A DNA stretch of 64,000 bases from Candidatus Falkowbacteria bacterium. Lineage in GTDB: Bacteria > Patescibacteriota > Patescibacteriia > UBA11705. Location of the stretch: positions 55,225-119,224 of the forward strand of contig DOZJ01000002.1 in the NCBI GenBank assembly GCA_003518055.1, in the 5' to 3' direction. Position numbers and translations under genes: made by a program. Under the pieces are notes generated by a model that saw nothing but the letters and a program-made list of their open reading frames with translations, had not been told where the DNA came from and searched no databases. Numbering within the stretch: position 1 is the stretch's first letter; each line of letters opens with the position of its first letter. This document shows, in pieces, positions 1 to 64,000 of the stretch.

Positions 1-1378
1 CGCTTTTATTATTGCGTTTGATTTGCTTTGGCTGATCAGAATTGTTTATTTTTCATTGTTGTTGTTTTTTTCATGGAGAAGTTTCCGGCGTGAATCCCGC
101 CTCAACTGGTTTGACCGCCTGAAAACTGAAAATAAAGATTGGCAGCGGATCTATCATTACATCCTTTTACCCACCGCCGGTGAACCGTATGAAGTGCTTG
201 ACACCACATTGGACAGTTTGACCAAAAATCATTTTCCCTTGGATCACTTTATTGTCCACTTGGCCGGCGAGGAGCGGTTTCAAACTCAGTTCATCGCCGC
301 GTGGGAAAAATTGTCAAAGAAATATCACGGCCGTTTTTTCCGTTTGATTCACACGATTCATCCGGATGGTTTGCCGGGAGAGATGAAAGGCAAAGGCGCC
401 AATGCTCACTTTGCCGGGTGGGAGGGCAAGAAAGTCATGGATCAACTCGGCTTGAAGTATGAGGATATAATTTGTTCCTATTTTGATTCAGATACTCAGG
501 CCCATCCGGAATACTTTTCGAATTTAACGTACAAGTATTTAACCGTTGAAAATCCGCTGAGGAAGGCTTATCAGCCGGCCGTGGTTTATAACAACAATAT
601 TTGGGATGCTCCCGCCATTACTCGGATTACCGCGTTTGGGACAGTCTTTTGGTTAATGGCGGAGTTGGTGCGGCCGGAGCGCATGTTTACTTTTTCGTCG
701 CACTCCATGCCTTACAAAGCCTTGGTTGATATCGGTTTTTGGCAAAAGGATATTGTGACCGATGATTCGCGAATATTTCTTCAGGGGTATTTTCAGTATC
801 GAGGCGATTTTGAAGTCGTCCCGTTATACGTACCTGTTTCCATGGATAATGTTGCCGCCGACACTTGGTGGCAGAGCGCTCGGAATTTATACAAACAACA
901 GCGCCGCTGGGCGTGGGGCGTGGAGCACTTCCCGTATATGATGAAGGAGTATCGCGCTCACCCGGAAATTTCCAAATGGGCGAAATTTAGACACGCTTTC
1001 AATCAAACCGAGGGGATGTTCTCTTGGGCTACAGCCCCGATCCTGATCTTTATCCTCGGCCGCCTGCCGCTTTGGGTAGCCGGTCTTGGACCGGAATCCT
1101 CATCGGTGATCGTTCAAAATACACCGTTTGTGTTGGAATGGCTGATGGGCGCGGCCATGTTTGGAATATTGATTTCCGCTATTTTCAGCCTGTTGATTTT
1201 ACCGCCGCGACCGGAGTCTCATCCCCGCTACAAATGGTTGATCATGCTGGTCCAGTGGGCTTTACTGCCGGTCACCATGATTATTTTCGGCTCGATTCCC
1301 GCGCTTGATGCTCAAACTCGCTTGGCTCTCGGCAAGAAATATCATCTCGGTTTTTGGGTCACGCCGAAGAAACGCTAG
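1..1378 (+). CDS. Glycosyltransferase family 2, processive (cellulose/chitin-synthase-like), 5'-partial (frame open to window edge)
   Basis: Multi-TM protein with a QQRRW (QxxRW) motif typical of processive GT2 enzymes. The reading frame continues upstream of the first Met at position 23 with no stop. Confidence 0.6.
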   Translation, partial: AFIIAFDLLWLIRIVYFSLLLFFSWRSFRRESRLNWFDRLKTENKDWQRIYHYILLPTAGEPYEVLDTTLDSLTKNHFPLDHFIVHLAGEERFQTQFIAAWEKLSKKYHGRFFRLIHTIHPDGLPGEMKGKGANAHFAGWEGKKVMDQLGLKYEDIICSYFDSDTQAHPEYFSNLTYKYLTVENPLRKAYQPAVVYNNNIWDAPAITRITAFGTVFWLMAELVRPERMFTFSSHSMPYKALVDIGFWQKDIVTDDSRIFLQGYFQYRGDFEVVPLYVPVSMDNVAADTWWQSARNLYKQQRRWAWGVEHFPYMMKEYRAHPEISKWAKFRHAFNQTEGMFSWATAPILIFILGRLPLWVAGLGPESSSVIVQNTPFVLEWLMGAAMFGILISAIFSLLILPPRPESHPRYKWLIMLVQWALLPVTMIIFGSIPALDAQTRLALGKKYHLGFWVTPKKR

Positions 1379-1520
1379 TATCAAGTCATAAAACAAAATT
1401 AGAAGGTATTTACTTAAAATAATTTGTAATTAGTCGAAATTAGGCTGTCTACCGATAAATTTCTCGCCGAAGGACGAGTCAGTCCTATGGCTGACAACAA
1501 ATTTCCCAACTTCTATTAAT

Positions 1521-1603
1521 TTCATTTCTCTAAACCCGCTACCCGCTACCCGCTACACGCTAAAAGCTAAAAGCTATAAGCTATAAGTAAAACGCTATTC
1601 GCT
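1521..1603. repeat. Short tandem repeats abutting a start codon: 3x 'cccgctac', then 'aagctaaa' and 'aagctata' units, ending ...cgctATG
   Basis: Direct reading of the sequence. 7-8 bp periodicity. No Shine-Dalgarno. Confidence 0.8.
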
Positions 1604-2593
1604 ATGTCAAAAGTCGCCGTCAATTTAGTCACGTGGAACGGAGCCAACTACATCAAGGGTTGTCTGGATTCTTTGTTTAATCAGACCTTCACGGACTTCT
1701 CTTTGATGATTATTGACAACGGCTCAACCGACGAAACTCTGGAATTGATCAATGAAAAGTATCCGCATTTAAAAATAGTTAAACACCGAAATAATCTTGG
1801 TTTTGCCAAGGCGCATAATCAGGCGATTCACTGGACCGACAGCGAGTATGTTTTGCTGCTGAATCAGGATATTCTGCTTGAGCCGGATTTTATTGCCAAG
1901 CTGGTGGCGTTCGCCGACACGCGGCCAGACTCTGGCGCCTTTACCGGCAAAATTCTCAAACTGCAAGACGGCCAAAAAACCAAATATATTGATTCCCTTG
2001 GTTTACGTTTGTTCAAAAATCACCGGGTGATTGATCTCGGCGCCGGCGAAATGGACGACAGTCAGTATGACGCAGTCGAAGAAGTTTTCGGCGTTTCCGG
2101 CGCGATTCCATTGTATCGCCGAGCTGCCTTGACGGCGGTTGAGATGGATAAACAGTTTTTTGATGAAGATTTTTTCAGCTACAAGGAAGATGTGGACTTG
2201 GCCTATCGGCTGCGTTCCGCCGGCTGGAAAGCGTTCAAAGTGCCGCCGGCCGTCGCTTATCATGACCGCTCAGTTGCTTTGCCGCAAAAAGATATGTCCA
2301 AACTTGAGCTGGCCAAAGCGCGGCGTCACCGATCAAAGTTTGCCAATTATTATTCCTATCGCAACCATTGGTATTTCCTGATCAAAAATTTACCTGATCT
2401 GAAACCCAAGCATTTATTGCCGGTTTTATGGTTTGAATTTATCAAATTTTTTTACATTTTATTTTTTGAGACCGCGAATTTGAAAATTATAAAAGAGGTT
2501 TGGGCCGAGCGTCATCGATTCCAAGCCAAACGCCGCCTTATCAAGGCCAAACAAAAAGCAAGGACTGAAGATATTGATTCATGGCTGACATAG
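1604..2593 (+). CDS. Glycosyltransferase family 2 (WcaA/rhamnosyltransferase-like)
   Basis: N-terminal 'VTWNGANYIKGCLDSL...IIDNGSTDET' plus DxD-type GT-A signatures. Confidence 0.75.
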   Translation: MSKVAVNLVTWNGANYIKGCLDSLFNQTFTDFSLMIIDNGSTDETLELINEKYPHLKIVKHRNNLGFAKAHNQAIHWTDSEYVLLLNQDILLEPDFIAKLVAFADTRPDSGAFTGKILKLQDGQKTKYIDSLGLRLFKNHRVIDLGAGEMDDSQYDAVEEVFGVSGAIPLYRRAALTAVEMDKQFFDEDFFSYKEDVDLAYRLRSAGWKAFKVPPAVAYHDRSVALPQKDMSKLELAKARRHRSKFANYYSYRNHWYFLIKNLPDLKPKHLLPVLWFEFIKFFYILFFETANLKIIKEVWAERHRFQAKRRLIKAKQKARTEDIDSWLT

Positions 2594-3408
2594 ATATGGA
2601 TTTGTCTATCGTAATATTAAATTACAAATCAAAACGGCTGGTTCGAAACTGCATCCGCGCCATCAAGGAGTCGGTGATTAAGGCTGAATATGAGATAATT
2701 GTGGTTGATAATGATTCCGGTGATCGCATCGCCGAAGATTTGAGTCAATACGCGCCTGATGTTCGTTTTCTCTCGTCCGACCATAATCTTGGCATGGGCG
2801 GCGGCAACAATATCGGCATTCGCGCGGCCGCGGGAAAATATGTCATGATCATGAATCCGGATATTTTTGTCTTCAAAGATTCCATTCAGCGGCTCTACGA
2901 TTTTATCGCTCAGAATCCGGATATCGGTCTGGCCGCGCCGCGCTTGTTAAACCCTGACCGGAGTTTACAATATACCTGTTATGAGTGGTATGGCCCGTTG
3001 ACACCACTGTACCGCCGGACATTTCTCGGCCGGCTGAACTTTGCCGCTCGGGACATCGATCGATTTTTGATGAAAAATTTTGATCATTTGTCGATCAAGG
3101 ACGTTGATTGGTGTCAGGGATCATGTTTCATCGTTCCGAAAAAAGTTTTTGATCAAGTTGGATTGTTTGATGAACGATTTTTTATGTATTTTGAGGATAC
3201 GGATTTATGCCGGCGGATTTGGGCCGGTGGTTATCGCGTCACCTATGTCGGTCCGATTGAAGTGATTCACATGCACATGAAAATGAGCCGTGGCGGCCTA
3301 TTTCAACTATTTACCAACAAACTGACTCGTTTGCATCTCGCCAGTTGGATGCGTTACCTCTGGAAGCATCGATCACGGGAAACACAACCATCAAAAACAA
3401 ACAGCTAA
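2581..3408 (+). CDS. Glycosyltransferase family 2
   Basis: 'SIVILNYKS...VVDNDSGD' GT-A fold motifs. 13-nt overlap with the upstream GT2, which suggests an operon. Confidence 0.75.
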   Translation: MADIDMDLSIVILNYKSKRLVRNCIRAIKESVIKAEYEIIVVDNDSGDRIAEDLSQYAPDVRFLSSDHNLGMGGGNNIGIRAAAGKYVMIMNPDIFVFKDSIQRLYDFIAQNPDIGLAAPRLLNPDRSLQYTCYEWYGPLTPLYRRTFLGRLNFAARDIDRFLMKNFDHLSIKDVDWCQGSCFIVPKKVFDQVGLFDERFFMYFEDTDLCRRIWAGGYRVTYVGPIEVIHMHMKMSRGGLFQLFTNKLTRLHLASWMRYLWKHRSRETQPSKTNS

Positions 3409-3521
3409 AAGTATTTAAAAGCGAATTTACATTCATTTTCTTACTCTATCTTCTTCTTGTATTTGTATTCGTCGTCTCATAATTGTATTTTATCCTCTTA
3501 ATTATCTAAAATTTTACCACC

Positions 3522-5489
3522 ATGGAGGGCCACCAAAATTTTCTTCATCAGTTTGAAGACCGTCATGAACCCAAAACCGGCAGCCGGTGGTGGCGGATTT
3601 TGGCGGTGCCGTTTTCAGTTCTGCCGACAATCTTGCTTACGCTTATAATCGTTGTGTTGGTGATTGTCGTTGGCGGCTTGGTTTTGATCTGGCCGTCGAT
3701 CAATTCCGTTCAAACGATTTCGACCGAGACCCTAAATGCCAAAAAACACCTTGAAGCAGCCCAGACATATCTTCTGGCTCAGGATTTTTTTACCGCCAAA
3801 GAGCAAATTACAGCCGCACGAGATAGTTTTTCCACCGTCAACCGCGAACTTGATGTGATCGCGGCCAAAAGAATCTTTCGTCTGCCTTATGTCAAAGACC
3901 AGGTGAGTATCGCTCGCGACATTGCGCTGATCGGTGAGAACACTTCAAGTCTATTGTCTGAGGTTTCAGATCTTGGAGATCATATTCTGCAACTCACCAA
4001 TTCAACTACGGTCAATTTCAAAGATATCTCAGAGGAACAAAAGGTTCTGGTTCTAAATCAATTGGTGGCCGCCGGCCAAACGTTAAAAAATTCAGAATCG
4101 AAGATCAACGAGGTTGACGCAGCCCTGATTCGGTTGCAGCCTTTGCAGGCTTCTGGCCTGTGGCGCGAGGTGGTGGTTGAGTTGAATTCAAACATTCCTC
4201 AACTTATGAAGGGGTTGCGCTATATCATTACCGCCTCTGATGTTTTGCCCGAGCTGGCCGGCCTTGACCGCGAAAAAGTTTATCTGCTCCTACTTCAAAA
4301 CAATTCCGAACTCCGACCGAGCGGCGGATTTATCGGCACCTACGGCATTTTAAAAGTCAAAAACGGCGAGCTGGCCTCAATCTTTACCGACAACATTTAT
4401 AACTTGGACAAAACAATTGAAGACACCAACGAGATCGCGCCGCCCGAGCCGCTGGTCAAATATCTGAACCAAAAAAAATGGTATATGCGGGATTCAAATT
4501 GGTGGCCTGATTTTCCGACTTCAGCGCGTAAAGTTGAAGAATTTTATCATCTCGAAGGCGGCCCTGAAACCAATATTGACGGTGTGCTGGCGTTAACCCC
4601 TGATGTCATCGCAGATTTCTTGAAAATTGTTGGTCCGGTTACCATTTCTGGCATCACCTTTACCGCTGACAATTTTGTCGATGAACTTCAATATCAAGTG
4701 GAAGTGGGTTTTTTCGAAGACCCCAAAGAATTTGAAGAGCGCAAAGAAATCATCAGTCACTTGGCCGAAGAAATCAAAAATCGTCTGTTCAATTTGAAGG
4801 TCGAACAGCTTCCTTTGGTTTTTGACACGCTTGAAAATAATTTGACCGAAAAATTTATCCTTGGTTATTTTGATCAAGCTGATTTACAAACATTTTTCTC
4901 CACTAAGAATTGGTCGGGTGAGGTCAGACCGACTCCCGATGATTATTTGCTTGTGGTGGATGCTAATTTGGCCGCGCTCAAAACCGATCGGGTGATGCAA
5001 CGTCAAGTCAGTTATTCGGTCCGACCGGACAGCGGCGGCCTTTTGGCTGAAGCCAAGCTGACTTATATCAATAACGGCTGGTTTGACTGGCGCACTACGC
5101 GCTATCGCACCTACACTCGCGTTTACGTTCCTGCCGGCAGCCGGATTCAGAGCCTCAAGGTTGGCAATACTGAATTTAACCCCGAGAGCATCGATACTTA
5201 TCATGAATTTGGTAAAACTGCGTTTGGTTTTTTCTTTCAAGTTGAACCGGGGACCCGCCAAGTGGTCACCTTACGCTATCATCTCCCCGAGTCAGTCGCA
5301 GCCGGCCTCGCTGATTCAGCTTATACGCTGCTGCTGCAAAAACAGTCGGGTGTACCTGAATATGATTTGTCGTTGAACATTAATTTGGGCCGGTCGATTG
5401 TCAAGCAATCCACCGGCGAGACGCTCCCTTCGCTGAACTATTCCGCGAAGGTAAAGGCCGATGAACTATTGACCATAAAAATTAAATAG
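3522..5489 (+). CDS. Membrane-anchored extracytoplasmic protein, DUF4012-like (family assignment tentative)
   Basis: 655 aa with an N-terminal TM helix. Size, architecture and position after the GT genes resemble DUF4012 proteins. No catalytic motif seen. Confidence 0.4.
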   Translation: MEGHQNFLHQFEDRHEPKTGSRWWRILAVPFSVLPTILLTLIIVVLVIVVGGLVLIWPSINSVQTISTETLNAKKHLEAAQTYLLAQDFFTAKEQITAARDSFSTVNRELDVIAAKRIFRLPYVKDQVSIARDIALIGENTSSLLSEVSDLGDHILQLTNSTTVNFKDISEEQKVLVLNQLVAAGQTLKNSESKINEVDAALIRLQPLQASGLWREVVVELNSNIPQLMKGLRYIITASDVLPELAGLDREKVYLLLLQNNSELRPSGGFIGTYGILKVKNGELASIFTDNIYNLDKTIEDTNEIAPPEPLVKYLNQKKWYMRDSNWWPDFPTSARKVEEFYHLEGGPETNIDGVLALTPDVIADFLKIVGPVTISGITFTADNFVDELQYQVEVGFFEDPKEFEERKEIISHLAEEIKNRLFNLKVEQLPLVFDTLENNLTEKFILGYFDQADLQTFFSTKNWSGEVRPTPDDYLLVVDANLAALKTDRVMQRQVSYSVRPDSGGLLAEAKLTYINNGWFDWRTTRYRTYTRVYVPAGSRIQSLKVGNTEFNPESIDTYHEFGKTAFGFFFQVEPGTRQVVTLRYHLPESVAAGLADSAYTLLLQKQSGVPEYDLSLNINLGRSIVKQSTGETLPSLNYSAKVKADELLTIKIK

Positions 5490-5664
5490 TCTGGTTTTTT
5501 TTGCTAGAAATAGCTTTTTTTGTTATTATAATCATTATTATGGGAATTTAGATGTTGAGTTAGGTACTAGAAAGCAATAGGCGCAATGATTAACGATTTT
5601 TTAAGGTAATTAAGCGGATATTTAAACGAAATTCGTATATGAAAAGCTAAATCCAGAATTATGA

Positions 5665-5693
5665 TTGACAGGATGAAAGTTATGTGATAAAAT
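5665..5693 (+). promoter_or_regulatory. Sigma70-type promoter TTGACA-17-TGaTAAAAT (extended -10)
   Basis: ttgaca at 5665-5670, 17-nt spacer, TG at 5685-5686, taaaat at 5688-5693. Followed by SD 'aaaggag' 6 nt before the ATG at 5754. Confidence 0.5.
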
Positions 5694-5753
5694 ATTCCGT
5701 TATGTCCTTTATAATTTTCACCAAGCCGCTCACCAACAGGAAAGGAGCACGGC

Positions 5754-7757
5754 ATGGTATGGTTGATCCTGGCCGTTCTGTTCATCATTTTGGCTGCCTG
5801 CGGTAAGCCGATTTCCAAGCTGTTTTATCGTGAAAACTATCGAGAGGATGTGATGATTAGCGGACGGCGCAAGGTATTTCTTGGCGTCACAATCGCTTCA
5901 AGCTTTATCGCTCTCTTTCTCATCATGGCTACCAGTTATGTGTTTATCGATCAGGATAAGGTTGGTCATCTCAAGCGTATTTACGGCGCCAATATGCCCG
6001 CCGGCCGAGTCATCGCCGTTGATGGCGAAAAGGGCCCCCAGGCTGAGATCCTGCCTCCCGGTTTTCACTTCCGACTGTTCATCAATGTTCTCTATGAAGT
6101 GGAGGAGAAGGATATCGTCTCCGTTTCCAATGATCATTACCGCATTCTCACCGCCTTTGACGGTCGAACGCTGCCTGAAGGTCAGTATCTGGCTGATGAA
6201 TGGCCTGATGGTATGACTGAAAGTTTCCTCAATGCTGAATATTTTATGAGTCCTGTGGCGGAGGGTGGCGAACCACGTGGTCAGAAGGGTCCTCAGCTGT
6301 CGGTTCTAAAGCCTGGCCAGTATCGTCTCAATCGGTATCTGTTTGATGTTAGTGACGAAGTTCAGGCAACCGAGATCGAAGCTGGATCAGTCGGTGTGAT
6401 CAAGAGCAATGTTGGTACGGTTTATACGGACAAGGCGATCGTGCCGAAGTCCATCATCGAGTCCTATCTCGAGGCTTCTCGTCTGGAAATTTCGCTTCGT
6501 CGGACTGCTCTTGAGCAGGAACTCAAGACGCTTGAATCTCTACCTCCGGTAATCGATACCGTAGCGACTCTCGCTACTCCAGAAGCCGCTCCCGAATCCG
6601 GTGATCAGGCTTCTGATGTTGTGCCGGAGGTAGGTGTCACCGCCATTGCTGCCGTCGCTCCGTCTGCTCCGATTTTCCGGACTCAGGAAGTCATTCAGAA
6701 GGATCTGGATAGTCTACGAGAGCTGACTGAAGATGAGGCCTATTCCCGGGCTCTGACCAATCTGTCAAATCCGCTGGTTCCAAAAGGAAACATCGGTGTC
6801 TGGCAGGAGGTTTTGCTTCCCGGCCGCTATTATCTGAATAAGCTGGCATACCATGTAACTATGGTTGATACTCGAGTCCAGACTTGGACTTATGAAGGCG
6901 GGTATACCAGGCGGTATTTTGATCTGACTGTGAATCCTGACGGATCAATCACTCAGAAGGAACGGGAAGATGACGTTCTTCAGCCAGATGGTGCTGCCGA
7001 TTCGGCCATCGTTCATAAGGTTGAGGGCTGGGACGTCTGGCTCGACAGCCGCATTCTGGTTCAGGTCACTCCGGATAATGCACCTTTCGTAGTCGCTTCA
7101 GTTGGAAATCTGGAAGAAGTCGAGAATCGGATCATCACCCCGATGTATCGATCTGTTTCCAGAAACATCCTCGGCAATCGTAAGAATCGCGTACTTGACG
7201 TGATTTATGATCGTCAGACTCAGGAGGCACAGGTTGAGGCGGGTATCAAGCCTGAAGGTTTGAAGTCAGGGCTCATCATCCGAGATGTTCGCTTCGGTGA
7301 TCCATATGTGCCGCCCGAGCTCCTGATCCCTGGCAAGCGTCAGCAGTTGGCTATGCAGCTTCAGACCACGTTCGATCAGGAGAAGGTCGCCCAGGAGACC
7401 CGAATCCAAGCTGAGAAAAAGAAGGCTGAGGCCGAACAGCAGGCCATTCTCATGAAGGCCGAGATCGAAAAGCAGGCGGCCGAGCGCCAGAAGGAACGCG
7501 ATCGTTTGCTCGGTGAAGGTGAACAGCTTCGTCTCGAGGCCGTGGCCAAGGGGCAGAAGGCCCAGGAGGATGTTCTCGGTCCGAAGCTGACATTCGAGCT
7601 GTCCGTAATTCGCGAGATGCTCGCTGCCGCCAAGGAGCATCCCGAGTTGGTCAAGGTTCCCCACATCTTGGTTACCGGTGAGGGTGGCGGTCTATCAGGC
7701 GCGGCCGCTATTCTTGGTGAAAGCACCCTTACTCGGGCCCTCACGCCGAGCAAGTAA
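5754..7757 (+). CDS. SPFH/band-7 flotillin-like protein with lipoprotein-type signal (LAAC lipobox)
   Basis: C-terminal EA-rich coiled coil 'QAEKKKAEAEQQAILMKAEIEKQAAERQKE' typical of flotillin/YqiK, preceded by an SPFH-like region. N-terminal signal with a Cys. GC-richer than flanks, with codons such as CTG/GCC/GGC. Confidence 0.5.
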   Translation: MVWLILAVLFIILAACGKPISKLFYRENYREDVMISGRRKVFLGVTIASSFIALFLIMATSYVFIDQDKVGHLKRIYGANMPAGRVIAVDGEKGPQAEILPPGFHFRLFINVLYEVEEKDIVSVSNDHYRILTAFDGRTLPEGQYLADEWPDGMTESFLNAEYFMSPVAEGGEPRGQKGPQLSVLKPGQYRLNRYLFDVSDEVQATEIEAGSVGVIKSNVGTVYTDKAIVPKSIIESYLEASRLEISLRRTALEQELKTLESLPPVIDTVATLATPEAAPESGDQASDVVPEVGVTAIAAVAPSAPIFRTQEVIQKDLDSLRELTEDEAYSRALTNLSNPLVPKGNIGVWQEVLLPGRYYLNKLAYHVTMVDTRVQTWTYEGGYTRRYFDLTVNPDGSITQKEREDDVLQPDGAADSAIVHKVEGWDVWLDSRILVQVTPDNAPFVVASVGNLEEVENRIITPMYRSVSRNILGNRKNRVLDVIYDRQTQEAQVEAGIKPEGLKSGLIIRDVRFGDPYVPPELLIPGKRQQLAMQLQTTFDQEKVAQETRIQAEKKKAEAEQQAILMKAEIEKQAAERQKERDRLLGEGEQLRLEAVAKGQKAQEDVLGPKLTFELSVIREMLAAAKEHPELVKVPHILVTGEGGGLSGAAAILGESTLTRALTPSK

Positions 7758-7769
7758 ATTTAATTCAAA

Positions 7770-7794
7770 CACAGCAACTACTGTGTTTTTTTGT
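7770..7794 (+). terminator. Rho-independent terminator (acacag-caacta-ctgtgt + T7)
   Basis: Perfect 6-bp stem followed by tttttttg, 13 nt after the stop. Confidence 0.6.
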
Positions 7795-8102
7795 TATAAA
7801 AAATCCCATTTGTTCAGTTGCTCAAAATTTGGTAAACTAGGGGACGCGGGTGACATGAGGCGAGTGCCGCACACTTACCTCGATGTTACTGTCACCAAAT
7901 CCTTTTACCCTCACTATTCCCTTATTACACATTACTTCTCACTTATACTGTTTCCTCTTTACCACCCTCATCACCGTAATTTATTTATTTACCATCTCCC
8001 AATTCGTCCAAAATTTTTGTAGAAAGACTTTATCTAAACGACCCTTCATCTTGAAATTGTTTTTGTAAAAGCCAAACCTCCCAATTTCTTTCCAGAATAA
8101 TA

Positions 8103-8144
8103 TCTAATCTCGAATCTCCAATCTCTTAATCTCTTAATCTCTTC
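8103..8144. repeat. Tandem 7-8 bp repeat (t)aatctc(t), about 5 units, directly upstream of dnaE, ending ...tctccccctATG
   Basis: Direct reading. The same unit recurs at 57619-57668. Confidence 0.8.
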
Positions 8145-8156
8145 TTTTCTCCCCCT

Positions 8157-11100
8157 ATGTCTCAATTCGTCCATCTCCACGTCCACAGCCATTATTCTCT
8201 ACTTGACGGCTTGGCCAAAATCGATGACTTGGTTGGCAAGGCGGCCGCTGACGGCATGCCGGCTTTGGCTTTGACCGATCATGGTGTGATGTATGGCTCG
8301 ATTGAGTTTTACCAAAAATGCCGCAAAGCCGGTATCAAGCCGATTATCGGCGTCGAAGCCTATATCGCTAAATTCGGCCACTTGGTCAAAGACAGTTCTC
8401 GAGAAAAGCGGTTTCACGTGATTTTGCTGGCCAAAAACAACACCGGTTACAAAAATTTAATCAAATTAACCACAATCGCGCATTTGGTGGGTTTTTATTA
8501 TAAACCACGGATCGATTGGGACTTATTAAAAGAATATCATGAGGGTATAATCTGTGCGTCCGCTTGCCAGCAGGGGGAGTTAGCCAACGCTATCCTGAAT
8601 GAAAATTTAGACGCGGCTGAAGAGGTGGCTCGCAAATATTTGGCATTGTTCGGCGAGGGTAATTATTATCTGGAAGTGCAGCATCATCCCAACCTGCCCA
8701 AACAAAAAATCGTCAATGACGGCGTCTTTAAAATCGGAAAAAAATTAAATATCCCGATCATCGCCACCAACGACGTTCACTATTTGAATACCGAAGACGC
8801 CGAAGCCCACGATATCTTGATCTGTCTGCAAACCAAAAAAAAGGTTCATGATGAAAATCGCATGAGTTACTTGGGCGAAGATTTCTCCTTGTATTCCACG
8901 GCTCAGATGCAGGGATTTTTTCGCGCCAATCCCGAAGTTTTGGATAATACGGTCAAATTAGCCGAGCAATGCGATGTTGACATCACACTCGGCCAGATTC
9001 AATTACCGTCATATGATTTACCGGCAGGGCAGACGGCGTTTATGGCGCTTACCGCCGCCTGTCAGACTGGCATAACTGAGCGCTTTCAGTTTGATCCTGC
9101 CCAGCAGGATACCGATCGCCAAAAACAAATTATTGAGCGGTTGAATTATGAGCTCGGGATTATTGAAAAAACCGGCTATGCTTCCTACTTTTTGATTGTT
9201 ATGGATTTCATTGTCTGGGCGAAAAAGAACGGCATTGTCGTTGGTCCGGGCCGTGGTTCAGCCGCCGGCAGCTTGGTGGCTTATTTAACCAAAATCACCA
9301 ACATTGATCCGCTGCAATATGATTTATTGTTCGAGCGCTTTTTGAATCCCGACCGCGTATCCATGCCCGATATTGATACTGATTTTGCCGATATCCGCCG
9401 CTCCGATGTGATTCGTTACGTGGAAGAAAAATATGGCAAGGACAATGTGTCGCAGATTATTACTTTTGGCACCATGGCCGCTCGCGTGGCCATTCGGGAT
9501 GTTGGTCGGGTTCTGGATGTGCCGTATTCTTTTTGCGACAAGGTGGCCAAACAAGTCCCCATGGGTATGAGCATTGATGACTCAATCAATCAAAACAAGG
9601 AAATGAAGAGTTTGTACGAGAGCAACAGCGACGCCAAACGATTGTTGGATTTTGCCCGGAAGCTTGAGGGCGTTTGCCGCCACACATCGACCCACGCCTG
9701 CGGCATTTTGATTACTCCAAAACCACTCACCGAGTATACGCCGGTCCAATATTCGGCGACGAGCGATGAAGACACGGTTTCTCAGTATTCTTTGCATCCG
9801 GTCGAAGATTTGGGGCTGCTCAAAATGGACTTCCTCGGGTTAAAAAACTTGACCATCATGCAGCACGCCACCGAAATTATCGAAAAAATCCACGGTCTGA
9901 AATTAGATCTGGACGCCCTGCCTCTCGATGATGAGAAAACATTTAAACTGTTCCAACAGGGCAAAACCACCGGCGTTTTTCAATTTGAATCTCAAGGCAT
10001 GAAAAAATATTTGAAAATGTTGAAACCGACGCAGTTCGAAGATTTGATCGCTATGGTGGCCCTGTATCGTCCCGGACCACTCAATTCCGGCATGGTTGAT
10101 GAATTCATTGATCGTAAACACGGGCGCAAACAAATTTCTTATCCGCACGAAATTATGCGCGAACCACTCAAAAATACTTATGGCGTCATTGTTTACCAGG
10201 AGCAGGTCATGCAACTATCCAAGGATATGGCCGGGTTTACCGGTGGCCAAGCCGATACTTTGCGCAAGGCCATGGGCAAAAAAATTGCCGATTTGATGGC
10301 CAAAATGAAATTGGAATTTATTACCGGCTGCGAAAAAAATAAACTACCCAAAAGATTGGCGGAAGAAACTTTCGCCAGCATGGAAAAATTCGCTGAATAC
10401 GGATTCAACAAATCGCACGCAGCCTGCTACGCTTTGATTGCCTACCAAACCGCGTATCTCAAAGCCAATTATCCAGCTGAATTTATGGCCTCGCTTTTGA
10501 CGAGCGACCAGGAAAATATGGATCGGGTGGCGATTGAGATCGATGAATGCAAACAGATGAAAATCAAAGTGCTCCCGCCTGATGTCAATGAAAGTTTTAC
10601 CACCTTCACGGTCGTGGCCGAGTCTCTGGCTGCCGGAAATCCAACCATCAGATTTGGGTTGCAGGCGATTCGCAATGTCGGTCATGGCGTGGTTAAGGCG
10701 ATCATTCGAGAGCGCAAGGACCATGGCCGGTTCGCTGATTTTTCCGCTTTCTTGCAGCGGGTCAAAAGCAAGGATTTGAACAAAAAATCATTGGATGGAT
10801 TGGCCAAGAGCGGCGCTCTTGATAATTTCATTGGCCGCAGTCTGGTCCTGGAAAATATGGACAAGATTTTGTTGTATATCAAGGCGGTGGATGAAGAACA
10901 GAATACCAACCAGACCAATCTGTTTGCTCTTGGCGGCGGTCAGTCATTGCCGTCCTTGAATTTGATCGAATACCCCGAGGCCGCCAAAAAACAACGTTTA
11001 TCATGGGAAAAAGAATTCCTCGGTCTTTACGTTACCGAACATCCTTTCTCCGAGTTTGAAGACCGCCTCAAAGACATCATTGTTCCACTGCATAAAATCA

Positions 11101-11648
11101 AAGAAACCGACCCCGAAGAACAAGAGGAGCGGGCTACGGTTGTGACTGCGGGCGTTATCGGCAGCCTGACTAAAATTATTACCGCCAAGGGCGACCCCAT
11201 GTTATTCGTCCGGCTGGAAGACGCGTTTGTCGGGGTTGAACTGTTGATTTTCCCCAAACTATATGAGGAAATTGGCGACAAGATTCAAGAAGAAAAAATT
11301 ATGATGGTAACCGGCCAGTTGAGCTACAAAGACGCCGAACCAAAGATCTTGGTCAATAATTTATGGGAAATCAATCAAGACAATCTGGATTCGGTTGTCC
11401 AATCGGTACGGGTGTATGAACCGCCGCGATTCAACAAAAAAAATATTATTATCAAATATCCCAAAGGCAGTACGCACGAACTGGCTGATCGCATCAAGCA
11501 TCTCTTCCGATCGTTTCCCGGGACGAACACCATTTTTCTCCATGTGGACGCGCAAATCATCAAAACCAACTTCAAAGTCAAATACTGTCCTAATTTTGAG
11601 CAAAAAGTTCAGGAATTGCTGGGCAAAGACGCGATCAAGATCAAATAA
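8157..11648 (+). CDS. dnaE: DNA polymerase III alpha subunit
   Basis: N-terminal PHP domain 'HLHVHSHYSLLDG...ALTDHG'. 1163 aa. Conserved polymerase core. Confidence 0.95.
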   Translation: MSQFVHLHVHSHYSLLDGLAKIDDLVGKAAADGMPALALTDHGVMYGSIEFYQKCRKAGIKPIIGVEAYIAKFGHLVKDSSREKRFHVILLAKNNTGYKNLIKLTTIAHLVGFYYKPRIDWDLLKEYHEGIICASACQQGELANAILNENLDAAEEVARKYLALFGEGNYYLEVQHHPNLPKQKIVNDGVFKIGKKLNIPIIATNDVHYLNTEDAEAHDILICLQTKKKVHDENRMSYLGEDFSLYSTAQMQGFFRANPEVLDNTVKLAEQCDVDITLGQIQLPSYDLPAGQTAFMALTAACQTGITERFQFDPAQQDTDRQKQIIERLNYELGIIEKTGYASYFLIVMDFIVWAKKNGIVVGPGRGSAAGSLVAYLTKITNIDPLQYDLLFERFLNPDRVSMPDIDTDFADIRRSDVIRYVEEKYGKDNVSQIITFGTMAARVAIRDVGRVLDVPYSFCDKVAKQVPMGMSIDDSINQNKEMKSLYESNSDAKRLLDFARKLEGVCRHTSTHACGILITPKPLTEYTPVQYSATSDEDTVSQYSLHPVEDLGLLKMDFLGLKNLTIMQHATEIIEKIHGLKLDLDALPLDDEKTFKLFQQGKTTGVFQFESQGMKKYLKMLKPTQFEDLIAMVALYRPGPLNSGMVDEFIDRKHGRKQISYPHEIMREPLKNTYGVIVYQEQVMQLSKDMAGFTGGQADTLRKAMGKKIADLMAKMKLEFITGCEKNKLPKRLAEETFASMEKFAEYGFNKSHAACYALIAYQTAYLKANYPAEFMASLLTSDQENMDRVAIEIDECKQMKIKVLPPDVNESFTTFTVVAESLAAGNPTIRFGLQAIRNVGHGVVKAIIRERKDHGRFADFSAFLQRVKSKDLNKKSLDGLAKSGALDNFIGRSLVLENMDKILLYIKAVDEEQNTNQTNLFALGGGQSLPSLNLIEYPEAAKKQRLSWEKEFLGLYVTEHPFSEFEDRLKDIIVPLHKIKETDPEEQEERATVVTAGVIGSLTKIITAKGDPMLFVRLEDAFVGVELLIFPKLYEEIGDKIQEEKIMMVTGQLSYKDAEPKILVNNLWEINQDNLDSVVQSVRVYEPPRFNKKNIIIKYPKGSTHELADRIKHLFRSFPGTNTIFLHVDAQIIKTNFKVKYCPNFEQKVQELLGKDAIKIK

Positions 11649-11790
11649 AGTTTTTTGCCTTGGATTGGCGTTTCAGTCTATGGTATAATACAGATAGTAA
11701 TTTGGTGTTAATTGCCAAGTTATTTGATGCTGGCCGAATCCGGTCTTGATAGTAATTAATTTTTTATCCAATATATTTTAATTTTTCTCT

Positions 11791-12933
11791 ATGAGTTCAC
11801 ACGCAGCCAATAAGGTGGGGATTTCCAAACTTTATGTCAAATTCATCGCGGTCTTTGTTGTCTTGACCATAGTGTTGATTTTTGTCATCTTTTATTTTTC
11901 ATTTTCTCGCGCCTTGATCCGCATCACGCCCAAACCGGCGTCGGTCGCGACCGATTTTATCGCCGATATCAATACTCAGGATAATGAACCCACAGCCGGC
12001 ACGCTCAAAGGATTTCTATTTGAAACCGAGGTTGATATGACCAAGGAATATCCGGCCACCGGGACCAAGGATGCGGAGGGCAATGTCATCGGACAGGTTT
12101 CGATTATCAATAAACGGACTGTTAACCAGCCTCTCGTCGCGACTACTCGGCTGATCACGACTGATGGTGTGCTGCTGCGAATCAAAAACCGCGTGGATGT
12201 TCCCGCCGGCGGATCGGTCAATGCTGATGTTTACGCCGATGATCCATCGAGCTTTACCACCTTGGCGGCAACCAAATTTACCATTCCCGGCTTGTCTGAA
12301 AGCCTCCAAAACGAAGTGTACGCTGAGAGCAAAACTTCATTGAATAGCGCTCCCGGAGCGTTAAAAGTAGTCAAATCTGTTGATGTCGCCCGCGCCAAAG
12401 ATGATTTAACCGCCGCTTTATATCAAAAAGCTTTGGCTGATTTTGAAGCCGAGGTCAGCGAAGGTTACGTTGCGGTTTTGGTTGATAAAAAAGTGGTCGA
12501 AGAAGCGGTCAGCGCCGGTATCGATGATGTGGCGGAGACCTTTACTGTCCGGCAAAAGATGAATGTCACCCTGATTGGACTCGAACAGCCGGCGATCGTC
12601 AGCCTGTCGGCCGAGCGGTTGAGGGAACTCGTCACGGGCGAGCGGGAGTTGAGTGAGATAATGTTGGATAAATTAACTTACGTGGTGCAAAATTATAATC
12701 AGGAAAACAAAACCGCCAATATCAAAGTGCACGCCGAAGGTGAAACCGTATTAAAAGAAAACAGTGAAATTTTGGACAAAAGCAAAATCGCCGGCTTGAG
12801 CGACAAAGGGGTGGAATTATATCTCGATAGTTTTGATGAAATCGAATCAGTTGAAGTTCAGCTGTCGCCATTTTGGGTCAAACGCGTACCGTCTTTACCT
12901 GATAATATAGTTATCGAAGTGGTCACGGATTAG
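11791..12933 (+). CDS. Hypothetical membrane-anchored protein (single N-terminal TM)
   Basis: 380-aa ORF with a TM helix at residues about 17-38. No recognisable motifs. Confidence 0.5.
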   Translation: MSSHAANKVGISKLYVKFIAVFVVLTIVLIFVIFYFSFSRALIRITPKPASVATDFIADINTQDNEPTAGTLKGFLFETEVDMTKEYPATGTKDAEGNVIGQVSIINKRTVNQPLVATTRLITTDGVLLRIKNRVDVPAGGSVNADVYADDPSSFTTLAATKFTIPGLSESLQNEVYAESKTSLNSAPGALKVVKSVDVARAKDDLTAALYQKALADFEAEVSEGYVAVLVDKKVVEEAVSAGIDDVAETFTVRQKMNVTLIGLEQPAIVSLSAERLRELVTGERELSEIMLDKLTYVVQNYNQENKTANIKVHAEGETVLKENSEILDKSKIAGLSDKGVELYLDSFDEIESVEVQLSPFWVKRVPSLPDNIVIEVVTD

Positions 12934-13049
12934 ATCTTATTTATATTCGATAAAAAAATGTGTCATCTTTCGAGAACATCAGGATGACACATTTTTTATC
13001 AAAAAAGAACCGTGTTTGGTTCTTGTTTATTCAATGATTGCCGACAGTT

Positions 13050-13379
13050 TTACATCTTGTTACGTTTCATGTAAACATAATAAAGTTTCATTTGAAACCA
13101 TTCCCCGCGATCGGCCAGATCATTTGGTTCTGGACATTTCCTGACATCAAAGCTGGTGACCATTGCGTTGCCCGGCAGAAGACCCAATCGATGAAGTTCA
13201 GATGCGAATACGGCTGCGGCTCGCTCATGAAGCCTATCGACAGATTCGTCAATGATCACGATTGGTGTTCCGGCTTCCCATGCCATTAGGAGTGTCTCCG
13301 TTTGCGGGTGAAGAATCTGAGGATCATTCCCATCAGAGTCAGTTCGGGAGACTTTCCCGAACCGGAGCAATAACTGCAC
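13050..13379 (-). CDS. Hypothetical ORF overlapping the zinc-ribbon gene in another frame; possible Toprim-like remnant or frameshift partner
   Basis: 109 aa. 'TPIVIIDESVDRL' loosely resembles a Toprim acidic motif. 94-nt out-of-frame overlap with 13286..13486. Confidence 0.25.
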   Translation of the reverse strand: MQLLLRFGKVSRTDSDGNDPQILHPQTETLLMAWEAGTPIVIIDESVDRLHERAAAVFASELHRLGLLPGNAMVTSFDVRKCPEPNDLADRGEWFQMKLYYVYMKRNKM

Positions 13380-13486
13380 TGTACCAATTGAGGTATGGCA
13401 CTGTGTCGATCTTCATCAAGGAATCGTGGAATATAGTATTCTCCTACTCCTTTGCAGACAGGACATTTCCTGCCAAAGATTGCCAT
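13286..13486 (-). CDS. Small zinc-ribbon protein (CxxC...CxxC)
   Basis: 66 aa 'KCPVCKG...CSYCSGSG'. Strong SD 'gggagg' 5 nt before the ATG. Consensus-type promoter upstream. Confidence 0.4.
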   Translation of the reverse strand: MAIFGRKCPVCKGVGEYYIPRFLDEDRHSAIPQLVQCSYCSGSGKSPELTLMGMILRFFTRKRRHS

Positions 13487-13518
13487 TTTTACCTCCCAAG
13501 TGATTTGGAATACTTAAT

Positions 13519-13547
13519 ACTATATCACAAGGATTTTTTATTGTCAA
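13519..13547 (-). promoter_or_regulatory. Promoter TTGACA-17-TGaTATAGT (minus strand)
   Basis: Reverse complement of 13519-13547 reads ttgaca-ataaaaaatccttgtga-tatagt. Confidence 0.4.
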
Positions 13548-13924
13548 TGAATCGGTTTGACGTTATGCGTTGTTTTATCTATAATTAACTTGCTCGCTGG
13601 TGATTGGGTCAGCTACCATCTGGCCGTCCTTTAATAGGACTTAAATCAGCCAAGAATTTAACTAAGCGGCGAGAACAATCAAAGAAATTAAGAGCTCCAA
13701 TTATTGTCATAATGTCTTGAACTTTTAAGGGATCAAGGAATCAATGGTGAACAATAGCGGAGAACGTGGGTGGAAACGCCGTCAATTCGATGGTCCCAAG
13801 GTTTATAGCCTTGTTTTTTATTTATATTATTACTAATGACGAATATACTACGAATATACTAAAACAAACTTAGGCGGTTGCTAAATTCGTAGATAAGTAG
13901 TCGATTTGTAATTGGTAACAAATT

Positions 13925-14362
13925 ATGAAAGCCCTGCTCCAACGCGTGAACCACGCGAAAGTCACAGTTGATCACAAGACAGTCGGCGAGATCGGCCGGG
14001 GGATTTTGATTCTGCTCGGAATTGATCGGGCTGATGACGCGGGTAAAATAAAACCGTTGGCGGATAAAATTTTAAATTTACGGATTTTTGCCGGTGCTGG
14101 TGGGGAATTTGATCAAGCGGTGCTTGATATCAAGGGTGAAATTTTAGTTGTTTCCCAGTTTACCTTGTGCGGTTCGTGCGCCAAAGGCCGGCGGCCGGAT
14201 TTTATGAGCGCAGCGGATCCGATTGTGGCTAATGATTTGTATAAAAAATTCGTGGCGGAGCTCAAGGCATCAGGTCTGACCGTTGCTACCGGCGAATTTC
14301 AGAAAATGATGAAGGTTGAATTGGAAAATGATGGACCAGCCACGTTTATAATCGAAAAATAA
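13925..14362 (+). CDS. dtd: D-tyrosyl-tRNA(Tyr) deacylase
   Basis: 145 aa, 'QRV..A.V....GEIG.G.L.LLG' start and 'VVSQFTL...NDGPATF' core, collinear with Dtd. Confidence 0.9.
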   Translation: MKALLQRVNHAKVTVDHKTVGEIGRGILILLGIDRADDAGKIKPLADKILNLRIFAGAGGEFDQAVLDIKGEILVVSQFTLCGSCAKGRRPDFMSAADPIVANDLYKKFVAELKASGLTVATGEFQKMMKVELENDGPATFIIEK

Positions 14363-14369
14363 TAAAAAT

Positions 14370-15017
14370 ATGTTTTTAGAAGATTTAAATGTAAATAAAA
14401 GTCGGCCACCACAGAGCGAACGCGATATGGCTAAAGAAAAGCTTGATCGGGTGGTGACTGAAAACATCAGGATGTTAAAGACCGAAGGCTATGAATCTAC
14501 GTCTGATGAATCAATGGGCGGGAACGCCAGAACATTTAACGTTGCTGGTTTAAATATCTTGATGACATGCAAAGGAATGAATGCCTATTGCGATGAGGAT
14601 GGTATCTTAAAACAGTTTACAAACTATGAGAATCAGGTAAGGAGTGGAAGTCGGAGGCATATAACCTTTCGTGTCGGCATCGATGTCAGTGAATATTTCC
14701 AACGCCACAAACCGACCGCTGGGTTAATTGTTGAAGTTTATGGCACTGAAAACGCCACTCCTGAAATCAAAAAAATATTCAGAGAGACTCAGCACCGCTT
14801 CAATGTTGAATCCGCCAAGAGCTTTCATGATTTAAAAATCGCCGTCGCGCTCATGGGCGAGCTGGAATCATCAACCGGTGAAACTATATCCACGGCAGAG
14901 CTGTTACAGCGTCTTAACGAAGTTCAAACTTCTCGCAGCAATGCCGCGCTGCTTCCTCGGGAGTTTGGCCTCAGGTACAAGGTGATTGAATTGTTGAGAA
15001 ATGAAATTGTCCATTGA
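14370..15017 (+). CDS. Hypothetical protein
   Basis: 215-aa ORF, no motifs recognised. Confidence 0.45.
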   Translation: MFLEDLNVNKSRPPQSERDMAKEKLDRVVTENIRMLKTEGYESTSDESMGGNARTFNVAGLNILMTCKGMNAYCDEDGILKQFTNYENQVRSGSRRHITFRVGIDVSEYFQRHKPTAGLIVEVYGTENATPEIKKIFRETQHRFNVESAKSFHDLKIAVALMGELESSTGETISTAELLQRLNEVQTSRSNAALLPREFGLRYKVIELLRNEIVH

Positions 15018-15099
15018 AATTGGTTGTTGATGATTTGTTTTATGGGTGAAATTCAATGTTTAGATTATCATCACATCAAATTTATGGGCTTGATTAAAT

Positions 15100-15730
15100 A
15101 GATAATCCCCACTTTAGTGGAAGGGTTTTATGAGATATCAGTTCTTTTCCAACACAACATATTTTGTTACCTACAAAACATGTAATAATGGATCGTATTA
15201 TTTTTCTGATGAGGAAAAAGATATTATCTTATCGAAATTGCTAGAAGCCCGGTCAAAATTCATACCCGGATTAAAAGCGTTTGCCATTCTTTCCAACCAT
15301 TATCATCTATTAATTGAAAATGTTGATAGTCGGGCCGCCCAAAAGTTTTTCCAACTATTAAATGGTGGTAGCTCGTTCATTATTAATAAGGATAAAAATA
15401 GTAAATTTAATTATTGGGGGATTCAGGACCGAATCAATTGGCCGGTTAAGACTGAGGGAAAGTTTTTTCAATTTTTAGCGTATGTGGTGGCCAATCCGTG
15501 GCGTCATGGTTTGGTGCGGGAAATAAGTGATTTAAAAGGTTATCGGTATTGTAATTATGACCAAGTTTGCGAAGACTATGGAGAGGCGTTTATACAAGAT
15601 TTAATTTTAAATCGTATTAAGAAAGATGATGAATGAGGTGTTTTCCCCACTAAGGTGGGGCATATTTAATTCATGTAATATAAAAAGAAATAAAATTCCT
15701 TATGTCCCACTTTAGTGGGAGGGTCTATAA
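15100..15730 (+). mobile_element. IS200/IS605-like or REP-RAYT element: Y1 transposase flanked by palindromic hairpins
   Basis: Near-identical hairpin copies 'cccactttagtgg(a/g)agggt' at 15106-15129 and 15704-15727, plus 'ccccactaaggtgggg' at 15645-15660, bracket the 168-aa HuH gene. Confidence 0.6.
15130..15636 (+). CDS. IS200/RAYT-like HuH tyrosine (Y1) transposase
   Basis: HuH motif 'NHYHLLIE'. 'NYWGIQDRI' and C-terminal 'NPWRHGLV' match the COG1943/RayT signature (NPvkaGLV). About 165 aa, typical size. Confidence 0.7.
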   Translation: MRYQFFSNTTYFVTYKTCNNGSYYFSDEEKDIILSKLLEARSKFIPGLKAFAILSNHYHLLIENVDSRAAQKFFQLLNGGSSFIINKDKNSKFNYWGIQDRINWPVKTEGKFFQFLAYVVANPWRHGLVREISDLKGYRYCNYDQVCEDYGEAFIQDLILNRIKKDDE

Positions 15731-15764
15731 AAAACGATAGAATTAATATTTTCTTTATAATAAT

Positions 15765-17525
15765 ATGAACGAAGATCAATTAAAAAAAATGCGTCACTCT
15801 CTCGCCCACGTAATGGCTCAAGCGGTTTTGAAGTTTTTTCCTGACGCCAAATTAGCGATCGGTCCTGACATTGATACCGGTTTTTATTATGATTTTGACT
15901 TGGGTGGCCAGTCATTCTCACCGGAAGATTTGAAAAAAATCGAGAAACAAATGAAAAAAATCATCGCCGGTAATCAGAAATTCGAAGCTTATTCCTTACC
16001 GCTGTCCGAAGCCAAAGAAAAAATGCAGGGCAACCCCTACAAGGTTGAGTTAATCGATGAACTTGGGGGTGCGGGGGAGACGGTTATTAATTTTTACAAA
16101 AATATCGACGGCAACGGCCAAACCATGTTTAATGATATGTGCCGCGGGCCTCATGTCGAGTCCACCAAAGCGGTCGGCGCCTTCAAAATTGACAAGGTCG
16201 CTGGCGCCTATTGGCGGGGAGATGAAAAAAAACCGATGCTTCAGCGGATTTACGCGTTGGCTTTTGGCACCCAAGCGGAATTGGAACATTTTCTAACCAT
16301 GAGGGCTGAGGCTGAACGCCGCGATCACCGAAAACTGGCCAAAGAGTTGGGCTTGATTGTCCATTCCGAATTGGTCGGACCGGGCCTGCCGCTTTACACG
16401 GGCAAAGGCGCGTTGCTTCGACGACTGATCGGCGATTATTCGCGTGAACTTCGAGACCGTATGGGTTATGTCGAAGTTCATACGCCGCAAATGAACAAGG
16501 CCGAACTCTTTAAACGCTCCGGCCATTATGACAAATACAAAGATGATATGTTCCGCGTGGTGTCCAATTATACCGATGAAGAATATTATCTTAAACCCAT
16601 GAATTGTCCTCAGCACACGCAGATTTTTGCCGCGGATATCCGCAGCTACAAAGACTTACCGGTTCGCATCGCTGATTTCGCCAATCTCTATCGAGATGAA
16701 AAACCCGGAGAGTTGAGCGGTCTGACTCGTCTACGGTGTTTTGCTCAGGACGACGGCCATTGTTTTTGCCGCGAGGATCAGATTGAGCAGGAATTCAGCC
16801 AGCTGCTCGAAGCGGAAAAGGAAACCCTCGCGACTTATGGGATGGACTATCATGTTCGGTTGTCATTCTCTGATAAAAATAATATGAAAGCCTATCTCGG
16901 TGACGAAGCGGTGTGGTCCAAGGCGGAGATCATGCTCGAAGCTTTGGTTAAAGAAAAAAATGTCCCTTACGTTATAGCCGAAGGCGAAGCCGCTTTTTAT
17001 GGCCCCAAAATGGACATCATTGCCAAGGATTCGCTCGGCCGCGAGTGGCAATTGTCGACGATTCAAATCGATTTTAATCTGCCTGAGCGGTTTGAACTGG
17101 AATACATCGGCCAAGACGGCAAAAAACACCGTCCGGTGATGATTCATAGTGCTCTAGTCGGTTCGCTGGAACGTTTTATGGCCGTCGTGATTGAGCATTA
17201 TGCCGGGGACTTTCCTTTGTGGCTCTCACCGGTTCAGGTCAAGCTGATTTCCGTCGGTGAAAAACATCACGACTATGTGGTTAATTTGGCTGCTAAATTA
17301 AAACAGGAAAAAATTCGAGTGGAGATTGATTTGAGCGATGAAACCGTTGGCAACAAAATTAGAAAATCAGAAAAAGAAAAGAATCCTTACATGTTGGTCA
17401 TTGGTGACAAAGAAATGGAATCGACCAAATACACCATTCGTCAGCGTAATGAATCTGACCAACGCGAACTCAGTCTGGACGAGTTGGTCACGGAAATTGT
17501 CCAGAAAGTGGCTGCCAAAAAATAG
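15765..17525 (+). CDS. thrS: Threonyl-tRNA synthetase (short form lacking N-terminal TGS domain)
   Basis: 586 aa. 'HSLAHVMAQAV' editing-domain start, class II core and anticodon-binding domain collinear with ThrRS. Confidence 0.9.
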   Translation: MNEDQLKKMRHSLAHVMAQAVLKFFPDAKLAIGPDIDTGFYYDFDLGGQSFSPEDLKKIEKQMKKIIAGNQKFEAYSLPLSEAKEKMQGNPYKVELIDELGGAGETVINFYKNIDGNGQTMFNDMCRGPHVESTKAVGAFKIDKVAGAYWRGDEKKPMLQRIYALAFGTQAELEHFLTMRAEAERRDHRKLAKELGLIVHSELVGPGLPLYTGKGALLRRLIGDYSRELRDRMGYVEVHTPQMNKAELFKRSGHYDKYKDDMFRVVSNYTDEEYYLKPMNCPQHTQIFAADIRSYKDLPVRIADFANLYRDEKPGELSGLTRLRCFAQDDGHCFCREDQIEQEFSQLLEAEKETLATYGMDYHVRLSFSDKNNMKAYLGDEAVWSKAEIMLEALVKEKNVPYVIAEGEAAFYGPKMDIIAKDSLGREWQLSTIQIDFNLPERFELEYIGQDGKKHRPVMIHSALVGSLERFMAVVIEHYAGDFPLWLSPVQVKLISVGEKHHDYVVNLAAKLKQEKIRVEIDLSDETVGNKIRKSEKEKNPYMLVIGDKEMESTKYTIRQRNESDQRELSLDELVTEIVQKVAAKK

Positions 17526-17580
17526 TAATTTATTTCTCAAATTATTTCACCTGCATCCCGAGTAGGTATTTCACCGACAA

Positions 17581-17607
17581 AAAAAGGCGCTCATTGGGCG
17601 TCTTTTT
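17581..17607. terminator. Bidirectional hairpin terminator (aggcgc-loop-gcgucu flanked by A7 / T5) between thrS and a convergent gene
   Basis: A-run and T-run flank a 6-bp stem. The stop codon of the minus-strand gene (17591-17593) lies in the loop. Confidence 0.5.
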
Positions 17608-18380
17608 GGTCTTTGTTTCGAAACAGCTTTTGCTTTAGCCTCTGCCAAGTTGTCAGTGTCGGCGTTGGCTCAGGTTCAGTGGCGAGTACCGATTCGGCCG
17701 GCTTGATCTTGGCCATTTGCTCTGCGACTGTGATCAGGGTCGCGACGGCCGTTATCACCGTTGCTTTTGGCAGCTGACTGATAGCTGATAGCCGCTGGAT
17801 GCGGCAGCACACCGCCAGCCAGTTCCAGACAGGGAGGTAGTCATCATGGATCTTGTAGGCAAGATTTTGTTTAACTTGGCCCTGCTTCTCAGGGAATAGA
17901 ACCATGACATTCCGAGTATTAGCCGGAAAACTCTTCTGGAATACTCGTTTGTGATGAGGGAGTGCCTCCTTGCCGAAGAGCAGCCGGATTTCTAGGCTGG
18001 TTGTCCGGCGCCAGGCTTCTTCCTCCAATCTAACCACTTCAATCAGTCCAAGATCTCTGAGCTCGGCCTCAACCTTTTCGATTTCTATTGGTTCGGTCTT
18101 GACAATGCCGGCCAGCTTATCGGTCAGCGCGACCAGCAATTCCCGCTGGGTTTCAGTGCCAATGGATTCATTATGCAGTACTTTGAGCACAAATTGGGTC
18201 AGCGTCGTCTTTGGCATGTCAACCGGCTTTTGCCCGTGGTGGGGTTGTTTATCTGCTCTTGAAAGGCTGAATTCAAGCAGACTCGCTCCGTCAGAATCCG
18301 GGGCCTTCAATGGATAAAAAGTTCGTCGCTTGGTCAATGCTTGACGGGCTGACAAGAGGATAACATCCTGATTTTCCATG
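17591..18380 (-). CDS. Hypothetical protein, likely start MENQDV...
   Basis: SD 'aaaggag' 5 nt before the ATG at 18380. The ORF-track start at 18418 is a GTG inside the promoter. GC-richer than flanks. Confidence 0.5.
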
Positions 18381-18408
18381 ATTCGCTCCTTTGGTTGAGT
18401 TACATTGA

Positions 18409-18437
18409 AGCATATCACGAAAGCACAAGTTTGTCAA
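18409..18437 (-). promoter_or_regulatory. Promoter TTGACA-17-TGaTATGCT (minus strand)
   Basis: Reverse complement reads ttgaca-aacttgtgctttcgtga-tatgct. Confidence 0.35.
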
Positions 18438-18492
18438 ATGGGTGGGGTGTATGATAATATAATGGTATTAGAAGTATAAATTGTCGCTAATT

Positions 18493-20499
18493 ATGATGAA
18501 AAAAATTGTTTCAGGAGTAATGTTGTTGTTTCTCGCATTATTAACCGCCGCTCCAGTCTTAGCTAATGATCCCTATGAAGATGACCAATGGTATTTGGAT
18601 CAAATCAATGTTCGGCCGGCTTGGGACATTACAACCGGGAACGATGAGATCGTCGTCGCGGTTCTTGATACCGGCGTGGATATGAACCACCCGGATTTGG
18701 TCGACAATCTCTGGACTAATCCAAACGAGATCTCGGGTGATGGCCGCGATAACGACAACAATGGTTTTATTGACGATGTTCACGGCTGGAATTTTATCTA
18801 TGACTCCAACGATCCTGAACCGCACATCACCTCAATCTACTCGGTTGAAGCGGTTAAACACGGAACCTTTGTGGCGGGGCTTATTTCCGCGGTTCATGAT
18901 AATAATGTCGGTATCAAGGGTGTCACCGCCAAGGTAAAAATCATGCCTCTGGTGGTCTTGAATGCCGCCGGCTTTGGTACTTCGACCTCAGTCTCCGATG
19001 CCATTCATTATGCGATTGATAATGGCGCCGATGTCATCAATTTGAGCTTTGGCGGCAGCGAACATTACAGCGCGCTCAAAAGCGCCATTGTCCGCGCTTA
19101 TGACAACAACGTGACCGTCGTGGCTGCCGCCGGCAATAGTATCAGCGGCGGGTTAAACTTGGCTGCGAGTCCGGTTTATCCAATTTGCTACGACAATGAT
19201 TGGGAATTGAACGCCATAATCGGTGTGGCCGCGACCGATGAAGACAACCAATTATCAGGTTATTCAAATTACGGCGGTGGCTGTATTGATATTGTCGCCC
19301 CCGGTGACAATATCACCAGCTTGGCATTTTACAATAATGAATTTAGTGATTTTTCCACCTTGGTCGAGCAGCAATACATGGGCACGTCTTTTTCCACGGC
19401 CTTGGTTTCAGGGACCGTGGCTTTGATGAAATCCATCAATCCAACCTTTACCACCGAACAAGTGGCGGAAATTCTGGCTTCAACCGCTGTAAATCTTGAT
19501 TCAATTAATCCGGATTACGTGGATCAACTTGGAGCCGGTCTATTAGACGCCGCCGCCGCCGTGACTGAGACGTATAATCAGTACAATGTTGAAAATCGTC
19601 TGAAATTTTATATCAGCGCGGATGAAAACCATCCAGCGGCGGCTTATGAGTATGATGTGACCTTTCGGCATCTGAATGATATTGAGGTTTTCGGTTCCGG
19701 TTTCATTGGCTTGAATCTTCAGTCCGGCGATTTGAACGCCGATGGCGTAGCCGATTTGGTGACGGCCGCCAAACCCGGGCAAATGCCGTTTGTCCGCGGT
19801 ATCAGTTCGGATAAAGTATTACTCAGCAGTTTTCTGGCGTTTGAAGATTCCTTCCGTGGCGGCGTTCGCGCCGACGCGGGCGATGTTGACAATGACGGCC
19901 AAATTGAATACGTAGTCGTGCCGGAAAAAGACCGCGCGCCGGTTGTTCGGGTTTTTGATCATAATGGTAAATTACAAACCGGATTCAAAGCCTTTGACCG
20001 CTCAGATTGGTTTGGTTTATCCGTCGCGGTGGGCGATGTGACTGGCGACTCTCGGGCTGAGATCGTGGTCGGCGCGCCAAAAGGCAGCACCCCGGAAGTG
20101 AAAATTTTCGACTCAAACGGCCACTTACTGAAAACTCTTTTGGTTTACGGCTCAAACTTTACCGGCGGCGTCAATGTGGCTCTCGGGGCTATCTCCGGCC
20201 GGGGCTATGATGATATTATCGTCGGCGCCGGCTTCGGCGGCGGTCCTCATGTTCGAGCGTTTTCTTATGATGGGTCTCTCCGCGCCAATTTTTTCGCTTA
20301 CAACGACAATTTCCGCGGCGGTGTCAGGGTTGCGGCCGGTGATTTTAATCTTGATGGTTACATCGATATTATTACCGCTCCGGGCAAGACTGGCGGTCCG
20401 CACGTCCGTATTTACACCCCGACCGGAAATATGCTCGGAGAATTCTTTGCCCTATCAGCTGATTATACCGGAGGGATTCAGGTCGCGGTTGGTGAATAA
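18493..20499 (+). CDS. Secreted subtilisin-like serine protease (peptidase S8) with C-terminal FG-GAP/VCBS repeats
   Basis: Catalytic triad contexts 'DTGVDMNHPDL', 'HGTFVAG' and 'GTSFSTALVSG'. Signal peptide. Repeated 'GD.N.DG..D' units. ATG at 18493 is preferred over the TTG at 18481. Confidence 0.85.
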   Translation: MMKKIVSGVMLLFLALLTAAPVLANDPYEDDQWYLDQINVRPAWDITTGNDEIVVAVLDTGVDMNHPDLVDNLWTNPNEISGDGRDNDNNGFIDDVHGWNFIYDSNDPEPHITSIYSVEAVKHGTFVAGLISAVHDNNVGIKGVTAKVKIMPLVVLNAAGFGTSTSVSDAIHYAIDNGADVINLSFGGSEHYSALKSAIVRAYDNNVTVVAAAGNSISGGLNLAASPVYPICYDNDWELNAIIGVAATDEDNQLSGYSNYGGGCIDIVAPGDNITSLAFYNNEFSDFSTLVEQQYMGTSFSTALVSGTVALMKSINPTFTTEQVAEILASTAVNLDSINPDYVDQLGAGLLDAAAAVTETYNQYNVENRLKFYISADENHPAAAYEYDVTFRHLNDIEVFGSGFIGLNLQSGDLNADGVADLVTAAKPGQMPFVRGISSDKVLLSSFLAFEDSFRGGVRADAGDVDNDGQIEYVVVPEKDRAPVVRVFDHNGKLQTGFKAFDRSDWFGLSVAVGDVTGDSRAEIVVGAPKGSTPEVKIFDSNGHLLKTLLVYGSNFTGGVNVALGAISGRGYDDIIVGAGFGGGPHVRAFSYDGSLRANFFAYNDNFRGGVRVAAGDFNLDGYIDIITAPGKTGGPHVRIYTPTGNMLGEFFALSADYTGGIQVAVGE

Positions 20500-20519
20500 C
20501 AATTAATTTCAATCAATAT

Positions 20520-21080
20520 ATGTTTCCCTTTCCAACCACAGAAGTCACTCCGAACAAAGCTGAATTTGACTTAAAGTTAGAGCCGATTTCTGATCCAGCG
20601 CAAGCGTTAAAATTTCTATGCGGCGTTGATTTCGATCCAAAATACAGCGATTGGAGTCATCGAATCCCGAGTTTTATCGAGACATACGCCGGTTCTTGGC
20701 GGATGCTCAAAATTCAAGACCGGTCAGGTGTTGATTGTGGTTTTTGCCTCATGTCGGATTCTCCGGAGAAGTTGGCTGCATGGAGCCGCAAGTTTACCTC
20801 GGCCGGTTGGATCAGGCAGCCGATTGATGTTCGATCATCAACCCAATTCGCTTACTTTTATATTTTTCCCACCAAACGCGGCGGCGGCCGAGGCACCAAA
20901 GCCCTTGAATTGATCAAACGTCAAGAAAAAGACCGCGGCAAAAAAACTATTTTTGGTTTTTCTCGTTATCCCGAGGTGATTCCGTTGTACCAAAAAACCG
21001 GCGCGGTTATTTTGAACCAAGAAAAAAAAGGCGATGAGGTTCGGAGTTATTATTATTGGGATTTAACCGCTGAGGTTTAA
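20520..21080 (+). CDS. Hypothetical protein, possibly GNAT-like acetyltransferase
   Basis: 'FYIFPTKRGGGRGTKAL' resembles GNAT motif A (R/Q-x-x-G-x-G/A). Weak. Confidence 0.35.
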   Translation: MFPFPTTEVTPNKAEFDLKLEPISDPAQALKFLCGVDFDPKYSDWSHRIPSFIETYAGSWRMLKIQDRSGVDCGFCLMSDSPEKLAAWSRKFTSAGWIRQPIDVRSSTQFAYFYIFPTKRGGGRGTKALELIKRQEKDRGKKTIFGFSRYPEVIPLYQKTGAVILNQEKKGDEVRSYYYWDLTAEV

Positions 21081-21137
21081 ACTCCCAGCCGTAATTGACG
21101 AATTACGTCATTATTGCGTAAGATATAGTAAGTAATT

Positions 21138-21176
21138 CCCTAAACCCTAAAAGCTAAACGCTAACCCCTAAACCCT
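21138..21176. repeat. Telomere-like heptamer repeats CCCTAAA / (a/c)GCTAAA abutting the rfbC start (...ccctATG)
   Basis: Direct reading of 'ccctaaaccctaaaagctaaacgctaacccctaaaccct'. Confidence 0.8.
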
Positions 21177-21632
21177 ATGATCTCCGGAGTTCAAATCAAA
21201 CCCATCAAACGCTTCTGCGATGACCGCGGTTATTTTTGCGAAGTTATTAAGTTCGGTGAAGACACTTATCACGAAGTCAAACAAACCAGCTATACCGAGA
21301 CGCATCCCGGCGTGATCAAAGCTTTCCATTGGCACAAAAAACAATGGGATGTCTGGTTCGTGGTTCGGGGTATGGCTCAGGTTGTGCTTCATGATATGCG
21401 CGATGACTCGCCAACCAAAGGCGAAACTCAAGTCATTTGCGCCGGCGAAGATAACCCGGTCTTGATTGCCATCCCGCCATTTGTGGCCCATGGTTATCGG
21501 GTTCTGGGAAACGAGAAGGTTTGTTTGTTTTATCACACGAGCGAAGCCTATGATCCGGCCAACCCGGATGAAGAGCGGATCGAATTTGACGACCCGAAAA
21601 TCGGCTTTGACTGGACCACCAAAAATCGTTAG
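21177..21632 (+). CDS. rfbC: dTDP-4-dehydrorhamnose 3,5-epimerase (short cupin form)
   Basis: 'DDRGYFCEV' and 'AFHWHKKQ' correspond to RmlC 'DERGFF' and 'GLHFQ' motifs. Confidence 0.7.
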   Translation: MISGVQIKPIKRFCDDRGYFCEVIKFGEDTYHEVKQTSYTETHPGVIKAFHWHKKQWDVWFVVRGMAQVVLHDMRDDSPTKGETQVICAGEDNPVLIAIPPFVAHGYRVLGNEKVCLFYHTSEAYDPANPDEERIEFDDPKIGFDWTTKNR

Positions 21633-21727
21633 TTGCTATCGCGTATGTTTTTTTGTCACGCTGAATTTAGTTCAGCGCCTAAGTCACCAGTGGCCACAAG
21701 TCATCAGCTGAATTATTATCATCATTT

Positions 21728-22309
21728 ATGCTCGAAAAAATCAAACAACACATGGAAAATTTTTTCGATCCGTTTTGCCGCCTTTTTTTCCCGGTGATCC
21801 CAATGTGGGTCACGCCGAATCGCTTGACCATAAGCAGATTAATCGGTGTGCCTTTTCTGATATATTTTTTATGGCAGGGCTGGTATGTTGGTTCGCTGGT
21901 TTTATTTATCCTTTTAGCCTTGACCGACATGTTCGACGGCGCTCTGGCTCGCGGCCGCAATATGATTACCGAGTTTGGCACTTTGCTTGACCCGCTCGCC
22001 GACAAAATTTTAATTGCCTCAGCCAGTTTGATTCTATTGATCAAGGTAAACCTGACTTTGGCTATTCTGGTCGTCGGACTGGATGTCATTGTCATCGTTT
22101 TGGGCGCGGTCGGAAAACTCATCGGCCACAAATTGACCTTGAAGGCTAATATTTGGGGCAAAACCAAATTAACCCTGCAGGTTCTAGGTATCGGTTTGGT
22201 ATTTTTGGGTTTTATTTTCAACTTCGTGTGGCTTCATAACGTGGCCGAATATTTTCTCTGGGCCGCTATCGGCTTTGCCATCATCAGTATTGTCAAAAAC
22301 GGGGCGTGA
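21728..22309 (+). CDS. CDP-alcohol phosphatidyltransferase family protein (PgsA-like)
   Basis: Signature 'D..DG.LAR......G..LD...D' present: 'DMFDGALARGRNMITEFGTLLDPLADK'. Multi-TM. Confidence 0.75.
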   Translation: MLEKIKQHMENFFDPFCRLFFPVIPMWVTPNRLTISRLIGVPFLIYFLWQGWYVGSLVLFILLALTDMFDGALARGRNMITEFGTLLDPLADKILIASASLILLIKVNLTLAILVVGLDVIVIVLGAVGKLIGHKLTLKANIWGKTKLTLQVLGIGLVFLGFIFNFVWLHNVAEYFLWAAIGFAIISIVKNGA

Positions 22310-22404
22310 GTTAATTGAGCGTATAGCGCCTCTGTCTGCTGGCAGACAGGTTTAGCGTCTAGGGTAGAGAAAAAACTAACCGCTGCACACCAACCCCTAA
22401 AATT

Positions 22405-22749
22405 ATGGATTGGAAAGAGCAATTTAACGAAGGTCAGGAGTTAGTCTTGGCCACAGCGTCAAAATCGAGTCTCCCCAACGCCAATATTGTGGTCTCATTA
22501 GGGTTCGTCGCCGAAAAATTATTGGTGGCCAACTGCCAAATGAATCAAACCATAAAAAATTTGACTGAAAACAATCGCATCTGCGTTATTGGCGGCTATT
22601 ATAGACTCAAAGGCACGGTGGAAATTTTTTCTTCAGGTGAATATTTTGATTTATGCCAGCAAAAAAACGCCGGTTATGAAGTTAAAAGCGCTATTTTGAT
22701 CACGGTCGATGAAATTTTTGATTTGAATGACCTGAAAGTCATAAGGTAA
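22405..22749 (+). CDS. Hypothetical small protein, possibly PNPOx-like FMN-binding split barrel
   Basis: 114 aa, size and pattern only. Confidence 0.3.
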   Translation: MDWKEQFNEGQELVLATASKSSLPNANIVVSLGFVAEKLLVANCQMNQTIKNLTENNRICVIGGYYRLKGTVEIFSSGEYFDLCQQKNAGYEVKSAILITVDEIFDLNDLKVIR

Positions 22750-22809
22750 CGAGCGCCCACTGCCGTTTTATATATTACACATTACATATTACACAAATAA
22801 TTCACCAAT

Positions 22810-23214
22810 ATGCCCGACTGTATTTTTTGTAAAATTATCGCCGGTGATATCCCGAGTTATAAAATCTATGAAGACGCTGAGTTTTTGGCATTTCTTGATA
22901 TTCGGCCGCTGACAAAAGGGCATGCTTTAGTTATTCCCAAGAAACACTATCGCTGGGTTTGGGATGTTGAAAATATTTCCGGCTATTACTCCGTGGTCAA
23001 AAAAATCGCCAACGCCCAAAAACACGCTTTTGGCACCGACCGGATTTTTTCTCTCGTTTTTGGCGAAGAAGTTCCTCATGCCCACGTTTGGCTCATCCCG
23101 AGATACGACGACGATGGCCATGGCCCGGCAATTGATTTAAAAAATATTCAAGAATATTCACCAGATCAAATGATGGCCTTCGCTGAAGCGATTAAAAATC
23201 ATTTGTCGGACTAG
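22810..23214 (+). CDS. HIT family hydrolase
   Basis: 'CIFCKII' start and histidine triad 'VPHAHVWLIP'. Confidence 0.85.
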   Translation: MPDCIFCKIIAGDIPSYKIYEDAEFLAFLDIRPLTKGHALVIPKKHYRWVWDVENISGYYSVVKKIANAQKHAFGTDRIFSLVFGEEVPHAHVWLIPRYDDDGHGPAIDLKNIQEYSPDQMMAFAEAIKNHLSD

Positions 23215-23286
23215 CGGATTCTGTTCCCTGACAGTTGTTTGATCTCCCCTAATTACTGATCACTGTTTACTCTTTACTTTTTCTAT

Positions 23287-23838
23287 ATGCACCAAGAATG
23301 GCAGACCATAAAAAGCAACGAGATTCACAAAAATCCTTGGTATCGTCTGGTTCAGGATGATGTGGTCATGCCGAGCGGCCAAGTTGGTAAATATACTTAT
23401 ATCGACCGCAGCCCGGGCGTGATTATCCTCGCTCTGACGCCGGGCAAAGAATTGTATATCGTTGGCCAATACCGCTACCCGGTCAAAAAGTTTTCCTGGG
23501 AATTGCCGATGGGTGCGGTTGAAACGGGGGATGCTGATGTTCTCAGCGCCGCCAAACGGGAGCTGTTGGAGGAGGTCGGGGTGGCCGCGGCCAAGTGGAC
23601 TGAGTTCGGCCATTTTGATTTTTGCAACGGCCTCTGCAACCAAGTAGCGCATATTTTTGTGGCGGAAGATTTGACCCAGCAGGAAGCCAATCCCGCCTTT
23701 ACCGAATTCATTACCATGAAACGAGTCCCGATCAATGAAATTGAACAGATGATCTCCCGCGGCGAGATTTCCAACGCCCCGACGATTAGCGCTTTTTATC
23801 GGTTTCAGTTGGGGAACAAGGGAGAGCAAGGGAGATAA
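23287..23838 (+). CDS. NUDIX hydrolase (ADP-ribose pyrophosphatase-like)
   Basis: Nudix box 'GAVETGDADVLSAAKRELLEEVGV'. Confidence 0.8.
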   Translation: MHQEWQTIKSNEIHKNPWYRLVQDDVVMPSGQVGKYTYIDRSPGVIILALTPGKELYIVGQYRYPVKKFSWELPMGAVETGDADVLSAAKRELLEEVGVAAAKWTEFGHFDFCNGLCNQVAHIFVAEDLTQQEANPAFTEFITMKRVPINEIEQMISRGEISNAPTISAFYRFQLGNKGEQGR

Positions 23839-23874
23839 GGGTTATCACGGGAAATCAAGGGGGATTTATAAGCC

Positions 23875-24110
23875 CGTGTCATGCTGAGCCCCGTCGAAGC
23901 ATAGACACGCGAAGGTGATTATTGAAACAAAAAACCAGGCTTCGAGAGCCTCAGCCTGACAAGACTGATAATCCAACATCCCAAAGGAATTTCAAGCATC
24001 AAAATAATTCGTGTCATGCTGAGCCCCGTCGAAGCATAGACACGCGAAGGTGATTATTGAAATAAAAAGCCAGGATTCGAGAGCTTCAATCTGACAAAAT
24101 AAGTAATCCT
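23875..24110. repeat. Two tandem copies (about 136-bp period) of a unit containing a conserved hairpin 'cgtgtcatgct-gagccccgtcga-agcatagacacg'
   Basis: The first 53 nt of each copy are identical (23875-23927 vs 24010-24062). The rest is about 85% similar. Confidence 0.7.
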
Positions 24111-24207
24111 ACATCCTCAACCCTACAACTTACTTCTTTCATTGACTTTTTATCAAATTTACCATAAGTTAAACATTACGGAGGGTTAATCTTCTAACGA
24201 TCGAATT

Positions 24208-25227
24208 ATGAAAATGCTTGTAACCGGAGGGGCCGGTTTTATCGGATCAAACTTTATCCGTTTTATTTTGACTAAATATCCTCATTACGCGGTAATTAAT
24301 TTTGATAAATTAACCTACGCCGGTAATTTGGAGAATCTGCGCGACGTTGAACATCACCCCAACTATTCTTTTGTTAAGGGTGATATTTTAAATACCGAAT
24401 TATTGATTCACGTGATGAAGGACGTGGACGTGGTCGCACATTTCGCGGCTGAGACCCACGTCGATCGCTCGATCCTCGGCGCCGACGCCTTTGTTCAGAC
24501 CAATGTTATCGGGACTTACTCTGTCATGGAGGCGGCGCGGCAGACCAAAGTTAAACGTTTTCACCATATTTCCACCGATGAAGTCTTTGGCTCGCTCGGG
24601 CCTGATGGTTATTTCACCGAAGACACGCCCTATGATCCTCGGAGTCCATACTCGGCGGCCAAGGCCGCCTCGGATCATTTGGTCCGGGCATATTATCACA
24701 CCCACGGCCTGCCGGCCACCATTTCCAACTGCACCAACAACTATGGCCCCTATATGTTTCCGGAAAAAATGATGCCGCTTTTTATCACCAATTTGCTCGA
24801 AGGCAAAAAAGTGCCGCTTTACGGCGACGGTTTGAATGTCCGCGACTGGATTCATGTCGACGATCACAATCGTGCCGTTGATTTGATTATTCACGAAGGT
24901 AAAGTGGGGGAGACCTACTGCATCAGCGCTAGGGAAGAAAAAACCAATCGGGAAGTTACTGATTTGGTTTTGCAAAAAATGGGTTTTGGCCCGGACATGA
25001 TCGAATACGTCGAAGACCGCAAAGGCCACGACCGGCGCTATGCCATCCGTCCCTATAAGCTGATGGCGGAACTGGGCTGGAAACCGGCCATCAGTTTTGA
25101 TCAGGGTTTGAGCCAGATGATCGAATGGTACAAGAATAATCCTGAATGGTGGAAGCGCGTCCGGAGTGGGGAGTACCAGAATTATTACGCCAAACAATAC
25201 GGCCAAAAAACCGGTATTACCATATAA
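24208..25227 (+). CDS. rfbB: dTDP-glucose 4,6-dehydratase
   Basis: 'MLVTGGAGFIGSNF' Rossmann start, 'YSAAKAASD' YxxxK. 339 aa. Confidence 0.9.
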   Translation: MKMLVTGGAGFIGSNFIRFILTKYPHYAVINFDKLTYAGNLENLRDVEHHPNYSFVKGDILNTELLIHVMKDVDVVAHFAAETHVDRSILGADAFVQTNVIGTYSVMEAARQTKVKRFHHISTDEVFGSLGPDGYFTEDTPYDPRSPYSAAKAASDHLVRAYYHTHGLPATISNCTNNYGPYMFPEKMMPLFITNLLEGKKVPLYGDGLNVRDWIHVDDHNRAVDLIIHEGKVGETYCISAREEKTNREVTDLVLQKMGFGPDMIEYVEDRKGHDRRYAIRPYKLMAELGWKPAISFDQGLSQMIEWYKNNPEWWKRVRSGEYQNYYAKQYGQKTGITI

Positions 25228-25263
25228 ATATCTCTAAAACAGGCCTTGAAACCTGTTTTTTTA

Positions 25264-25292
25264 TTGACAAAGAGTAAAGTTTTTGATATTAT
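25264..25292 (+). promoter_or_regulatory. Promoter TTGACA-17-TGaTATTAT
   Basis: ttgaca at 25264-25269, 17-nt spacer ending tga, tattat at 25287-25292. SD 'ggagg' before the ATG at 25325. Confidence 0.5.
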
Positions 25293-25324
25293 ACATTGTC
25301 CATACACTACCGGAGGAAAAAGTC

Positions 25325-25645
25325 ATGAGGGGACCGGTCATCGCCGCTCAGATGAATCCATCCACCGTCAACTTTATGGCCAAAGTTGAAGCTGAGTGTG
25401 ATCGTTATTTGGAACTCGAATTTATACCGGGATCAACATTTTTTCGACGGGAAATGACCATTCCGGTCGCCAACTGTGATGTTGGGTATATCAGTTATCC
25501 CAAGATGTTCGCGGCCTTGATTGCTCTTTATACTACCGGCGATGAATCATGGGCCCAAGCCGTGTTTACCTTGTTTTCAACTGAAAATCAGACTTGTGTC
25601 ATCGAAGTATTTTTGTCAACCGAAACAGCCGAAACCAAGGAGTGA
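25325..25645 (+). CDS. Small hypothetical protein (paralogue A)
   Basis: Start at MRGPVIAAQ after the SD. Shares 'M.GP...VEAECD..L.L.F.P.S' with the next ORF. Confidence 0.45.
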   Translation: MRGPVIAAQMNPSTVNFMAKVEAECDRYLELEFIPGSTFFRREMTIPVANCDVGYISYPKMFAALIALYTTGDESWAQAVFTLFSTENQTCVIEVFLSTETAETKE

Positions 25646-25650
25646 AACCC

Positions 25651-26028
25651 ATGATCGGACCCCATCAGGCGGAGGCCGTGATTTTGTCAGAAGATGAAAC
25701 TCGTGTTTTTCGGGTTATTGAGGCGGCTTGTGATGCCAATCTTCCGCTTCATTTTCAACCGGATTCTCTGACAACGGAATTTTCTTTTGCTGTTAATCCG
25801 CCGGCGTTTAGAGAGATTTTGTACCGGGGGGTTGAAATTGCTTTAGCCAAATGTTACACGACCCCTACCGAAAAGAATCCCAAAGCCTGGGCAGCAGCTG
25901 AATTCAGGATTCGCAGAAAAGATAATGGGGAATTTATCATTTCCGTTAAACTGTCAGTCGCGCCGGCGCAGGAAGCTCCACGGCCGGATTTTCATGATCT
26001 CCGTAGTGATGCTTTCCATAACAAGTAA
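25651..26028 (+). CDS. Small hypothetical protein (paralogue B)
   Basis: Start MIGPHQAEAV after SD 'aaggag'. Paralogous to 25325..25645. Confidence 0.45.
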   Translation: MIGPHQAEAVILSEDETRVFRVIEAACDANLPLHFQPDSLTTEFSFAVNPPAFREILYRGVEIALAKCYTTPTEKNPKAWAAAEFRIRRKDNGEFIISVKLSVAPAQEAPRPDFHDLRSDAFHNK

Positions 26029-26099
26029 TTGAATCGTCTAACCGCGATTCTTTTTTATTTTTGATAATCACAATCTTGTCTTTCAATGGGTTAAACCAC

Positions 26100-26128
26100 T
26101 TGACAAAATTATCCATTATCGTTAAATT
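26100..26128 (+). promoter_or_regulatory. Promoter TTGACA-17-TAAATT
   Basis: ttgaca at 26100-26105. The -10 is only 4/6. Confidence 0.3.
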
Positions 26129-26157
26129 AAATTAAACGCCAAAGGAGAGGAGGCAAT

Positions 26158-26391
26158 ATGGTTGGCAGCTTCGACGAAGACACAATTCTGGATGAATTTG
26201 ATCAGGAGGAGCCGGTTTTCCTGGCTACCTGCCCCAAATGCTCATATACATTTTCTGTCGATGAATTGGCAGTCGAGTGCAAGTGTCCGCGCTGCCGCTT
26301 TGTTTTTGACCATGAAGCTTCTACTGAAGCCCCGGAGCCGGATGATGATGTGGCGGATACTGTCGATGACCTGAATTTTGATGATCAATGA
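26158..26391 (+). CDS. Small acidic zinc-ribbon protein (CPKC...CPRC)
   Basis: 77 aa. Two CxxC pairs. Very acidic N- and C-terminal tails. SD 'aaaggagaggagg'. Confidence 0.5.
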   Translation: MVGSFDEDTILDEFDQEEPVFLATCPKCSYTFSVDELAVECKCPRCRFVFDHEASTEAPEPDDDVADTVDDLNFDDQ

Positions 26392-26490
26392 TCATCTCTT
26401 TTTATTTTGCGGATTTGACGAATTATAAACTCTGAGATACGGTGAAATCACGGTGAAGTTTTCCCATCACCACCATGGAAAGGCGAACCA

Positions 26491-27195
26491 ATGGGGCACA
26501 ATCCGCTGCAGTCGATTCCGGCCGGTGCCAAACGCGGCTGGTCAGTCAAAGTAAATGGAGCCGTGGTTGATCCGGTTTCGGTCGTAGAAATTTCCCATCC
26601 GCGTTATGGCGTCCTGAATTATGGTTCTGTTGGTGGGAGATATGACAGCTGGAATTTCATGGAGATTGGAAGCGGCGGTGTCGTTACCGTGCCATACGCC
26701 AGAGTAAATGGGGCTCTTTATATCGGCTTGGTTGATCAGGAGAGAGACAATCAAGGCGGTCGTGTTCTCAACGTTCCTCGTGGTTTTTTGGATCCCAAGG
26801 AAAAGCATTTTGAAGCCGCGGCCCGAGAACTGGAAGAAGAAACCGGTTTGGCCAATTTGAATGACCGAATGTCGGAGTTTCCCGGCCAGCGGGCCAATCC
26901 TAATTCCACATTCTTTGTAACTAACGGAGACAATGAAGGCGTAGCTTTCTTTGGTTTGGTTATCAAACCTCATGAATTGGAACGAGATCCCGGGCATGTT
27001 GTCCCTGAGCTTTCGGCCTCGGCAGTGGCTGTCGATCCGGTCGTCAGTCTCAAACTGAGGGCGGATATGGTTAAACCGGTTAGTAAACAAGCAGAATTGA
27101 TTTATAGTTGTTGTTTCCTTCCAATTTCGGTGGCCATTGCTCTTTCAGATATGTTCACCAAAGTCGCGGCCGGTCTGGTGCTGCAGCACGGTTAA
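26491..27195 (+). CDS. NUDIX-domain protein (divergent)
   Basis: Nudix box-like 'GFLDPKEKHFEAAARELEEETGL'. Confidence 0.55.
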   Translation: MGHNPLQSIPAGAKRGWSVKVNGAVVDPVSVVEISHPRYGVLNYGSVGGRYDSWNFMEIGSGGVVTVPYARVNGALYIGLVDQERDNQGGRVLNVPRGFLDPKEKHFEAAARELEEETGLANLNDRMSEFPGQRANPNSTFFVTNGDNEGVAFFGLVIKPHELERDPGHVVPELSASAVAVDPVVSLKLRADMVKPVSKQAELIYSCCFLPISVAIALSDMFTKVAAGLVLQHG

Positions 27196-27204
27196 GTTTA
27201 CATT

Positions 27205-27230
27205 AGAAAGCTAAAGAGCTTTCTTTTTTA
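27205..27230 (+). terminator. Rho-independent terminator (agaaagct-aaag-agctttct + T5)
   Basis: Perfect 8-bp stem and T-run. Confidence 0.6.
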
Positions 27231-27401
27231 ATCCAGCAAATCAAACCGTTTTATTTTCGATCCCCGCGAGAAATCTATCCCTCCAACAAATTCCTATTTA
27301 TTTCAATATGTTTCCCTATTCCAAATTTACTTATCTCGCATTCTTGCTCATCTCGCTTATCCAATTGACAATTATCCTCACTTTGCTACACTTAAATTAC
27401 T

Positions 27402-29120
27402 ATGAAAATACTTATTATCGGTGCCAAAGGCATGCTTGGTCAAGAGTTAGCTAAGGTTTTTAATGATGAAGATCTTCATCAGTGGGATCGCGAAGAGATT
27501 GATATTACCGATCGAAACGCGGTCTTCACCAAGGTCAAAGCTTTAGCGCCTGACATCATCATCAATGCCGCCGCCTACAACGCGGTGGACCAAGCCGAAG
27601 AGGAAACAGAGTTGGCTCACCTCGTCAACGCTGTCGGCCCCAAAAATCTAGCAGAGGTGGCTAGGGATCTGCACACTAAATTTGTTCACTACAGCAGTGA
27701 TTATGTTTTTGATGGTACCAAAACCGACGGATACACAGAAACCGATACCCCAAACCCGATCAGCGAATATGGCCGATCAAAGCTGGCGGGGGAGCGTTTC
27801 GTTCAAACTGCCGGCGGCCAATATTACATTATTCGCTTGTCTCGGCTATTTGGCCGGCCCGCCTTATCCGATGGCGCTAAAAAAAGCTTTGTCGACGTTA
27901 TGCGCGACCTAGGTGAAACCAAAGATGAGCTTCAGGTGGTGAATGAAGAAGTCAGCTGTCCGACATATGCTCCTGACCTTGCGTTGCAAACCAAACGGTT
28001 GCTGTCGCTCCAATTACCAGCCGGTATTTATCATTCGGCCAATGCGGGCGCCTGCACTTGGTATGAGTTCGCGGCTGAAATTTTCAAAACTTTAAATAAA
28101 ACCCTTCACTTGATCCCTGTAGCCGGATCCACTTTTCCTCGGCCGGCCAAACGCCCGGCGTATTCAGAGTTAAAGACAACAAAAATGCCGGCGATGCGGC
28201 CTTGGTCGGAGGCGCTACGTGAATATTTGAATCGCGATAATCGTCCGGTTAAAACCGATCTGACTTCCAAATCAAATTCAGCAGCCAATCTCAATCAAAT
28301 GCCACTCAATCAAAATGTTATTCCTCCCGTCGTGCCACAATCTGTTGGCTCAAGTCGAGGGATGAAAGGGATTGTTCTAGCCGGAGGCAAGGGCACTCGT
28401 CTGTATCCATTGACTAAAATCACCAGCAAACAGCTACTGCCTGTTTTCAACAAAGCCATGGTGATGTACCCGGTGGAAACTTTGATTAGGGCTGGAATAA
28501 AAGATATTTTAATCATTGTCGCGCCTGATCACGCCGGCGATTACTTGCGCCTGCTCGGTTCCGGTCGAGAATTAGGGGTCAAATTTACCTACGAAATTCA
28601 AGATGAACCCAAAGGCTTGCCCGAAGCGTTCATTATCGGGGAGAATTTTATCGGCGACGACGATGTGACCATGATTTTGGGCGACAATATTTTCTTTGGG
28701 CATGATTTTTCCGACGACATCCAGTCTTTTGTCAAAGGCGGCCGAATTTTTGCCGTTGAAGTCCCAGATCCGGAGCGCTTTGGCGTTGTCGAATTTGATT
28801 CCACCATGAAAGTGTTGTCGATTGAAGAAAAACCGCAACAGCCAAAGAGTCATTACGCTATTCCCGGTGTTTATATTTACGACCATCGCGTGATCAATAT
28901 TGCCAAAGGTATCCGGCCAACTTGGCGGACTGAAACCGATATTGTCGAGGTCCACAAAGCCTATCTTGGATTAAATGAACTTGATGTCCGCATGGTTCGT
29001 GGCAGTTGGTATGATGCCGGCACCTTCGAGTCTCTGCTTCAGGCTTCAAATGAAGCGGCCGCCGAAGCTTACAAAAAAAAGCTGGGCATGAATCCGGATA
29101 TTTATACCGCCAAAAAATAA
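27402..29120 (+). CDS. rfbD-rfbA: Bifunctional fusion: dTDP-4-dehydrorhamnose reductase (RmlD, N-terminal) + glucose-1-phosphate thymidylyltransferase (RmlA, C-terminal)
   Basis: N-terminal 'MKILIIGAKGMLGQEL' Rossmann and 'YSSDYVFDG' of RmlD. From about residue 320, 'MKGIVLAGGKGTRLYPLT' of RmlA. Single uninterrupted 572-aa frame with a Pro/Ser/Asn-rich linker. Confidence 0.8.
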   Translation: MKILIIGAKGMLGQELAKVFNDEDLHQWDREEIDITDRNAVFTKVKALAPDIIINAAAYNAVDQAEEETELAHLVNAVGPKNLAEVARDLHTKFVHYSSDYVFDGTKTDGYTETDTPNPISEYGRSKLAGERFVQTAGGQYYIIRLSRLFGRPALSDGAKKSFVDVMRDLGETKDELQVVNEEVSCPTYAPDLALQTKRLLSLQLPAGIYHSANAGACTWYEFAAEIFKTLNKTLHLIPVAGSTFPRPAKRPAYSELKTTKMPAMRPWSEALREYLNRDNRPVKTDLTSKSNSAANLNQMPLNQNVIPPVVPQSVGSSRGMKGIVLAGGKGTRLYPLTKITSKQLLPVFNKAMVMYPVETLIRAGIKDILIIVAPDHAGDYLRLLGSGRELGVKFTYEIQDEPKGLPEAFIIGENFIGDDDVTMILGDNIFFGHDFSDDIQSFVKGGRIFAVEVPDPERFGVVEFDSTMKVLSIEEKPQQPKSHYAIPGVYIYDHRVINIAKGIRPTWRTETDIVEVHKAYLGLNELDVRMVRGSWYDAGTFESLLQASNEAAAEAYKKKLGMNPDIYTAKK

Positions 29121-29136
29121 TCATCGACCGGCCAAG

Positions 29137-29156
29137 ACCTGTTTTTAAAAACAGGT
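29137..29156. terminator. Perfect 20-bp palindrome 'acctgtttttaaaaacaggt' (hairpin, weak T-run)
   Basis: Direct reading, 16 nt after the rfbDA stop. Confidence 0.4.
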
Positions 29157-29192
29157 TTGTCTGGTTGACCAATAAAACAAAAATAAAATTTA

Positions 29193-30052
29193 TGATGATG
29201 TCCTTCAAAGAAGTTTTTAAGACGTCTTGGCGCAACGTTTTCAAGTACAAAAGTTTGTGGTTCATGGGCATATTCGTATCCGGCGCCAGCATTCTACTCG
29301 AATATAATCCGGACGATATCAACCAATTTTTTTCCACCCTAGCCTCAGTCGGAGTTATCAATTGGTTCACCGGACTCGCCAAGGCGCCTGCGTTTCTTCT
29401 GTTGATTATTTTAGGCTTGATTTTAGCCGTAGTTTTTGCCTTGATTTCTGTCATTGCCTCAGCTGGATTGCTGGCAGCAGTAGGGCAAATCAAAAATGAA
29501 GCTCGAGCTGATTTTAAATATAATATAAAAGCCGGTCTGAGCCGATTCGCGCCGATGATCGTGGCGGCTGTTTGGTTTTTTATCCCCTTGTTTTTTCTGT
29601 TTATTTTGACGGTTATTTTTTATCAATTTGAGTTGTTTTTCTTGTCGTCATTAGTTGGTATATTGATGTTTGTTTACATGTTTTTCATTTATTTATTCAA
29701 ACACTTTGCTTCATGTTATATCGTGCTGGAGCAGTACCCTGCTTGGGCGGCAATCATGGCCGGTTTTAAATTTTTTATCCGGAATTGGTCTTCGGTATTA
29801 GTCGCGCACTTGATTGATTGGGGTATCCTCTTGGCCTTCTTTTTGGCCAGTTTTCTAATCGCGGCGTTGGTGGCCATCCCCTTTATCCTGATCGGTGCCA
29901 TTTTGATCCTTTTTTCCGGCTGGAGCTTACCGTTTGTCACCATCATGATCGGTATTGTCGTTTATGGTTTAGTCACGATAATTATGTCCGGAATTCGAGT
30001 TTGTTTCTCGTATAACTTTTTAACGCATACATACTGGCAGCTGAAAAAATAA
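29193..30052 (+). CDS. Hypothetical polytopic membrane protein
   Basis: Multiple hydrophobic helices. ATG at 29193 is preferred over the TTG at 29165. Confidence 0.5.
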
Positions 30053-30070
30053 AATTTGCAGCTGAATTAA

Positions 30071-30095
30071 AAAACAGGCATAGCGCCTGTTTTTA
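30071..30095. terminator. Bidirectional terminator (A5-caggc-atagc-gcctg-T5) between convergent genes
   Basis: Hairpin flanked by an A-run and a T-run. Confidence 0.6.
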
Positions 30096-30107
30096 AGTTG
30101 ATTTGTC

Positions 30108-31460
30108 TTAATGTATCTCCAAGGCAAATAATCCGGGTTCGGTATTCTTAAAGTAATATATAAACTCTCCCTTCCGGTCAAGTACCATATCATTGATATC
30201 ATCAATCGGGAGGTCCCACTGCAGCCGATAGTCTCGTTCGTCCAGTTCGATTATTTTAGCCCGATTTTGGAAGGCGTACACGACATAGTTTATCTCCGGA
30301 TACCAGCTGACGTGACTGATCCCATCGCTCACCCTGGTAATGGTAGTCTTTTCCCCAGCGTCCAGATCGAACACCGCGATTTCATTCTTGTCTGCGACTA
30401 AAAGCAGATTTTCTTTTTCTTTGTAATAATAACTTGAAAGCTCAGTCACACCGGTCAAGATTTCTCCCAGCCCTAAACTGACAAAATATGTTGTATCTGA
30501 TGTTTTATCAAGAATCACCAAATGATCATCAACCACTCCTGGGATGGTATATTCTGCTGTCGGCAGGATTATTTTTGCCTCAGGCCGGTCAGCCGGCACT
30601 CCGACGCGATGCCTTTCAATGATCGTTTCTTGATTTCGATCGCTGGAGATCAGATAAAGGTAATCATTGTAAATATTGAAATCCGCTTGTTTGACCGGGT
30701 TATAGTTGTCCACGGTTTCCGTCACTAGGATCCGATTTTGAATGGTGGCTTGGATAATTTTGTCACCCGACACCGCGTACAAAATATTATCTTCTTCCAA
30801 ACTAAATTTAACCTTTACCGCATTGGCCATAAATTCGGCGACTGTTATTTTAATGCTTGGAGCGGTCCGGTTGATAATTACTCCGGACAAAGCCGGCTCA
30901 GCGAAGGTCAGGAGCAAAAAATTTCCGTCTTTTGACCATGATAGGTTCGGCTCATTTAGAGTGTCGGTGGTATTATATATTTTTTGGACTGTTTTGCTGC
31001 CAAACGCGTAGTAATAAATATCCAGCTCATTCTCGTTGTGGCTGAGAATGGCCGCGCCTTTTCGATCCGGTGTTTCCGCCATGGCCGTGACACGAAAGTC
31101 AAACAACTTTTTCGGATCGGTTTTTTTGAACAACACAATATCTTCAGCAAAGGTCGTTTCCTGCGAGTTTATAGTTAGATTTTTTTTCCATGGATAATAA
31201 CCGTCTTTCGAGATTTCGATGGTATATTTTTGCGGCGTCAAATCAGTCAGTCTGATCGGGGTCTGATATTCTACTTCTTGATTGAGCGTCAGCCGCGCGG
31301 CCCGGGGAGCGGTTTCAACTACCAGTGTGCCGGTCGTCGCCAGCTGTTGTTTTTTTGGATTGTAGCGATAGCCGGCAGTGTAAAAAATCAAAATCGGGGC
31401 GATGATCACAAAAGCCAAAATGAATGAATACGCCAAAAAACGCCGCGCGTGGATGTTCAT
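30108..31460 (-). CDS. PEGA-domain protein with N-terminal TM anchor and beta-rich C-terminal region
   Basis: 'YTIEISKDGYYPWKKNLTIN' matches the PEGA motif. 450 aa. Confidence 0.55.
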   Translation of the reverse strand: MNIHARRFLAYSFILAFVIIAPILIFYTAGYRYNPKKQQLATTGTLVVETAPRAARLTLNQEVEYQTPIRLTDLTPQKYTIEISKDGYYPWKKNLTINSQETTFAEDIVLFKKTDPKKLFDFRVTAMAETPDRKGAAILSHNENELDIYYYAFGSKTVQKIYNTTDTLNEPNLSWSKDGNFLLLTFAEPALSGVIINRTAPSIKITVAEFMANAVKVKFSLEEDNILYAVSGDKIIQATIQNRILVTETVDNYNPVKQADFNIYNDYLYLISSDRNQETIIERHRVGVPADRPEAKIILPTAEYTIPGVVDDHLVILDKTSDTTYFVSLGLGEILTGVTELSSYYYKEKENLLLVADKNEIAVFDLDAGEKTTITRVSDGISHVSWYPEINYVVYAFQNRAKIIELDERDYRLQWDLPIDDINDMVLDRKGEFIYYFKNTEPGLFALEIH

Positions 31461-31626
31461 AAATTAGTTGGAAGTCAATGACGATTTACCCTTCTATCCT
31501 ACCTGAAAATTCGAAAAAATTCAATTATTCGCGTCCGGACTTTATTTTATGGTGATTTTGTGCTAGATTGTTAGAGGAATTAATCGTTTTGTTTTTAACC
31601 AATTTTATCTGATAAAAGTCAACCAT

Positions 31627-32883
31627 ATGTCAAAGTTCATTATTACCGGAGGTAAAGCATTGAGTGGTGAGATCTCCGTCATGGGGGCCAAGAACGCCGC
31701 GTTAAAAATTCTGGCAGCTTCACTTCTGTCCGACAAAGAAATCACCATCAATAATGTGCCGAACATCGAGGAAATCAGTCGGCTGCTTGAGCTGATGGAA
31801 AGCATCGGCACCCAATACCGCCGCTCCGAGGAACGACTGATACTCAAAACGCCGGTCATTACCGATTCAAAGTTGCCCGAAGAATTAGTGCGCAAGATTC
31901 GCGCCGCTGTTTTGTTGGTCGGACCGCTTTTGGTTCGAACGGGTGAAGCGCATTTGTCTCACCCCGGTGGCTGCGCCATCGGCCAGCGACCGATCGATTT
32001 GTTTATCGAGGGTTTCAAGCGTTTTGGCGCCGAAGTTAAGTTTGATAATGATACCTATATTTTCAAAGCCAAAAAGCTCAAGGGCATGACTTTTATTTTC
32101 CCCAAAATTTCCGTCACCGCCACCGAAGCGCTTATGATGACGGCGACTCTGGCCGAAGGTACCACCACCCTCAAAAACGCGGCCTGTGAACCGGAAATCC
32201 CAGCCTTGGCCGAATATTTGAATCGAGTCGGGGCGCGGATTACCGGCGCCGGCACGCACACCATCGTTATCGAGGGGGTAAAGGAATTGTCGTCTGATAG
32301 TTATACCGTTATTCCTGATCGGGTTGAAGCCGGCAGCTTTGCCATTCTTGGCGCTTTGATCGGACACGACCTCAAGGTTGTCAATTGTCGCCCCGACCAC
32401 CTTGAAGCTTTGTGGACCATGTTCGACGCCATGGGCGTTGATTATCAGTTGGGTTCTGATTATGTTCAAGTTTTTGGTGGGAAAAAACTAAAGGCGGTCG
32501 ACATTCAAACTCATGAATATCCCGGGTTTATCACCGACTTGCAGCAGCCGTTCACAGTTTTGCTGACCCAAGCGGAGGGAATGTCTCTGGTTCATGAAAC
32601 GATTTTTGAGAGCCGTCTTTTTTATACCGATATGCTGCGTCAAATGGGGGCCAATATCATAATGTGCGATCCGCATCGAGTGATCGTCAATGGACCGACC
32701 AAATTATATGGCCGAAAATTGACCAGCCCTGACTTGCGCGCCGGTTTTGCCATGTTGCTGGCCGGTTTGGTGGCTGAAGGCGAGACGGAAATCGACAATA
32801 TATATCAGATTGATCGGGGATACAGCCACATTGAAAAACGCCTGCAAAATATCGGCGCTGACATCAAGCGTGTTGTTGACTAA
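31627..32883 (+). CDS. murA: UDP-N-acetylglucosamine 1-carboxyvinyltransferase
   Basis: 'GGKALSGEISVMGAKNAALKILAASLL' and 'HPGGCAIGQRPIDL' with the active-site Cys. Confidence 0.9.
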   Translation: MSKFIITGGKALSGEISVMGAKNAALKILAASLLSDKEITINNVPNIEEISRLLELMESIGTQYRRSEERLILKTPVITDSKLPEELVRKIRAAVLLVGPLLVRTGEAHLSHPGGCAIGQRPIDLFIEGFKRFGAEVKFDNDTYIFKAKKLKGMTFIFPKISVTATEALMMTATLAEGTTTLKNAACEPEIPALAEYLNRVGARITGAGTHTIVIEGVKELSSDSYTVIPDRVEAGSFAILGALIGHDLKVVNCRPDHLEALWTMFDAMGVDYQLGSDYVQVFGGKKLKAVDIQTHEYPGFITDLQQPFTVLLTQAEGMSLVHETIFESRLFYTDMLRQMGANIIMCDPHRVIVNGPTKLYGRKLTSPDLRAGFAMLLAGLVAEGETEIDNIYQIDRGYSHIEKRLQNIGADIKRVVD

Positions 32884-32939
32884 GTAGCGCATCTGTGTTT
32901 TTAAAGATATTCGAGTGTCTGATTTTTTCTTAACTGGCA

Positions 32940-34241
32940 TTGACCGGAGCGGTCCCTTTTGTTTTCTGTCTGCGTTTTATATTAATTATTATGGACATTC
33001 AGTCTTATCAAAATCATTTAAAGACAAGTATGGGAAAACTCAAACGGTTTGCCTTTTTGTATATTATTTTTATCGTGGTTATTATCTCTTTTGGCGTTGG
33101 ATTTGTGGCCGGCCGAATAAAAATTAATTCCACGTCCGGATTTGTCAATTATTATCAAACCGCCTTGGCCGGAGAAGATTTACCCGAGGTATTTGAGGGG
33201 GATTTGATCAAGTCGATCTGGGGCATGCTGCAGTCTGATTTCATTTACAAAGACAAACTTGATCCGGCCAAAATGTATTACAGCGCTCTCGAAGGGTTTG
33301 TGAATGGCGCCGATGATCCATATACGAATTATTTGGATCCGGAGCAGACCGAAGAATTTCAAAGCGATATCAATGCCGAGTTCGAGGGGATTGGAGCTGA
33401 AATCGGCATCCGCGACGGCCGATTGACCATTGTGGCTCCGATGCCCGGTTCGCCGGCCGCCAAAGCCGGGCTATTGGCCGGAGATAAAATTTACGCCATC
33501 GATGAAATTGATACGACCGATATGTCGATGGACAAAGCGATCAAACTTATTCGTGGCCCGCGGGGCACTGATGTAAAGTTGTTGGTTTTACGCGGGGCTG
33601 ACACCCCGATTGACGTGGTGATTACCCGCGACACGATTGAGATTGCGAGCGTGGAGTGGGAATTCCGGTCTGACAATATATTATATATAAAAATAGCGAA
33701 TTTTTACCGTGACACCGACGAGCAGATCGACAAAATTGTCAAAGAAAGCCGTGGTCGTGAGTTGTCGGGAATAATCTTGGATATGAGAAACAATCCGGGC
33801 GGCATTTTATCTGAAGCCAATTATGTCGCGTCTCAATGGCTTAATTCCGATGAGGTGGTCGTGGTTGAGCGATTCAGCGACGGCCGTGAAGTGCAGTATC
33901 AAGCTGACGCCGGTTCGCCGTTTCGTGATATCCCGACCGTGGTGTTGGTCAATGTCGGCTCAGCCTCAGGTTCGGAGATCGTAGCCGGCGCCCTTCAGGA
34001 TTATCATCAGGGAATTATCCTCGGCGAACAAACTTTCGGCAAGGGATCGGTTCAAGAGCTGCGGCCGCTGCCCGATGGTTCGTCGTTAAAAGTCACCACC
34101 GCCATCTGGCTGACCCCGAATAAAAATTCTATCAACGAAGTGGGTATCACTCCGGATGAAATAGTGGCGATGACTTATGAAGATTATCAAGCCGAGCGTG
34201 ATCCGCAGCTTGATAAAGCGCTATCGCTGATAAAAAAATAA
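32940..34241 (+). CDS. C-terminal processing peptidase (S41, CtpA-like) with PDZ domain
   Basis: PDZ 'GIGAEIGIRDGRLTIVAPMPGSPAAKAGLLAGDKI'. S41 'LDMRNNPGGIL' and 'TFGKGSVQ'. Start may be the internal Met at 33030. Confidence 0.8.
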   Translation: MTGAVPFVFCLRFILIIMDIQSYQNHLKTSMGKLKRFAFLYIIFIVVIISFGVGFVAGRIKINSTSGFVNYYQTALAGEDLPEVFEGDLIKSIWGMLQSDFIYKDKLDPAKMYYSALEGFVNGADDPYTNYLDPEQTEEFQSDINAEFEGIGAEIGIRDGRLTIVAPMPGSPAAKAGLLAGDKIYAIDEIDTTDMSMDKAIKLIRGPRGTDVKLLVLRGADTPIDVVITRDTIEIASVEWEFRSDNILYIKIANFYRDTDEQIDKIVKESRGRELSGIILDMRNNPGGILSEANYVASQWLNSDEVVVVERFSDGREVQYQADAGSPFRDIPTVVLVNVGSASGSEIVAGALQDYHQGIILGEQTFGKGSVQELRPLPDGSSLKVTTAIWLTPNKNSINEVGITPDEIVAMTYEDYQAERDPQLDKALSLIKK

Positions 34242-34319
34242 GACTGACAAAAACGAGGGGATACTCTCGTTTTTGGCTTTTGGAATAATGTGATAAAATA
34301 CGTTAAAGATGAATAATAT

Positions 34320-34760
34320 ATGAAGATTGTTGTGCTGAAAAATGATCCTAGGATTGGAAAAGTCGGCGACCTCAAGACCGTGTCCGACGGCTATGCCTCC
34401 AACTTCTTGTTTCCTCAAAAGCTAGCCGCTCCGGCTACGCCGGCCAATGTAGCACTCGCAGCCAAGATAAACAATCAGCGGGCTGAGCAATTGGGCCGGC
34501 CGAAAATTGCGGCTCAAACCGCGATCAGCCGGTTGTCGGGGATGCATTTGACGTTCACCGAGCCGGCCGATGAATCAGGAACTTTTTTTGCCGGCGTTAC
34601 GCGCGAATTGATTGCCTCAGCGTTGAATTTAAAAGGAATTGGGGTTAAAAGCAAACAAATCATTTTGGCTCAGCCGATCAAAACCGCCGGCCGTTATCAC
34701 GTTCCGGTGTCAGTCGGCGGCCAAACAGTCGAAATAACCATTACCGCAACCAATCAATAG
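34320..34760 (+). CDS. rplI: 50S ribosomal protein L9
   Basis: 'MKIVVLKNDPRIGKVGDLKTVSDGYASNFLFP' is the canonical L9 N-terminal domain. Confidence 0.85.
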   Translation: MKIVVLKNDPRIGKVGDLKTVSDGYASNFLFPQKLAAPATPANVALAAKINNQRAEQLGRPKIAAQTAISRLSGMHLTFTEPADESGTFFAGVTRELIASALNLKGIGVKSKQIILAQPIKTAGRYHVPVSVGGQTVEITITATNQ

Positions 34761-34907
34761 GGTGATGAGTTAATTTAAATCGTTAATGCCGGTCGAGTCA
34801 AAAATTATTCCGGAGTGACTAGGTGTTTTCTTCATCGGCTTGATTTTTAAAAAAGTAAGCATTGGGTATAAAATTTAATTCACTAAGTTTTTCTTTTTCA
34901 GTTTTCT

Positions 34908-36554
34908 ATGTCCAAATACATTTTCGTGGTGGGAGGGGTGATGAGCGGCGTGGGCAAGGGGATTGCCTCAGCCTCGATCGGTCGAATACTTCAATCCAAG
35001 GGGTACAAAGTTACCGCCATCAAAATTGATCCGTATATTAATGTCGATGCCGGCACGATGAATCCGACCGAGCACGGGGAAGTTTTTGTCACCGATGACG
35101 GCGATGAAACCGATCAGGATATCGGTAATTATGAGAGATTTCTCAACCAAGATATTACTTCGGTCAATTATATGACGACCGGCCGAGTTTACAAGACGGT
35201 CATCGAAAAGGAGCGTAATTTGGAATACAAAGGCAAATGCGTGGAAGTCGTGCCTCACATTCCCGACGAGATTATTCGGCGGATTACCACCGCGGCGGAA
35301 AAAGCCCGAGCGGACATTTCTATCGTTGAGGTCGGCGGTACGGTTGGGGAGTATCAAAACTTGTTATTTTTGGAAGCGGCCAGAATGATGAAAATGACTA
35401 ATTACGGCGATGTGGTATTCGTTTTGGTTTCTTATCTGCCGATTCCTTCGAAAATCGGGGAGATGAAAACCAAACCGACCCAATACGCGATTCGGACGTT
35501 GAATTCCGCCGGTATTCAGCCTGATTTTGTGGTTTGCCGCGCAGACCGGGCGATTGACGATGTGCGCAAGAAGAAAATTTCCATCCAAGGCAATGTGTTC
35601 AAAGACCATATTATCTCCGCTCCGGATATTGATTATATTTACGAAGTGCCGCTTAATTTTGAGAAAGAACGCTTTGGCGATTTGATTTTGAAGCAATTTG
35701 GCTGGTCGGAAAAATCAGATGCGCCCGGCTTGAAGGAATGGGAGAATTTTATTGATCGGATCAAGCGCTCGGACAAAAAAAATAATGAAATTAAAATCGG
35801 CATTGTCGGCAAATATTTCAAAACCGGCGACTTTGTGTTAACTGATTCTTATATTTCAGTCATCGAGGCGATCAAGCACGCCTGCTGGAAAATCGAAGCC
35901 AAGCCGGTCTTGACTTGGATCAACTCCGAGGAGTATGAAGAAGAGCCCGCAAAATTGTCCGAACTTAGTCAGTATGACGGTATTATCGTGCCCGGCGGTT
36001 TTGGTACTCGGGGGATTGAAGGCAAAATTTCCGCCATTGAATACGTGCGGCAAAATGGCATTCCTTATTTGGGCTTATGTTATGGTATGCAGCTGGCCAC
36101 GATTGAGTTTGCCCGCCATGTCGCCGGTATCAAGGACGCCACTACCTCCGAGGTTGATCCCGACGCCAAACACCAAATCATCCACACCAATCCGGAGCAG
36201 GAAAAAAATATTGCCGCCAATCGTTATGGTTCATCCATGCGCCTTGGAGCCTATCCCTGCGAGCTGGCGCCGGACTCAATTTCAGCCAAGGCTTACAACA
36301 AAACCAAAATCTCCGAGCGGCACCGCCATCGCTACGAATTTAACAATGACTATCGTGAACAGTTGGAGCAGGCCGGCCTAAAATTTGCCGGTGTTTCTCC
36401 GGACAACAAATTGGTGGAGGTGATTGAGCTTCCCAACCACCCGTTTTTTGTCGGTGTGCAGTTTCACCCGGAACTGAAATCGCGGCCGCTGACCGGTCAT
36501 CCACTCTTCAACGCCTTTATCGAAGCCGCGGCCGAACATAAAACCAAAGAATAA
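34908..36554 (+). CDS. pyrG: CTP synthase
   Basis: 'KYIFVVGGVMSGVGKGI' start. Glutamine amidotransferase 'GLCYGMQ' and 'HRHRYE'. Confidence 0.95.
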   Translation: MSKYIFVVGGVMSGVGKGIASASIGRILQSKGYKVTAIKIDPYINVDAGTMNPTEHGEVFVTDDGDETDQDIGNYERFLNQDITSVNYMTTGRVYKTVIEKERNLEYKGKCVEVVPHIPDEIIRRITTAAEKARADISIVEVGGTVGEYQNLLFLEAARMMKMTNYGDVVFVLVSYLPIPSKIGEMKTKPTQYAIRTLNSAGIQPDFVVCRADRAIDDVRKKKISIQGNVFKDHIISAPDIDYIYEVPLNFEKERFGDLILKQFGWSEKSDAPGLKEWENFIDRIKRSDKKNNEIKIGIVGKYFKTGDFVLTDSYISVIEAIKHACWKIEAKPVLTWINSEEYEEEPAKLSELSQYDGIIVPGGFGTRGIEGKISAIEYVRQNGIPYLGLCYGMQLATIEFARHVAGIKDATTSEVDPDAKHQIIHTNPEQEKNIAANRYGSSMRLGAYPCELAPDSISAKAYNKTKISERHRHRYEFNNDYREQLEQAGLKFAGVSPDNKLVEVIELPNHPFFVGVQFHPELKSRPLTGHPLFNAFIEAAAEHKTKE

Positions 36555-36555
36555 T

Positions 36556-36933
36556 ATGTTAAAGCTTCAAGTTAACCACACTGTCGCAGTTGTTGGCGCC
36601 TCAGCCAATCAGGACAAATATGGTTACAAAGTTTTAAATACCCTCAAGGTCAAAGGGGTGAAAGTCTACCCAGTTAATCCCAACGCTGATTGTATTGGTG
36701 GGTTAAAGGTCTGGCCGGATTTGGCCTCGCTGCCGGTCAAGCCGGATATTATTTCAATCATTGTTCCGCCGGCGGTTAGTCTGCGGATTGTCGATCAGAT
36801 TATTAAATTGAAGTATGATAATGTGTGGTTTCAGCCCGGCAGTTTTGATGAAGCCGTTTTAGCCAAAGCCAAATCAGCAGGGTTGAATTATGAGGCTAAG
36901 GCTTGCATTTTAGTCGCGGCTGGCGAGTTATAA
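36556..36933 (+). CDS. CoA-binding domain protein (YccU-like)
   Basis: 'VAVVGASANQDKYGYKV' CoA-binding Rossmann. Confidence 0.7.
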   Translation: MLKLQVNHTVAVVGASANQDKYGYKVLNTLKVKGVKVYPVNPNADCIGGLKVWPDLASLPVKPDIISIIVPPAVSLRIVDQIIKLKYDNVWFQPGSFDEAVLAKAKSAGLNYEAKACILVAAGEL

Positions 36934-36945
36934 AATAAAAAATAT

Positions 36946-37386
36946 ATGAATCAAGTCGGTTATTTAATTTCATTTATCATTGGATTGGTCTTGTTTGTTT
37001 TTGGTTTTTATTATCTGGCCAAAAGCCGCAAGATAAAGCACTGGCCGCGGGCTCAGGCCAAGGTTTTGAGCCGGCAAGTGATATTGTCCCAACAGCCGGC
37101 CGCTATTCATGACAACGAAATTGCTAAATATGAGGTAGCTATTGAATTTGAATATGTAGCCAACGGCCAGAAACTCCAAGCCGCCAATTTGTATCCATCT
37201 CATCACCTATATAGCCAAAAGCGGGCCGCCAAAGTTTTGGCCGAGCTGCCGCCATCAGCCATGATTTATTATAATCCGGATAAACCGGAAGAAGCCTATT
37301 TTTTGGCTGAACCGTATTGGATTTCAGTTGTAATCGTTATTTCCGGCTTTGTGCTGCTGCTGTTGGGGCTGCCATTCTTCTTCTGA
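36946..37386 (+). CDS. Membrane protein, DUF3592-like (two TM helices flanking a soluble domain)
   Basis: Architecture only. Confidence 0.4.
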   Translation: MNQVGYLISFIIGLVLFVFGFYYLAKSRKIKHWPRAQAKVLSRQVILSQQPAAIHDNEIAKYEVAIEFEYVANGQKLQAANLYPSHHLYSQKRAAKVLAELPPSAMIYYNPDKPEEAYFLAEPYWISVVIVISGFVLLLLGLPFFF

Positions 37387-37402
37387 CTTTATCTCCGCGA
37401 AA

Positions 37403-37426
37403 AAACCGGCCTGGCCGGATTTTTTG
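37403..37426 (+). terminator. Rho-independent terminator (A6-ccggc-ctg-gccgg-T6)
   Basis: GC stem and T-run. Confidence 0.6.
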
Positions 37427-37519
37427 TATCCTAAACCTCCGATTGTTTATTGTGAAAAGCTAAGAAAATTATTGGAGTTATTTTTTTTTCTAAGTTTAAG
37501 CCAAATAATGAGTATGTAC

Positions 37520-37548
37520 TTGACGTTATGGAGGAAATATGATATAAT
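37520..37548 (+). promoter_or_regulatory. Consensus promoter TTGACG-17-TGaTATAAT
   Basis: ttgacg at 37520-37525. 17-nt spacer ending tga. tataat at 37543-37548. Confidence 0.6.
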
Positions 37549-37608
37549 ACTCTGATGTAAGCTCTTTTTCACGTTTGCCTCACAGGGGAAACCCAAGGAG
37601 AGAAGCGC

Positions 37609-38031
37609 ATGAAGATCTATAAGGGAGACCGCATCACGTTCAACCATACCACCAGGATGAGAGGCCGGATCAAGCTGATCGTGAGCTACACCAACGGAAT
37701 GGGGCCGTTGATCGGCGCCGACGAGGTCAAGATGCTGGCCGACTGGCTGGCGGCTGAGATCCGCAGTCGGGGGATCGTCCTCGACCAGTGTCGGCACATC
37801 ATGCTTCACCTGGCCCACACCGAGCAGCATCCCGGATACAACAGCCGCGAAGGTCAGCCGATCGTCGGCTGCTTCGCCACCGTCCAGATGTATATGGGAC
37901 GCAAGCTGGTCGTGAGCCACGCCACCACCTACCACGGCTTCTTCCAGGCCGCACACGGTATGCTCCGAGGAACCGTGCTGCCGTACATCGCGCGCATGGC
38001 GTCCAAGGAGACTGTCGCGGCCGTGGCCTAA
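37609..38031 (+). CDS. Hypothetical protein on a GC-rich single-gene islet
   Basis: 140 aa. SD 'aaggag' 8 nt upstream. GC-rich codons (CTG/GCC/GGC/CGC) contrast sharply with flanks. Antisense ORFs 37447..38043 and 37788..38336 are shadows. Confidence 0.6.
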   Translation: MKIYKGDRITFNHTTRMRGRIKLIVSYTNGMGPLIGADEVKMLADWLAAEIRSRGIVLDQCRHIMLHLAHTEQHPGYNSREGQPIVGCFATVQMYMGRKLVVSHATTYHGFFQAAHGMLRGTVLPYIARMASKETVAAVA

Positions 38032-38156
38032 CCGTCTACCCACCTCATCTCAGCCCGATTCAGGGCAAATTCCAAGCAAAACCAAACCACGCAATATCAT
38101 TTGCACCCTGGCATCTCAATGTCAGGTTTTTTGATTATTTATTTTTGTGGATTATA

Positions 38157-38211
38157 AAACTCCCGAGAATGTCATCCTGGATGTGTTTCAGGATCTGGTC
38201 TCGGGAGTTTT
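38157..38211. terminator. Long nested hairpin ('aaaactcccgaga' ... 'tctcgggagtttt' enclosing 'atcctg...caggat')
   Basis: 12-bp outer stem with A/T runs on both sides. Between the convergent genes 37609(+) and 38242(-). Confidence 0.45.
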
Positions 38212-38241
38212 ATCAGTATCTAATCAGTTACTCTTATTATG

Positions 38242-38709
38242 TTATTCGCGAACCACGTAAGTTTTCGCGATCATGTCATGCAGGCCTTGTTTTTTCTTGG
38301 TCCAGAAAATTATCAAAAAGCCAATGCCGAGGGTGATACCGCAGACAATGCCACCAACAATTTGTCTCAGCAGGACGACCGCCCACCAATTCATCTTGTT
38401 CTCATTTGCTTCTTTGATTAATTTCAATTTCAAAGCCATCATGCCCAGTGTTTGCTGCTTCAAAGCCAAGAAACAAATCACATAAACCAATCCGATCAAG
38501 CCGCCAAGATTGTTGGTCGCGTTTTCTGACATGAATGAACCGAGGATTCCGATCACAATCCCTAGAATTATCGCATCGATAATGTAGGCCAGAAATCGAA
38601 TCCAGCCACCGGCATAATGCGGTCCGCCGAGCGCCGGTTTTGACATGTCCGGTTGAGCAGCCATTGGCGTTGCCGCCGGCATCGACCCTTGAGATCTTTG
38701 TTCGTCCAT
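38242..38709 (-). CDS. RDD family membrane protein
   Basis: 'WIRFLAYIIDAII' and C-terminal 'QGLHDMIAKTYVV' typical of RDD domains. Confidence 0.7.
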   Translation of the reverse strand: MDEQRSQGSMPAATPMAAQPDMSKPALGGPHYAGGWIRFLAYIIDAIILGIVIGILGSFMSENATNNLGGLIGLVYVICFLALKQQTLGMMALKLKLIKEANENKMNWWAVVLLRQIVGGIVCGITLGIGFLIIFWTKKKQGLHDMIAKTYVVRE

Positions 38710-39063
38710 AAGAAGTTTGATTATGATTTATTCTTACTCGTCTATTATAGCAAAAAACAATCAAACAATCCAATAATTAAAAAACCACGTGGTGACGTGA
38801 TTTATTGTTCCTTTAACAGTTGTTTAGTTTCTTCCAAGGTTTTTCTAAACGCCTTGAACAAGAACCATTTCCCGGTGAAAAAGGCCTTCCATTTGAGCCG
38901 CCGCAGGCGGCTGATTTCAGCTTCCAGATATTGTTTATATTCGTGAGCCGTCCAGAGTCCTTCGGCTTTCCTTTCCGTTTCCATTGATCATCTCTTTCCG
39001 GCTGCTGCCAGATTTTTCTTTTGTAAATGGGTGAGGTTTTACCCTGATATTAATTGTTAATTA

Positions 39064-39090
39064 AAACAAACGAGCTAACCTCGTTTGTTT
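39064..39090 (-). terminator. Hairpin 'aaacaaacgag-ctaacc-tcgtttgttt' (terminator for the minus-strand GIY-YIG gene)
   Basis: 10-bp stem. T-run on the minus strand. Confidence 0.4.
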
Positions 39091-39147
39091 CTATGTGAGT
39101 CAATAACCCCAATCGGGGCTTTGATTTTATTTTTTTCTCTCGCTGAT

Positions 39148-39432
39148 TCAATGGGTTTGACTTTCAACCAGTGTTTCTCTAATCATTTGCCTTAAAGTAG
39201 TTTTTCCTTTTGTTGTTTTAAAATATTTTTCGCGGCGCAAAGCGTCTTTTTTTGAAAGGTAGGCTTCGTAAAACACCAAAATCATTGGTAGCCTTTTGGC
39301 GGTAGAGACATTTTCGCCTCTCTGATGTTCAAGAACCCTTCGGTCAACCTCAGCCGAATATCCGATATAAAATTTATTATCCTTCAAGCTTTGAAGAACA
39401 TAAACGTAATAGAATTTTTTCACCATACTCAA
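39148..39432 (-). CDS. GIY-YIG nuclease family protein
   Basis: 'YVYVLQS...KFYIGYS...R...H' GIY-YIG core. 94 aa. Confidence 0.8.
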   Translation of the reverse strand: MSMVKKFYYVYVLQSLKDNKFYIGYSAEVDRRVLEHQRGENVSTAKRLPMILVFYEAYLSKKDALRREKYFKTTKGKTTLRQMIRETLVESQTH

Positions 39433-39493
39433 ATTGCAGTGAACCTGAAAAATAAATGGCGAGCCATGAACTCGAGCGTACGCGAGTAGTTCA

Positions 39494-39567
39494 TGGCTCG
39501 AGGCCAGGGATTCGAACCCCGATAGCTGGGACCAAAACCCAGAGTCCTACCATTAGACGAGCCTCGA
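39494..39567 (-). tRNA. tRNA-Gln (anticodon UUG)
   Basis: Hand-folded cloverleaf, 74 nt. Acceptor UCGAGGC/GCCUCGA with U1-A72 and G73 (GlnRS identity elements). D-loop AAUGGUA. Anticodon loop UUUUGGU. T-arm CGGGG-UUCGAAU-CCCUG. CCA encoded. Confidence 0.8.
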
Positions 39568-39883
39568 ATAAGTTTTCAGGTCAAACATATCCGAATCAAT
39601 GCTATCATGGCTTATTTCGTTTGTCAATCGCGGTTTTGTTTGTCGTGTATAACGGATGAGATTAAATCGGACCATAAAATTTTGTGCTGGTCGTGGATCA
39701 GTTTTATGCCGACACTGAATTTGGTTTACCCGCCAATGTTTTTACAACCAGAAAATTATTATCAAGATTTCGTATTCAATATTATAGCAGTTTTTTTTTA
39801 TTCTCCCCAAATAATATTTCCCCCGACCAGCTGGAACGATCGTATTTTTGGAGTTTAGCTATGGTTGAGTTATAATAATCAAT

Positions 39884-40249
39884 ATGAGCTACAATCAGTT
39901 AACACCTGAAGAAGAAGCGGTTATCGTTCGCAAGGGGACTGAAGCGCCATTTTCAGGGGAGTATAATGAACACTTCGCGGCCGGCAGTTATCTCTGCCGC
40001 CGCTGCGGCGCTGCACTTTATAAGTCCAAAGACAAATTCAAATCCGATTGCGGCTGGCCGAGTTTTGATGATTCTGTGCCGGGCGCGGTTGTGCGGCTGC
40101 CTGATCCCGACGGTCTGCGCGTCGAAATCCAATGCGCCAACTGCGGCGCTCATTTGGGCCATATGTTTGCCGGCGAGAACTATACCGCCAAAAACACTCG
40201 TCATTGCGTCAATTCATTATCAATGAAATTTATTCCCGCCAAAAAATAA
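39884..40249 (+). CDS. msrB: Peptide methionine-(R)-S-oxide reductase
   Basis: Two CxxC zinc pairs and 'GHMFAGE...RHCVNS'. Confidence 0.9.
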
Positions 40250-40264
40250 TTAGTCAAAATATTT

Positions 40265-41872
40265 ATGTCCAAATCAACCATGGAATCGGCTGCGATGCCG
40301 GCTGCGGCCGGAGAGAAACAAGAAACTAAAAAAGAAGATCGAATTGAAACCCTGCGGGAAAAAGCGCGGGAAAGACTTTTCTGGAGTGGTGAAACGCCGG
40401 TAAATAAATCAGGGTTCTATTTGCCGACTTACATTTATCCCGATGTGGAGATCGAGCGGTCTTATGATTATGAAATAGTTCAGGAGCTGTGCGACAAAGA
40501 ATACCAATCCAGAAAGGCCTATGCATTTGATCCTAAAACCAGCGCGCTTTATTTGGTTCGAGAAAAGTTAGACCGGTATGGCGAATATTATGATGACCTA
40601 TCTGAGGATGAGATTCCGCCATCAGATCCTGTATACAAAAAAATCAAGGAAATGCATGACAAAGATATGGCGGTCTTAACGGCCAGAAATGAATTAGCCG
40701 ATGCTTTGTCCGGCGGCGATGCCCTGCTGCGAAAAATTATCAGTTTGTCTATAGCCAAAGATGGGGAAGTCCAAATCATGAGAATGCGGGGCATTGAGTT
40801 TTTCGCTGTGGGCGAAAATTCCAGTCATCGATTTTATCTCGGAGTCAAAGACGGCAAGCTGTTTAGATATGCGACTACCGGCGATGAGGTTTTTATCGAA
40901 GATCAAATCGCTGTGGCGCAAGAAGAAATTGACGCTACGGTCGAACAAGCAGAATTACTAGCGCGCATGGATGACCGTGAGTTTGAGGCGTATGTCACAA
41001 CCAAACAACAGGCCCAGACCGAAAGGCTGGCCGGATACAACCATCAGGATAATGAACGGTTTTTGCCCCAAACCATCAAGCAGATTCAGCAGGAAAAGCA
41101 GATGGCCGAATATTTGTTGACGCATAACCCAAAAAATACCTTGCAGCTTGACCGGATTGTGAAACTCATCAGGGCGCTGGCCGCTCACGTTAATGAACCT
41201 GACGCCAGAGCTGAATTGGCAGCGGTGACAAATGAACCTGAAAAAGTCGATTTTACCGCCTTGTTAGAGACCCATGCGGATGAACCGGATGATCAAATCT
41301 TGGCGGCCGCCAGAAAATGTATTAAAAAATGCCTGCCGAAAGTCAAGACTGCTGAACAGATCACCAAACTGGCCGAAGAATACCTAACCAGAAATACCTT
41401 TTCCAATTTTGGTAAAGTTGAAGATCCGGCACAAACCCAAAACAGGCTTCAAGAATTACGCGTTGGACTGGAGCATTTGCGCGTAGAGGGTGAGATGTAT
41501 CTGCAAATGACGCCGGAGGAGAAAGCTGAGCATATCTCCGGAGCTGCGGCAGCCAAAGTTGATAGATTTATTGATAGGATAAAAAGCGATTTGCGCTCCC
41601 GGTTTTATGCTGGTGATGATTATGAAAGTATTGATTTTGATCAGCCTGTAGATCCGGTAACAGAACAAATGGTGGAGCATTTTATCAGACCCGGCAGCGC
41701 TATTCATGAGATTGATGTCAACCAAGAAGAAGAAATATATATAGACCGCGGCACTTTTCTCAATTTGAAAGATTTGACCATTACCGATCCCCGAGAATTG
41801 TGGGCTGAGGCGATAGAGATAGCGACCGCTAAAATGGAGCGCTCTGAGCTTCCGGATGATGAATTAAATTAA
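40265..41872 (+). CDS. Hypothetical acidic cytoplasmic protein (535 aa) inserted between msrB and msrA
   Basis: No motifs recognised. Helical, acidic. Confidence 0.5.
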   Translation: MSKSTMESAAMPAAAGEKQETKKEDRIETLREKARERLFWSGETPVNKSGFYLPTYIYPDVEIERSYDYEIVQELCDKEYQSRKAYAFDPKTSALYLVREKLDRYGEYYDDLSEDEIPPSDPVYKKIKEMHDKDMAVLTARNELADALSGGDALLRKIISLSIAKDGEVQIMRMRGIEFFAVGENSSHRFYLGVKDGKLFRYATTGDEVFIEDQIAVAQEEIDATVEQAELLARMDDREFEAYVTTKQQAQTERLAGYNHQDNERFLPQTIKQIQQEKQMAEYLLTHNPKNTLQLDRIVKLIRALAAHVNEPDARAELAAVTNEPEKVDFTALLETHADEPDDQILAAARKCIKKCLPKVKTAEQITKLAEEYLTRNTFSNFGKVEDPAQTQNRLQELRVGLEHLRVEGEMYLQMTPEEKAEHISGAAAAKVDRFIDRIKSDLRSRFYAGDDYESIDFDQPVDPVTEQMVEHFIRPGSAIHEIDVNQEEEIYIDRGTFLNLKDLTITDPRELWAEAIEIATAKMERSELPDDELN

Positions 41873-41888
41873 CCTCTAAATCAACAAT

Positions 41889-42425
41889 ATGAAAAATGAA
41901 GCCATTGTCTTTGGCGGCGGTTGTTTCTGGTGCACTGAGGCGATCTTCCAGCTGGTCGAGGGCGTGAAAAATGTAATTCCCGGCTACACCGGCGGTCATG
42001 TCGAAGATCCAACCTACGAGCATGTTGGCAGCGGCAGCACCGGCCACGCTGAAGTGATCAAACTAGAATTTGATCCTGACGTTATTAGTCTGGAAAACTT
42101 ATTGAGGATTTTTTTTGAAGCCCACGATCCGACCGTTGAAGACAAACAAGGCCCTGACATTGGCAATCAATATCGTTCGGTTATTTTTTGGACCGACAGC
42201 AGCCAATTATCGGTGATCAAACCATTGATGATTGAATTACGCAAAAAACTAGGGCAAAAAATTGTTACGCAGGTTGAAGCCCTGACCCATTTTTATCCGG
42301 CTGAAGAATTTCATCGTGATTATTTTCACAAAAACCCCAATAAACCATATTGCGCCTTGAACATCGCACCGAAAGTTCGTAAGTTAAAAAAGTATCTTGA
42401 AGATAACGGCTGGCTGAAAAAATGA
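41889..42425 (+). CDS. msrA: Peptide methionine-(S)-S-oxide reductase
   Basis: 'AIVFGGGCFWCTEAIF' active site. Confidence 0.9.
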   Translation: MKNEAIVFGGGCFWCTEAIFQLVEGVKNVIPGYTGGHVEDPTYEHVGSGSTGHAEVIKLEFDPDVISLENLLRIFFEAHDPTVEDKQGPDIGNQYRSVIFWTDSSQLSVIKPLMIELRKKLGQKIVTQVEALTHFYPAEEFHRDYFHKNPNKPYCALNIAPKVRKLKKYLEDNGWLKK

Positions 42426-42461
42426 ATGGTAATAAAAAAGCTCACTGGATTTCAGTGAGTT

Positions 42462-43004
42462 TTATCGTTGGCACAATTGTTCCATTTTTTTCCAGAGCAT
42501 CATCAGCTTATCAAATCCAAATTCCTGCTGCACCCGCCGTTCTAATTCGCCCTGTTCCCAATACCCGAGTTCCACTAGGGCGCAGTTAAACCGGTTTTGC
42601 GGCGGCGTGACCGTGGTTTCAGCTTCGCGGCAGGGAATCGTATCGGCCACAGCCGCGATCAATTCATCAAGTGAACCGCAATATGGACAGCCGGCGCAGA
42701 GCCAGTCATTGAGCATCGCCTGATACATCCGCCGTTGATGATTTTCATACCAAAGATTGAATGAATTCGGAACCGCGTCATCAACGGAGAGTCCAAATCG
42801 GCGGCAGCAATCATCAATAAACTGCCGGCGGAAACCGTCGACTTGATCAATCACCTCCATTTGCTTTACCAGCATATCATCACTGGCGTCATCGAGCCCA
42901 GCTTGCGCCTTTGCCAGATAGACTCTCAGTCCCTCAATCATCTCAAAGAATTCTTTCTCAGTCTGTGGATCGGGAAACAGGTGTAGTGCCATGAATCCCC
43001 CCAT
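42462..43004 (-). CDS. Hypothetical protein (CxxC-containing)
   Basis: About 176-180 aa. G-rich SD. Consensus promoter upstream. GC-richer. Confidence 0.5.
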   Translation of the reverse strand: MGGFMALHLFPDPQTEKEFFEMIEGLRVYLAKAQAGLDDASDDMLVKQMEVIDQVDGFRRQFIDDCCRRFGLSVDDAVPNSFNLWYENHQRRMYQAMLNDWLCAGCPYCGSLDELIAAVADTIPCREAETTVTPPQNRFNCALVELGYWEQGELERRVQQEFGFDKLMMLWKKMEQLCQR

Positions 43005-43052
43005 TGACGGTGGTTTGTTCCGATCGGTGGTAACTGAAATTACCAGTTTTTC

Positions 43053-43081
43053 ATTTTAACATATAATGTCTACGCTGTCAA
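43053..43081 (-). promoter_or_regulatory. Consensus promoter TTGACA-17-TGtTAAAAT (minus strand)
   Basis: Reverse complement reads ttgaca-gcgtagacattatatgt-taaaat. Confidence 0.45.
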
Positions 43082-43147
43082 TTGTCGTGTCTTAAATTTT
43101 ATTCCAAAGCTTAATTAATCAGTAACAAATGACTTCATTCGGACATG

Positions 43148-43176
43148 TTGACAAATATTTTGATTAATGTTAGAAT
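43148..43176 (+). promoter_or_regulatory. Consensus promoter TTGACA-17-TGtTAGAAT
   Basis: ttgaca at 43148-43153. tagaat at 43171-43176. Confidence 0.5.
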
Positions 43177-43218
43177 CATAGCTAAATCAATCAGTCCCAC
43201 TCACCAAAGGAGCCGGTC

Positions 43219-43632
43219 ATGTCCGCTGATACTCTAGTTGGAGCTATTCTTCTTGGCCTCTTGGTTTGGTTGATAATTTATAGAGCTCGCCGGTCCCGCC
43301 GTCTGCGCGTTGATCATCTCAATCACTACACAAGGATACTTGAAGCGATTCATGACAAGGGTCACGCTGATGCCGCTGCCCGCAAGGAACGAAAATCGCA
43401 TTATGATATCAATGACTCGGAACTAAAAGGGGTAAGGCAGGAGTTGGTTGATGCTTTGAATCATAGTTATCTGAGCGGCTTTGATGATTTCAATAAGGGA
43501 AAGCCCAGTTTTTATTCTCTTTACGAGAAGCAGAATGAATTGCTCCAGCAAGAATTGGATGCCCTCAAAGCCCGGCTGGATGAGCTCCGCCATCCCAAGC
43601 CGCCGCCCAAGCAGCTCGAACTCAAATTCTAG
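43219..43632 (+). CDS. Small membrane-anchored coiled-coil protein
   Basis: N-terminal TM. SD 'aaaggag'. Leu-heptad C-terminal region. Confidence 0.5.
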   Translation: MSADTLVGAILLGLLVWLIIYRARRSRRLRVDHLNHYTRILEAIHDKGHADAAARKERKSHYDINDSELKGVRQELVDALNHSYLSGFDDFNKGKPSFYSLYEKQNELLQQELDALKARLDELRHPKPPPKQLELKF

Positions 43633-43655
43633 ACTCACATGTTGAGTCTTTTTTA
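43631..43655 (+). terminator. Rho-independent terminator (agactca-catgt-tgagtct + T6) overlapping the stop codon
   Basis: 7-bp stem and T-run. Confidence 0.65.
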
Positions 43656-43804
43656 TTAATTATTCTTTCTATTTTATTCACACCGGCGGGAGTGTCTGGT
43701 TTGAATCCGAGGAAAATCACGGTTCAACCTTCTACGTGTCTTTGCCGCTTTCGGGCATGAAAGAAAAATCCGGTGCTAAAGCCCTCGAAGCCTGAAGTTC
43801 AGAA

Positions 43805-43830
43805 CAAAAAAACCAACCTTATGTTGGTTG
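43805..43830 (-). terminator. Terminator hairpin for the minus-strand gene (aaccaac-auaag-guugguu + U7); the stop codon sits in the loop
   Basis: Reverse-complement reading. Confidence 0.5.
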
Positions 43831-45045
43831 CCCCGAATGTGTTATCGGGTAATTGACTGCGATTTTGGCTGTTTGCAGCGCTTCAATCAATTTGATGATA
43901 TTGGGGTTATCCCAATCAACAAAGAGATCAGCCGGGAAAAGGAGTTTGAGCAGCGGCAGGCTTTGCTGCAGCCGATATAGATGATGGTTTTCCGGTCCAA
44001 ACGATAGTTTCCGATTGAAGTAATGATCGAATATAAATAGTTGGACTTCCAACACTTCACCTTGAACATATACTAGAAACTGCATCTCGGGCGGTGACAC
44101 GGTGGATGAATATTCGTTGCGCCGCTTTCCTCCATGTCCATTGATTTTAACGTTTGAAATTACGGCGCCGTTGCCAAAAATTCCATGAGGTTCGGTCATC
44201 CGTTCATAGGCGGCGTTCAAATCATCTCTAGAGAAAAAGACCATCGTGATGCCGCACGCGTCATTATTGATCGGCAGCTCGGCTTTGCTCTGAACTAGGG
44301 TTTTGCGGAAATTATCTTCTTCTTTTTTAATGCGGCTGTCATACAAAACCTTGATTAGGCGGTTTTCGGTATTTATAAATCGATACCACAGCGCTAGGGT
44401 CAAACAATTTTGAGTTTCATCGCACGCGCCCAGCCCCGCAAACCGATTGAGGTTGGCCGGGTCATATCTGACCGTAATGTTTTCTCTGTAGGGTTTTTCC
44501 ACCTGCTCGGCCACAAACAGATTTTTTTCGAGCCAAAGAGTGAGACCGCTCAGCTGTCGTGAATAGTCTTTGTGGTGAATGCGCATCATGAGAAATCTGA
44601 TCCCAAGATGCCAGTAAACCAGAGCCACGAAGGATCTCATCCGTCGGTAGCGTTCATCTCCGGGCGGCCGCCAGATAATCGTCAAAATTTCGGCCGGATC
44701 AATCGTTGGGTTGATGATTCCGTCTGATGTGAACGGGAACCGAATGGCATCGGGGACAAATTCGCGAATCAAGGCTTGTTTGAAATCCTTGACCGCCGCG
44801 ATTGCCTGCCTGAAATTTTCATACAAGTATTTTTTCTCAATTTTTTCTCCGGTTGTCAGGTGCAGCCAATCAGCGATGGCTCTTCTGGCTTGGTCCGCGC
44901 TTTTTTTCTCCACTTTCTGGTATAATGAATACAGGGACCTCAGATGTGTCCACGCGATCGGATTTTCAATCCTCAGCTTGGTTTCATCAGTGAGGAACAT
45001 TTGCGTCAAGTCAGTGGGCTTGAGCAGGGGCGCTACATCTTTCAT
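43819..45045 (-). CDS. Hypothetical 408-aa protein, isolated on the minus strand; C-terminal half weakly nucleotidyltransferase (RelA/SpoT- or Pol-beta-)like
   Basis: Preferred start MKDVAPLL after SD 'aaaggagg'. 'DACGITMVFFSRDD' and 'EVQLFIFDHY' are only loosely reminiscent of the Syn2/Syn4 motifs. Confidence 0.5.
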   Translation of the reverse strand: MKDVAPLLKPTDLTQMFLTDETKLRIENPIAWTHLRSLYSLYQKVEKKSADQARRAIADWLHLTTGEKIEKKYLYENFRQAIAAVKDFKQALIREFVPDAIRFPFTSDGIINPTIDPAEILTIIWRPPGDERYRRMRSFVALVYWHLGIRFLMMRIHHKDYSRQLSGLTLWLEKNLFVAEQVEKPYRENITVRYDPANLNRFAGLGACDETQNCLTLALWYRFINTENRLIKVLYDSRIKKEEDNFRKTLVQSKAELPINNDACGITMVFFSRDDLNAAYERMTEPHGIFGNGAVISNVKINGHGGKRRNEYSSTVSPPEMQFLVYVQGEVLEVQLFIFDHYFNRKLSFGPENHHLYRLQQSLPLLKLLFPADLFVDWDNPNIIKLIEALQTAKIAVNYPITHSGQPT

Positions 45046-45089
45046 CCAGCCTCCTTTGTCCGAGCATTTTTGTGAGTTTGCCAATAATT

Positions 45090-45118
45090 ATTATATTGAA
45101 GTTATATTATTCTGTAAA
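45090..45118 (-). promoter_or_regulatory. Promoter TTTACA-17-TATAAT (minus strand)
   Basis: Reverse complement reads tttaca-gaataatataacttcaa-tataat. Confidence 0.45.
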
Positions 45119-45165
45119 GCCGGCACTTGATCTCGTCTTGCCATCAAAATTTCAACGAACAATAT

Positions 45166-46113
45166 ATGAAGTATATTTTTTCTTCAATCGGAATAGTCAT
45201 AATCTTGATTCTGATGGGATTATCTTGGGCCTTGTATCAAGATAATAGTTCAGCGGTCGTGCCGGTCACCACATTTAGTGAGTGTGCTTCAGCCGGATTT
45301 CCGGTTCTGGACGGTCCCGTGCGCAAATGCGCCATCGATGGTCGGGTTTTTATTGAAGACAGCCTTGGCGATGTTATTATCGACAAAAACGGCTCATTGG
45401 TTATTATGAAACCGCAATCAGAGCAAGTAGTGACCAGTCCGCTGGTGATTCAGGGGCGAGCGGTCAAAAGCGTCTTCACTTCCGGCGGTCTTGGTTTAGA
45501 GGTTTATGACAACGACGATGTTTTGCTTGGTCGGGATTTGCTTGATCTTGTACCCGAGGCCGCCGACGTCACCTATGGACAGTTCACCGCCGCCATTGAG
45601 CTTGAGCGGACCGATCAACCACGCGGTTATGTCATTGTTAAACCGACATCCGAGGCGGACAACAACAGCGTCGAGCCGATTATAATTCCCATTGCCTTTT
45701 CCGCCGATACCTGGCCGGCCTCAGATTTAGTTGAAACCACAATTTTCTTTCACAACCAAAGCTTGACTCCCGCTGATTCTGGTGATTGCGGTATAGTTTT
45801 CCCGGTTTTTCGTTCAGTCGCGGCGTCCGATGATTTAAGCCTCGAATCCCTGTCAGCATTGGTCAATGGACCCACTGATGAGGAGCGGGCCGCCGGATAT
45901 ACCACATCTTTCAACAGCCGTGTTGTCATTCAGGATCTGCAAATAGCCGATCGGGTAGCTTATGTTGATTTCAACGACCAATTCAGCCGTGATGTCTCGG
46001 ATGAATGCCGCGTTCAGGCTTTGACGGAGCAGGTCAAACAGACAGTGCTTCAATTTCCGGGTATTGATGACGTAAAAATTTCCGTCAATGGTCAATTTGA
46101 TGATATTTTTTAA
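45166..46113 (+). CDS. GerMN/Gmad2-domain secreted protein
   Basis: C-terminal 'VAYVDF...LTEQVKQTVLQFPGIDDVKISVNGQ' is typical of GerMN. N-terminal anchor. Paralogue of 49889..50839. Confidence 0.55.
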   Translation: MKYIFSSIGIVIILILMGLSWALYQDNSSAVVPVTTFSECASAGFPVLDGPVRKCAIDGRVFIEDSLGDVIIDKNGSLVIMKPQSEQVVTSPLVIQGRAVKSVFTSGGLGLEVYDNDDVLLGRDLLDLVPEAADVTYGQFTAAIELERTDQPRGYVIVKPTSEADNNSVEPIIIPIAFSADTWPASDLVETTIFFHNQSLTPADSGDCGIVFPVFRSVAASDDLSLESLSALVNGPTDEERAAGYTTSFNSRVVIQDLQIADRVAYVDFNDQFSRDVSDECRVQALTEQVKQTVLQFPGIDDVKISVNGQFDDIF

Positions 46114-46342
46114 CGATTGTATTGGAATCTAAACCGCCAATTGGGGCTGAGGTGTAATTTTAATCTAAGACTTTATATCGATGAGGATTAATAATCCATT
46201 TTTTTATTTTGTTAAATCTCACCAGGATCAAAAAATCAATTACCAAACGCTCCAATTTTATAATCCTCCGGTTGGCGTCTTGCCCTCACTTCTTAAAACA
46301 TGCTACAATTGAACCATTATTTATAAGTAAATTGTAATTTGT

Positions 46343-46696
46343 ATGAAAGATTTAGCGCAGATTTTTGATCGGATTCAGGAAAAAAGTAAAAAAATGAAAG
46401 ACATCAAGTCGTCCATTAGGGATGCTTTGGACACCACTCCCGGCTTCAAAGATGTGATGGAAGAACTCAAAACGATCAGGGCGCGTAAAGCCGCTTTGGA
46501 ATTGGCCGTCAAAGAGCAATTCAACGCCGAACTCGGTGAACTTGAAGAATTAAAAATCGACATTGATTCCGACCGAGAAATGCTGAGCGATTTAGCCCTG
46601 ACTCAAATGATGAAAGGGGAGACCATTGAGCTGAAAGATAAATACGATACCAGTTATGAGCCGGTTTTCAAGGTCAATTTTCGCAAACTGAATTAA
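46343..46696 (+). CDS. Hypothetical coiled-coil protein
   Basis: 117 aa. No motifs. Confidence 0.45.
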   Translation: MKDLAQIFDRIQEKSKKMKDIKSSIRDALDTTPGFKDVMEELKTIRARKAALELAVKEQFNAELGELEELKIDIDSDREMLSDLALTQMMKGETIELKDKYDTSYEPVFKVNFRKLN

Positions 46697-46710
46697 ACAT
46701 ATCAAAAAAA

Positions 46711-46733
46711 ACACTCAGCTGAGTGTTTTTTTG
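46711..46733 (+). terminator. Rho-independent terminator (acactcagctgagtgt + T7)
   Basis: Perfect palindrome and T-run. Confidence 0.7.
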
Positions 46734-46839
46734 TTTAACCGGTGAATATCATAGCTCCGGCAGTATATATCGTGATGTTTTTGAATAGTTATTTTTGTTT
46801 TGTCGCGATTTTGCTATAATAAAACCATAAACATTTCAT

Positions 46840-47937
46840 ATGAAACAACGCTACAAAGTTTTGTTGCTATTTCTGATTATTTCGCTCATTCCTCTTGTGA
46901 TGTCAGTCGGTTGGGGAGTCTATACCGTTAAGCAAGCCCAAGATGAGGGGTTTTCTTTTCTCCAAGCGCAGATTACACGGGCGGTGAGCAATAATATGTC
47001 ATTGTATTTTCAGCAGAAAATTGAAAACACCTCTATCCGAGTGGTCCAAGAGGGCGCGAGTGACATCTCCGTCGAGGACCAACAATTTATTTTGACCGGC
47101 CTTTTGGCCAAGGATCAGGGTTTGGTTGAAGCCTCAATCGTCAATCGCGGCGGAATCGAAAAAAGTAAAATGGTTAGAGGCGCGCAGGCTTTTATCATGA
47201 GTAATACCAATTTTGCTGATCAAGAATTTTTTCATCTCAATCGCGGCGGTGAGTATTTTGTTGATTCAATTCAAACAACAGCTGCAGGGAAAACGGTGTT
47301 GATCGCCTCGCCCATATTGAGTTCTACCGATGAATACCTTGGAAGTTTGCTTGCCAGATATAACCTAACCGAAGTTAAAAATATTTTGGATGAAGTCACT
47401 CAAAGCGGCCACGGTTATGCTTATGTCGTGGATAAGGCCAAAAATCTGCTCATGACCACCCACAATGTTGATGGCTTAAAACTTAATGTCGGGCTTGGAA
47501 TTTTTGCGTCTGATTCTAAGTATCAAAAATTCCTGCTTGAAGGGGAAGATGTTTATTCCGGCCTTCAGGGCAGTCTGGTTCACGGCACCATCGACAAGCT
47601 GCCCGGTGTTGATTGGTGGCTGGTGGTGGAATGGCCGGTGGCTGATTTGTCCGACATCATTCGTGTCAACTTAATTCAGCTCGCCATTTTAACGTTGATT
47701 GTTTTGCTTGTTTCCGCAGTCGTGAGTCTAATCTATATTAATCGCGTGAACAATCAATTCAACCAAGTGATCGAAGGCGTTAAAATTATTGACAAGGGCA
47801 ATCTGAAATTCCGGATCAAAGCTCCGACCAATGATGAGTTGGAGGATCTGGCTACGGCCGTGAATAGTCTCGCCGATAAACTGGAACGATGCCAACCAGA
47901 GGGAGAAGATAAATCCAAATCCGGATCAGCATCATAA
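46840..47937 (+). CDS. Membrane sensor-like protein: periplasmic Cache-like domain + HAMP, no output domain
   Basis: Two TM helices bracket an extracytoplasmic domain. A HAMP-like amphipathic segment follows the second TM. The protein ends there. Confidence 0.45.
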   Translation: MKQRYKVLLLFLIISLIPLVMSVGWGVYTVKQAQDEGFSFLQAQITRAVSNNMSLYFQQKIENTSIRVVQEGASDISVEDQQFILTGLLAKDQGLVEASIVNRGGIEKSKMVRGAQAFIMSNTNFADQEFFHLNRGGEYFVDSIQTTAAGKTVLIASPILSSTDEYLGSLLARYNLTEVKNILDEVTQSGHGYAYVVDKAKNLLMTTHNVDGLKLNVGLGIFASDSKYQKFLLEGEDVYSGLQGSLVHGTIDKLPGVDWWLVVEWPVADLSDIIRVNLIQLAILTLIVLLVSAVVSLIYINRVNNQFNQVIEGVKIIDKGNLKFRIKAPTNDELEDLATAVNSLADKLERCQPEGEDKSKSGSAS

Positions 47938-47963
47938 TGTAACTTTTATTTAATAATTTAATA

Positions 47964-48590
47964 TTGCATATGGGGAGTTTTGACGTCCCGCCGGCGGCCA
48001 ATGAAGATTTGCGCAATTCAGAGGTTATGCTTAAACTTTTGGAACGAGGTGATCCGGACGACTTGAAAAAAATTGCCGTTTTTCATCAAGTTCCTATCGA
48101 CAAGGTTAAATTATTCAGTGATTTTGCCAAATTGCGACTGCGGACGGTGACCCGTTCTTGGGATGATGTTGTCGACCGGGAAAAAAATAACCCCAAAGCC
48201 ACCGACGAGGAATTGGCGCTCGGCGGCTACGCGGAAATGATTGAGCCGCAAGTCAGGAACGCTGTCTTGGCTCTTCGGCGCAAGGGTTACTCGACTTATG
48301 AATCCGGCTTTTACGACGAAAATTTTCAAGTCATTAGTTGTCAGGATAAACCATTCACAAATTACGTTTTCCCTGAAGCCTTTGTCGCCTCATTGAAATC
48401 CAAGGGTGTGGAGATTACGATTATCGACGATGAAATGATTCAGCTCAAATTTGACCGGTTTATGGATCTGGCTGAGATTAAACAGATTTGGGATGATATC
48501 GCGGAAATTTTGCCGCCGCTTGGCCGTCCGGCTGAACCCAGTCAAACCGGGTTTGCCCGAAATTTCAGAGATTCTCAACAAGCAGTATGA
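47964..48590 (+). CDS. Hypothetical protein
   Basis: 208-aa ORF. Confidence 0.45.
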   Translation: MHMGSFDVPPAANEDLRNSEVMLKLLERGDPDDLKKIAVFHQVPIDKVKLFSDFAKLRLRTVTRSWDDVVDREKNNPKATDEELALGGYAEMIEPQVRNAVLALRRKGYSTYESGFYDENFQVISCQDKPFTNYVFPEAFVASLKSKGVEITIIDDEMIQLKFDRFMDLAEIKQIWDDIAEILPPLGRPAEPSQTGFARNFRDSQQAV

Positions 48591-48661
48591 TTACTTAAAC
48601 CATATTTTTATTTCGGCAGGAGCAGGCTAGGCTTGTAATATAATTGTGAAATAAATTGAAT

Positions 48662-48690
48662 AAAAAAAGCCGCGATGTTTTCGCGGTTTT
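48662..48690. terminator. Bidirectional terminator (A7-ccgcga-tgttt-tcgcgg-T4)
   Basis: Between convergent genes. Confidence 0.55.
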
Positions 48691-48693
48691 ATC

Positions 48694-49143
48694 TTACTCG
48701 TTCCAGTTTTCAGGCTGCATCTCAAAGTCGGTCGGTTTCCAGACGACGACCGTGCGGTCAAAGTCTAGTCCGGCCTGTTTCAAATACCATGCAAAGGCTT
48801 CCACCGCCAGCCCACGGTTAATCGCGTCAGAGTTAACCACGATGTCCGGCAGGAACGGCCGATCATCGTCGGTGTGGATGACATAGTCAAGGTTCGAGAA
48901 GGTGTTACCAGCCTCAAAGTCCGCTGCCACGCGGGCGGCCGCATCAAGTCCTGCCGCTTCAGCGTATTTGCGCCACCGGGCAGCATCCTCCTCAAAGCTG
49001 ATCCTTCCCAGAATGGTGAAACGATACAGTCGCTGTTCACCTCGAACCCATACAGTCACATCAAAATCATCCCATGGTACGGTAGATGTCTGATGATTCG
49101 CAAGCGGTCCGAGCGTCGTTACCGTCAATCGCAGCTTCTTCAT
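48694..49143 (-). CDS. Hypothetical protein (GC-rich islet, gene 2 of 2)
   Basis: 149 aa. SD 'gggagg'. Confidence 0.55.
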   Translation of the reverse strand: MKKLRLTVTTLGPLANHQTSTVPWDDFDVTVWVRGEQRLYRFTILGRISFEEDAARWRKYAEAAGLDAAARVAADFEAGNTFSNLDYVIHTDDDRPFLPDIVVNSDAINRGLAVEAFAWYLKQAGLDFDRTVVVWKPTDFEMQPENWNE

Positions 49144-49231
49144 TCTCGCCTCCCGTGGTTGTTGGGATTTAGAGAAACCCCGACAATCGCAGGCTGGCGC
49201 AGCCGCTTCTCTTCATGTTTCTCCTTCCGGG

Positions 49232-49525
49232 TTAGTCGTTCTTCGTCAAATACGCCACCAAGGACTGAGCCTCTTCGGGCGTCCAGGCAAACCGCTGGGT
49301 CAGGCAAGAAATCACCTGCTCGTTAGTCCGGCCGCCAGCCAGAAGCTTGCGCGCCACCTTGCACGGCATAATGCTTTCATCGGACAGAGCGTGAGAACCA
49401 CCGGCATGTTCAGTCCAGCGATAAGGCCGGCGCAGATTTTCCCGCGCCGCCCTGAACCAACGCTTCGGACAATGATTATTATCCCGGCCAATAGTTTTGA
49501 CGAAACGGCGATGCGTTCGGCTCAT
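49232..49525 (-). CDS. Hypothetical basic protein, possible HTH at the C-terminus (GC-rich islet, gene 1 of 2)
   Basis: 97 aa. SD 'ggagg'. Arg-rich N-terminus. Confidence 0.5.
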   Translation of the reverse strand: MSRTHRRFVKTIGRDNNHCPKRWFRAARENLRRPYRWTEHAGGSHALSDESIMPCKVARKLLAGGRTNEQVISCLTQRFAWTPEEAQSLVAYLTKND

Positions 49526-49631
49526 GATTTCCTCCGGCCGCGGTTAGGTTTCTATTCGAAATCCCCGCAGCTGAAGCAGTTGATCATCCCTTTCTTTCAT
49601 CGTATCCCTCCATTTGGGAGTATCTTTGCTA

Positions 49632-49660
49632 ATTTTAGCAAAATTGTAATGGTTTGTCAA
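49632..49660 (-). promoter_or_regulatory. Consensus promoter TTGACA-17-TGcTAAAAT (minus strand)
   Basis: Reverse complement reads ttgaca-aaccattacaattttgc-taaaat. Confidence 0.5.
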
Positions 49661-49888
49661 TAGACCAGATTTTTTTGCTTGACTTTTTTAGTAAAATAAG
49701 ATATAATTTTAATATAATAAAAGATATTTAAAATCAGTTTGCATCTTCTGAAGCAGCAAATCCTACCTCTCAGTTTGCCATTTACGGCGAACTGAATTTA
49801 TGGGGTTAATTTTAAATCTTTTCTTATTGCGCTTGCCAAAATAGCTCAATTTGGTAGGATACCTAAATAACTATTTTACTTCTAATTT

Positions 49889-50839
49889 ATGATGAAAAAT
49901 CTTTTACTTGTTATCATTATCGTCCTTTTGGCCGCTTTGCTTGGATTGGCCGCGTTCTTTTACTTCGGTGAACGCGCTGCTGAGCCGACTGACAATACTA
50001 ATTCTACTACTGATATCACAGACGTCGCGAATGGGGCCAATGGTTCTCGAAGCGATGATTCAAATACAAATTCTGATCCTCGAACAAACCAGCCGTCGAA
50101 CACTCGTCCGGTTGATGAGTTAATTCGGGTGGTCAGTCCGAAAGTGGGGGACACTGTGTCCAACCCGATCCAGTATAGCGGTGAAGCCCGCGGTCAATTT
50201 TATTTCGAGGGCAGCTTTCCGGTTCGGCTGGAGACACCGAGTGGAAAAATTATCGCTCAAAGTTTCGCGACCGCTCAGGGTGAATGGATGACCGAGAATT
50301 TTGTGCCTTTTACCGGTCAATTGACTTTCAATTATGCTGATATTGAAGACGGTCGCCTTAATTTGGTATTTGAAAAAGATAATGCCGGTGACTTGCCTCT
50401 GACCGCCAATGACCGCAAGGTTATTGCGATCTATATTCAGGACGCGCCGGATAGAGTTTCTTTTAATGTCTATTTCCTCAACGACGACCTCGATAACAAC
50501 CCGAACTCCTGCGCTGAAGTCTTTCCCATAGTGCGCAGCGTTCCGTTTACCCAAGCTGTGGCCCGAGCCGCGTTGGAGACTCTGATCGAAGGCCCTGATG
50601 GCTTGGAATCAGAATCAGGCTACACCAGCGTGGTGCCGACAGCGACGATTAATTCGTTGGCAATCAATAATGGTACTCTAACGGTTGACTTCCGTGGTAA
50701 TAGCAATGACTGGAGCGGCGGATCATGCCGAGTCACCGCTATGCGTCAGCAAATCCTGCGTACCGCCAGTCAATTCCCGACGGTGAATAATGTAGTTATC
50801 TCCGTCAATGGTGAAGTTGATACGATTTTCCAACCATAA
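49889..50839 (+). CDS. GerMN/Gmad2-domain secreted protein (paralogue)
   Basis: Same C-terminal pattern '...VISVNGEVDTIF'. N-terminal TM. Confidence 0.55.
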   Translation: MMKNLLLVIIIVLLAALLGLAAFFYFGERAAEPTDNTNSTTDITDVANGANGSRSDDSNTNSDPRTNQPSNTRPVDELIRVVSPKVGDTVSNPIQYSGEARGQFYFEGSFPVRLETPSGKIIAQSFATAQGEWMTENFVPFTGQLTFNYADIEDGRLNLVFEKDNAGDLPLTANDRKVIAIYIQDAPDRVSFNVYFLNDDLDNNPNSCAEVFPIVRSVPFTQAVARAALETLIEGPDGLESESGYTSVVPTATINSLAINNGTLTVDFRGNSNDWSGGSCRVTAMRQQILRTASQFPTVNNVVISVNGEVDTIFQP

Positions 50840-50936
50840 TTAAACTTCGATATACTTAAAAAATACCGGTCAGCGGTATTTTTTAATTTGGCTGAAATGC
50901 TTTATAATTATCTTTATATAATGATTAATATTATTT

Positions 50937-52082
50937 ATGAAAAAAATATTGGTTATATTCTTACTCTGTTTACTTTGGCTGCCGACCAGCACCGTTTTTG
51001 CCGCTGATGCCGAAGCCGCACCCGATCAAGAGTTTTTCACCGCCAAGGTGATCAAAATTTTGGCTGAGCAGGAAATCACCCGGCAGGATGGCTCAATTGC
51101 TGTTCAGCAGAATATTCGCCTTTTGGGTTTGGAGGGTGAGTGGACCGGGCGAGAGGTAGAGTACATTGGCATCTCCGGCCTCGATGTGATCAGCAACAAT
51201 GTTTATCGAGAAGGCGACAAGGTTATAGTTCTATCGAGTCCAGACACCGATGGGAATGAAATTTATTACATCACCGACTATGTCCGTCAGGGATATTTGA
51301 TTTGGCTGCTGGTGATTCTGTTCTTGGTTATTTTTGCTGTGGCTTTTGGTAAAGGAATTAAGGCGTTGATCAGTTTATTCCTCACGTTTGTGGTTATTAT
51401 TTGGTTTATTATTCCGCGGATTTTGGCTGGCGGCAACCCGGTTTTATATACCGTGATCGGATCATTGATTATTTTGGCTATTATTATTTATTTGACCGAA
51501 GGCTGGAATCAGAAATCGCACTTGGCTGTGACGAGTATCGTGATCTCTCTTTTTATCACCGGTACTTTGGCGGTCCTTTTCACGTCACTGGCCCGCTTGA
51601 CCGGCAGCGCCGAGGAAGAAGTGATGTATCTGATCGGTGTCGGCAAGGGCATCATTGATTTCAAGGGGCTGCTTCTAGCCGGCATTATCATTGGTACTTT
51701 GGGCGCGCTTGATGACGGTGTCATCAGTCAGGTATCAGCCGTCGAAGAACTCAAAAAAGCCAATCCAAATTTGACCAAAATGCAAATTTACACCAGCGCC
51801 ATGAAAGTGGGCGTATCTCATATCGGCTCAATGACCAACACCTTATTTCTGGCCTATGCCGGCGCCTCCATGCCGCTGCTGCTGATTTTCAGTGTGCGAC
51901 AAGAGCCGTTTTTGCGGTTTTCTCAGATTGTCAACAATGAAATGATTGCCACCGAGATTGTCCGCGCTTTTGTCGGCAGTATCGGCTTGGCATTGGTTGT
52001 GCCGATTGCCACCGCCCTAGCCGCCTTTTACTTGAAAATTGAGGTTAAAGGACCAATTACAGAATCCGCTAAAAAACAGTAA
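50937..52082 (+). CDS. YibE/F-family membrane protein
   Basis: Signal peptide, periplasmic N-domain, then about 6 TM helices with a Gly-rich core typical of YibE/F. Confidence 0.6.
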   Translation: MKKILVIFLLCLLWLPTSTVFAADAEAAPDQEFFTAKVIKILAEQEITRQDGSIAVQQNIRLLGLEGEWTGREVEYIGISGLDVISNNVYREGDKVIVLSSPDTDGNEIYYITDYVRQGYLIWLLVILFLVIFAVAFGKGIKALISLFLTFVVIIWFIIPRILAGGNPVLYTVIGSLIILAIIIYLTEGWNQKSHLAVTSIVISLFITGTLAVLFTSLARLTGSAEEEVMYLIGVGKGIIDFKGLLLAGIIIGTLGALDDGVISQVSAVEELKKANPNLTKMQIYTSAMKVGVSHIGSMTNTLFLAYAGASMPLLLIFSVRQEPFLRFSQIVNNEMIATEIVRAFVGSIGLALVVPIATALAAFYLKIEVKGPITESAKKQ

Positions 52083-52095
52083 AAACAAGCTAGTT

Positions 52096-52124
52096 TTGAC
52101 AATATTTATTAATTGTGATATAAT
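52096..52124 (+). promoter_or_regulatory. Consensus promoter TTGACA-17-TGaTATAAT
   Basis: ttgaca at 52096-52101. 17-nt spacer ending tga. tataat at 52119-52124. Confidence 0.6.
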
Positions 52125-52168
52125 TTTGTGTTGTTTTCCACCACGGAGAAGGTGAAAGGGGATACCGA

Positions 52169-53077
52169 ATGAGCAGTGCAGCCTTCGCCACTTTTCCAAT
52201 GTATGGCGCTTTTCAGTCTGCTGAAGAACACATGGGTATCAAGAACGCGCGCTGGCAGCCCGTGGCAGCGGAGTCTTTGCAGCAGCGGTTTGTTGAATTT
52301 TTGGAGCGCAATCGTGGTAATGTTGGAACCGTGAATCGTTTCATGAAGTGTATCGCGACCAGAGACGTGGCTGAGTTTAATCGCTTCATGGTGGAAAATC
52401 ATCATCCGGAAATGCAGCTTCAAAGCCTCGGTGATATGCAGTTCGCCGCCGGTGCGGTCATGGATGTGCTCGTCAAGTGGCTTCAGATCGGCGATCCCGT
52501 TGACATTTGCCAGTTCGGCCATCAGGGACCGACTTATCCTGGTGTTCATCTGAAGAAGGGCGTGACCGTTTACTCCACGGCTGAAGATCACGGCCGATGC
52601 GTGGTCAAGATCATCACGCAGGATCCGGATGTCGAAGTGCTTTTGATCAAGGCCAAACCAGGAGCCGATGATGACATGGACGGCCTGACTCTCACTGACC
52701 GCGGCCGGTTCATTATTGGCATGGTTGATCGGTTGCCCCGTTCCCGGACTTTTTCCGGTGTGGAATTTCCGATGGTGATGTTGGACACCGAACCGGATGT
52801 GAACTGGCTTTGCGGCTTGTCCACGGTTGACGACGGAGGGGTGCCGGCCTGGGTGGCTCAGGCGCGGATGCACGTCCGCCTGCGGGTCAACCTCGAAGGG
52901 GCGCGCGCTGAAGCTGCTTTTGAAATGGTTGTCCTTCGTGGCGGCGGCGATTTCAATCCGCCATATGTCATTGATGGTCCGTTTTACTTCATCATGCGCT
53001 ATCGCGGCGTGGATGAGCCGCTTCTGGTCGCCTACTGCGATGTGGATTCGTGGAAGGATCCGGGCAGTCTCGCTTAG
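52169..53077 (+). CDS. Hypothetical cytoplasmic protein (GC-rich)
   Basis: 302 aa. Extended SD 'ggagaaggtgaaagggg'. The antisense ORF 52109..53095 is His-rich low-complexity and is judged a shadow. Confidence 0.55.
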   Translation: MSSAAFATFPMYGAFQSAEEHMGIKNARWQPVAAESLQQRFVEFLERNRGNVGTVNRFMKCIATRDVAEFNRFMVENHHPEMQLQSLGDMQFAAGAVMDVLVKWLQIGDPVDICQFGHQGPTYPGVHLKKGVTVYSTAEDHGRCVVKIITQDPDVEVLLIKAKPGADDDMDGLTLTDRGRFIIGMVDRLPRSRTFSGVEFPMVMLDTEPDVNWLCGLSTVDDGGVPAWVAQARMHVRLRVNLEGARAEAAFEMVVLRGGGDFNPPYVIDGPFYFIMRYRGVDEPLLVAYCDVDSWKDPGSLA

Positions 53078-53209
53078 TTCGTACACTGATATCAATCAGT
53101 GTTTTTTTGTGCTTGTAGCGGAATCGGCATTTTTTCATTGATTGGTTGACAAATGAATGGTTATTTTATATCATTATATATCGTATCCACCACAGGAAGG
53201 AGCTGCCTG

Positions 53210-53659
53210 ATGTTGTACCGGATTGGGCTTATCCTTGTTGGTCTTTCCCTATGCAGCTGCGGGCCGTCAACCGGATTCATTCGACATCGAATTTCGCGGA
53301 CCACTGATTGGCAGCATGAACGCTTGGCTGATTTGTGGCAGAAAACCGATGGCGGACATCACATTGTCAAAACCGTGGTTGACCCCAAAGATGGCGATGA
53401 ATATTATGTTAAATGCGGTTTCAGGTTTGATCATCAGGCCATGGTTCAGCTCAGCACGGAATATGAGGAGGCGTTACTGAATTTCGCAATTTGCGATCAA
53501 TGCCGATATGATAGACGGTTCGGTCATGATTGCGAAACATTCGAACGAAATACTCGAATTAAGCGCGACGGCTTTACCGGCTTTTTTCAAGAAGGGGAAG
53601 ATCAAAATCCCGAAGCGGTGTGCGGTTTTTTGCGCCTTGATCGTCCGGACTGTTTGTGA
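53210..53659 (+). CDS. Putative lipoprotein
   Basis: Start MLYRIGLILVGLSLCSC after SD 'aggaaggag'. Lipobox L-S-L-C. Confidence 0.5.
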   Translation: MLYRIGLILVGLSLCSCGPSTGFIRHRISRTTDWQHERLADLWQKTDGGHHIVKTVVDPKDGDEYYVKCGFRFDHQAMVQLSTEYEEALLNFAICDQCRYDRRFGHDCETFERNTRIKRDGFTGFFQEGEDQNPEAVCGFLRLDRPDCL

Positions 53660-53677
53660 TTAACCCCACAAGGAGGT

Positions 53678-54088
53678 TTGGAAATGAAAATGACATCATT
53701 TATCGTACTCTTTGCCTGTTTCTGGCTCATGGCTGGCTGCGGTTCTGCTAATCTTCGTGAGAGTGAACAACCTAATACTCGATTGATTGAGTGGTGGGGT
53801 CTGTCAGCCTCTGGATCGGCGGTTTTTAGAAGCTCCGATGGTGATGAAGATATTTTTGTTTACTGCTCCGAGGTGGAGTCAGCGGATCGTCTTAAGGCAA
53901 AAGAATTGGGATCAATTCTTATTTTACGCCGGCATATTTATAATGAAGAATGCGGCGAAGACCGAGTGTTTTTAAGTGATGAGGAGATTAGCTTTTATCC
54001 CGTGATGCTTCATGAGGTCGATTGCACCAATTGTCGAGTTTGTATTTATACCAAAACGATTCAAGTCAATTGTTCTTCTGCCCTCTAG
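53678..54088 (+). CDS. Putative lipoprotein (Cys-rich)
   Basis: SD 'aaggagg'. Signal plus lipobox L-M-A-G-C. Eight Cys residues. Confidence 0.5.
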   Translation: MEMKMTSFIVLFACFWLMAGCGSANLRESEQPNTRLIEWWGLSASGSAVFRSSDGDEDIFVYCSEVESADRLKAKELGSILILRRHIYNEECGEDRVFLSDEEISFYPVMLHEVDCTNCRVCIYTKTIQVNCSSAL

Positions 54089-54114
54089 TCCTAATATAAA
54101 TTAGGACTTTTTTA
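54087..54114 (+). terminator. Rho-independent terminator (agtcctaat-ataa-attaggact + T6)
   Basis: 9-bp stem and T-run. Confidence 0.65.
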
Positions 54115-54186
54115 TTTCAATAGTTATCTTTTTTTGCTATAATATTTGTGTAGTGCAATTATTTTAACTATATTTCACCATCGTCT

Positions 54187-55545
54187 ATGTCAAAATACAT
54201 GTCTTTGAATCACCAGAAAGCTTGGGTGGTCGCCGTTGATATGGGGTATGGCCACCAGCGCGCGGCCGCGCCGCTCAAAAACTTGGCGTACGGCGGCGAA
54301 GTGATCAACGCCAATAATTACAAGGGGATACCAAAAGAAGATCAAGAGTTATGGCATGACAGCCGGCGATTTTATGAATTTATTTCTCGATTCAAAAATG
54401 TCCCCATCTTAGGCCGAGCCGCATTTGATTTATTTGATAAGTTCCAAGAAATACCGCCATTCTATCCCAAACGTGATTTGTCTGATCCGAATTTGCAGGT
54501 CAAATACATGCATCATTTGATCCAGAAAAAAGACTGGGGCAAGCACCTGATCCAGAAGCTCGACAAGAAACCCATGCCGTTGATTACCACGTTTTTTGTC
54601 ACCGCCTTTATGGCTGAACAATTTAATTATTCAGGTGATATTTATGCCGTCGCCACTGACACGGACATCAGCCGCAGCTGGGTGCCGATTGATCCGGAAA
54701 AGAGCCGAATCCGCTATTTTGCGCCGAGCCAAAGAGCTTATGATCGTCTCAAGCGGTATGGGGTTCAAGAAGACAAAATTTTTCTCACCGGTTTCCCACT
54801 GCCGATTGAACTCCTCGGCCAAAAAAGTCTTAATATTCTGAAGGGTGACCTCGGACATCGTCTGACCAACCTAGATCCCAACCGTAAATATATCGAGCAT
54901 TATGGCGAGAGTTTGGTTGAGCATCTGGGCAAAAATAATTTTCCCGGCAAAAAGCGTCATCATCCGCTTACTATTATGTTTGCCGTTGGCGGCGCCGGAG
55001 CCCAGCGTGAAGTCGGGGTCGCGGTAGTCAAGAGCCTTCGAGCCAAAATTAGACGCGGCCAGGTCCGCGTGATTCTCGTCGCCGGCACGCACAAAGATAT
55101 CAAAACCTATTTTAAACGAGAAATAATTTCCTTGGGCTTGGACAAACAGTTGGGGAGGGGAGTTATTATTATTCACTGCCTGAATAAGGAGCAATATTTT
55201 CGTAAATTCAACCGCGCGCTGCGCACCACCGATATCTTGTGGACCAAGCCGAGCGAATTGAGTTTCTATACCGCACTTGGTCTGCCGATTGTCATGGCGC
55301 CGCCGATCGGTTCGCAGGAAAAATTCAACCGCAAGTGGCTGTTTATGATTGGCTCGGGCGTGGAACAGGAAAGGGCTGAATACACCGACGAATGGCTATT
55401 CGATTTGATCAATACCGGCTGGTTTGCGGAAGCCGCAGTTAATGGTTTTCTCGAAGCGCCGAAATACGGCACCTACAACATTCAGAAAATTATCAGCGCC
55501 AAGCCGGAAGAATGTTTACGGTGCAAAACCGAGATGAGGTATTAG
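54187..55545 (+). CDS. GT28-family glycosyltransferase (MGDG-synthase/UgtP/MurG-like)
   Basis: N-terminal 'VAVDMGYGHQRAA' matches the GT-B N-domain G-G-H motif of MGDG synthase-like enzymes. 452 aa. Confidence 0.5.
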   Translation: MSKYMSLNHQKAWVVAVDMGYGHQRAAAPLKNLAYGGEVINANNYKGIPKEDQELWHDSRRFYEFISRFKNVPILGRAAFDLFDKFQEIPPFYPKRDLSDPNLQVKYMHHLIQKKDWGKHLIQKLDKKPMPLITTFFVTAFMAEQFNYSGDIYAVATDTDISRSWVPIDPEKSRIRYFAPSQRAYDRLKRYGVQEDKIFLTGFPLPIELLGQKSLNILKGDLGHRLTNLDPNRKYIEHYGESLVEHLGKNNFPGKKRHHPLTIMFAVGGAGAQREVGVAVVKSLRAKIRRGQVRVILVAGTHKDIKTYFKREIISLGLDKQLGRGVIIIHCLNKEQYFRKFNRALRTTDILWTKPSELSFYTALGLPIVMAPPIGSQEKFNRKWLFMIGSGVEQERAEYTDEWLFDLINTGWFAEAAVNGFLEAPKYGTYNIQKIISAKPEECLRCKTEMRY

Positions 55546-55744
55546 TGACGAATTTAAAATTACAATCATTGTTGATAGAAGCCGGACCAATGAGGTTGTC
55601 CGGCTTTTTTATCTCCCTGATGTGAACTCTTAAACTTTTAATCACATCCTTTTTTGGTATGGAGGTTATTGCTCTCAATCATCCCCAAAGATTTTGGTTA
55701 TCACCAAATAAATGATATAATATTTCCATAACAATTCGGTTTCT

Positions 55745-56095
55745 ATGCAAAAATCACATAAAATCCGATTGGTAATCAGCTATCTTTTTTTAGTCGCGGC
55801 TTACGCGATTTATTTTGGTTATGATACGGTTTTGTTTAGTTTACTTTTGACTGTTTTCGGTTTATCGATTCTGATGCTTGGTTTGGTTGGCGGCAAACCA
55901 AAATTGCGGATGTCGTCCCCCGGTTTTGTTTGGCGGCGGCGAAAAGAAAAATCCGCTGAGGAGCAGGATTTGGCCGCGGTTGAGTTGTCACCGGAAACCG
56001 CGGAGGTTGAGGTCCGGCCAAAAACTTCCGCTGACATCAAGAATGATCTCCAAGAAATAACTAAGGTTTGGAAAGAACTTGAAGAAGATAAATAA
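55745..56095 (+). CDS. Small membrane protein
   Basis: Two hydrophobic helices. Confidence 0.35.
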   Translation: MQKSHKIRLVISYLFLVAAYAIYFGYDTVLFSLLLTVFGLSILMLGLVGGKPKLRMSSPGFVWRRRKEKSAEEQDLAAVELSPETAEVEVRPKTSADIKNDLQEITKVWKELEEDK

Positions 56096-56096
56096 T

Positions 56097-56453
56097 ATGA
56101 GAGAATTATCTATCGCTGACCGGCGGTTAGTCGGCCAGATGGCCGAGAATTTCCGTGCTGAAGTCGAGCGGTTACAATCAGCTTATGCCAAGGCGCATCA
56201 GCAGATTAAACCCAAAAAAGATTTTGAGGCTGAAGCGCGCCAACTTGTTTTGCGTCAATATATCGGAGATAACTTATCTCAGGCGGATTTCAGTTTTTGG
56301 ACACGGCAGTTACGCCTCGAAGTCAAGGAACTGGACCGGTTGGCCAAAGAACGATTGCTCGCCGGCGCCAGACAACATGAACAAGAGATTGTTCATCGTC
56401 TGCCGGATGAGGACCAAGCTGAATATTGGCATGAACAAGGACGATTTCGTTAA
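56097..56453 (+). CDS. Hypothetical protein
   Basis: Start MRELSIADRR is preferred over the overlapping ATG at 56079. Confidence 0.4.
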   Translation: MRELSIADRRLVGQMAENFRAEVERLQSAYAKAHQQIKPKKDFEAEARQLVLRQYIGDNLSQADFSFWTRQLRLEVKELDRLAKERLLAGARQHEQEIVHRLPDEDQAEYWHEQGRFR

Positions 56454-56456
56454 TTT

Positions 56457-57416
56457 ATGAAAAAAATTATTTTAATTATAATTCTGATATTGCTGCCAAC
56501 CACCGTACTGGCCGCGTTTGATATTGATTTTACCTCTCAAGCTCCGGTCGGGGATTGGCGTCAACCGTGGCAGGATGCATGTGAAGAAACTTCGGTGGTG
56601 ATGGTGGATGCTTTTTATGGCGGTTATGACCTGACGGTTGATAAATCTGTGACCAAAATCAAAACTGTTTTTGCCATCAAAGAAAAATTTTTTGGTCCGA
56701 GTTATGATGAAACTGCCGGCCTTATCGTTGATATGATCAACCGGCATTTTCCTTGGGAATCGCGAGTGGTCGAAAACCCAACGCTTGATCAGATAAAGTT
56801 TGAGCTGGATGCCAGCCGTCCGGTTTTGGTGCCGGTTCATGGCGGTACGCTTAATAATCCCAATTATCATTCCGGCTCAATCGATTATCACATGATTGTG
56901 CTGATCGGTTATGACGACGCTCGCGGTGAATTTATGGCGCATGATCCGGGCACGCAATTCGGTTCTCGTCATCATTACAGTTACGATACCATTATGGCCG
57001 CCATGCATGATTTTTTGCCTAACGACCAGACATTAAGAGGCGCCAAAGTGGCGATTTTCACACAGCCTGACATTTCTCTCTCCGGTCAAACCGATGGCGA
57101 CAGGGACGGATTATTGAAAATTGACGAAATTAGATCAGGCGCCAACCTGTCACAAGCTGATACTGATCGAGATGGTTTTCTTGACGGCGAAGAAGTTCAG
57201 CAGGGGTATTCTCCGTTGGTGGCCGAGTTCAAACTGGGGGATAACCGATTGGTGCGCGACGCGGCGACTCAGCGGATCTATTTTATTTCCGGCAGCCAGA
57301 AAAGACATATTCAAACCCTCCCGACGGTATTCAGTTATGGCCGCCTTTATGGCGCGGTTGTTAATGTCAGCGCTAAATTCTTGAACAGTTTTGTTGACGG
57401 GCAGCCGATCCATTAG
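56457..57416 (+). CDS. Secreted papain-fold (C39-like) cysteine peptidase domain protein with Ca-binding D-x-D-x-D-G repeats
   Basis: Signal peptide. 'QPWQDACEETS' Cys context and a downstream His are C39_2-like. 'TDGDRDGLL' and 'TDRDGFLDGEE' repeats. Confidence 0.45.
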   Translation: MKKIILIIILILLPTTVLAAFDIDFTSQAPVGDWRQPWQDACEETSVVMVDAFYGGYDLTVDKSVTKIKTVFAIKEKFFGPSYDETAGLIVDMINRHFPWESRVVENPTLDQIKFELDASRPVLVPVHGGTLNNPNYHSGSIDYHMIVLIGYDDARGEFMAHDPGTQFGSRHHYSYDTIMAAMHDFLPNDQTLRGAKVAIFTQPDISLSGQTDGDRDGLLKIDEIRSGANLSQADTDRDGFLDGEEVQQGYSPLVAEFKLGDNRLVRDAATQRIYFISGSQKRHIQTLPTVFSYGRLYGAVVNVSAKFLNSFVDGQPIH

Positions 57417-57420
57417 CTTT

Positions 57421-57616
57421 CCCGCACTGAAGTACAGGAAAAATGATTCTGGCCGGTTTGGATCTTTTCCCGCACTAAAGTACGGGAAAAGAAGGATGGG
57501 AAAAATGGTTTAGGCCGGTTTGAATCCTTTCCCCGCACTAAAGTACGGGAAAAGAATGGTGGGAAAAATGATTTTAGCCGGTTTAGATATTTCCCCGCAC
57601 TTCAGTGCGGGAAGCG
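57421..57616. repeat. Tandem array (about 3.5 units of about 62 bp), each unit starting with a GC-stem hairpin ccc(c)gcac-t(a/t)(a/c)ag-t(a/g)cggg
   Basis: Units at 57421, 57468, 57531 and 57594. First and last hairpins carry reverse-complementary loops (ctgaag vs cttcag). Spacer parts are also repeated, so this is not a CRISPR. Confidence 0.75.
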
Positions 57617-57618
57617 GG

Positions 57619-57668
57619 CTCAATCTCTCAATCTTTCAATCTCTTAATCTCTTAATCTCTTAATCTCT
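57619..57668. repeat. Tandem 8-mer (c/t)aatctct x about 6, ending ...tctctcccaccccATG
   Basis: Same unit as the one upstream of dnaE. Confidence 0.8.
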
Positions 57669-57678
57669 CTCCCACCCC

Positions 57679-58128
57679 ATGTGCGCCGGTATTTCATTTC
57701 ATATTGATAAAATCAATCCTGAGGAACTGGATCGGTTTTTCCTGCCGGCAGAATACGATAGCCACCGCCGCGGCGACCGAGTTGAGGTTTTTTACTGGGA
57801 CCGTGATCCGTTTCTGCCGATTGAAGAAGACGATGGTGTTCATCTTTATCCTTGGGGCAACCGGGAAAAAGATTTGAAGCTGCCCAAAACCGGTTGGGCC
57901 AAGATTGAATCCATTCAAGATGGCCGCTGGGATTATCTGGCGCCGAAACTGGTCAAAATCCCCAGCCTGTCAGGCTATGAAAAAAAACACTGGTTTGGCA
58001 CGCCGGCCGGCATCAGAGGTATTAAGGTTCGCTTTCACAACCTGACTCGCGTTTATTTAGTCACCCAAAAAGCCGATCAAGAATTTTTCAGTAAAATCGG
58101 GCATGATCGGATGCCAATTCAATTTTAA
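57679..58128 (+). CDS. Hypothetical 149-aa protein with N-terminal Met-Cys
   Basis: Stop is 3 nt before the giant ORF start. Confidence 0.5.
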   Translation: MCAGISFHIDKINPEELDRFFLPAEYDSHRRGDRVEVFYWDRDPFLPIEEDDGVHLYPWGNREKDLKLPKTGWAKIESIQDGRWDYLAPKLVKIPSLSGYEKKHWFGTPAGIRGIKVRFHNLTRVYLVTQKADQEFFSKIGHDRMPIQF

Positions 58129-58131
58129 TTT

Positions 58132-61100
58132 ATGTCAGAAGGCGTCTCATACAATTCAAAAATTTCTCATGAGCTAACCGAATCCAAATCCGTCTTGGAA
58201 TCGGAGATTGAACTCATGGGCAATTTAAATCTTGCCAAAAAATATTTTCGAGAAGAAGAGGCTTTTATTTCCTATCTGAAAGAATTGAAAGGGCAAGAAG
58301 AAGAAAGCCAGAAAAAAAAGACCGACCTCCCGTTTGATCTTGATATCGAAGCCAAACAATTGGCTGAAATGCTGGCGGTCAAAGCTCAAGACAACATTGT
58401 TGGCAGTTTTTTGTTGTCCCTCGCTGGAGGCAGCCGGCTTTGGGCCCAGACCATTAAGTATTATCTTGATATGATCGGCGCTGATTGGGATGAATGGCAC
58501 CGATTGGGCCGAGATATTGAAGGACACGTGGAGTATGATTGGGATTTTCGATCCCGGGATCAGGCTCATGCTCTTGGGGCTTGTTTCAGAAATTTTGATT
58601 TTGACGGTTCGTATGATGTTGAAAGACTGCAGGTTTCGTTTGGTAGCCCGGAGCGGTTTCAAAACAAAAGGAACATCATGTTTTCTCGCTTTATCCGTTT
58701 TGGTCAGCAGCATATCAAGGCTGAATACAGGGAAGTTCAATCAGCTTTGTCATCTGTCTCAATCATCTCGGCCGACAGAATTGCGGACCGCTCATCTGAG
58801 TTGGTTGAAAATATTTTAGCAGGCATCCATGCCAAGCCTTATTCTGACCAAATACAAAATTTGACCAAAATGATAGAGACAGGCCTTGGCGATATTGTTT
58901 TGTTTCATTTGGAAGAATTTAAAATTCAGGATTCCGACCGGTCAGATTTGATTTATTCCATTGGTTCTCATGATCCGGAATTATTTTTTGCTCATTTTGA
59001 TGAATTCAATCTCATTGGACACGCTCAAGCTGAAGAGTTGTTTATGAATCTCTTGGACCGAGAGCCAAGGTTGGCTTTGGCTCACTTGGAGCAGTCTGGT
59101 TTGGATCCCAATCCGGTTATCGACTATCTGATTCACAATCACCCTAAACTTTTTATTCATTATTTGGATGAATTTCTGGTGACTCTGATCCCCGAAGGCA
59201 AAATGGCAGAGTGTGTTCACGCTATCAATAAATATTTTGACCGGCTTTATACCGGAAATCCGGCTAGAGCTGTCAATGAACTCTATGGCTTAAAAATCAA
59301 TAATCCGGTTATTAATGGTTTGATTGAAAAATATTATCTTGAAGCACTTCAAATATTTGTTCCTGATGTATATCAAGAGTTGTTAAAAATCCAGTCCGCT
59401 ATTGAAGACGAAGATAAGGATATAATTTTTTCCAAAAATCAAGATTTCCAACCGGTAATCAAATATTTTAAAGAGAAAGGTTTAAATCGGGGCTACGCTG
59501 ATATCCTTGCTTTGGCCGTTGCCGCAGATGATAAGCTGAGGACCATTAAGGCAACATATAATGGTCATGAGTATGATGAAGACATTAGTTTTCGTTATGG
59601 CGCGTCGCATTTTCGGGATGCTGACAATAGGATTGTTCCGGGTCATAGTTCATCTGAGGTGGTTCATCGTTATCTCATTGATAAATTTGTCCGAGAGGAA
59701 GACTGGCATAATGCTATCCATAGCTGGGTGGCCTTTTTCCGAGATGGGATGACGGCCAACTCGAACGATCTCGAGTTTTTTGAAGATCTGTTATTCAATG
59801 TATTGAGATCTGCGCCTGAAATAATTATGAATACTGCAATCTTGGAAGATCTGCCGAAATATCGATTTCCTCGGGAAAAAGAACTTCTTGATATCATGGT
59901 CAAGTTGACGGACGATTGGTTCTTTTTCCAGTCTGGTAAAAACGCCGAGGCTTTGCGCAGCCGGTTGAGCGAGTCGCAAAAATTGACTCTGATCAATAAA
60001 CTCATAGAGCAAAATCCGGTTTATCTGGCTGAAAAATTCAAATTGATCAGGCTCAAGAACAAAAAACAGGAATATGAGATGTTGCGCCGGTTGATCAGGG
60101 ATGGGATTGAACCGTTTAGCTATTTTTCTTCTCCCGGCCAAGCGCTCAAAATTTTACTGGCCAGCAATGTCGGTCGTTTGTGGGACGGCTATCAAGATCC
60201 GGAGCACAGGCGGGAAATAATCAGCCATCTTTTATCCATCAAGGATACGATCTCTCCGGAGACTTGGGATTTTATTCAATCAATTCAAAAAGAATCACAT
60301 CGTTCCTATGATATCAGTCAATTGTCCTTAGACAGCTTCAAAGCAATTGACTATGTTCGCCAAAATAAGCCTGAAATTTTTCAAAAGCTACAGGGACCGA
60401 GAGCTGACTTCAGGCTCAAGATGTTTGAATGTTTCGAGCGGCTTAATACCCAAAATGTCAATCAGCTGACGCGCATTTTGTCGGATATAGAAGAACTATC
60501 AGATGGTATCGAGTCTAAATTACGTCGAAAGGTTGAATCGTATTCTGTTGTTCGCAACGCTGCTCCGGCTGAGAGAGAGAGAATCATTAAAGATCAAATT
60601 CAAGCAGCGATTCACAATCTCAAAGAGCCCGAGAGAAGTATATATGGGACTCTGCGTTCAGCTTATAGTGATGAGGTCTATGATTATATCGCCTTGGCCT
60701 TGGCCACTCAAAGAAAATTGCCTGATTTGATTACTACAATCAATAAAGTTCAGGAAGGCCTCAAGGATGAATCGTCAAAGCGCTATATTTCCGAAGACAA
60801 GCTTTTAGATTTTTGTTTGCGGGACAATCAAATCACAGCCAGATACAACTTGCTCAGAAACAATGTTAGTCAATTAAAAGCATTCAATATATTATTTGGA
60901 GATAATTTGTTTGAATCTCCGTTTCAAGGCGGGCGACAGGAATTGCTGTACTTGGATCTGTTATTTGATGCCCCCCCGGACAGACAGCAGGCGATTTTGG
61001 GCGGAGCGGTTGACTTTGATTCACTGAGCCGCGGGTTGGAGCGGGTTGAAGTTATCAAGTTGACTTTGCAGCTGCTGCCATATTTGGAGTTTGAAAAAGG

Positions 61101-62700
61101 CCAAAGTGAAGTGGAGCTTTTTCAGGGGTATATCCGAGAATTTGGCCTCCTAAATGAGCCTGTAATTTTTTCTGAATACAAAAAAATCAAACAAGGCAGT
61201 GCAGTTTCTCCTGCCTTTGCTTCCTTGGGGGTAAAAAATTTGCCGGCAGTGGCCGGGGAATCAGAAACTGAAGCCAATCGCCGAATCAGCCGGATGCTCA
61301 ATAATATCAGGCACGTGATGAGGCAGCTGAGAGATGATATTATTTTGACCGGCGAAATCAACCCTGACCTTTTGACCAATGACTTAGCTTTGGCTGTTTT
61401 TCGGTCCTCTACTCATTTTGATGAAAGTCAATGGCGCCGGTCATATAGTTTTGAAAAAATGATTGCAGAATTTTATCAAGAAACGGATCAGGGGCTGATT
61501 GCCCCCTTGCCTCGGGAATACCGAGCTGAAATTTTCACGGTTAAAAAGCTGGCCGATGAGAATGAAATTCCGGAGTTTGAATTTTCAGAAGTATCAGCCA
61601 GTCAATTTGAGCGTTTTATCGCTGTCGCCAATGAAACTCTGCGTTTGATTGATTTTCATGGATCAGGCCCGGCTGCTTTCAGAGAAATTGCCACTCGCTG
61701 TCAAGCTGGTTTGCGTGAGTATCTGGACAGTTTATCAGCCAATCTTGAACAAACAAAATCCAACTCCAGTCTGCCGGCAGATAAAAAGGAAAAAATTATC
61801 TCTAGTCTGGAGTCACAGTTTAAAGCTCATCAACAGCTATTCCTAGCTCTGGATCACCCTGAAAACATTGTTCAGGCTTTAGCTGATTTTGAAATTCAGC
61901 AGCAAATTAAAAAAGAGAATAAGTATACCAGTCCCTTTTTACGTTTAGCTTCTCTAGTGGCCAGTTATGGGCAGGATCCCAAAGTGGCCGACCTTCTGCA
62001 GAATATCTCCAAAGAAGATGACATCAATTCGGCGGCCTTGCGTCAAATTGGTGAGTTGGTCAACAACAATTTAGCTCAACATGCATTGCCCGCTTTAAAT
62101 TTATCTAATAAACAGATCGCCAAGATAAGACAAATATTGGGCATATCGACATTTAGCGATGAATTGTCTCGGATTCAAGGTTATGAAAGCGGCCGGTTTG
62201 AAGAGTTCGGCATGCTGCCCACCCGTGGTTTTCTCGGAGAACTCAGCGGTTATTATTGCGACGCTTGCTGGACCAGCCGCACTTCTATCATGAAGGCAAA
62301 CCCTCGAATGACTGCGGTGGCGTTTGTCGGTAATTTGGAAAATGAAGCTCAGCGCAAAATTGTGGGTGGCAGTCTTTTGATTGAAACCGAAGCCGGCGGC
62401 GAAAAAGTGATGATCATTCGAGGCTTCAACCCAAAACAAAATACTCTGGCCGGCGCCAATGCTGAAGATTTTTTTGAACAATTTTCCAGTTCTGTGGCTA
62501 GAATTGCCAAAGACCGCGGCTGCACCAAAGTGATTGCTCCGGTTTTTAATCCGGGGGCCATGAGCAATCGTCAGGAGGTGTTGAGTTATATGGATAAGCG
62601 TTATAGCAAAAGTAAAAAGGTAAAACTTGATGAGGAGATATCTTTCAATGGTTATAATCTGGTTACCAGTTGCGTAGTAATACGCGATTTAAAGTCTTAA
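58132..62700 (+). CDS. Giant hypothetical cytoplasmic protein (1522 aa), no recognisable domains
   Basis: Uninterrupted frame. Largely helical-looking. C-terminal about 200 aa Gly/Cys-containing globular region. No signal peptide. Confidence 0.7.
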   Translation: MSEGVSYNSKISHELTESKSVLESEIELMGNLNLAKKYFREEEAFISYLKELKGQEEESQKKKTDLPFDLDIEAKQLAEMLAVKAQDNIVGSFLLSLAGGSRLWAQTIKYYLDMIGADWDEWHRLGRDIEGHVEYDWDFRSRDQAHALGACFRNFDFDGSYDVERLQVSFGSPERFQNKRNIMFSRFIRFGQQHIKAEYREVQSALSSVSIISADRIADRSSELVENILAGIHAKPYSDQIQNLTKMIETGLGDIVLFHLEEFKIQDSDRSDLIYSIGSHDPELFFAHFDEFNLIGHAQAEELFMNLLDREPRLALAHLEQSGLDPNPVIDYLIHNHPKLFIHYLDEFLVTLIPEGKMAECVHAINKYFDRLYTGNPARAVNELYGLKINNPVINGLIEKYYLEALQIFVPDVYQELLKIQSAIEDEDKDIIFSKNQDFQPVIKYFKEKGLNRGYADILALAVAADDKLRTIKATYNGHEYDEDISFRYGASHFRDADNRIVPGHSSSEVVHRYLIDKFVREEDWHNAIHSWVAFFRDGMTANSNDLEFFEDLLFNVLRSAPEIIMNTAILEDLPKYRFPREKELLDIMVKLTDDWFFFQSGKNAEALRSRLSESQKLTLINKLIEQNPVYLAEKFKLIRLKNKKQEYEMLRRLIRDGIEPFSYFSSPGQALKILLASNVGRLWDGYQDPEHRREIISHLLSIKDTISPETWDFIQSIQKESHRSYDISQLSLDSFKAIDYVRQNKPEIFQKLQGPRADFRLKMFECFERLNTQNVNQLTRILSDIEELSDGIESKLRRKVESYSVVRNAAPAERERIIKDQIQAAIHNLKEPERSIYGTLRSAYSDEVYDYIALALATQRKLPDLITTINKVQEGLKDESSKRYISEDKLLDFCLRDNQITARYNLLRNNVSQLKAFNILFGDNLFESPFQGGRQELLYLDLLFDAPPDRQQAILGGAVDFDSLSRGLERVEVIKLTLQLLPYLEFEKGQSEVELFQGYIREFGLLNEPVIFSEYKKIKQGSAVSPAFASLGVKNLPAVAGESETEANRRISRMLNNIRHVMRQLRDDIILTGEINPDLLTNDLALAVFRSSTHFDESQWRRSYSFEKMIAEFYQETDQGLIAPLPREYRAEIFTVKKLADENEIPEFEFSEVSASQFERFIAVANETLRLIDFHGSGPAAFREIATRCQAGLREYLDSLSANLEQTKSNSSLPADKKEKIISSLESQFKAHQQLFLALDHPENIVQALADFEIQQQIKKENKYTSPFLRLASLVASYGQDPKVADLLQNISKEDDINSAALRQIGELVNNNLAQHALPALNLSNKQIAKIRQILGISTFSDELSRIQGYESGRFEEFGMLPTRGFLGELSGYYCDACWTSRTSIMKANPRMTAVAFVGNLENEAQRKIVGGSLLIETEAGGEKVMIIRGFNPKQNTLAGANAEDFFEQFSSSVARIAKDRGCTKVIAPVFNPGAMSNRQEVLSYMDKRYSKSKKVKLDEEISFNGYNLVTSCVVIRDLKS

Positions 62701-62739
62701 TTAGTACAATTAAAAATTATTTTGATCAATTAGGTTAAT

Positions 62740-63657
62740 TTGTATAATTATTATAATTTTTTTATGCTCTGGCTCATCATAACCATATCCGCCCACATTT
62801 TGAATGCTTTGGTTTTTGTTCTGACCAAAGCCCTGCTGGAAAAATACATTACCAATGAAAAAGTTTTCGCGATTCTAATCGGCATTCTCGGGTTGGCTGC
62901 TTTTGCTCTGGCTCCCTTGGGTTTAACGCTTCCTTCCTTTTTGAACTTCACCATTGATATCCTTGCCGGCGCCGCATTTGTCTGGGCGTTGTATTTCTTT
63001 TATCTGGTGTTGAAAAAGTTTGACGCTTCGACCGTGGTGCCGGTCAGCGGCGCATCAGTACCGATTTTTACGTTTATTTTATCTTTCATCTTTTTGCATG
63101 AGCGGTTGAGTCTTCGGGAAGTGATGGCTTTTGGTTTGTTAATTATCGGCACCGTTGTTATTTCCTTGGCCAAATCCAAACACCCATTATCATGGAAGGC
63201 TTTCTATATCGCCGTTTTATCCGGATTTACCTTTGCTCTGTCCTATTTCCTGACGAAATTCGCCTATGACACGCATGATTTTGTCAGCGCTTTTGTCTGG
63301 ATGCGGGCCGGATCATTGATTGGCGCTTTGGTTTTACTTTTGGATTCCAAAGCCAGAGCCGCCACATGGATGATTGTCCGGAAAACATCGATCAAAGTTA
63401 AAATTTCCATTCTCGGCGTCATGGCTTTGGCCGCGGCCGCGTTTGTGTTGTTGAATTGGGGCATTTCGCTTGCCAGCGTCAGTCTGGTCAACGCGCTGCA
63501 AGGGGTTCAGTACGCCTTTTTAATTATCATTGTTATTTTGGGTAATCTGTTCCTGCCAAAATTAATCAAAGAAAAAATCCGCGGCTGGGCTTTGGCGCAA
63601 AAAATATTGGCCATTGTCTTCATCGGCGGAGGAATCGCGCTCTTAGCCTTTGTTTGA
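62740..63657 (+). CDS. EamA/DMT-family transporter (10 TM)
   Basis: Two EamA-like halves with 'ERLSLREVMAFGLLIIGTVVIS'. Confidence 0.75.
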   Translation: MYNYYNFFMLWLIITISAHILNALVFVLTKALLEKYITNEKVFAILIGILGLAAFALAPLGLTLPSFLNFTIDILAGAAFVWALYFFYLVLKKFDASTVVPVSGASVPIFTFILSFIFLHERLSLREVMAFGLLIIGTVVISLAKSKHPLSWKAFYIAVLSGFTFALSYFLTKFAYDTHDFVSAFVWMRAGSLIGALVLLLDSKARAATWMIVRKTSIKVKISILGVMALAAAAFVLLNWGISLASVSLVNALQGVQYAFLIIIVILGNLFLPKLIKEKIRGWALAQKILAIVFIGGGIALLAFV

Positions 63658-63660
63658 TCT

Positions 63661-64000
63661 ATGCCAAGCACTCTCGAACAACTCGGTATCAAATCAGACT
63701 TTGAATTCATTGACCCTGATCATCAGCAGCAGGCTTTGAAATTGTATCAGAAGGTGGTTCGAGTCGCAGGTGATCGTTCATTCGATCAGCTTGTGAATGA
63801 CGCGGATTTTTTAGATTTAGCGGCTGAATTTATCCGAAGGCTTCAGGAATTTATCACAGCTGAGAATGAGGTAAGGGAAAAGTGGAATAAAAATGACCTT
63901 TCCCAGTGGGTGTTGTCCAGCGGTATAGCCAACTCTAATGATGGAGCTTTATACTTTATCCATACCACGTTCAATATGCAAAAAGATGGAGATATTTCTA
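63661..64000 (+). CDS. Hypothetical protein, 3'-partial (runs off window)
   Basis: ATG at 63661. Open frame to the end of the window. Confidence 0.4.
   Translation, partial: MPSTLEQLGIKSDFEFIDPDHQQQALKLYQKVVRVAGDRSFDQLVNDADFLDLAAEFIRRLQEFITAENEVREKWNKNDLSQWVLSSGIANSNDGALYFIHTTFNMQKDGDIS

What the first reader, a model, noticed from the sequence alone, without database searches (positions are those of the whole stretch)
57421..57668. Structured hairpin tandem-repeat array plus microsatellite between a peptidase gene and the orphan operon
About 3.5 copies of a roughly 62-bp unit occur in tandem. Each unit is headed by the palindrome ccc(c)gcac-t(a/t)(a/c)ag-t(a/g)cggg. The terminal copies carry mutually reverse-complementary loops, giving the array inverted ends. 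The hairpin resembles the ones flanking the RAYT transposase at 15.1-15.7 kb (cccac-tttag-tggg), in stem composition and loop. So this may be a REP/BIME-like cluster mobilised by that transposase, a MITE, or a structured small RNA or attenuator for the downstream operon.
Basis: seen in the sequence. Interest (0 to 1): 0.6.

Follow-up and report, generated by a model that had tools for sequence, protein, structure and literature searches.

The report
REP-like hairpin cluster in Falkowbacteria
The hairpin tandem array is real and is most likely a small cluster of REP-type palindromic elements tied to a divergent REP-associated (RAYT-like) transposase family in a groundwater CPR bacterium; this is a known kind of selfish or domesticated repeat in an unusual host, not a new regulatory RNA.

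Summary
Four GC-clamped hairpins (57417-57613; spacing 48/63/62 bp) are separated by three mutually similar spacers, and an 8-nt microsatellite (57619-57669) follows and ends 10 nt before the ATG at 57679.

The host is a Candidatus Falkowbacteria (CPR) chromosome. The closest relative keeps the same gene order but has only a 67-bp intergenic region, with no hairpin and no microsatellite. The array is therefore a lineage-specific gain, not a conserved riboswitch or attenuator.

The hairpin apex ACT-NN-AGT matches the hairpins that flank the RAYT-like gene at 15130-15636:
- The 9-mer ACTTTAGTG occurs only at these two places in the window (4 hits against 0.18 expected).
- The same apex flanks two homologues of that gene (38% identity) in other metagenomes. 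One of them carries tandem hairpin units.
- The protein family is closest to E. coli TnpA-REP (PDB 4ER8) and to NCBIfam REP_Tyr_transpos, though below that model's cutoff.

Best reading: a REP/BIME-like cluster amplified locally by tandem duplication.

Limits: no further copy was found in 82 kb of this genome, genome-wide abundance could not be tested, and mobilisation is inferred.

The microsatellite is a separate thing. It belongs to a class of G-poor 7-8-nt repeats that lie 0-15 nt upstream of start codons in this genome.

The parts
57417..57442 (-). Hairpin 1 (+ strand CCCGCACTGAAGTACAGG). It starts 1 nt after the TAG stop of the peptidase gene. It has two C.A mismatches on the + strand, which become U.G/T.G wobbles on the - strand.
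57443..57462 (.). Spacer 1 (AAATGATTCTGGCCGGTTTGGA). This is the short version, lacking the 15-nt GAAGGATGGGAAAA-type segment.
57463..57492 (-). Hairpin 2, TCTTTTCCCGCACTAAAGTACGGGAAAAGA. It forms 13 pairs on the - strand; ssDNA -11.3 kcal/mol.
57493..57523 (.). Spacer 2 (AGGATGGGAAAAATGGTTTAGGCCGGTTTGA).
57524..57557 (-). Hairpin 3 (core CCCGCACTAAAGTACGGG). It forms up to 15 pairs on the - strand when G.T is allowed.
57558..57591 (.). Spacer 3 (GGTGGGAAAAATGATTTTAGCCGGTTTAGATATT).
57592..57613 (+). Hairpin 4, TTCCCCGCACTTCAGTGCGGGAA. The 7-bp core stem is perfect, and the TTCA loop makes it inverted relative to copies 1-3. With copy 3 it forms a REPIN-like inverted doublet (62 bp start to start).
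57619..57669 (+). Microsatellite (CTYAATCT) x6.4, ending 10 nt before the ATG at 57679. It is a separate entity: a member of a class of G-poor 7-8-nt repeats directly upstream of start codons.
15130..15636 (+). RAYT-like Y1 HUH transposase gene (168 aa), with HUH = H57-Y-H59 and the catalytic Tyr in AYVVANPWRHGLV.
15107..15122 (+). Left flanking hairpin CCCCACTTTAGTGGAA, 8 nt upstream of the RAYT ATG. It has the same ACTTTAGTG apex as array copies 2 and 3 read on the - strand.
15645..15660 (-). Right flanking hairpin 1, CCCCACTAAGGTGGGG, 8 nt after the RAYT stop, in inverted orientation.
15705..15720 (+). Right flanking hairpin 2, TCCCACTTTAGTGGGA, 60 bp after right hairpin 1. The two form an inverted doublet with the same geometry as array copies 3 and 4.
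56457..57416 (+). Upstream gene, Peptidase_C39_2-like (319 aa). Its stop codon abuts hairpin 1.
57679..58128 (+). Downstream gene (149 aa, N-terminus MCAGISF). It is conserved in Falkowbacteria/Parcubacteria, has no Pfam family, and lies next to lexA and a Y-family polymerase gene in one relative.

Best explanation
The array is a small cluster of REP-type extragenic palindromes. It is arranged as an ordered tandem repeat (hairpin plus conserved spacer, 63 bp) in which the last hairpin is inverted. The hairpins belong to the class associated with a divergent, CPR-borne clade of REP-associated tyrosine (Y1 HUH) transposases, one member of which lies 42 kb upstream at 15130-15636.

Proposed history and mechanism:
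1. Inferred: a hairpin or an inverted doublet was deposited in the peptidase/149-aa intergenic region by the Y1 enzyme, acting on hairpins folded in single-stranded DNA.
2. Shown as pattern, mechanism inferred: the unit was then amplified locally by slippage or unequal recombination. A 15-nt indel between GGGAAAA direct repeats is part of this.
3. Inferred from what REPs do in E. coli: in RNA the stable stem-loops that start 1 nt after the peptidase stop codon would act as a 3' stabiliser or insulator between the two genes. They would not act as an intrinsic terminator.

The adjacent microsatellite is unrelated. It is one of several G-poor leader repeats just upstream of start codons in this genome.
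For: Shown:
- The array is real and far beyond chance.
- It is non-coding. The peptidase ORF stops at the same position as in the relative, and only short ORFs of 37-47 aa (GTG/TTG starts) overlap it; the gene callers called nothing there.
- Lineage-specific gain: in L136 the 149-aa protein is 80% identical and the order peptidase -> 149-aa -> EamA is kept. The intergenic region there is 67 bp with no hairpin and no microsatellite.
- Link to the RAYT flanks: the 9-mer ACTTTAGTG occurs 4 times in 64 kb, namely at 2 RAYT flanks (+) and at array copies 2 and 3 (-), against 0.18 expected.
- Hairpins defined only by the apex ACTNNAGT plus at least 3 further pairs number 6 in the window (2 RAYT flanks, 4 array) against 0.52 in shuffles. 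There are none in about 53 kb of RAYT-less Falkowbacteria-type loci (L136, L139, L141, L143).
- The same apex, in the same four loop variants (TGAA/TAAA/TTCA/TTTA) and followed by a G/A-rich tail, flanks RAYT homologues in other organisms. L149/L150 (P0054, 38% identity) have 5 such hairpins, including a 55-nt unit repeated in tandem at 115 bp. L147 (P0052, 38% identity) has TCGACTTTAGTTGG upstream and CCCATTAAAGTGGGG at the 3' end.
- Geometry: the RAYT 3' flank has an inverted doublet 60 bp apart, and array copies 3 and 4 form an inverted doublet 62 bp apart with the same relative orientation.
- The protein is RAYT-like. NCBIfam REP_Tyr_transpos gives E 1.5e-13 over 8-142 of 146 positions. 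All 10 nearest relatives hit that model best, and one of them is above the cutoff. A family profile hits E. coli TnpA-REP 4ER8 best (1.1e-7), ahead of the IS200-family enzymes. The HUH motif and the Tyr are invariant.

From the literature: ordered tandem-repeat clusters of REP/REPINs that include their flanking sequence, and clusters next to RAYT genes, are described for P. fluorescens (PMC3116915). RAYT groups with only about 12-14 associated repeats exist (PMC5581495).
Against: - No further copy of either hairpin variant was found in 82 kb of the same genome. High copy number, the classical REP hallmark, is therefore not shown and could not be tested genome-wide.
- The array stem differs from the RAYT-flank stem by two extra base pairs (CCCGCAC/GTGCGGG against CCCAC/GTGGG), so cognate recognition by this particular enzyme is uncertain. 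By plain edit distance the similarity is no better than a few random hits.
- There is no GTAG or CGTC tag at the hairpin foot (PMC3733652 abstract).
- The RAYT-like ORF scores below the curated cutoffs (Pfam 20.1 against 23; NCBIfam 50.9 against 80).
- Copies 1-3 are direct, not alternating as in E. coli BIMEs.
- The excess conservation of hairpin over spacer is not significant (2/30 against 7/33 mismatches, p = 0.15).
- There is no strain variation to show mobility. All 14 contigs carrying the locus match the window across this intergenic region over whatever part of it they contain, and a subset compared by BLAST showed one mismatch in total.
Confidence: 0.6

Rival explanations
1. A purely local satellite. 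A palindromic sequence at the 3' end of the peptidase gene was duplicated in tandem by slippage and has nothing to do with the Y1 transposase. It might be, for example, a binding site for a dimeric protein or a non-canonical RNA 3' hairpin. On this reading the shared apex is coincidence or convergence.
For: It is the only copy outside the RAYT flanks in 82 kb. The stem differs by 2 bp from the RAYT flanks. Edit-distance similarity is at the level of random hits. The relative has CTTCCGC right after its stop codon, where the window has CTTTCCCGC, so part of the arm could be ancestral.
Against: The 9-mer apex is shared only with the RAYT flanks. The same apex and the same four loop variants recur at RAYT homologues in unrelated contigs and nowhere else in about 53 kb of RAYT-less loci. 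The doublet spacing and orientation match the RAYT 3' flank.
Confidence: 0.15
2. A structured regulatory RNA. One version is a 5'-UTR attenuator for the 149-aa gene: the short ORFs MILAGLDLFPH* and MILAGLDISPHF... start in the spacers and run into the next hairpin. The other version is an antisense or small RNA from the minus strand.
For: The minus strand folds much better than shuffles (-105.9 kcal/mol, z -6.5) and better than the plus strand (-85.5, z -3.0), because all stem substitutions are G.U-compatible on that strand. Mini-ORFs with an ATG lie in spacers 1 and 3, and two Leu codons differ synonymously.
Against: - It is absent from the closest relative, which keeps both flanking genes.
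- Rfam gives no hit at gathering level and only noise at E up to 10.
- No promoter-like site was found on either strand in the array.
- The hairpins lack a downstream U-run, so they are not intrinsic terminators or attenuators of the type used elsewhere in this window (A-run, stem, T-run).
- The mini-ORF in copy 2 is cut by a stop after 2 codons.
- There are no compensatory double substitutions, only two independent G->A changes.
Confidence: 0.12
3. A single MITE-like non-autonomous element of about 200 bp (57416-57615) bounded by terminal inverted repeats.
For: The end hairpins are in inverted orientation with matching outer bases (GCTTTCCCGCACTGAAG ... CTTCAGTGCGGGAAGC; I3). The whole block is missing from the relative's empty site.
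Against: There is no target-site duplication. There is no second copy in 82 kb, in the one metagenome scan or in viral contigs. The inverted ends are almost a by-product of palindromic hairpins. The internal structure is a tandem repeat, not unique sequence.
Confidence: 0.08
4. A degenerate or orphan CRISPR-like array (29-nt palindromic repeat plus about 34-nt spacer, period 63).
For: The repeat and spacer lengths and the palindromic repeat core TTCCCCGC...GCGGGAA resemble type I-E geometry (the resemblance is recalled from memory).
Against: The 'spacers' are homologous to each other (26/33 identical between units 2 and 3). No cas gene appears in the precomputed Pfam annotation of the 82 kb. 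PADLOC gave no hit for the neighbouring proteins. Neither the hairpin nor the spacer pattern matched viral contigs.
Confidence: 0.02

Closest known systems
REP / REPIN clusters with RAYT (P. fluorescens SBW25 REPIN tandem clusters; E. coli BIMEs with TnpA-REP)
   Same: - Short GC-clamped imperfect palindromes in extragenic space.
- Related hairpins flank a single Y1 HUH transposase gene whose family is closest to TnpA-REP.
- Inverted doublets 60-62 bp apart.
- Ordered tandem repeats in which the spacer is repeated along with the palindrome, as described in PMC3116915.
   Different: - Only 4 + 3 copies were seen in 82 kb; hundreds per genome are not shown.
- There is no GTAG/CGTC tag.
- Three of the four hairpins are direct rather than alternating.
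- The array stem is 2 bp longer than the RAYT-flank stem.
- The host is a CPR bacterium. In my two literature searches no paper connected REP/RAYT elements with CPR or Patescibacteria genomes.
- The protein scores below the curated RAYT cutoff.
IS200/IS605 subterminal hairpins and their transposase-less derivatives (PATE-like elements)
   Same: A Y1 HUH enzyme acting on hairpins in ssDNA. The left and right-2 hairpins of the 15-kb ORF are direct copies (CCCACTTTAGTGGrAGGG), like the LE/RE of an IS200-type element. The left hairpin overlaps the ribosome-binding region, as in IS200 (from memory).
   Different: The ORF does not hit NCBIfam transpos_IS200 at E <= 0.01 but does hit REP_Tyr_transpos. 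The profile prefers 4ER8 over the IS200-family structures. The gene is single-copy in the sequence available, and its homologues sit between housekeeping genes.
CRISPR array
   Same: A period of about 63 bp made of a palindromic ~29-nt repeat plus a ~34-nt interval.
   Different: The intervals are copies of one another, there are no cas genes, and there are only four repeats.
Intrinsic (Rho-independent) terminators
   Same: A GC-rich stem-loop immediately after a stop codon.
   Different: The T-run precedes and the A-run follows the stem on both strands. Bona fide terminator-like hairpins in this window have the opposite layout, A-run, stem, T-run. The scan found none in the array.

Membership tests
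REP/REPIN-RAYT system | Short (20-40 nt) imperfect palindrome located in extragenic space | tested here: met
   There are four hairpins of 22-34 nt between the stop at 57416 and the ATG at 57679. No gene was called in the array; only short ORFs of 37-47 aa overlap it.
REP/REPIN-RAYT system | The same or closely related palindromes flank the RAYT gene | tested here: inconclusive
   The apex ACTTTAGTG and the CCC/GGG clamp are shared and are unique to the two loci. The array stem, however, carries 2 extra base pairs, and overall edit distance is 5 of 20.
REP/REPIN-RAYT system | Many dispersed copies per genome (over-represented extragenic repeat) | tested here: not met
   Within 82 kb of this genome (window plus L143 and L144) there is no copy outside the array and the RAYT flanks. 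Genome-wide status is therefore unknown.
REP/REPIN-RAYT system | Associated single-copy Y1 HUH transposase of the RAYT type (HUH motif, catalytic Tyr, RAYT profile) | tested here: inconclusive
   HUH and Tyr are present and invariant in the family. The best NCBIfam model is REP_Tyr_transpos, but at 50.9 bits against a cutoff of 80. One relative scores 91.7. The best PDB match of the family profile is TnpA-REP 4ER8. One copy in 82 kb.
REP/REPIN-RAYT system | Inverted doublets (REPINs) and/or ordered tandem clusters | tested here: met
   Copies 3 and 4 are inverted, 62 bp apart. The RAYT 3' flank doublet is inverted, 60 bp apart. The array is a tandem unit of 63 bp. A comparable tandem unit (115 bp) lies next to the RAYT homologue in L149.
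REP/REPIN-RAYT system | Conserved GTAG or CGTC tetranucleotide at the foot of the hairpin (the two REP superfamilies of PMC3733652) | tested here: not met
   The feet read TTTT/TTTC (array) and TAAT/TATG (RAYT flanks). No GTAG or CGTC is present.
REP/REPIN-RAYT system | Binding and cleavage of the hairpin by the RAYT; excision or transposition | not testable with these tools
   This needs biochemistry or read-level population data. All available contigs were clonal at this locus.
MITE | Terminal inverted repeats plus target-site duplication and multiple copies | tested here: not met
   A TIR-like pair is present (I3), but there is no TSD and no other copy.
CRISPR array | Unique spacers between conserved repeats; cas genes nearby | tested here: not met
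   The spacers are 79% identical to each other. There are no cas domains in the annotated 82 kb.
Known structured RNA family (Rfam) | Covariance-model match at gathering score | tested here: not met
   Only a tRNA passes in the window. In 57300-57800 the best hits are miRNA-model noise at 26.6 bits against a gathering score of 80.

The most novel reading that the evidence does not exclude
Patescibacteria (CPR) carry their own, so far undescribed, clade of domesticated RAYT-like Y1 transposases. Its cognate element would be a low-copy hairpin defined by the apex AC-T(R/Y)(R/Y)A-GT and a purine-rich, Shine-Dalgarno-like tail. These hairpins would spread as tandem modules at gene boundaries, directly after stop codons and directly before start codons, where they shape mRNA ends or translation in genomes that otherwise mostly lack Shine-Dalgarno sequences.
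Probability: 0.3. Interest if true: 0.5.

Novelty: new member of a known kind. Interest (0 to 1): 0.33.

Why it matters
REP/RAYT systems have been studied almost only in Proteobacteria, where the repeats number in the hundreds. A RAYT-like clade with a recognisable cognate hairpin in tiny, streamlined CPR genomes would show that these elements persist even where non-coding space is minimal. It would also give a simple sequence signature (ACTNNAGT-apex hairpins) for finding them.

Practically, the array is a place where four independent assemblies break, so it matters for MAG contiguity. It does not look like a new regulatory RNA or a defence locus.

Tried and rejected
- Genome-contig scan with CCCGCACTNNAGTRCGGG. 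None had the extended TT..AA stem or the spacer motif. That scan was wasted.
- Metagenome-contig scan with the 23-nt extended hairpin. It returned one unrelated single hairpin (L135). The source contig is evidently not in that collection.
- Two viral-contig scans, one for the hairpin and one for the spacer, gave 0 hits.
- Protein search with the longest pseudo-ORF of the array, hoping to catch spurious ORFs called over sister arrays, found nothing.
- Word-index search with the RAYT protein returned only itself. The exhaustive representative search was needed.
- LexA-operator idea. The apex GCAC-N4-GTGC has the layout of a Cheo box, and the downstream gene is SOS-linked in one relative. I rejected it because the lexA locus of that relative carries GTTC-N7-GTTC-type repeats instead, and no such hairpin.
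- Intrinsic terminator, rejected because the T/A runs are in the wrong order.
- Purifying selection on the hairpin relative to the spacer is not significant.
- Strain comparison was impossible because all contigs are clonal.
- PDB sequence searches with the single proteins (149 aa and RAYT) gave no hits.
- PADLOC gave no hits.

Full report
**1. What is there**

The region 57417-57613 holds four hairpins. Their cores are CCCGCACTGAAGTACAGG, CCCGCACTAAAGTACGGG (twice) and CCCGCACTTCAGTGCGGG. Each is embedded in a T-run...A-run that lengthens the stem to 11-15 pairs when G.T/G.U is allowed. They are separated by three spacers that are copies of one another, GGGAAAAATGRTTYWRGCCGGTTTRRAT.

- TRF scores the array at period 63, 2.8 copies, 84% matches.
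- Start-to-start spacing is 48, 63 and 62 bp. The first unit lacks 15 nt lying between two GGGAAAA direct repeats.
- The hairpin pattern occurs nowhere else in the 64-kb window, against 0.07 expected.
- A separate 8-nt microsatellite, (CTYAATCT) x6.4, follows at 57619-57669 and ends 10 nt before the ATG at 57679.

**2. Context**

All contigs that carry the flanking genes come from groundwater metagenomes. Across this intergenic region they match the window wherever they cover it, and the subset compared by BLAST showed one mismatch in total. A source names the organism Candidatus Falkowbacteria, that is, CPR/Patescibacteria.

The window is ordinary chromosome: dnaE, thrS, CTP synthase, L9, pyruvate kinase and similar genes, with no cas genes.

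- Upstream gene: a Peptidase_C39_2-like protein whose TAG stop is 1 nt from hairpin 1.
- Downstream genes: a 149-aa protein with at least 50 homologues in Falkowbacteria/Parcubacteria and no Pfam family, then a 1522-aa protein with no hit in Pfam, NCBIfam or PADLOC.

**3. Not conserved**

In the closest relative available (L136) the 149-aa protein is 80% identical and the order peptidase -> 149-aa -> EamA is kept. Its intergenic region is 67 bp, with no hairpin and no microsatellite, and the 1522-aa gene is absent. In a more distant relative the homologue abuts its upstream gene.

The array is thus a recent, lineage-specific gain. That argues against a conserved riboswitch, attenuator or sRNA. 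Rfam agrees: only a tRNA passes in the window, and only noise appears in the region.

**4. Not a terminator, not CRISPR**

Terminator-like hairpins elsewhere in the window have the layout A-run, stem, T-run (30070, 39064, 46705, 50856). The array hairpins have the opposite layout on both strands, and the consensus scan finds no terminator or promoter in the array.

The 29 + 34 nt geometry recalls CRISPR. However, the 'spacers' are 79% identical to one another, there are no cas genes, and neither the hairpin nor the spacer pattern matches viral contigs.

**5. Link to the Y1 transposase**

The ORF at 15130-15636 is flanked by three hairpins: CCCCACTTTAGTGGAA, CCCCACTAAGGTGGGG and TCCCACTTTAGTGGGA.

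- Read on the minus strand, array copies 2 and 3 are CCCGTACTTTAGTGCGGG. This is the same hairpin with two extra base pairs.
- The 9-mer ACTTTAGTG occurs four times in the window, exactly at two RAYT flanks and two array copies, against 0.18 expected.
- Hairpins defined only by the apex ACTNNAGT plus at least 3 further pairs occur at six sites, all in these two loci, against 0.52 in shuffles.
- The two hairpins 3' of the ORF form an inverted doublet 60 bp apart. Array copies 3 and 4 form an inverted doublet 62 bp apart in the same relative orientation.

**6. The protein**

- Pfam Y1_Tnp gives a sub-threshold hit.
- NCBIfam REP_Tyr_transpos matches at E 1.5e-13 over nearly the whole model, but at 50.9 bits against a cutoff of 80. 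There is no IS200 hit.
- An exhaustive search finds relatives at 41% identity or less (463 with E <= 1e-3). The ten nearest all hit REP_Tyr_transpos best, and one is above the cutoff.
- HUH (H57, H59) and the Tyr of AY..NP..H are invariant.
- A family profile matches E. coli TnpA-REP (4ER8) best, ahead of the ISDra2 and IS608 transposases.

**7. Independent comparative test**

I retrieved three loci encoding relatives of this protein (38-41% identity), each set between housekeeping genes.

- In L149/L150 the gene is flanked by five hairpins with the same apex and the same four loop variants (CAAACTTCAGTTTG, CAAACTTTAGTTTG, CAGACTGAAGTCTG, CAGACTAAAGTCTG, CAGACTGAAGTCTG). Each is followed by a G/A-rich tail. 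A 55-nt hairpin-bearing unit is repeated in tandem at 115 bp.
- In L147 the gene has TCGACTTTAGTTGG upstream and CCCATTAAAGTGGGG at its 3' end.
- L148 was uninformative, because the contig ends at the gene.
- RAYT-less loci from related organisms (L136, L139, L141, L143; about 53 kb) have none.

The stems differ between organisms while the apex is kept. That is what one expects of a hairpin class co-evolving with its enzyme family.

**8. Interpretation**

The array is best read as a REP-type cluster arranged as an ordered tandem repeat. Bertels and Rainey described such arrangements in P. fluorescens: tandem repeats of REPINs that include flanking sequence, and clusters beside RAYT genes (PMC3116915). 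Some RAYT groups are associated with only about a dozen repeats per replicon (PMC5581495), so low copy number is not disqualifying.

Deposition by the Y1 enzyme, local amplification by slippage, and an RNA-level role as a 3' stabiliser or insulator for the peptidase transcript are all inferences.

All stem substitutions are G->A on the plus strand. The minus strand therefore keeps G.U/G.T pairs and folds better (RNA -105.9 against -85.5 kcal/mol; ssDNA hairpins -4.6 to -11.3 against -1.4 to -10). This fits the minus strand being the 'top' strand of copies 1-3. It rests on only two independent changes and includes no compensatory pair.

**9. Weak points**

- No further copy was found in 82 kb of the same genome.
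My genome-contig scan was too loose and saturated, and the metagenome collection lacks the source contig.
- There is no GTAG/CGTC tag.
- The array stem is not identical to the RAYT-flank stem, so another, unseen RAYT copy could be the real partner.
- Conservation of hairpin over spacer is not significant.

I put 0.6 on the REP-cluster reading. The remainder is split among a RAYT-independent local satellite, a structured RNA, a MITE and, negligibly, CRISPR.

**10. The microsatellite**

It is a different phenomenon. Five of the six intergenic 7-8-nt tandem repeats with at least 3 copies lie 0-15 nt upstream of a plus-strand start codon. The sixth lies 46 nt upstream of a minus-strand start:

| Repeat | Copies | Start codon |
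|---|---|---|
| GCTAAAA | x5.6 | ATG 1604 |
| TAATCTCT | x5.1 | ATG 8157 (dnaE) |
| CCCTAAA | x5.7 | ATG 21177 |
| ATTACAC | x3.1 | ATG 22810 |
| CTCAATCT | x6.4 | ATG 57679 |
| AAACAATC | x3.4 | 46 nt upstream of the minus-strand start at 38709 |

 AATCTCTT repeats also precede a ferredoxin gene just outside the window. In another organism the homologue of the 149-aa gene is preceded by (TTTGATA)n. All of these repeats are G-poor on the coding strand, and most genes here lack a Shine-Dalgarno sequence. I did not pursue this further.

**11. Verdict**

The feature is real. It is a new member of a known kind (REP/BIME-like cluster with a RAYT-like partner) in an unusual host. Interest is modest.

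Noticed in passing
window 1559-1597, 8105-8143, 21138-21177, 22774-22795, 38755-38781, 57619-57669; L143:2544-2559; L141:1660-1730: G-poor 7-8-nt tandem repeats (3-6 copies, with different units) sit 0-15 nt upstream of start codons on the coding strand; one (38755-38781) is 46 nt away. The same AATCTCTT unit precedes three different genes (ferredoxin, dnaE and the 149-aa gene). In another organism the homologue of the 149-aa gene has (TTTGATA)n in the same place. This looks like a leader or promoter-proximal repeat class in Falkowbacteria. One literature search found no description of it.
   Followed up: partly
window 57679-58128; L141:973-4571: The 149-aa protein (N-terminus Met-Cys, no Pfam, NCBIfam or PDB sequence hit) is conserved across Falkowbacteria/Parcubacteria. 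In L141 it lies directly downstream of lexA and near a Y-family polymerase (IMS) gene, which suggests a DNA-damage-response role. The N-terminal Cys recalls SRAP/Ntn-type enzymes, but that is from memory only.
   Followed up: partly
window 58132-62700: This 1522-aa ORF has no hit in Pfam, NCBIfam or PADLOC. It is absent from the syntenic position in the closest relative (L136), where the 149-aa gene is followed directly by the EamA gene. It is a second lineage-specific gain at this locus.
   Followed up: no
L005, L006, L012, L014 (window 57444, 57568, 57617): Four contigs from different assemblies end inside the hairpin array. Two begin at the same base within spacer 3, and one ends within the matching GGAAAAAT of spacer 1. 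This could reflect copy-number heterogeneity in the population or hairpin-related coverage loss. Only read mapping can tell.
   Followed up: no
L149:2895-2990 and 3560-3750 (also L150): A RAYT-like homologue (38% identity) is flanked on both sides by two hairpin classes (CAAACTTNAGTTTG and CAGACTRAAGTCTG-GGGGGAAGAA). These include a 26-nt tandem pair upstream and a 55-nt unit repeated at 115 bp downstream. The last hairpin and its purine tail end 16 nt before the ATG of the next gene (a poly(A) polymerase/CCA-adding family gene).
   Followed up: partly
L141:590-650: Upstream of a small ORF and lexA are GTTC-N7-GTTC and GAAC-N7-GAAC direct-repeat motifs next to a TATAAT box. These are possible LexA boxes of the direct-repeat type in this Patescibacteria-like genome.
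   Followed up: no
window, many starts (e.g. 15765, 46840, 50937, 34320): Most genes lack a Shine-Dalgarno sequence. Several have a TATAAT-like box within 3-25 nt of the start codon, which suggests very short leaders or leaderless mRNAs.
   Followed up: no
window 14001-16000: The 2-kb bin holding the RAYT-like gene has the lowest G+C in the window (0.39 against about 0.45) and a high GC skew. This is consistent with foreign origin or with the AT-rich flanks of the element.
   Followed up: no

What the first reader, a model, noticed from the sequence alone, without database searches (positions are those of the whole stretch)
57679..62700. Translationally coupled 149-aa + 1522-aa gene pair of unknown function directly after a hairpin repeat array
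A 4.6-kb single ORF (1522 aa) starts 3 nt after a 149-aa ORF that begins Met-Cys-Ala-Gly. An N-terminal Cys is the nucleophile position in Ntn/class-II amidotransferase-type folds, but that is a speculative link. Neither protein shows any motif I can assign. The pair is preceded by a structured tandem repeat (57421-57616) and an 8-mer microsatellite (57619-57668), and lies immediately downstream of a secreted C39-like peptidase. Giant orphan proteins in small symbiont-like genomes are candidates for host-interaction or novel enzymatic machinery.
Basis: seen in the sequence. Interest (0 to 1): 0.75.

Follow-up and report, generated by a model that had tools for sequence, protein, structure and literature searches.

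The report
Mini abasic-site protein beside large acyltransferase-like protein
The small gene encodes a shrunken, highly diverged version of a known DNA-repair protein (SRAP/YedK/HMCES) that shields base-less DNA sites, and the 1522-aa gene belongs to a widespread but uncharacterised family ending in an acetyltransferase-like fold, so neither is an orphan and their pairing recurs but is not obligatory.

Summary
ORFs lie at 57679-58128 (149 aa, Met-Cys-Ala-Gly) and 58132-62700 (1522 aa), 3 nt apart, after a hairpin repeat and an 8-mer microsatellite, in a Candidatus Falkowbacteria (CPR) chromosome.

- **1522-aa protein.** It is not an orphan: 682 representative clusters share its C-terminal ~530-aa module. 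The last ~165 residues model as a GNAT (acyl-CoA N-acyltransferase) fold with an invariant Cys, but there is no sequence match to any GNAT family.
- **The pair.** It is adjacent in 4 of 13 lineages examined, once in different flanks. It is absent from the closest relative, and the spacing ranges from 3 to 277 nt.
- **Upstream repeats.** The hairpin repeat is specific to this genome; the microsatellite is generic.

Verdict: a new variant of known kinds, of moderate interest.

The parts
57679..58128 (+). Gene for a 149-aa mini-SRAP protein. Cys2 codon is at 57682-57684, probable catalytic Glu101 at 57979-57981, and His142 of the HDRMP motif at 58102-58104.
58132..62700 (+). Gene for a 1522-aa soluble, acidic protein. 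The N-terminal ~980 aa evolve fast (secondary structure not predicted here); the C-terminal module is conserved. An alternative start lies at 58216.
   Evidence: ORF. Identical in three assemblies. Homologous over residues 194-1521 to the syntenic 1527-aa protein P0052 (28% identity, E 5e-158). Maximum Kyte-Doolittle 19-residue window is 1.2, so no transmembrane segment. No Pfam, NCBIfam, PADLOC or PDB sequence hit; one weak sub-threshold PHROG match (phrog_15396, E 0.006).
61072..62697 (+). Conserved C-terminal module (residues 981-1522) that defines the family.
   Evidence: 682 representative clusters at E<=1e-3 and 528 at E<=1e-10. The module sits at the extreme C-terminus of most hits, which range from 180 to 7691 aa. 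AF2 with a 19-sequence alignment gives pLDDT 89.9.
62197..62697 (+). GNAT-like alpha/beta domain (about residues 1356-1522). Invariant or near-invariant residues: E1370, C1379 (codon 62266-62268), G1412, R1430, P1434, N1479, N1506, Y1508.
57419..57613 (+). Four copies of a ~22-nt hairpin within a 63-nt tandem repeat. Genome-specific intergenic element of unknown role.
   Evidence: No Rfam match. Absent from the syntenic gap of L005 and L010, from 144 other loci and from IMG/VR.
57619..57669 (+). (CTCAATCT/TAATCTCT)n microsatellite directly upstream of the mini-SRAP start codon. It is a generic simple repeat.
   Evidence: The same repeat lies upstream of dnaE at 8105-8143. The 23-mer occurs in more than 120 unrelated metagenome contigs.

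Best explanation
These are two separate, known kinds of protein that happen to be neighbours in part of this lineage.

**(1) The 149-aa protein is a miniaturised SRAP-domain protein.**
- Methionine aminopeptidase would expose Cys2. This is inferred; Cys is a permissive second residue.
- The free alpha-amine and thiol of Cys2 would then attack the ring-opened aldehyde of an abasic site in single-stranded DNA. The product is a thiazolidine DNA-protein crosslink that shields the lesion from breakage and error-prone bypass.
- Glu101 and His142 would act as the acid/base pair, like Glu105 and His160 in YedK. This mechanism is inferred from YedK/HMCES biochemistry.
- In Falkowbacteria the gene is ancestrally or frequently part of a lexA / mini-SRAP / 82-aa ORF / Y-family polymerase damage-response cluster. 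In the window's sub-lineage it sits elsewhere.

**(2) The 1522-aa protein belongs to a large uncharacterised family of cytoplasmic proteins.**
- The family's conserved C-terminal module ends in a GNAT-fold domain.
- That domain most likely transfers an acyl or aminoacyl group to an unknown acceptor.
- An invariant Cys1379/Glu1370 pair on the substrate side may act as a covalent or catalytic centre. This is inferred.

**(3) The two genes are probably co-transcribed here, but they are not an obligate functional pair.**

**(4) The upstream hairpin repeat is a genome-specific insertion, and the microsatellite is generic.**
For: **SRAP identity**
- Cys2 is invariant in 24 of 24 sequences. H142-D-R-M-P is nearly invariant and aligns with YedK H160-D-R-R-P. 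The YedK sequence used was verified against PDB entries.
- lexA lies directly upstream in L004, L008, the P0016 contig, L146 and L147. A Y-family polymerase gene lies two or three genes downstream in four of these.
- This is the operon type that Aravind et al. described for SRAP (PMC3765255).
- The roles of Cys2, Glu105 and His160 come from PMC9436759.

**Large protein**
- Family size and C-terminal module.
- GNAT fold: with weak support from viral GNAT hits.
- Conserved residues.

**Pairing not obligate**
- L005 (80% identical mini-SRAP, same C39_2 and EamA flanks) and L007 lack the large gene.
- Large-family genes in nine other GTDB loci (several CPR lineages, a Bdellovibrionota MAG and MAGs titled Gammaproteobacteria/Pseudomonadales) have no mini-SRAP in the fetched DNA (HMM search).
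- The gap between the two genes is 3, 55, 98 and 277 nt in the four pairs. L018 has two terminator-like hairpins in that gap.
Against: **SRAP**
- Pfam (including its SRAP model), NCBIfam and PDB sequence or profile searches give no hit.
- hhalign to YedK is weak (E 0.012, probability 3%).
- The protein is 149 aa, against 220-260 aa for described SRAPs.
- The position aligned to YedK Asn75 is a conserved Trp.
- The Glu105 equivalent is assigned from motif and strand order, not from a superposition.
- No LexA-box-like motif of the kind seen upstream of lexA in L004 and L008 occurs upstream of this copy or anywhere in the window.

**GNAT**
- No GNAT Pfam family is hit by any of 22 members, even at E<=10.
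- The Q/R-x-x-G-x-G/A CoA-binding loop is replaced by a conserved R-G-x-N-P.

**Pairing**
- The adjacency recurs in two distant branches of the mini-SRAP tree and in one different flank context. That argues for some functional link.
Confidence: 0.7

Rival explanations
1. The mini-SRAP and the large GNAT-like protein form a functional two-gene DNA-damage module. For example, the GNAT-fold domain could acylate the SRAP N-terminal Cys alpha-amine and so switch crosslinking off, or it could modify or process the SRAP-DNA crosslink or another repair factor.
Against: The closest relative lost or never had the large gene while keeping the mini-SRAP. Five lineages pair the mini-SRAP with lexA instead (four of them with dinB as well), with no large gene within 6-10 kb. 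The large family is far more widespread than the mini-SRAP: 682 versus about 50 clusters. L014 has a full-length homologue with no mini-SRAP in the 2.6 kb upstream. Spacing is not conserved, and terminator-like hairpins separate the genes in L018. The NatD similarity is fold-level only.
Confidence: 0.2
2. The large protein is a host- or prey-directed effector or interaction protein of an episymbiotic CPR cell, unrelated to DNA repair.
For: The family occurs in Falkow-, Peregrini-, Gracili-, Magasanik- and Parcubacteria and in a Bdellovibrionota MAG. The N-terminal ~980 residues evolve quickly: 28% identity between syntenic orthologues, against 63% for the neighbouring mini-SRAP. The module is embedded in 6500-7700-aa proteins. 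One member gives weak hints to a polyvalent-protein domain (LPD25) and another to SLT.
Against: There is no signal peptide, no transmembrane segment and no adhesin-type repeats. There is no secretion-system gene in the neighbourhood. The LPD25 and SLT hits are below threshold. No related viral structures were found.
Confidence: 0.12
3. The small protein is an Ntn-hydrolase or class-II glutamine amidotransferase-type enzyme that feeds the large enzyme.
For: Only the Met-Cys N-terminus supports it.
Confidence: 0.02
4. The 4.6-kb ORF is an assembly or annotation artefact.
For: None, beyond its unusual length and the absence of family hits.
Against: It is identical in three independent assemblies. 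Syntenic full-length homologues exist. The conserved C-terminal module is found in hundreds of clusters.
Confidence: 0.01

Closest known systems
SRAP domain proteins: E. coli YedK, human HMCES, B. subtilis YoqW/YoaM (Pfam DUF159/SRAP)
   Different: About one third shorter: the ~55-residue C-terminal extension after HDRxP and about 18 internal residues are missing. It is undetectable by the Pfam model or by PDB sequence or profile search. The YedK Asn75 position is Trp. In the window itself it is not next to lexA or dinB. No biochemistry exists.
GNAT-superfamily acyl-CoA N-acyltransferases (e.g. NatD/Naa40 4u9w; bacterial GNATs 2oh1, 3lod, 1yre)
   Same: The predicted topology beta-alpha-alpha-beta-beta-beta-alpha-beta-alpha-beta superposes at about 3 A over 120-146 residues. 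A conserved Arg-Gly ends strand beta4, and a conserved Asn starts helix alpha4.
   Different: There is no sequence similarity to any GNAT family. The canonical Q/R-x-x-G-x-G/A loop is absent. The family has its own invariant set (E1370, C1379, R1430, P1434, N1479, N1506, Y1508). The domain is always preceded by a ~360-residue helical module, usually at the end of 1000-1700-aa proteins. Donor and acceptor are unknown.
LexA-SRAP-ImuB-C-DinB operons (Aravind, Anand & Iyer 2013, PMC3765255)
   Same: Relatives L004, L008, L146 and the P0016 contig have lexA, mini-SRAP, a conserved 81-82-aa ORF and a Y-family polymerase gene in that order.
   Different: The window copy lies outside such an operon. 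The 81-82-aa ORF has not been shown to be an ImuB-C domain (no Pfam hit).

Membership tests
SRAP (YedK/HMCES, Pfam PF02586) | Cys at position 2, which becomes the N-terminal nucleophile after Met removal | tested here: met
   MCAG in the window. M1 and C2 are invariant in 24 of 24 aligned homologues.
SRAP (YedK/HMCES, Pfam PF02586) | SRAP three-dimensional fold | tested here: met
SRAP (YedK/HMCES, Pfam PF02586) | Catalytic His (YedK His160) in an H-D-R-x-P motif | tested here: met
   H142-D-R-M-P is >=90% conserved; R144 and P146 are invariant. hhalign pairs it with YedK H160-D-R-R-P.
SRAP (YedK/HMCES, Pfam PF02586) | Catalytic Glu (YedK Glu105) at the end of the G-aromatic-aromatic-E-W strand | tested here: inconclusive
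   E101 in G-Y-E-K is >=90% conserved. It falls on the equivalent strand by secondary-structure order. The low-confidence hhalign path instead pairs YedK E105 with D85. No coordinate superposition was available.
SRAP (YedK/HMCES, Pfam PF02586) | Conserved Asn (YedK Asn75) that hydrogen-bonds to the Cys2 backbone | tested here: not met
   In the motif alignment GWAKIES versus INARVET, the Asn75 position is a near-invariant Trp73. N75A only modestly slows YedK crosslinking (PMC9436759), so this does not exclude activity. The alignment is of low confidence.
SRAP (YedK/HMCES, Pfam PF02586) | Match to the curated family HMM and typical length of 220-260 aa | tested here: not met
   No Pfam or NCBIfam hit at E<=1. 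No PDB hit with the sequence or a 24-sequence profile at E<=10. Length is 149 aa.
SRAP (YedK/HMCES, Pfam PF02586) | Gene-neighbourhood association with SOS genes (lexA, Y-family or ImuB/DnaE2 polymerases) | tested here: met
   Met for the family: lexA is immediately upstream in 5 of 13 lineages, and an IMS polymerase gene is downstream in 4. Not met for the window copy itself.
SRAP (YedK/HMCES, Pfam PF02586) | Covalent thiazolidine crosslink to abasic sites in ssDNA | not testable with these tools
   Requires biochemistry.
GNAT acyl-CoA N-acyltransferase superfamily | GNAT fold (mixed sheet with the beta4-alpha3-beta5-alpha4 core) | tested here: met
GNAT acyl-CoA N-acyltransferase superfamily | Sequence match to a GNAT family model | tested here: not met
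   No Pfam hit for the protein. None of 22 family members hits any acetyltransferase family at E<=10. Profiles A2 and A3 find no GNAT among PDB chains.
GNAT acyl-CoA N-acyltransferase superfamily | Motif A pyrophosphate-binding loop Q/R-x-x-G-x-G/A between beta4 and alpha3 | tested here: not met
   The family consensus at this position is R-G-x-N-P-x-x-N. Arg1430 and Pro1434 are invariant and no conserved Gly-x-Gly/Ala is present.
GNAT acyl-CoA N-acyltransferase superfamily | Acyl-CoA binding and acyl transfer | not testable with these tools
   Requires biochemistry.

The most novel reading that the evidence does not exclude
The mini-SRAP and the GNAT-like large protein are a previously unrecognised DNA-damage module of CPR bacteria. 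In this reading the acyltransferase-fold domain controls SRAP by acylating the Cys2 alpha-amine that is needed for thiazolidine formation, or it acts on the SRAP-DNA crosslink. The ~530-aa C-terminal module would then define a new enzyme family with an invariant Cys/Glu centre on a GNAT scaffold.
Probability: 0.1. Interest if true: 0.75.

Novelty: new variant of a known kind. Interest (0 to 1): 0.4.

Why it matters
- It shows that Falkowbacteria (a CPR lineage) keep an SOS-type damage-tolerance set: LexA, a Y-family polymerase and an SRAP. The SRAP has shrunk to 149 aa and drifted beyond the reach of the Pfam/NCBIfam models and PDB sequence or profile searches used here, so such searches would report it as absent.
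- A minimal SRAP marks out which parts of YedK/HMCES may be dispensable for abasic-site crosslinking.
- It removes an 'orphan giant' from the list. The protein belongs to a family of hundreds of clusters with a GNAT-like end domain and an invariant Cys, which makes it a defined target for enzymology.
- The recurrent but non-obligate adjacency of the two genes is a testable lead, not a finding.

Tried and rejected
1. Pfam, NCBIfam, PHROGs and PADLOC scans of both proteins gave nothing usable. The only hit was a sub-threshold ParB-like PHROG match at residues 979-1076 (E 0.006), which I did not pursue.
2. PDB sequence and profile searches with both proteins and with alignments A1, A2 and A3 returned nothing or coiled-coil noise.
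3. The word-index homologue search failed for the large protein. The full-length query found only itself, and the C-terminal query found nothing, not even itself.
4. Global hhalign of A1 against YedK failed. Only a low-confidence local path was obtained.
5. The AFDB Foldseek library was unavailable. The viral structure library gave no significant hit.
6. Rfam found nothing for the upstream repeats. The hairpin unit is absent from all other loci and from IMG/VR.
7. I tested whether the TAATCTCT microsatellite, shared with the dnaE upstream region, could be a damage-regulon signal. I rejected this because the 23-mer is in more than 120 unrelated metagenome contigs.
8. I looked in the window for the GTTCG/CGAAC repeat motif seen upstream of lexA in L004 and L008. 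There were no matches.
9. The 'stand-alone' 253-aa family member P0094 is the tail of a split gene.
10. The terminator-like hit at 58100-58115 is simply the palindromic codons for GHDRMP.
Full report
**1. Observation**

ORF 57679-58128 encodes 149 aa starting MCAGISF. ORF 58132-62700 encodes 1522 aa. They are separated by TAA-TTT-ATG.
- Upstream lie a 63-nt-period tandem repeat carrying four hairpins (57419-57613) and an 8-nt microsatellite (57619-57669). The region folds more stably than all 200 shuffles (z = -3.2).
- The preceding gene, 56457-57416, is a signal-peptide-bearing Peptidase_C39_2 protein.
- The window is an ordinary CPR chromosome segment with dnaE, thrS, pyrG, murA-like and rhamnose-pathway genes, glycosyltransferases and similar. 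Public names of identical or near-identical proteins place it in Candidatus Falkowbacteria.
- The long ORF is 100% identical in three separately assembled contigs, so it is not an artefact.
- One gene caller preferred Met29 (58216) as its start. The 3-nt 'coupling' is therefore plausible but unproven.

**2. The small protein is a mini-SRAP**

- Pfam, NCBIfam, PHROGs, PADLOC and PDB sequence searches are all blank.
- The protein has about 50 homologue clusters at 40-80% identity, a very high level for a CPR hypothetical protein.
- The alignment shows invariant M1, C2, E77, R144 and P146, and near-invariant E101, H142 and D143.
- The pattern resembles SRAP proteins: MC... WG... [KR]-x-E... G-Y-E... 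T-x-x-A... H-D-R-M-P.
- An AlphaFold2 model built on the alignment is confident (pLDDT 93.8, pTM 0.88).
- hhalign of the family profile against YedK pairs HDRMP with H160-D-R-R-P, and in a longer low-confidence path pairs M1-C2 with M1-C2 and WAKIES with NARVET. My recalled YedK sequence was verified against PDB entries.
- By strand order in the model, E101 of G-Y-E-K corresponds to the catalytic Glu105 of YedK. The hhalign path alternatively suggests D85, so I mark this as inconclusive.
- The YedK Asn75 position is a conserved Trp. The published N75A mutant is only mildly impaired (PMC9436759).
- Relative to YedK, the protein lacks the ~55-residue C-terminal extension and about 18 internal residues.

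**3. Genomic context of the mini-SRAP family**

I examined thirteen distinct lineages.

| Context | Lineages |
|---|---|
| lexA immediately upstream (Pfam LexA_DNA_bind + Peptidase_S24, E 1e-20 to 1e-30); in two lineages one inserted gene lies between | L004, L008, P0016 contig, L146, L147 |
| mini-SRAP followed by the large gene | window, L010, L013, L018 |
| mini-SRAP followed directly by EamA, no large gene | L005, L007 |
| Other | L006, L009 |

- In four of the five lexA-linked lineages the gene is followed by a conserved 81-82-aa ORF (54-60% identity between genomes) and a Y-family polymerase gene.
- This is the LexA / SRAP / small ImuB-C / DinB operon type that Aravind, Anand and Iyer described when they defined SRAP (PMC3765255).
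- I could not confirm that the 81-82-aa ORF is an ImuB-C domain.
- Fold, catalytic motifs and context together make the SRAP assignment strong, at about 0.9.

**4. The large protein is not an orphan**

- The word-indexed homologue search failed twice.
- An exhaustive HMMER search of 1.84 billion representatives with residues 323-1522 found 682 clusters at E<=1e-3 and 528 at E<=1e-10.
- Similarity concentrates in a ~530-residue module (residues ~990-1522). It sits at the extreme C-terminus of most hits, which range from 180 to 7691 aa.
- A scan of GTDB genomes found the module in Peregrinibacteria, Gracilibacteria, Magasanikbacteria, Parcubacteria, other Patescibacteria, a Bdellovibrionota MAG, and several MAGs titled 'uncultured Gammaproteobacteria'. 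At least two of the latter (L013, L018) carry the mini-SRAP gene, and L013 also shares the window's C39_2 / mini-SRAP / large gene / EamA synteny.
- Only close relatives share the N-terminal ~800 residues. P0052 is 28% identical over residues 194-1521.
- The protein has no transmembrane segment or signal peptide, is acidic, and has no internal repeats.

**5. Structure of the C-terminal module**

- AF2 with a 19-sequence alignment gave pLDDT 89.9. The model is a helical region followed, from about residue 1356, by a beta-alpha-alpha-beta-beta-beta-alpha-beta-alpha-beta domain.
- The viral structure library yields only weak GNAT hits.
- At the sequence level there is no link to GNATs. No Pfam family is hit by any of 22 members at E<=10, and no PDB chain is hit by the profiles.
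- The canonical CoA-pyrophosphate loop is replaced by a conserved R-G-x-N-P.
- Across 147 representatives, C1379, G1412, N1479 and N1506 are invariant, and E1370, R1430 and P1434 are 99% conserved.
- I therefore call it a GNAT-fold domain of unknown donor and acceptor with a family-specific Cys/Glu centre. I do not call it an acetyltransferase.

**6. Is the pair a unit?**

For a functional link:
- The large gene follows the mini-SRAP in the window, L010 (P0022 + P0052), L013 and L018.
- L018 has different flanks, with pyruvate kinase upstream and PPDK downstream.
- The L018 mini-SRAP sits in a different deep branch of an NJ tree from the other three.

Against a functional link:
- L005, the closest relative (80% identity) with the same C39_2 and EamA flanks, goes straight from the mini-SRAP to EamA, as does L007.
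- The five lexA-linked loci have no large gene nearby.
- Large-family genes in nine other GTDB loci (several CPR lineages, a Bdellovibrionota MAG and MAGs titled Gammaproteobacteria/Pseudomonadales) have no mini-SRAP in the fetched DNA.
- Intergenic gaps are 3, 55, 98 and 277 nt. L018 has two terminator-like hairpins between the genes.

I conclude that the adjacency is recurrent but not obligate, and I give a functional module about a 0.2 probability.

**7. The upstream repeats**

- The hairpin repeat occurs only in this genome. It is absent from the syntenic gaps of L005 and L010, from 144 other loci, from IMG/VR and from Rfam.
- The TAATCTCT microsatellite also precedes dnaE at 8105-8143. 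The same 23-mer occurs in more than 120 unrelated metagenome contigs.
- Short microsatellites fill many intergenic gaps in this window and in L010. It is a genome-style feature, not a signal specific to this locus.
- The GTTCG/CGAAC repeats seen around the -10 box upstream of lexA in L004 and L008 are absent from the window. There is therefore no evidence that this copy is LexA-regulated.

**8. Mechanism (shown versus inferred)**

- Shown here: the fold, the conserved residues, the contexts and the family sizes.
- Inferred from YedK/HMCES biochemistry (PMC9436759, PMC6821365): after Met removal, the alpha-amine and thiol of Cys2 attack the ring-opened abasic-site aldehyde in ssDNA to form a thiazolidine crosslink, with Glu and His as the acid/base pair. 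This shields the lesion during replication.
- Inferred from fold only: the large protein transfers an acyl or aminoacyl group, with Cys1379/Glu1370 near the acceptor site.

**9. Verdict**

- The finding is real, but it is neither an orphan pair nor an Ntn-type enzyme.
- The small gene is a new, miniaturised and highly diverged variant of a known DNA-repair family.
- The large gene is a member of a large, unnamed family with a GNAT-like end domain.
- Novelty: new variant of a known kind. Interest: 0.4.
- The most novel reading still open is a functional SRAP plus GNAT-fold damage module, at about 0.1 probability.

Noticed in passing
window 8105-8143 (upstream of dnaE, 8157-11648): The same (TAATCTCT)n microsatellite that precedes the mini-SRAP also directly precedes the DNA polymerase III alpha gene, in both cases followed by a C/T-rich stretch and ATG with no purine-rich Shine-Dalgarno. 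The 23-mer is present in more than 120 unrelated metagenome contigs, so it looks like a generic simple repeat.
   Followed up: partly
window 1534-1605, 21138-21177; L010 81-114, 1647-1681, 4344-4378, 9667-9701, 13717-13796: Short-period (6-10 nt) microsatellites occupy many intergenic gaps in this genome and in a related Falkowbacteria contig. This is a genome-wide style feature of unknown significance.
   Followed up: no
L004 10684-10932; L008 6825-7070; L146 5181-5429: A conserved 81-82-aa ORF (54-60% identity) always sits between the mini-SRAP and the Y-family polymerase gene in the lexA-linked loci. Its size and position fit the stand-alone ImuB-C domain of Aravind et al. 2013, but no Pfam hit was obtained.
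   Followed up: partly
L004 9320-9385; L008 4775-4835: Upstream of lexA there is a symmetric arrangement, GTTCG-N6-GTTCGGT, then TATAAT, then TACGAAC-N6-CGAAC, conserved between two genomes. It is a candidate LexA operator overlapping the -10 box. No such motif occurs anywhere in the 64-kb window.
   Followed up: partly
L146 3066-3452; L147 5940-6326; L004 10962-11321 and 18092-18478; L018 35-445: Genes of the 23S_rRNA_IVP / bAvd four-helix-bundle family recur next to lexA or the mini-SRAP in several loci.
   Followed up: no
L008 1246-3972: A 908-aa protein with Pfam Vault_3 and MVP_shoulder hits (major vault protein-like) is encoded in a CPR contig a few genes upstream of lexA.
   Followed up: no
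L006 8738-16459: Four tandem paralogous ORFs of ~600-626 aa with no Pfam family follow the mini-SRAP in one genome. They are unrelated to the 1522-aa protein by tblastn.
   Followed up: partly
L012 1324-5813: A member of the large-protein family is split into 1198-aa and 253-aa ORFs, which is a frameshift or a genuine split. Apparent 'stand-alone' C-terminal domains in the database can therefore be gene fragments.
   Followed up: partly
L013, L018 (contigs CAYPSS010000003.1, CAYPKD010000001.1): MAGs titled 'uncultured Gammaproteobacteria' carry the mini-SRAP gene (62% and 41% identity). L013 also shares the C39_2 / mini-SRAP / large gene / EamA synteny with the window. The record taxonomy is probably wrong.
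   Followed up: no
window 58100-58115: The terminator-like hairpin GGCATGATCGGATGCC is just the palindromic coding sequence for Gly-His-Asp-Arg-Met-Pro. It recurs at the same codons in L013, so it is a false positive of the consensus scan.
   Followed up: yes
window 54187-55545 and syntenic genes in L005, L006, L007, L010: A 448-461-aa DUF6938 protein and a YibE/F membrane protein are conserved upstream neighbours across the non-lexA loci. They mark a stable syntenic block into which the mini-SRAP appears to have moved.
   Followed up: no
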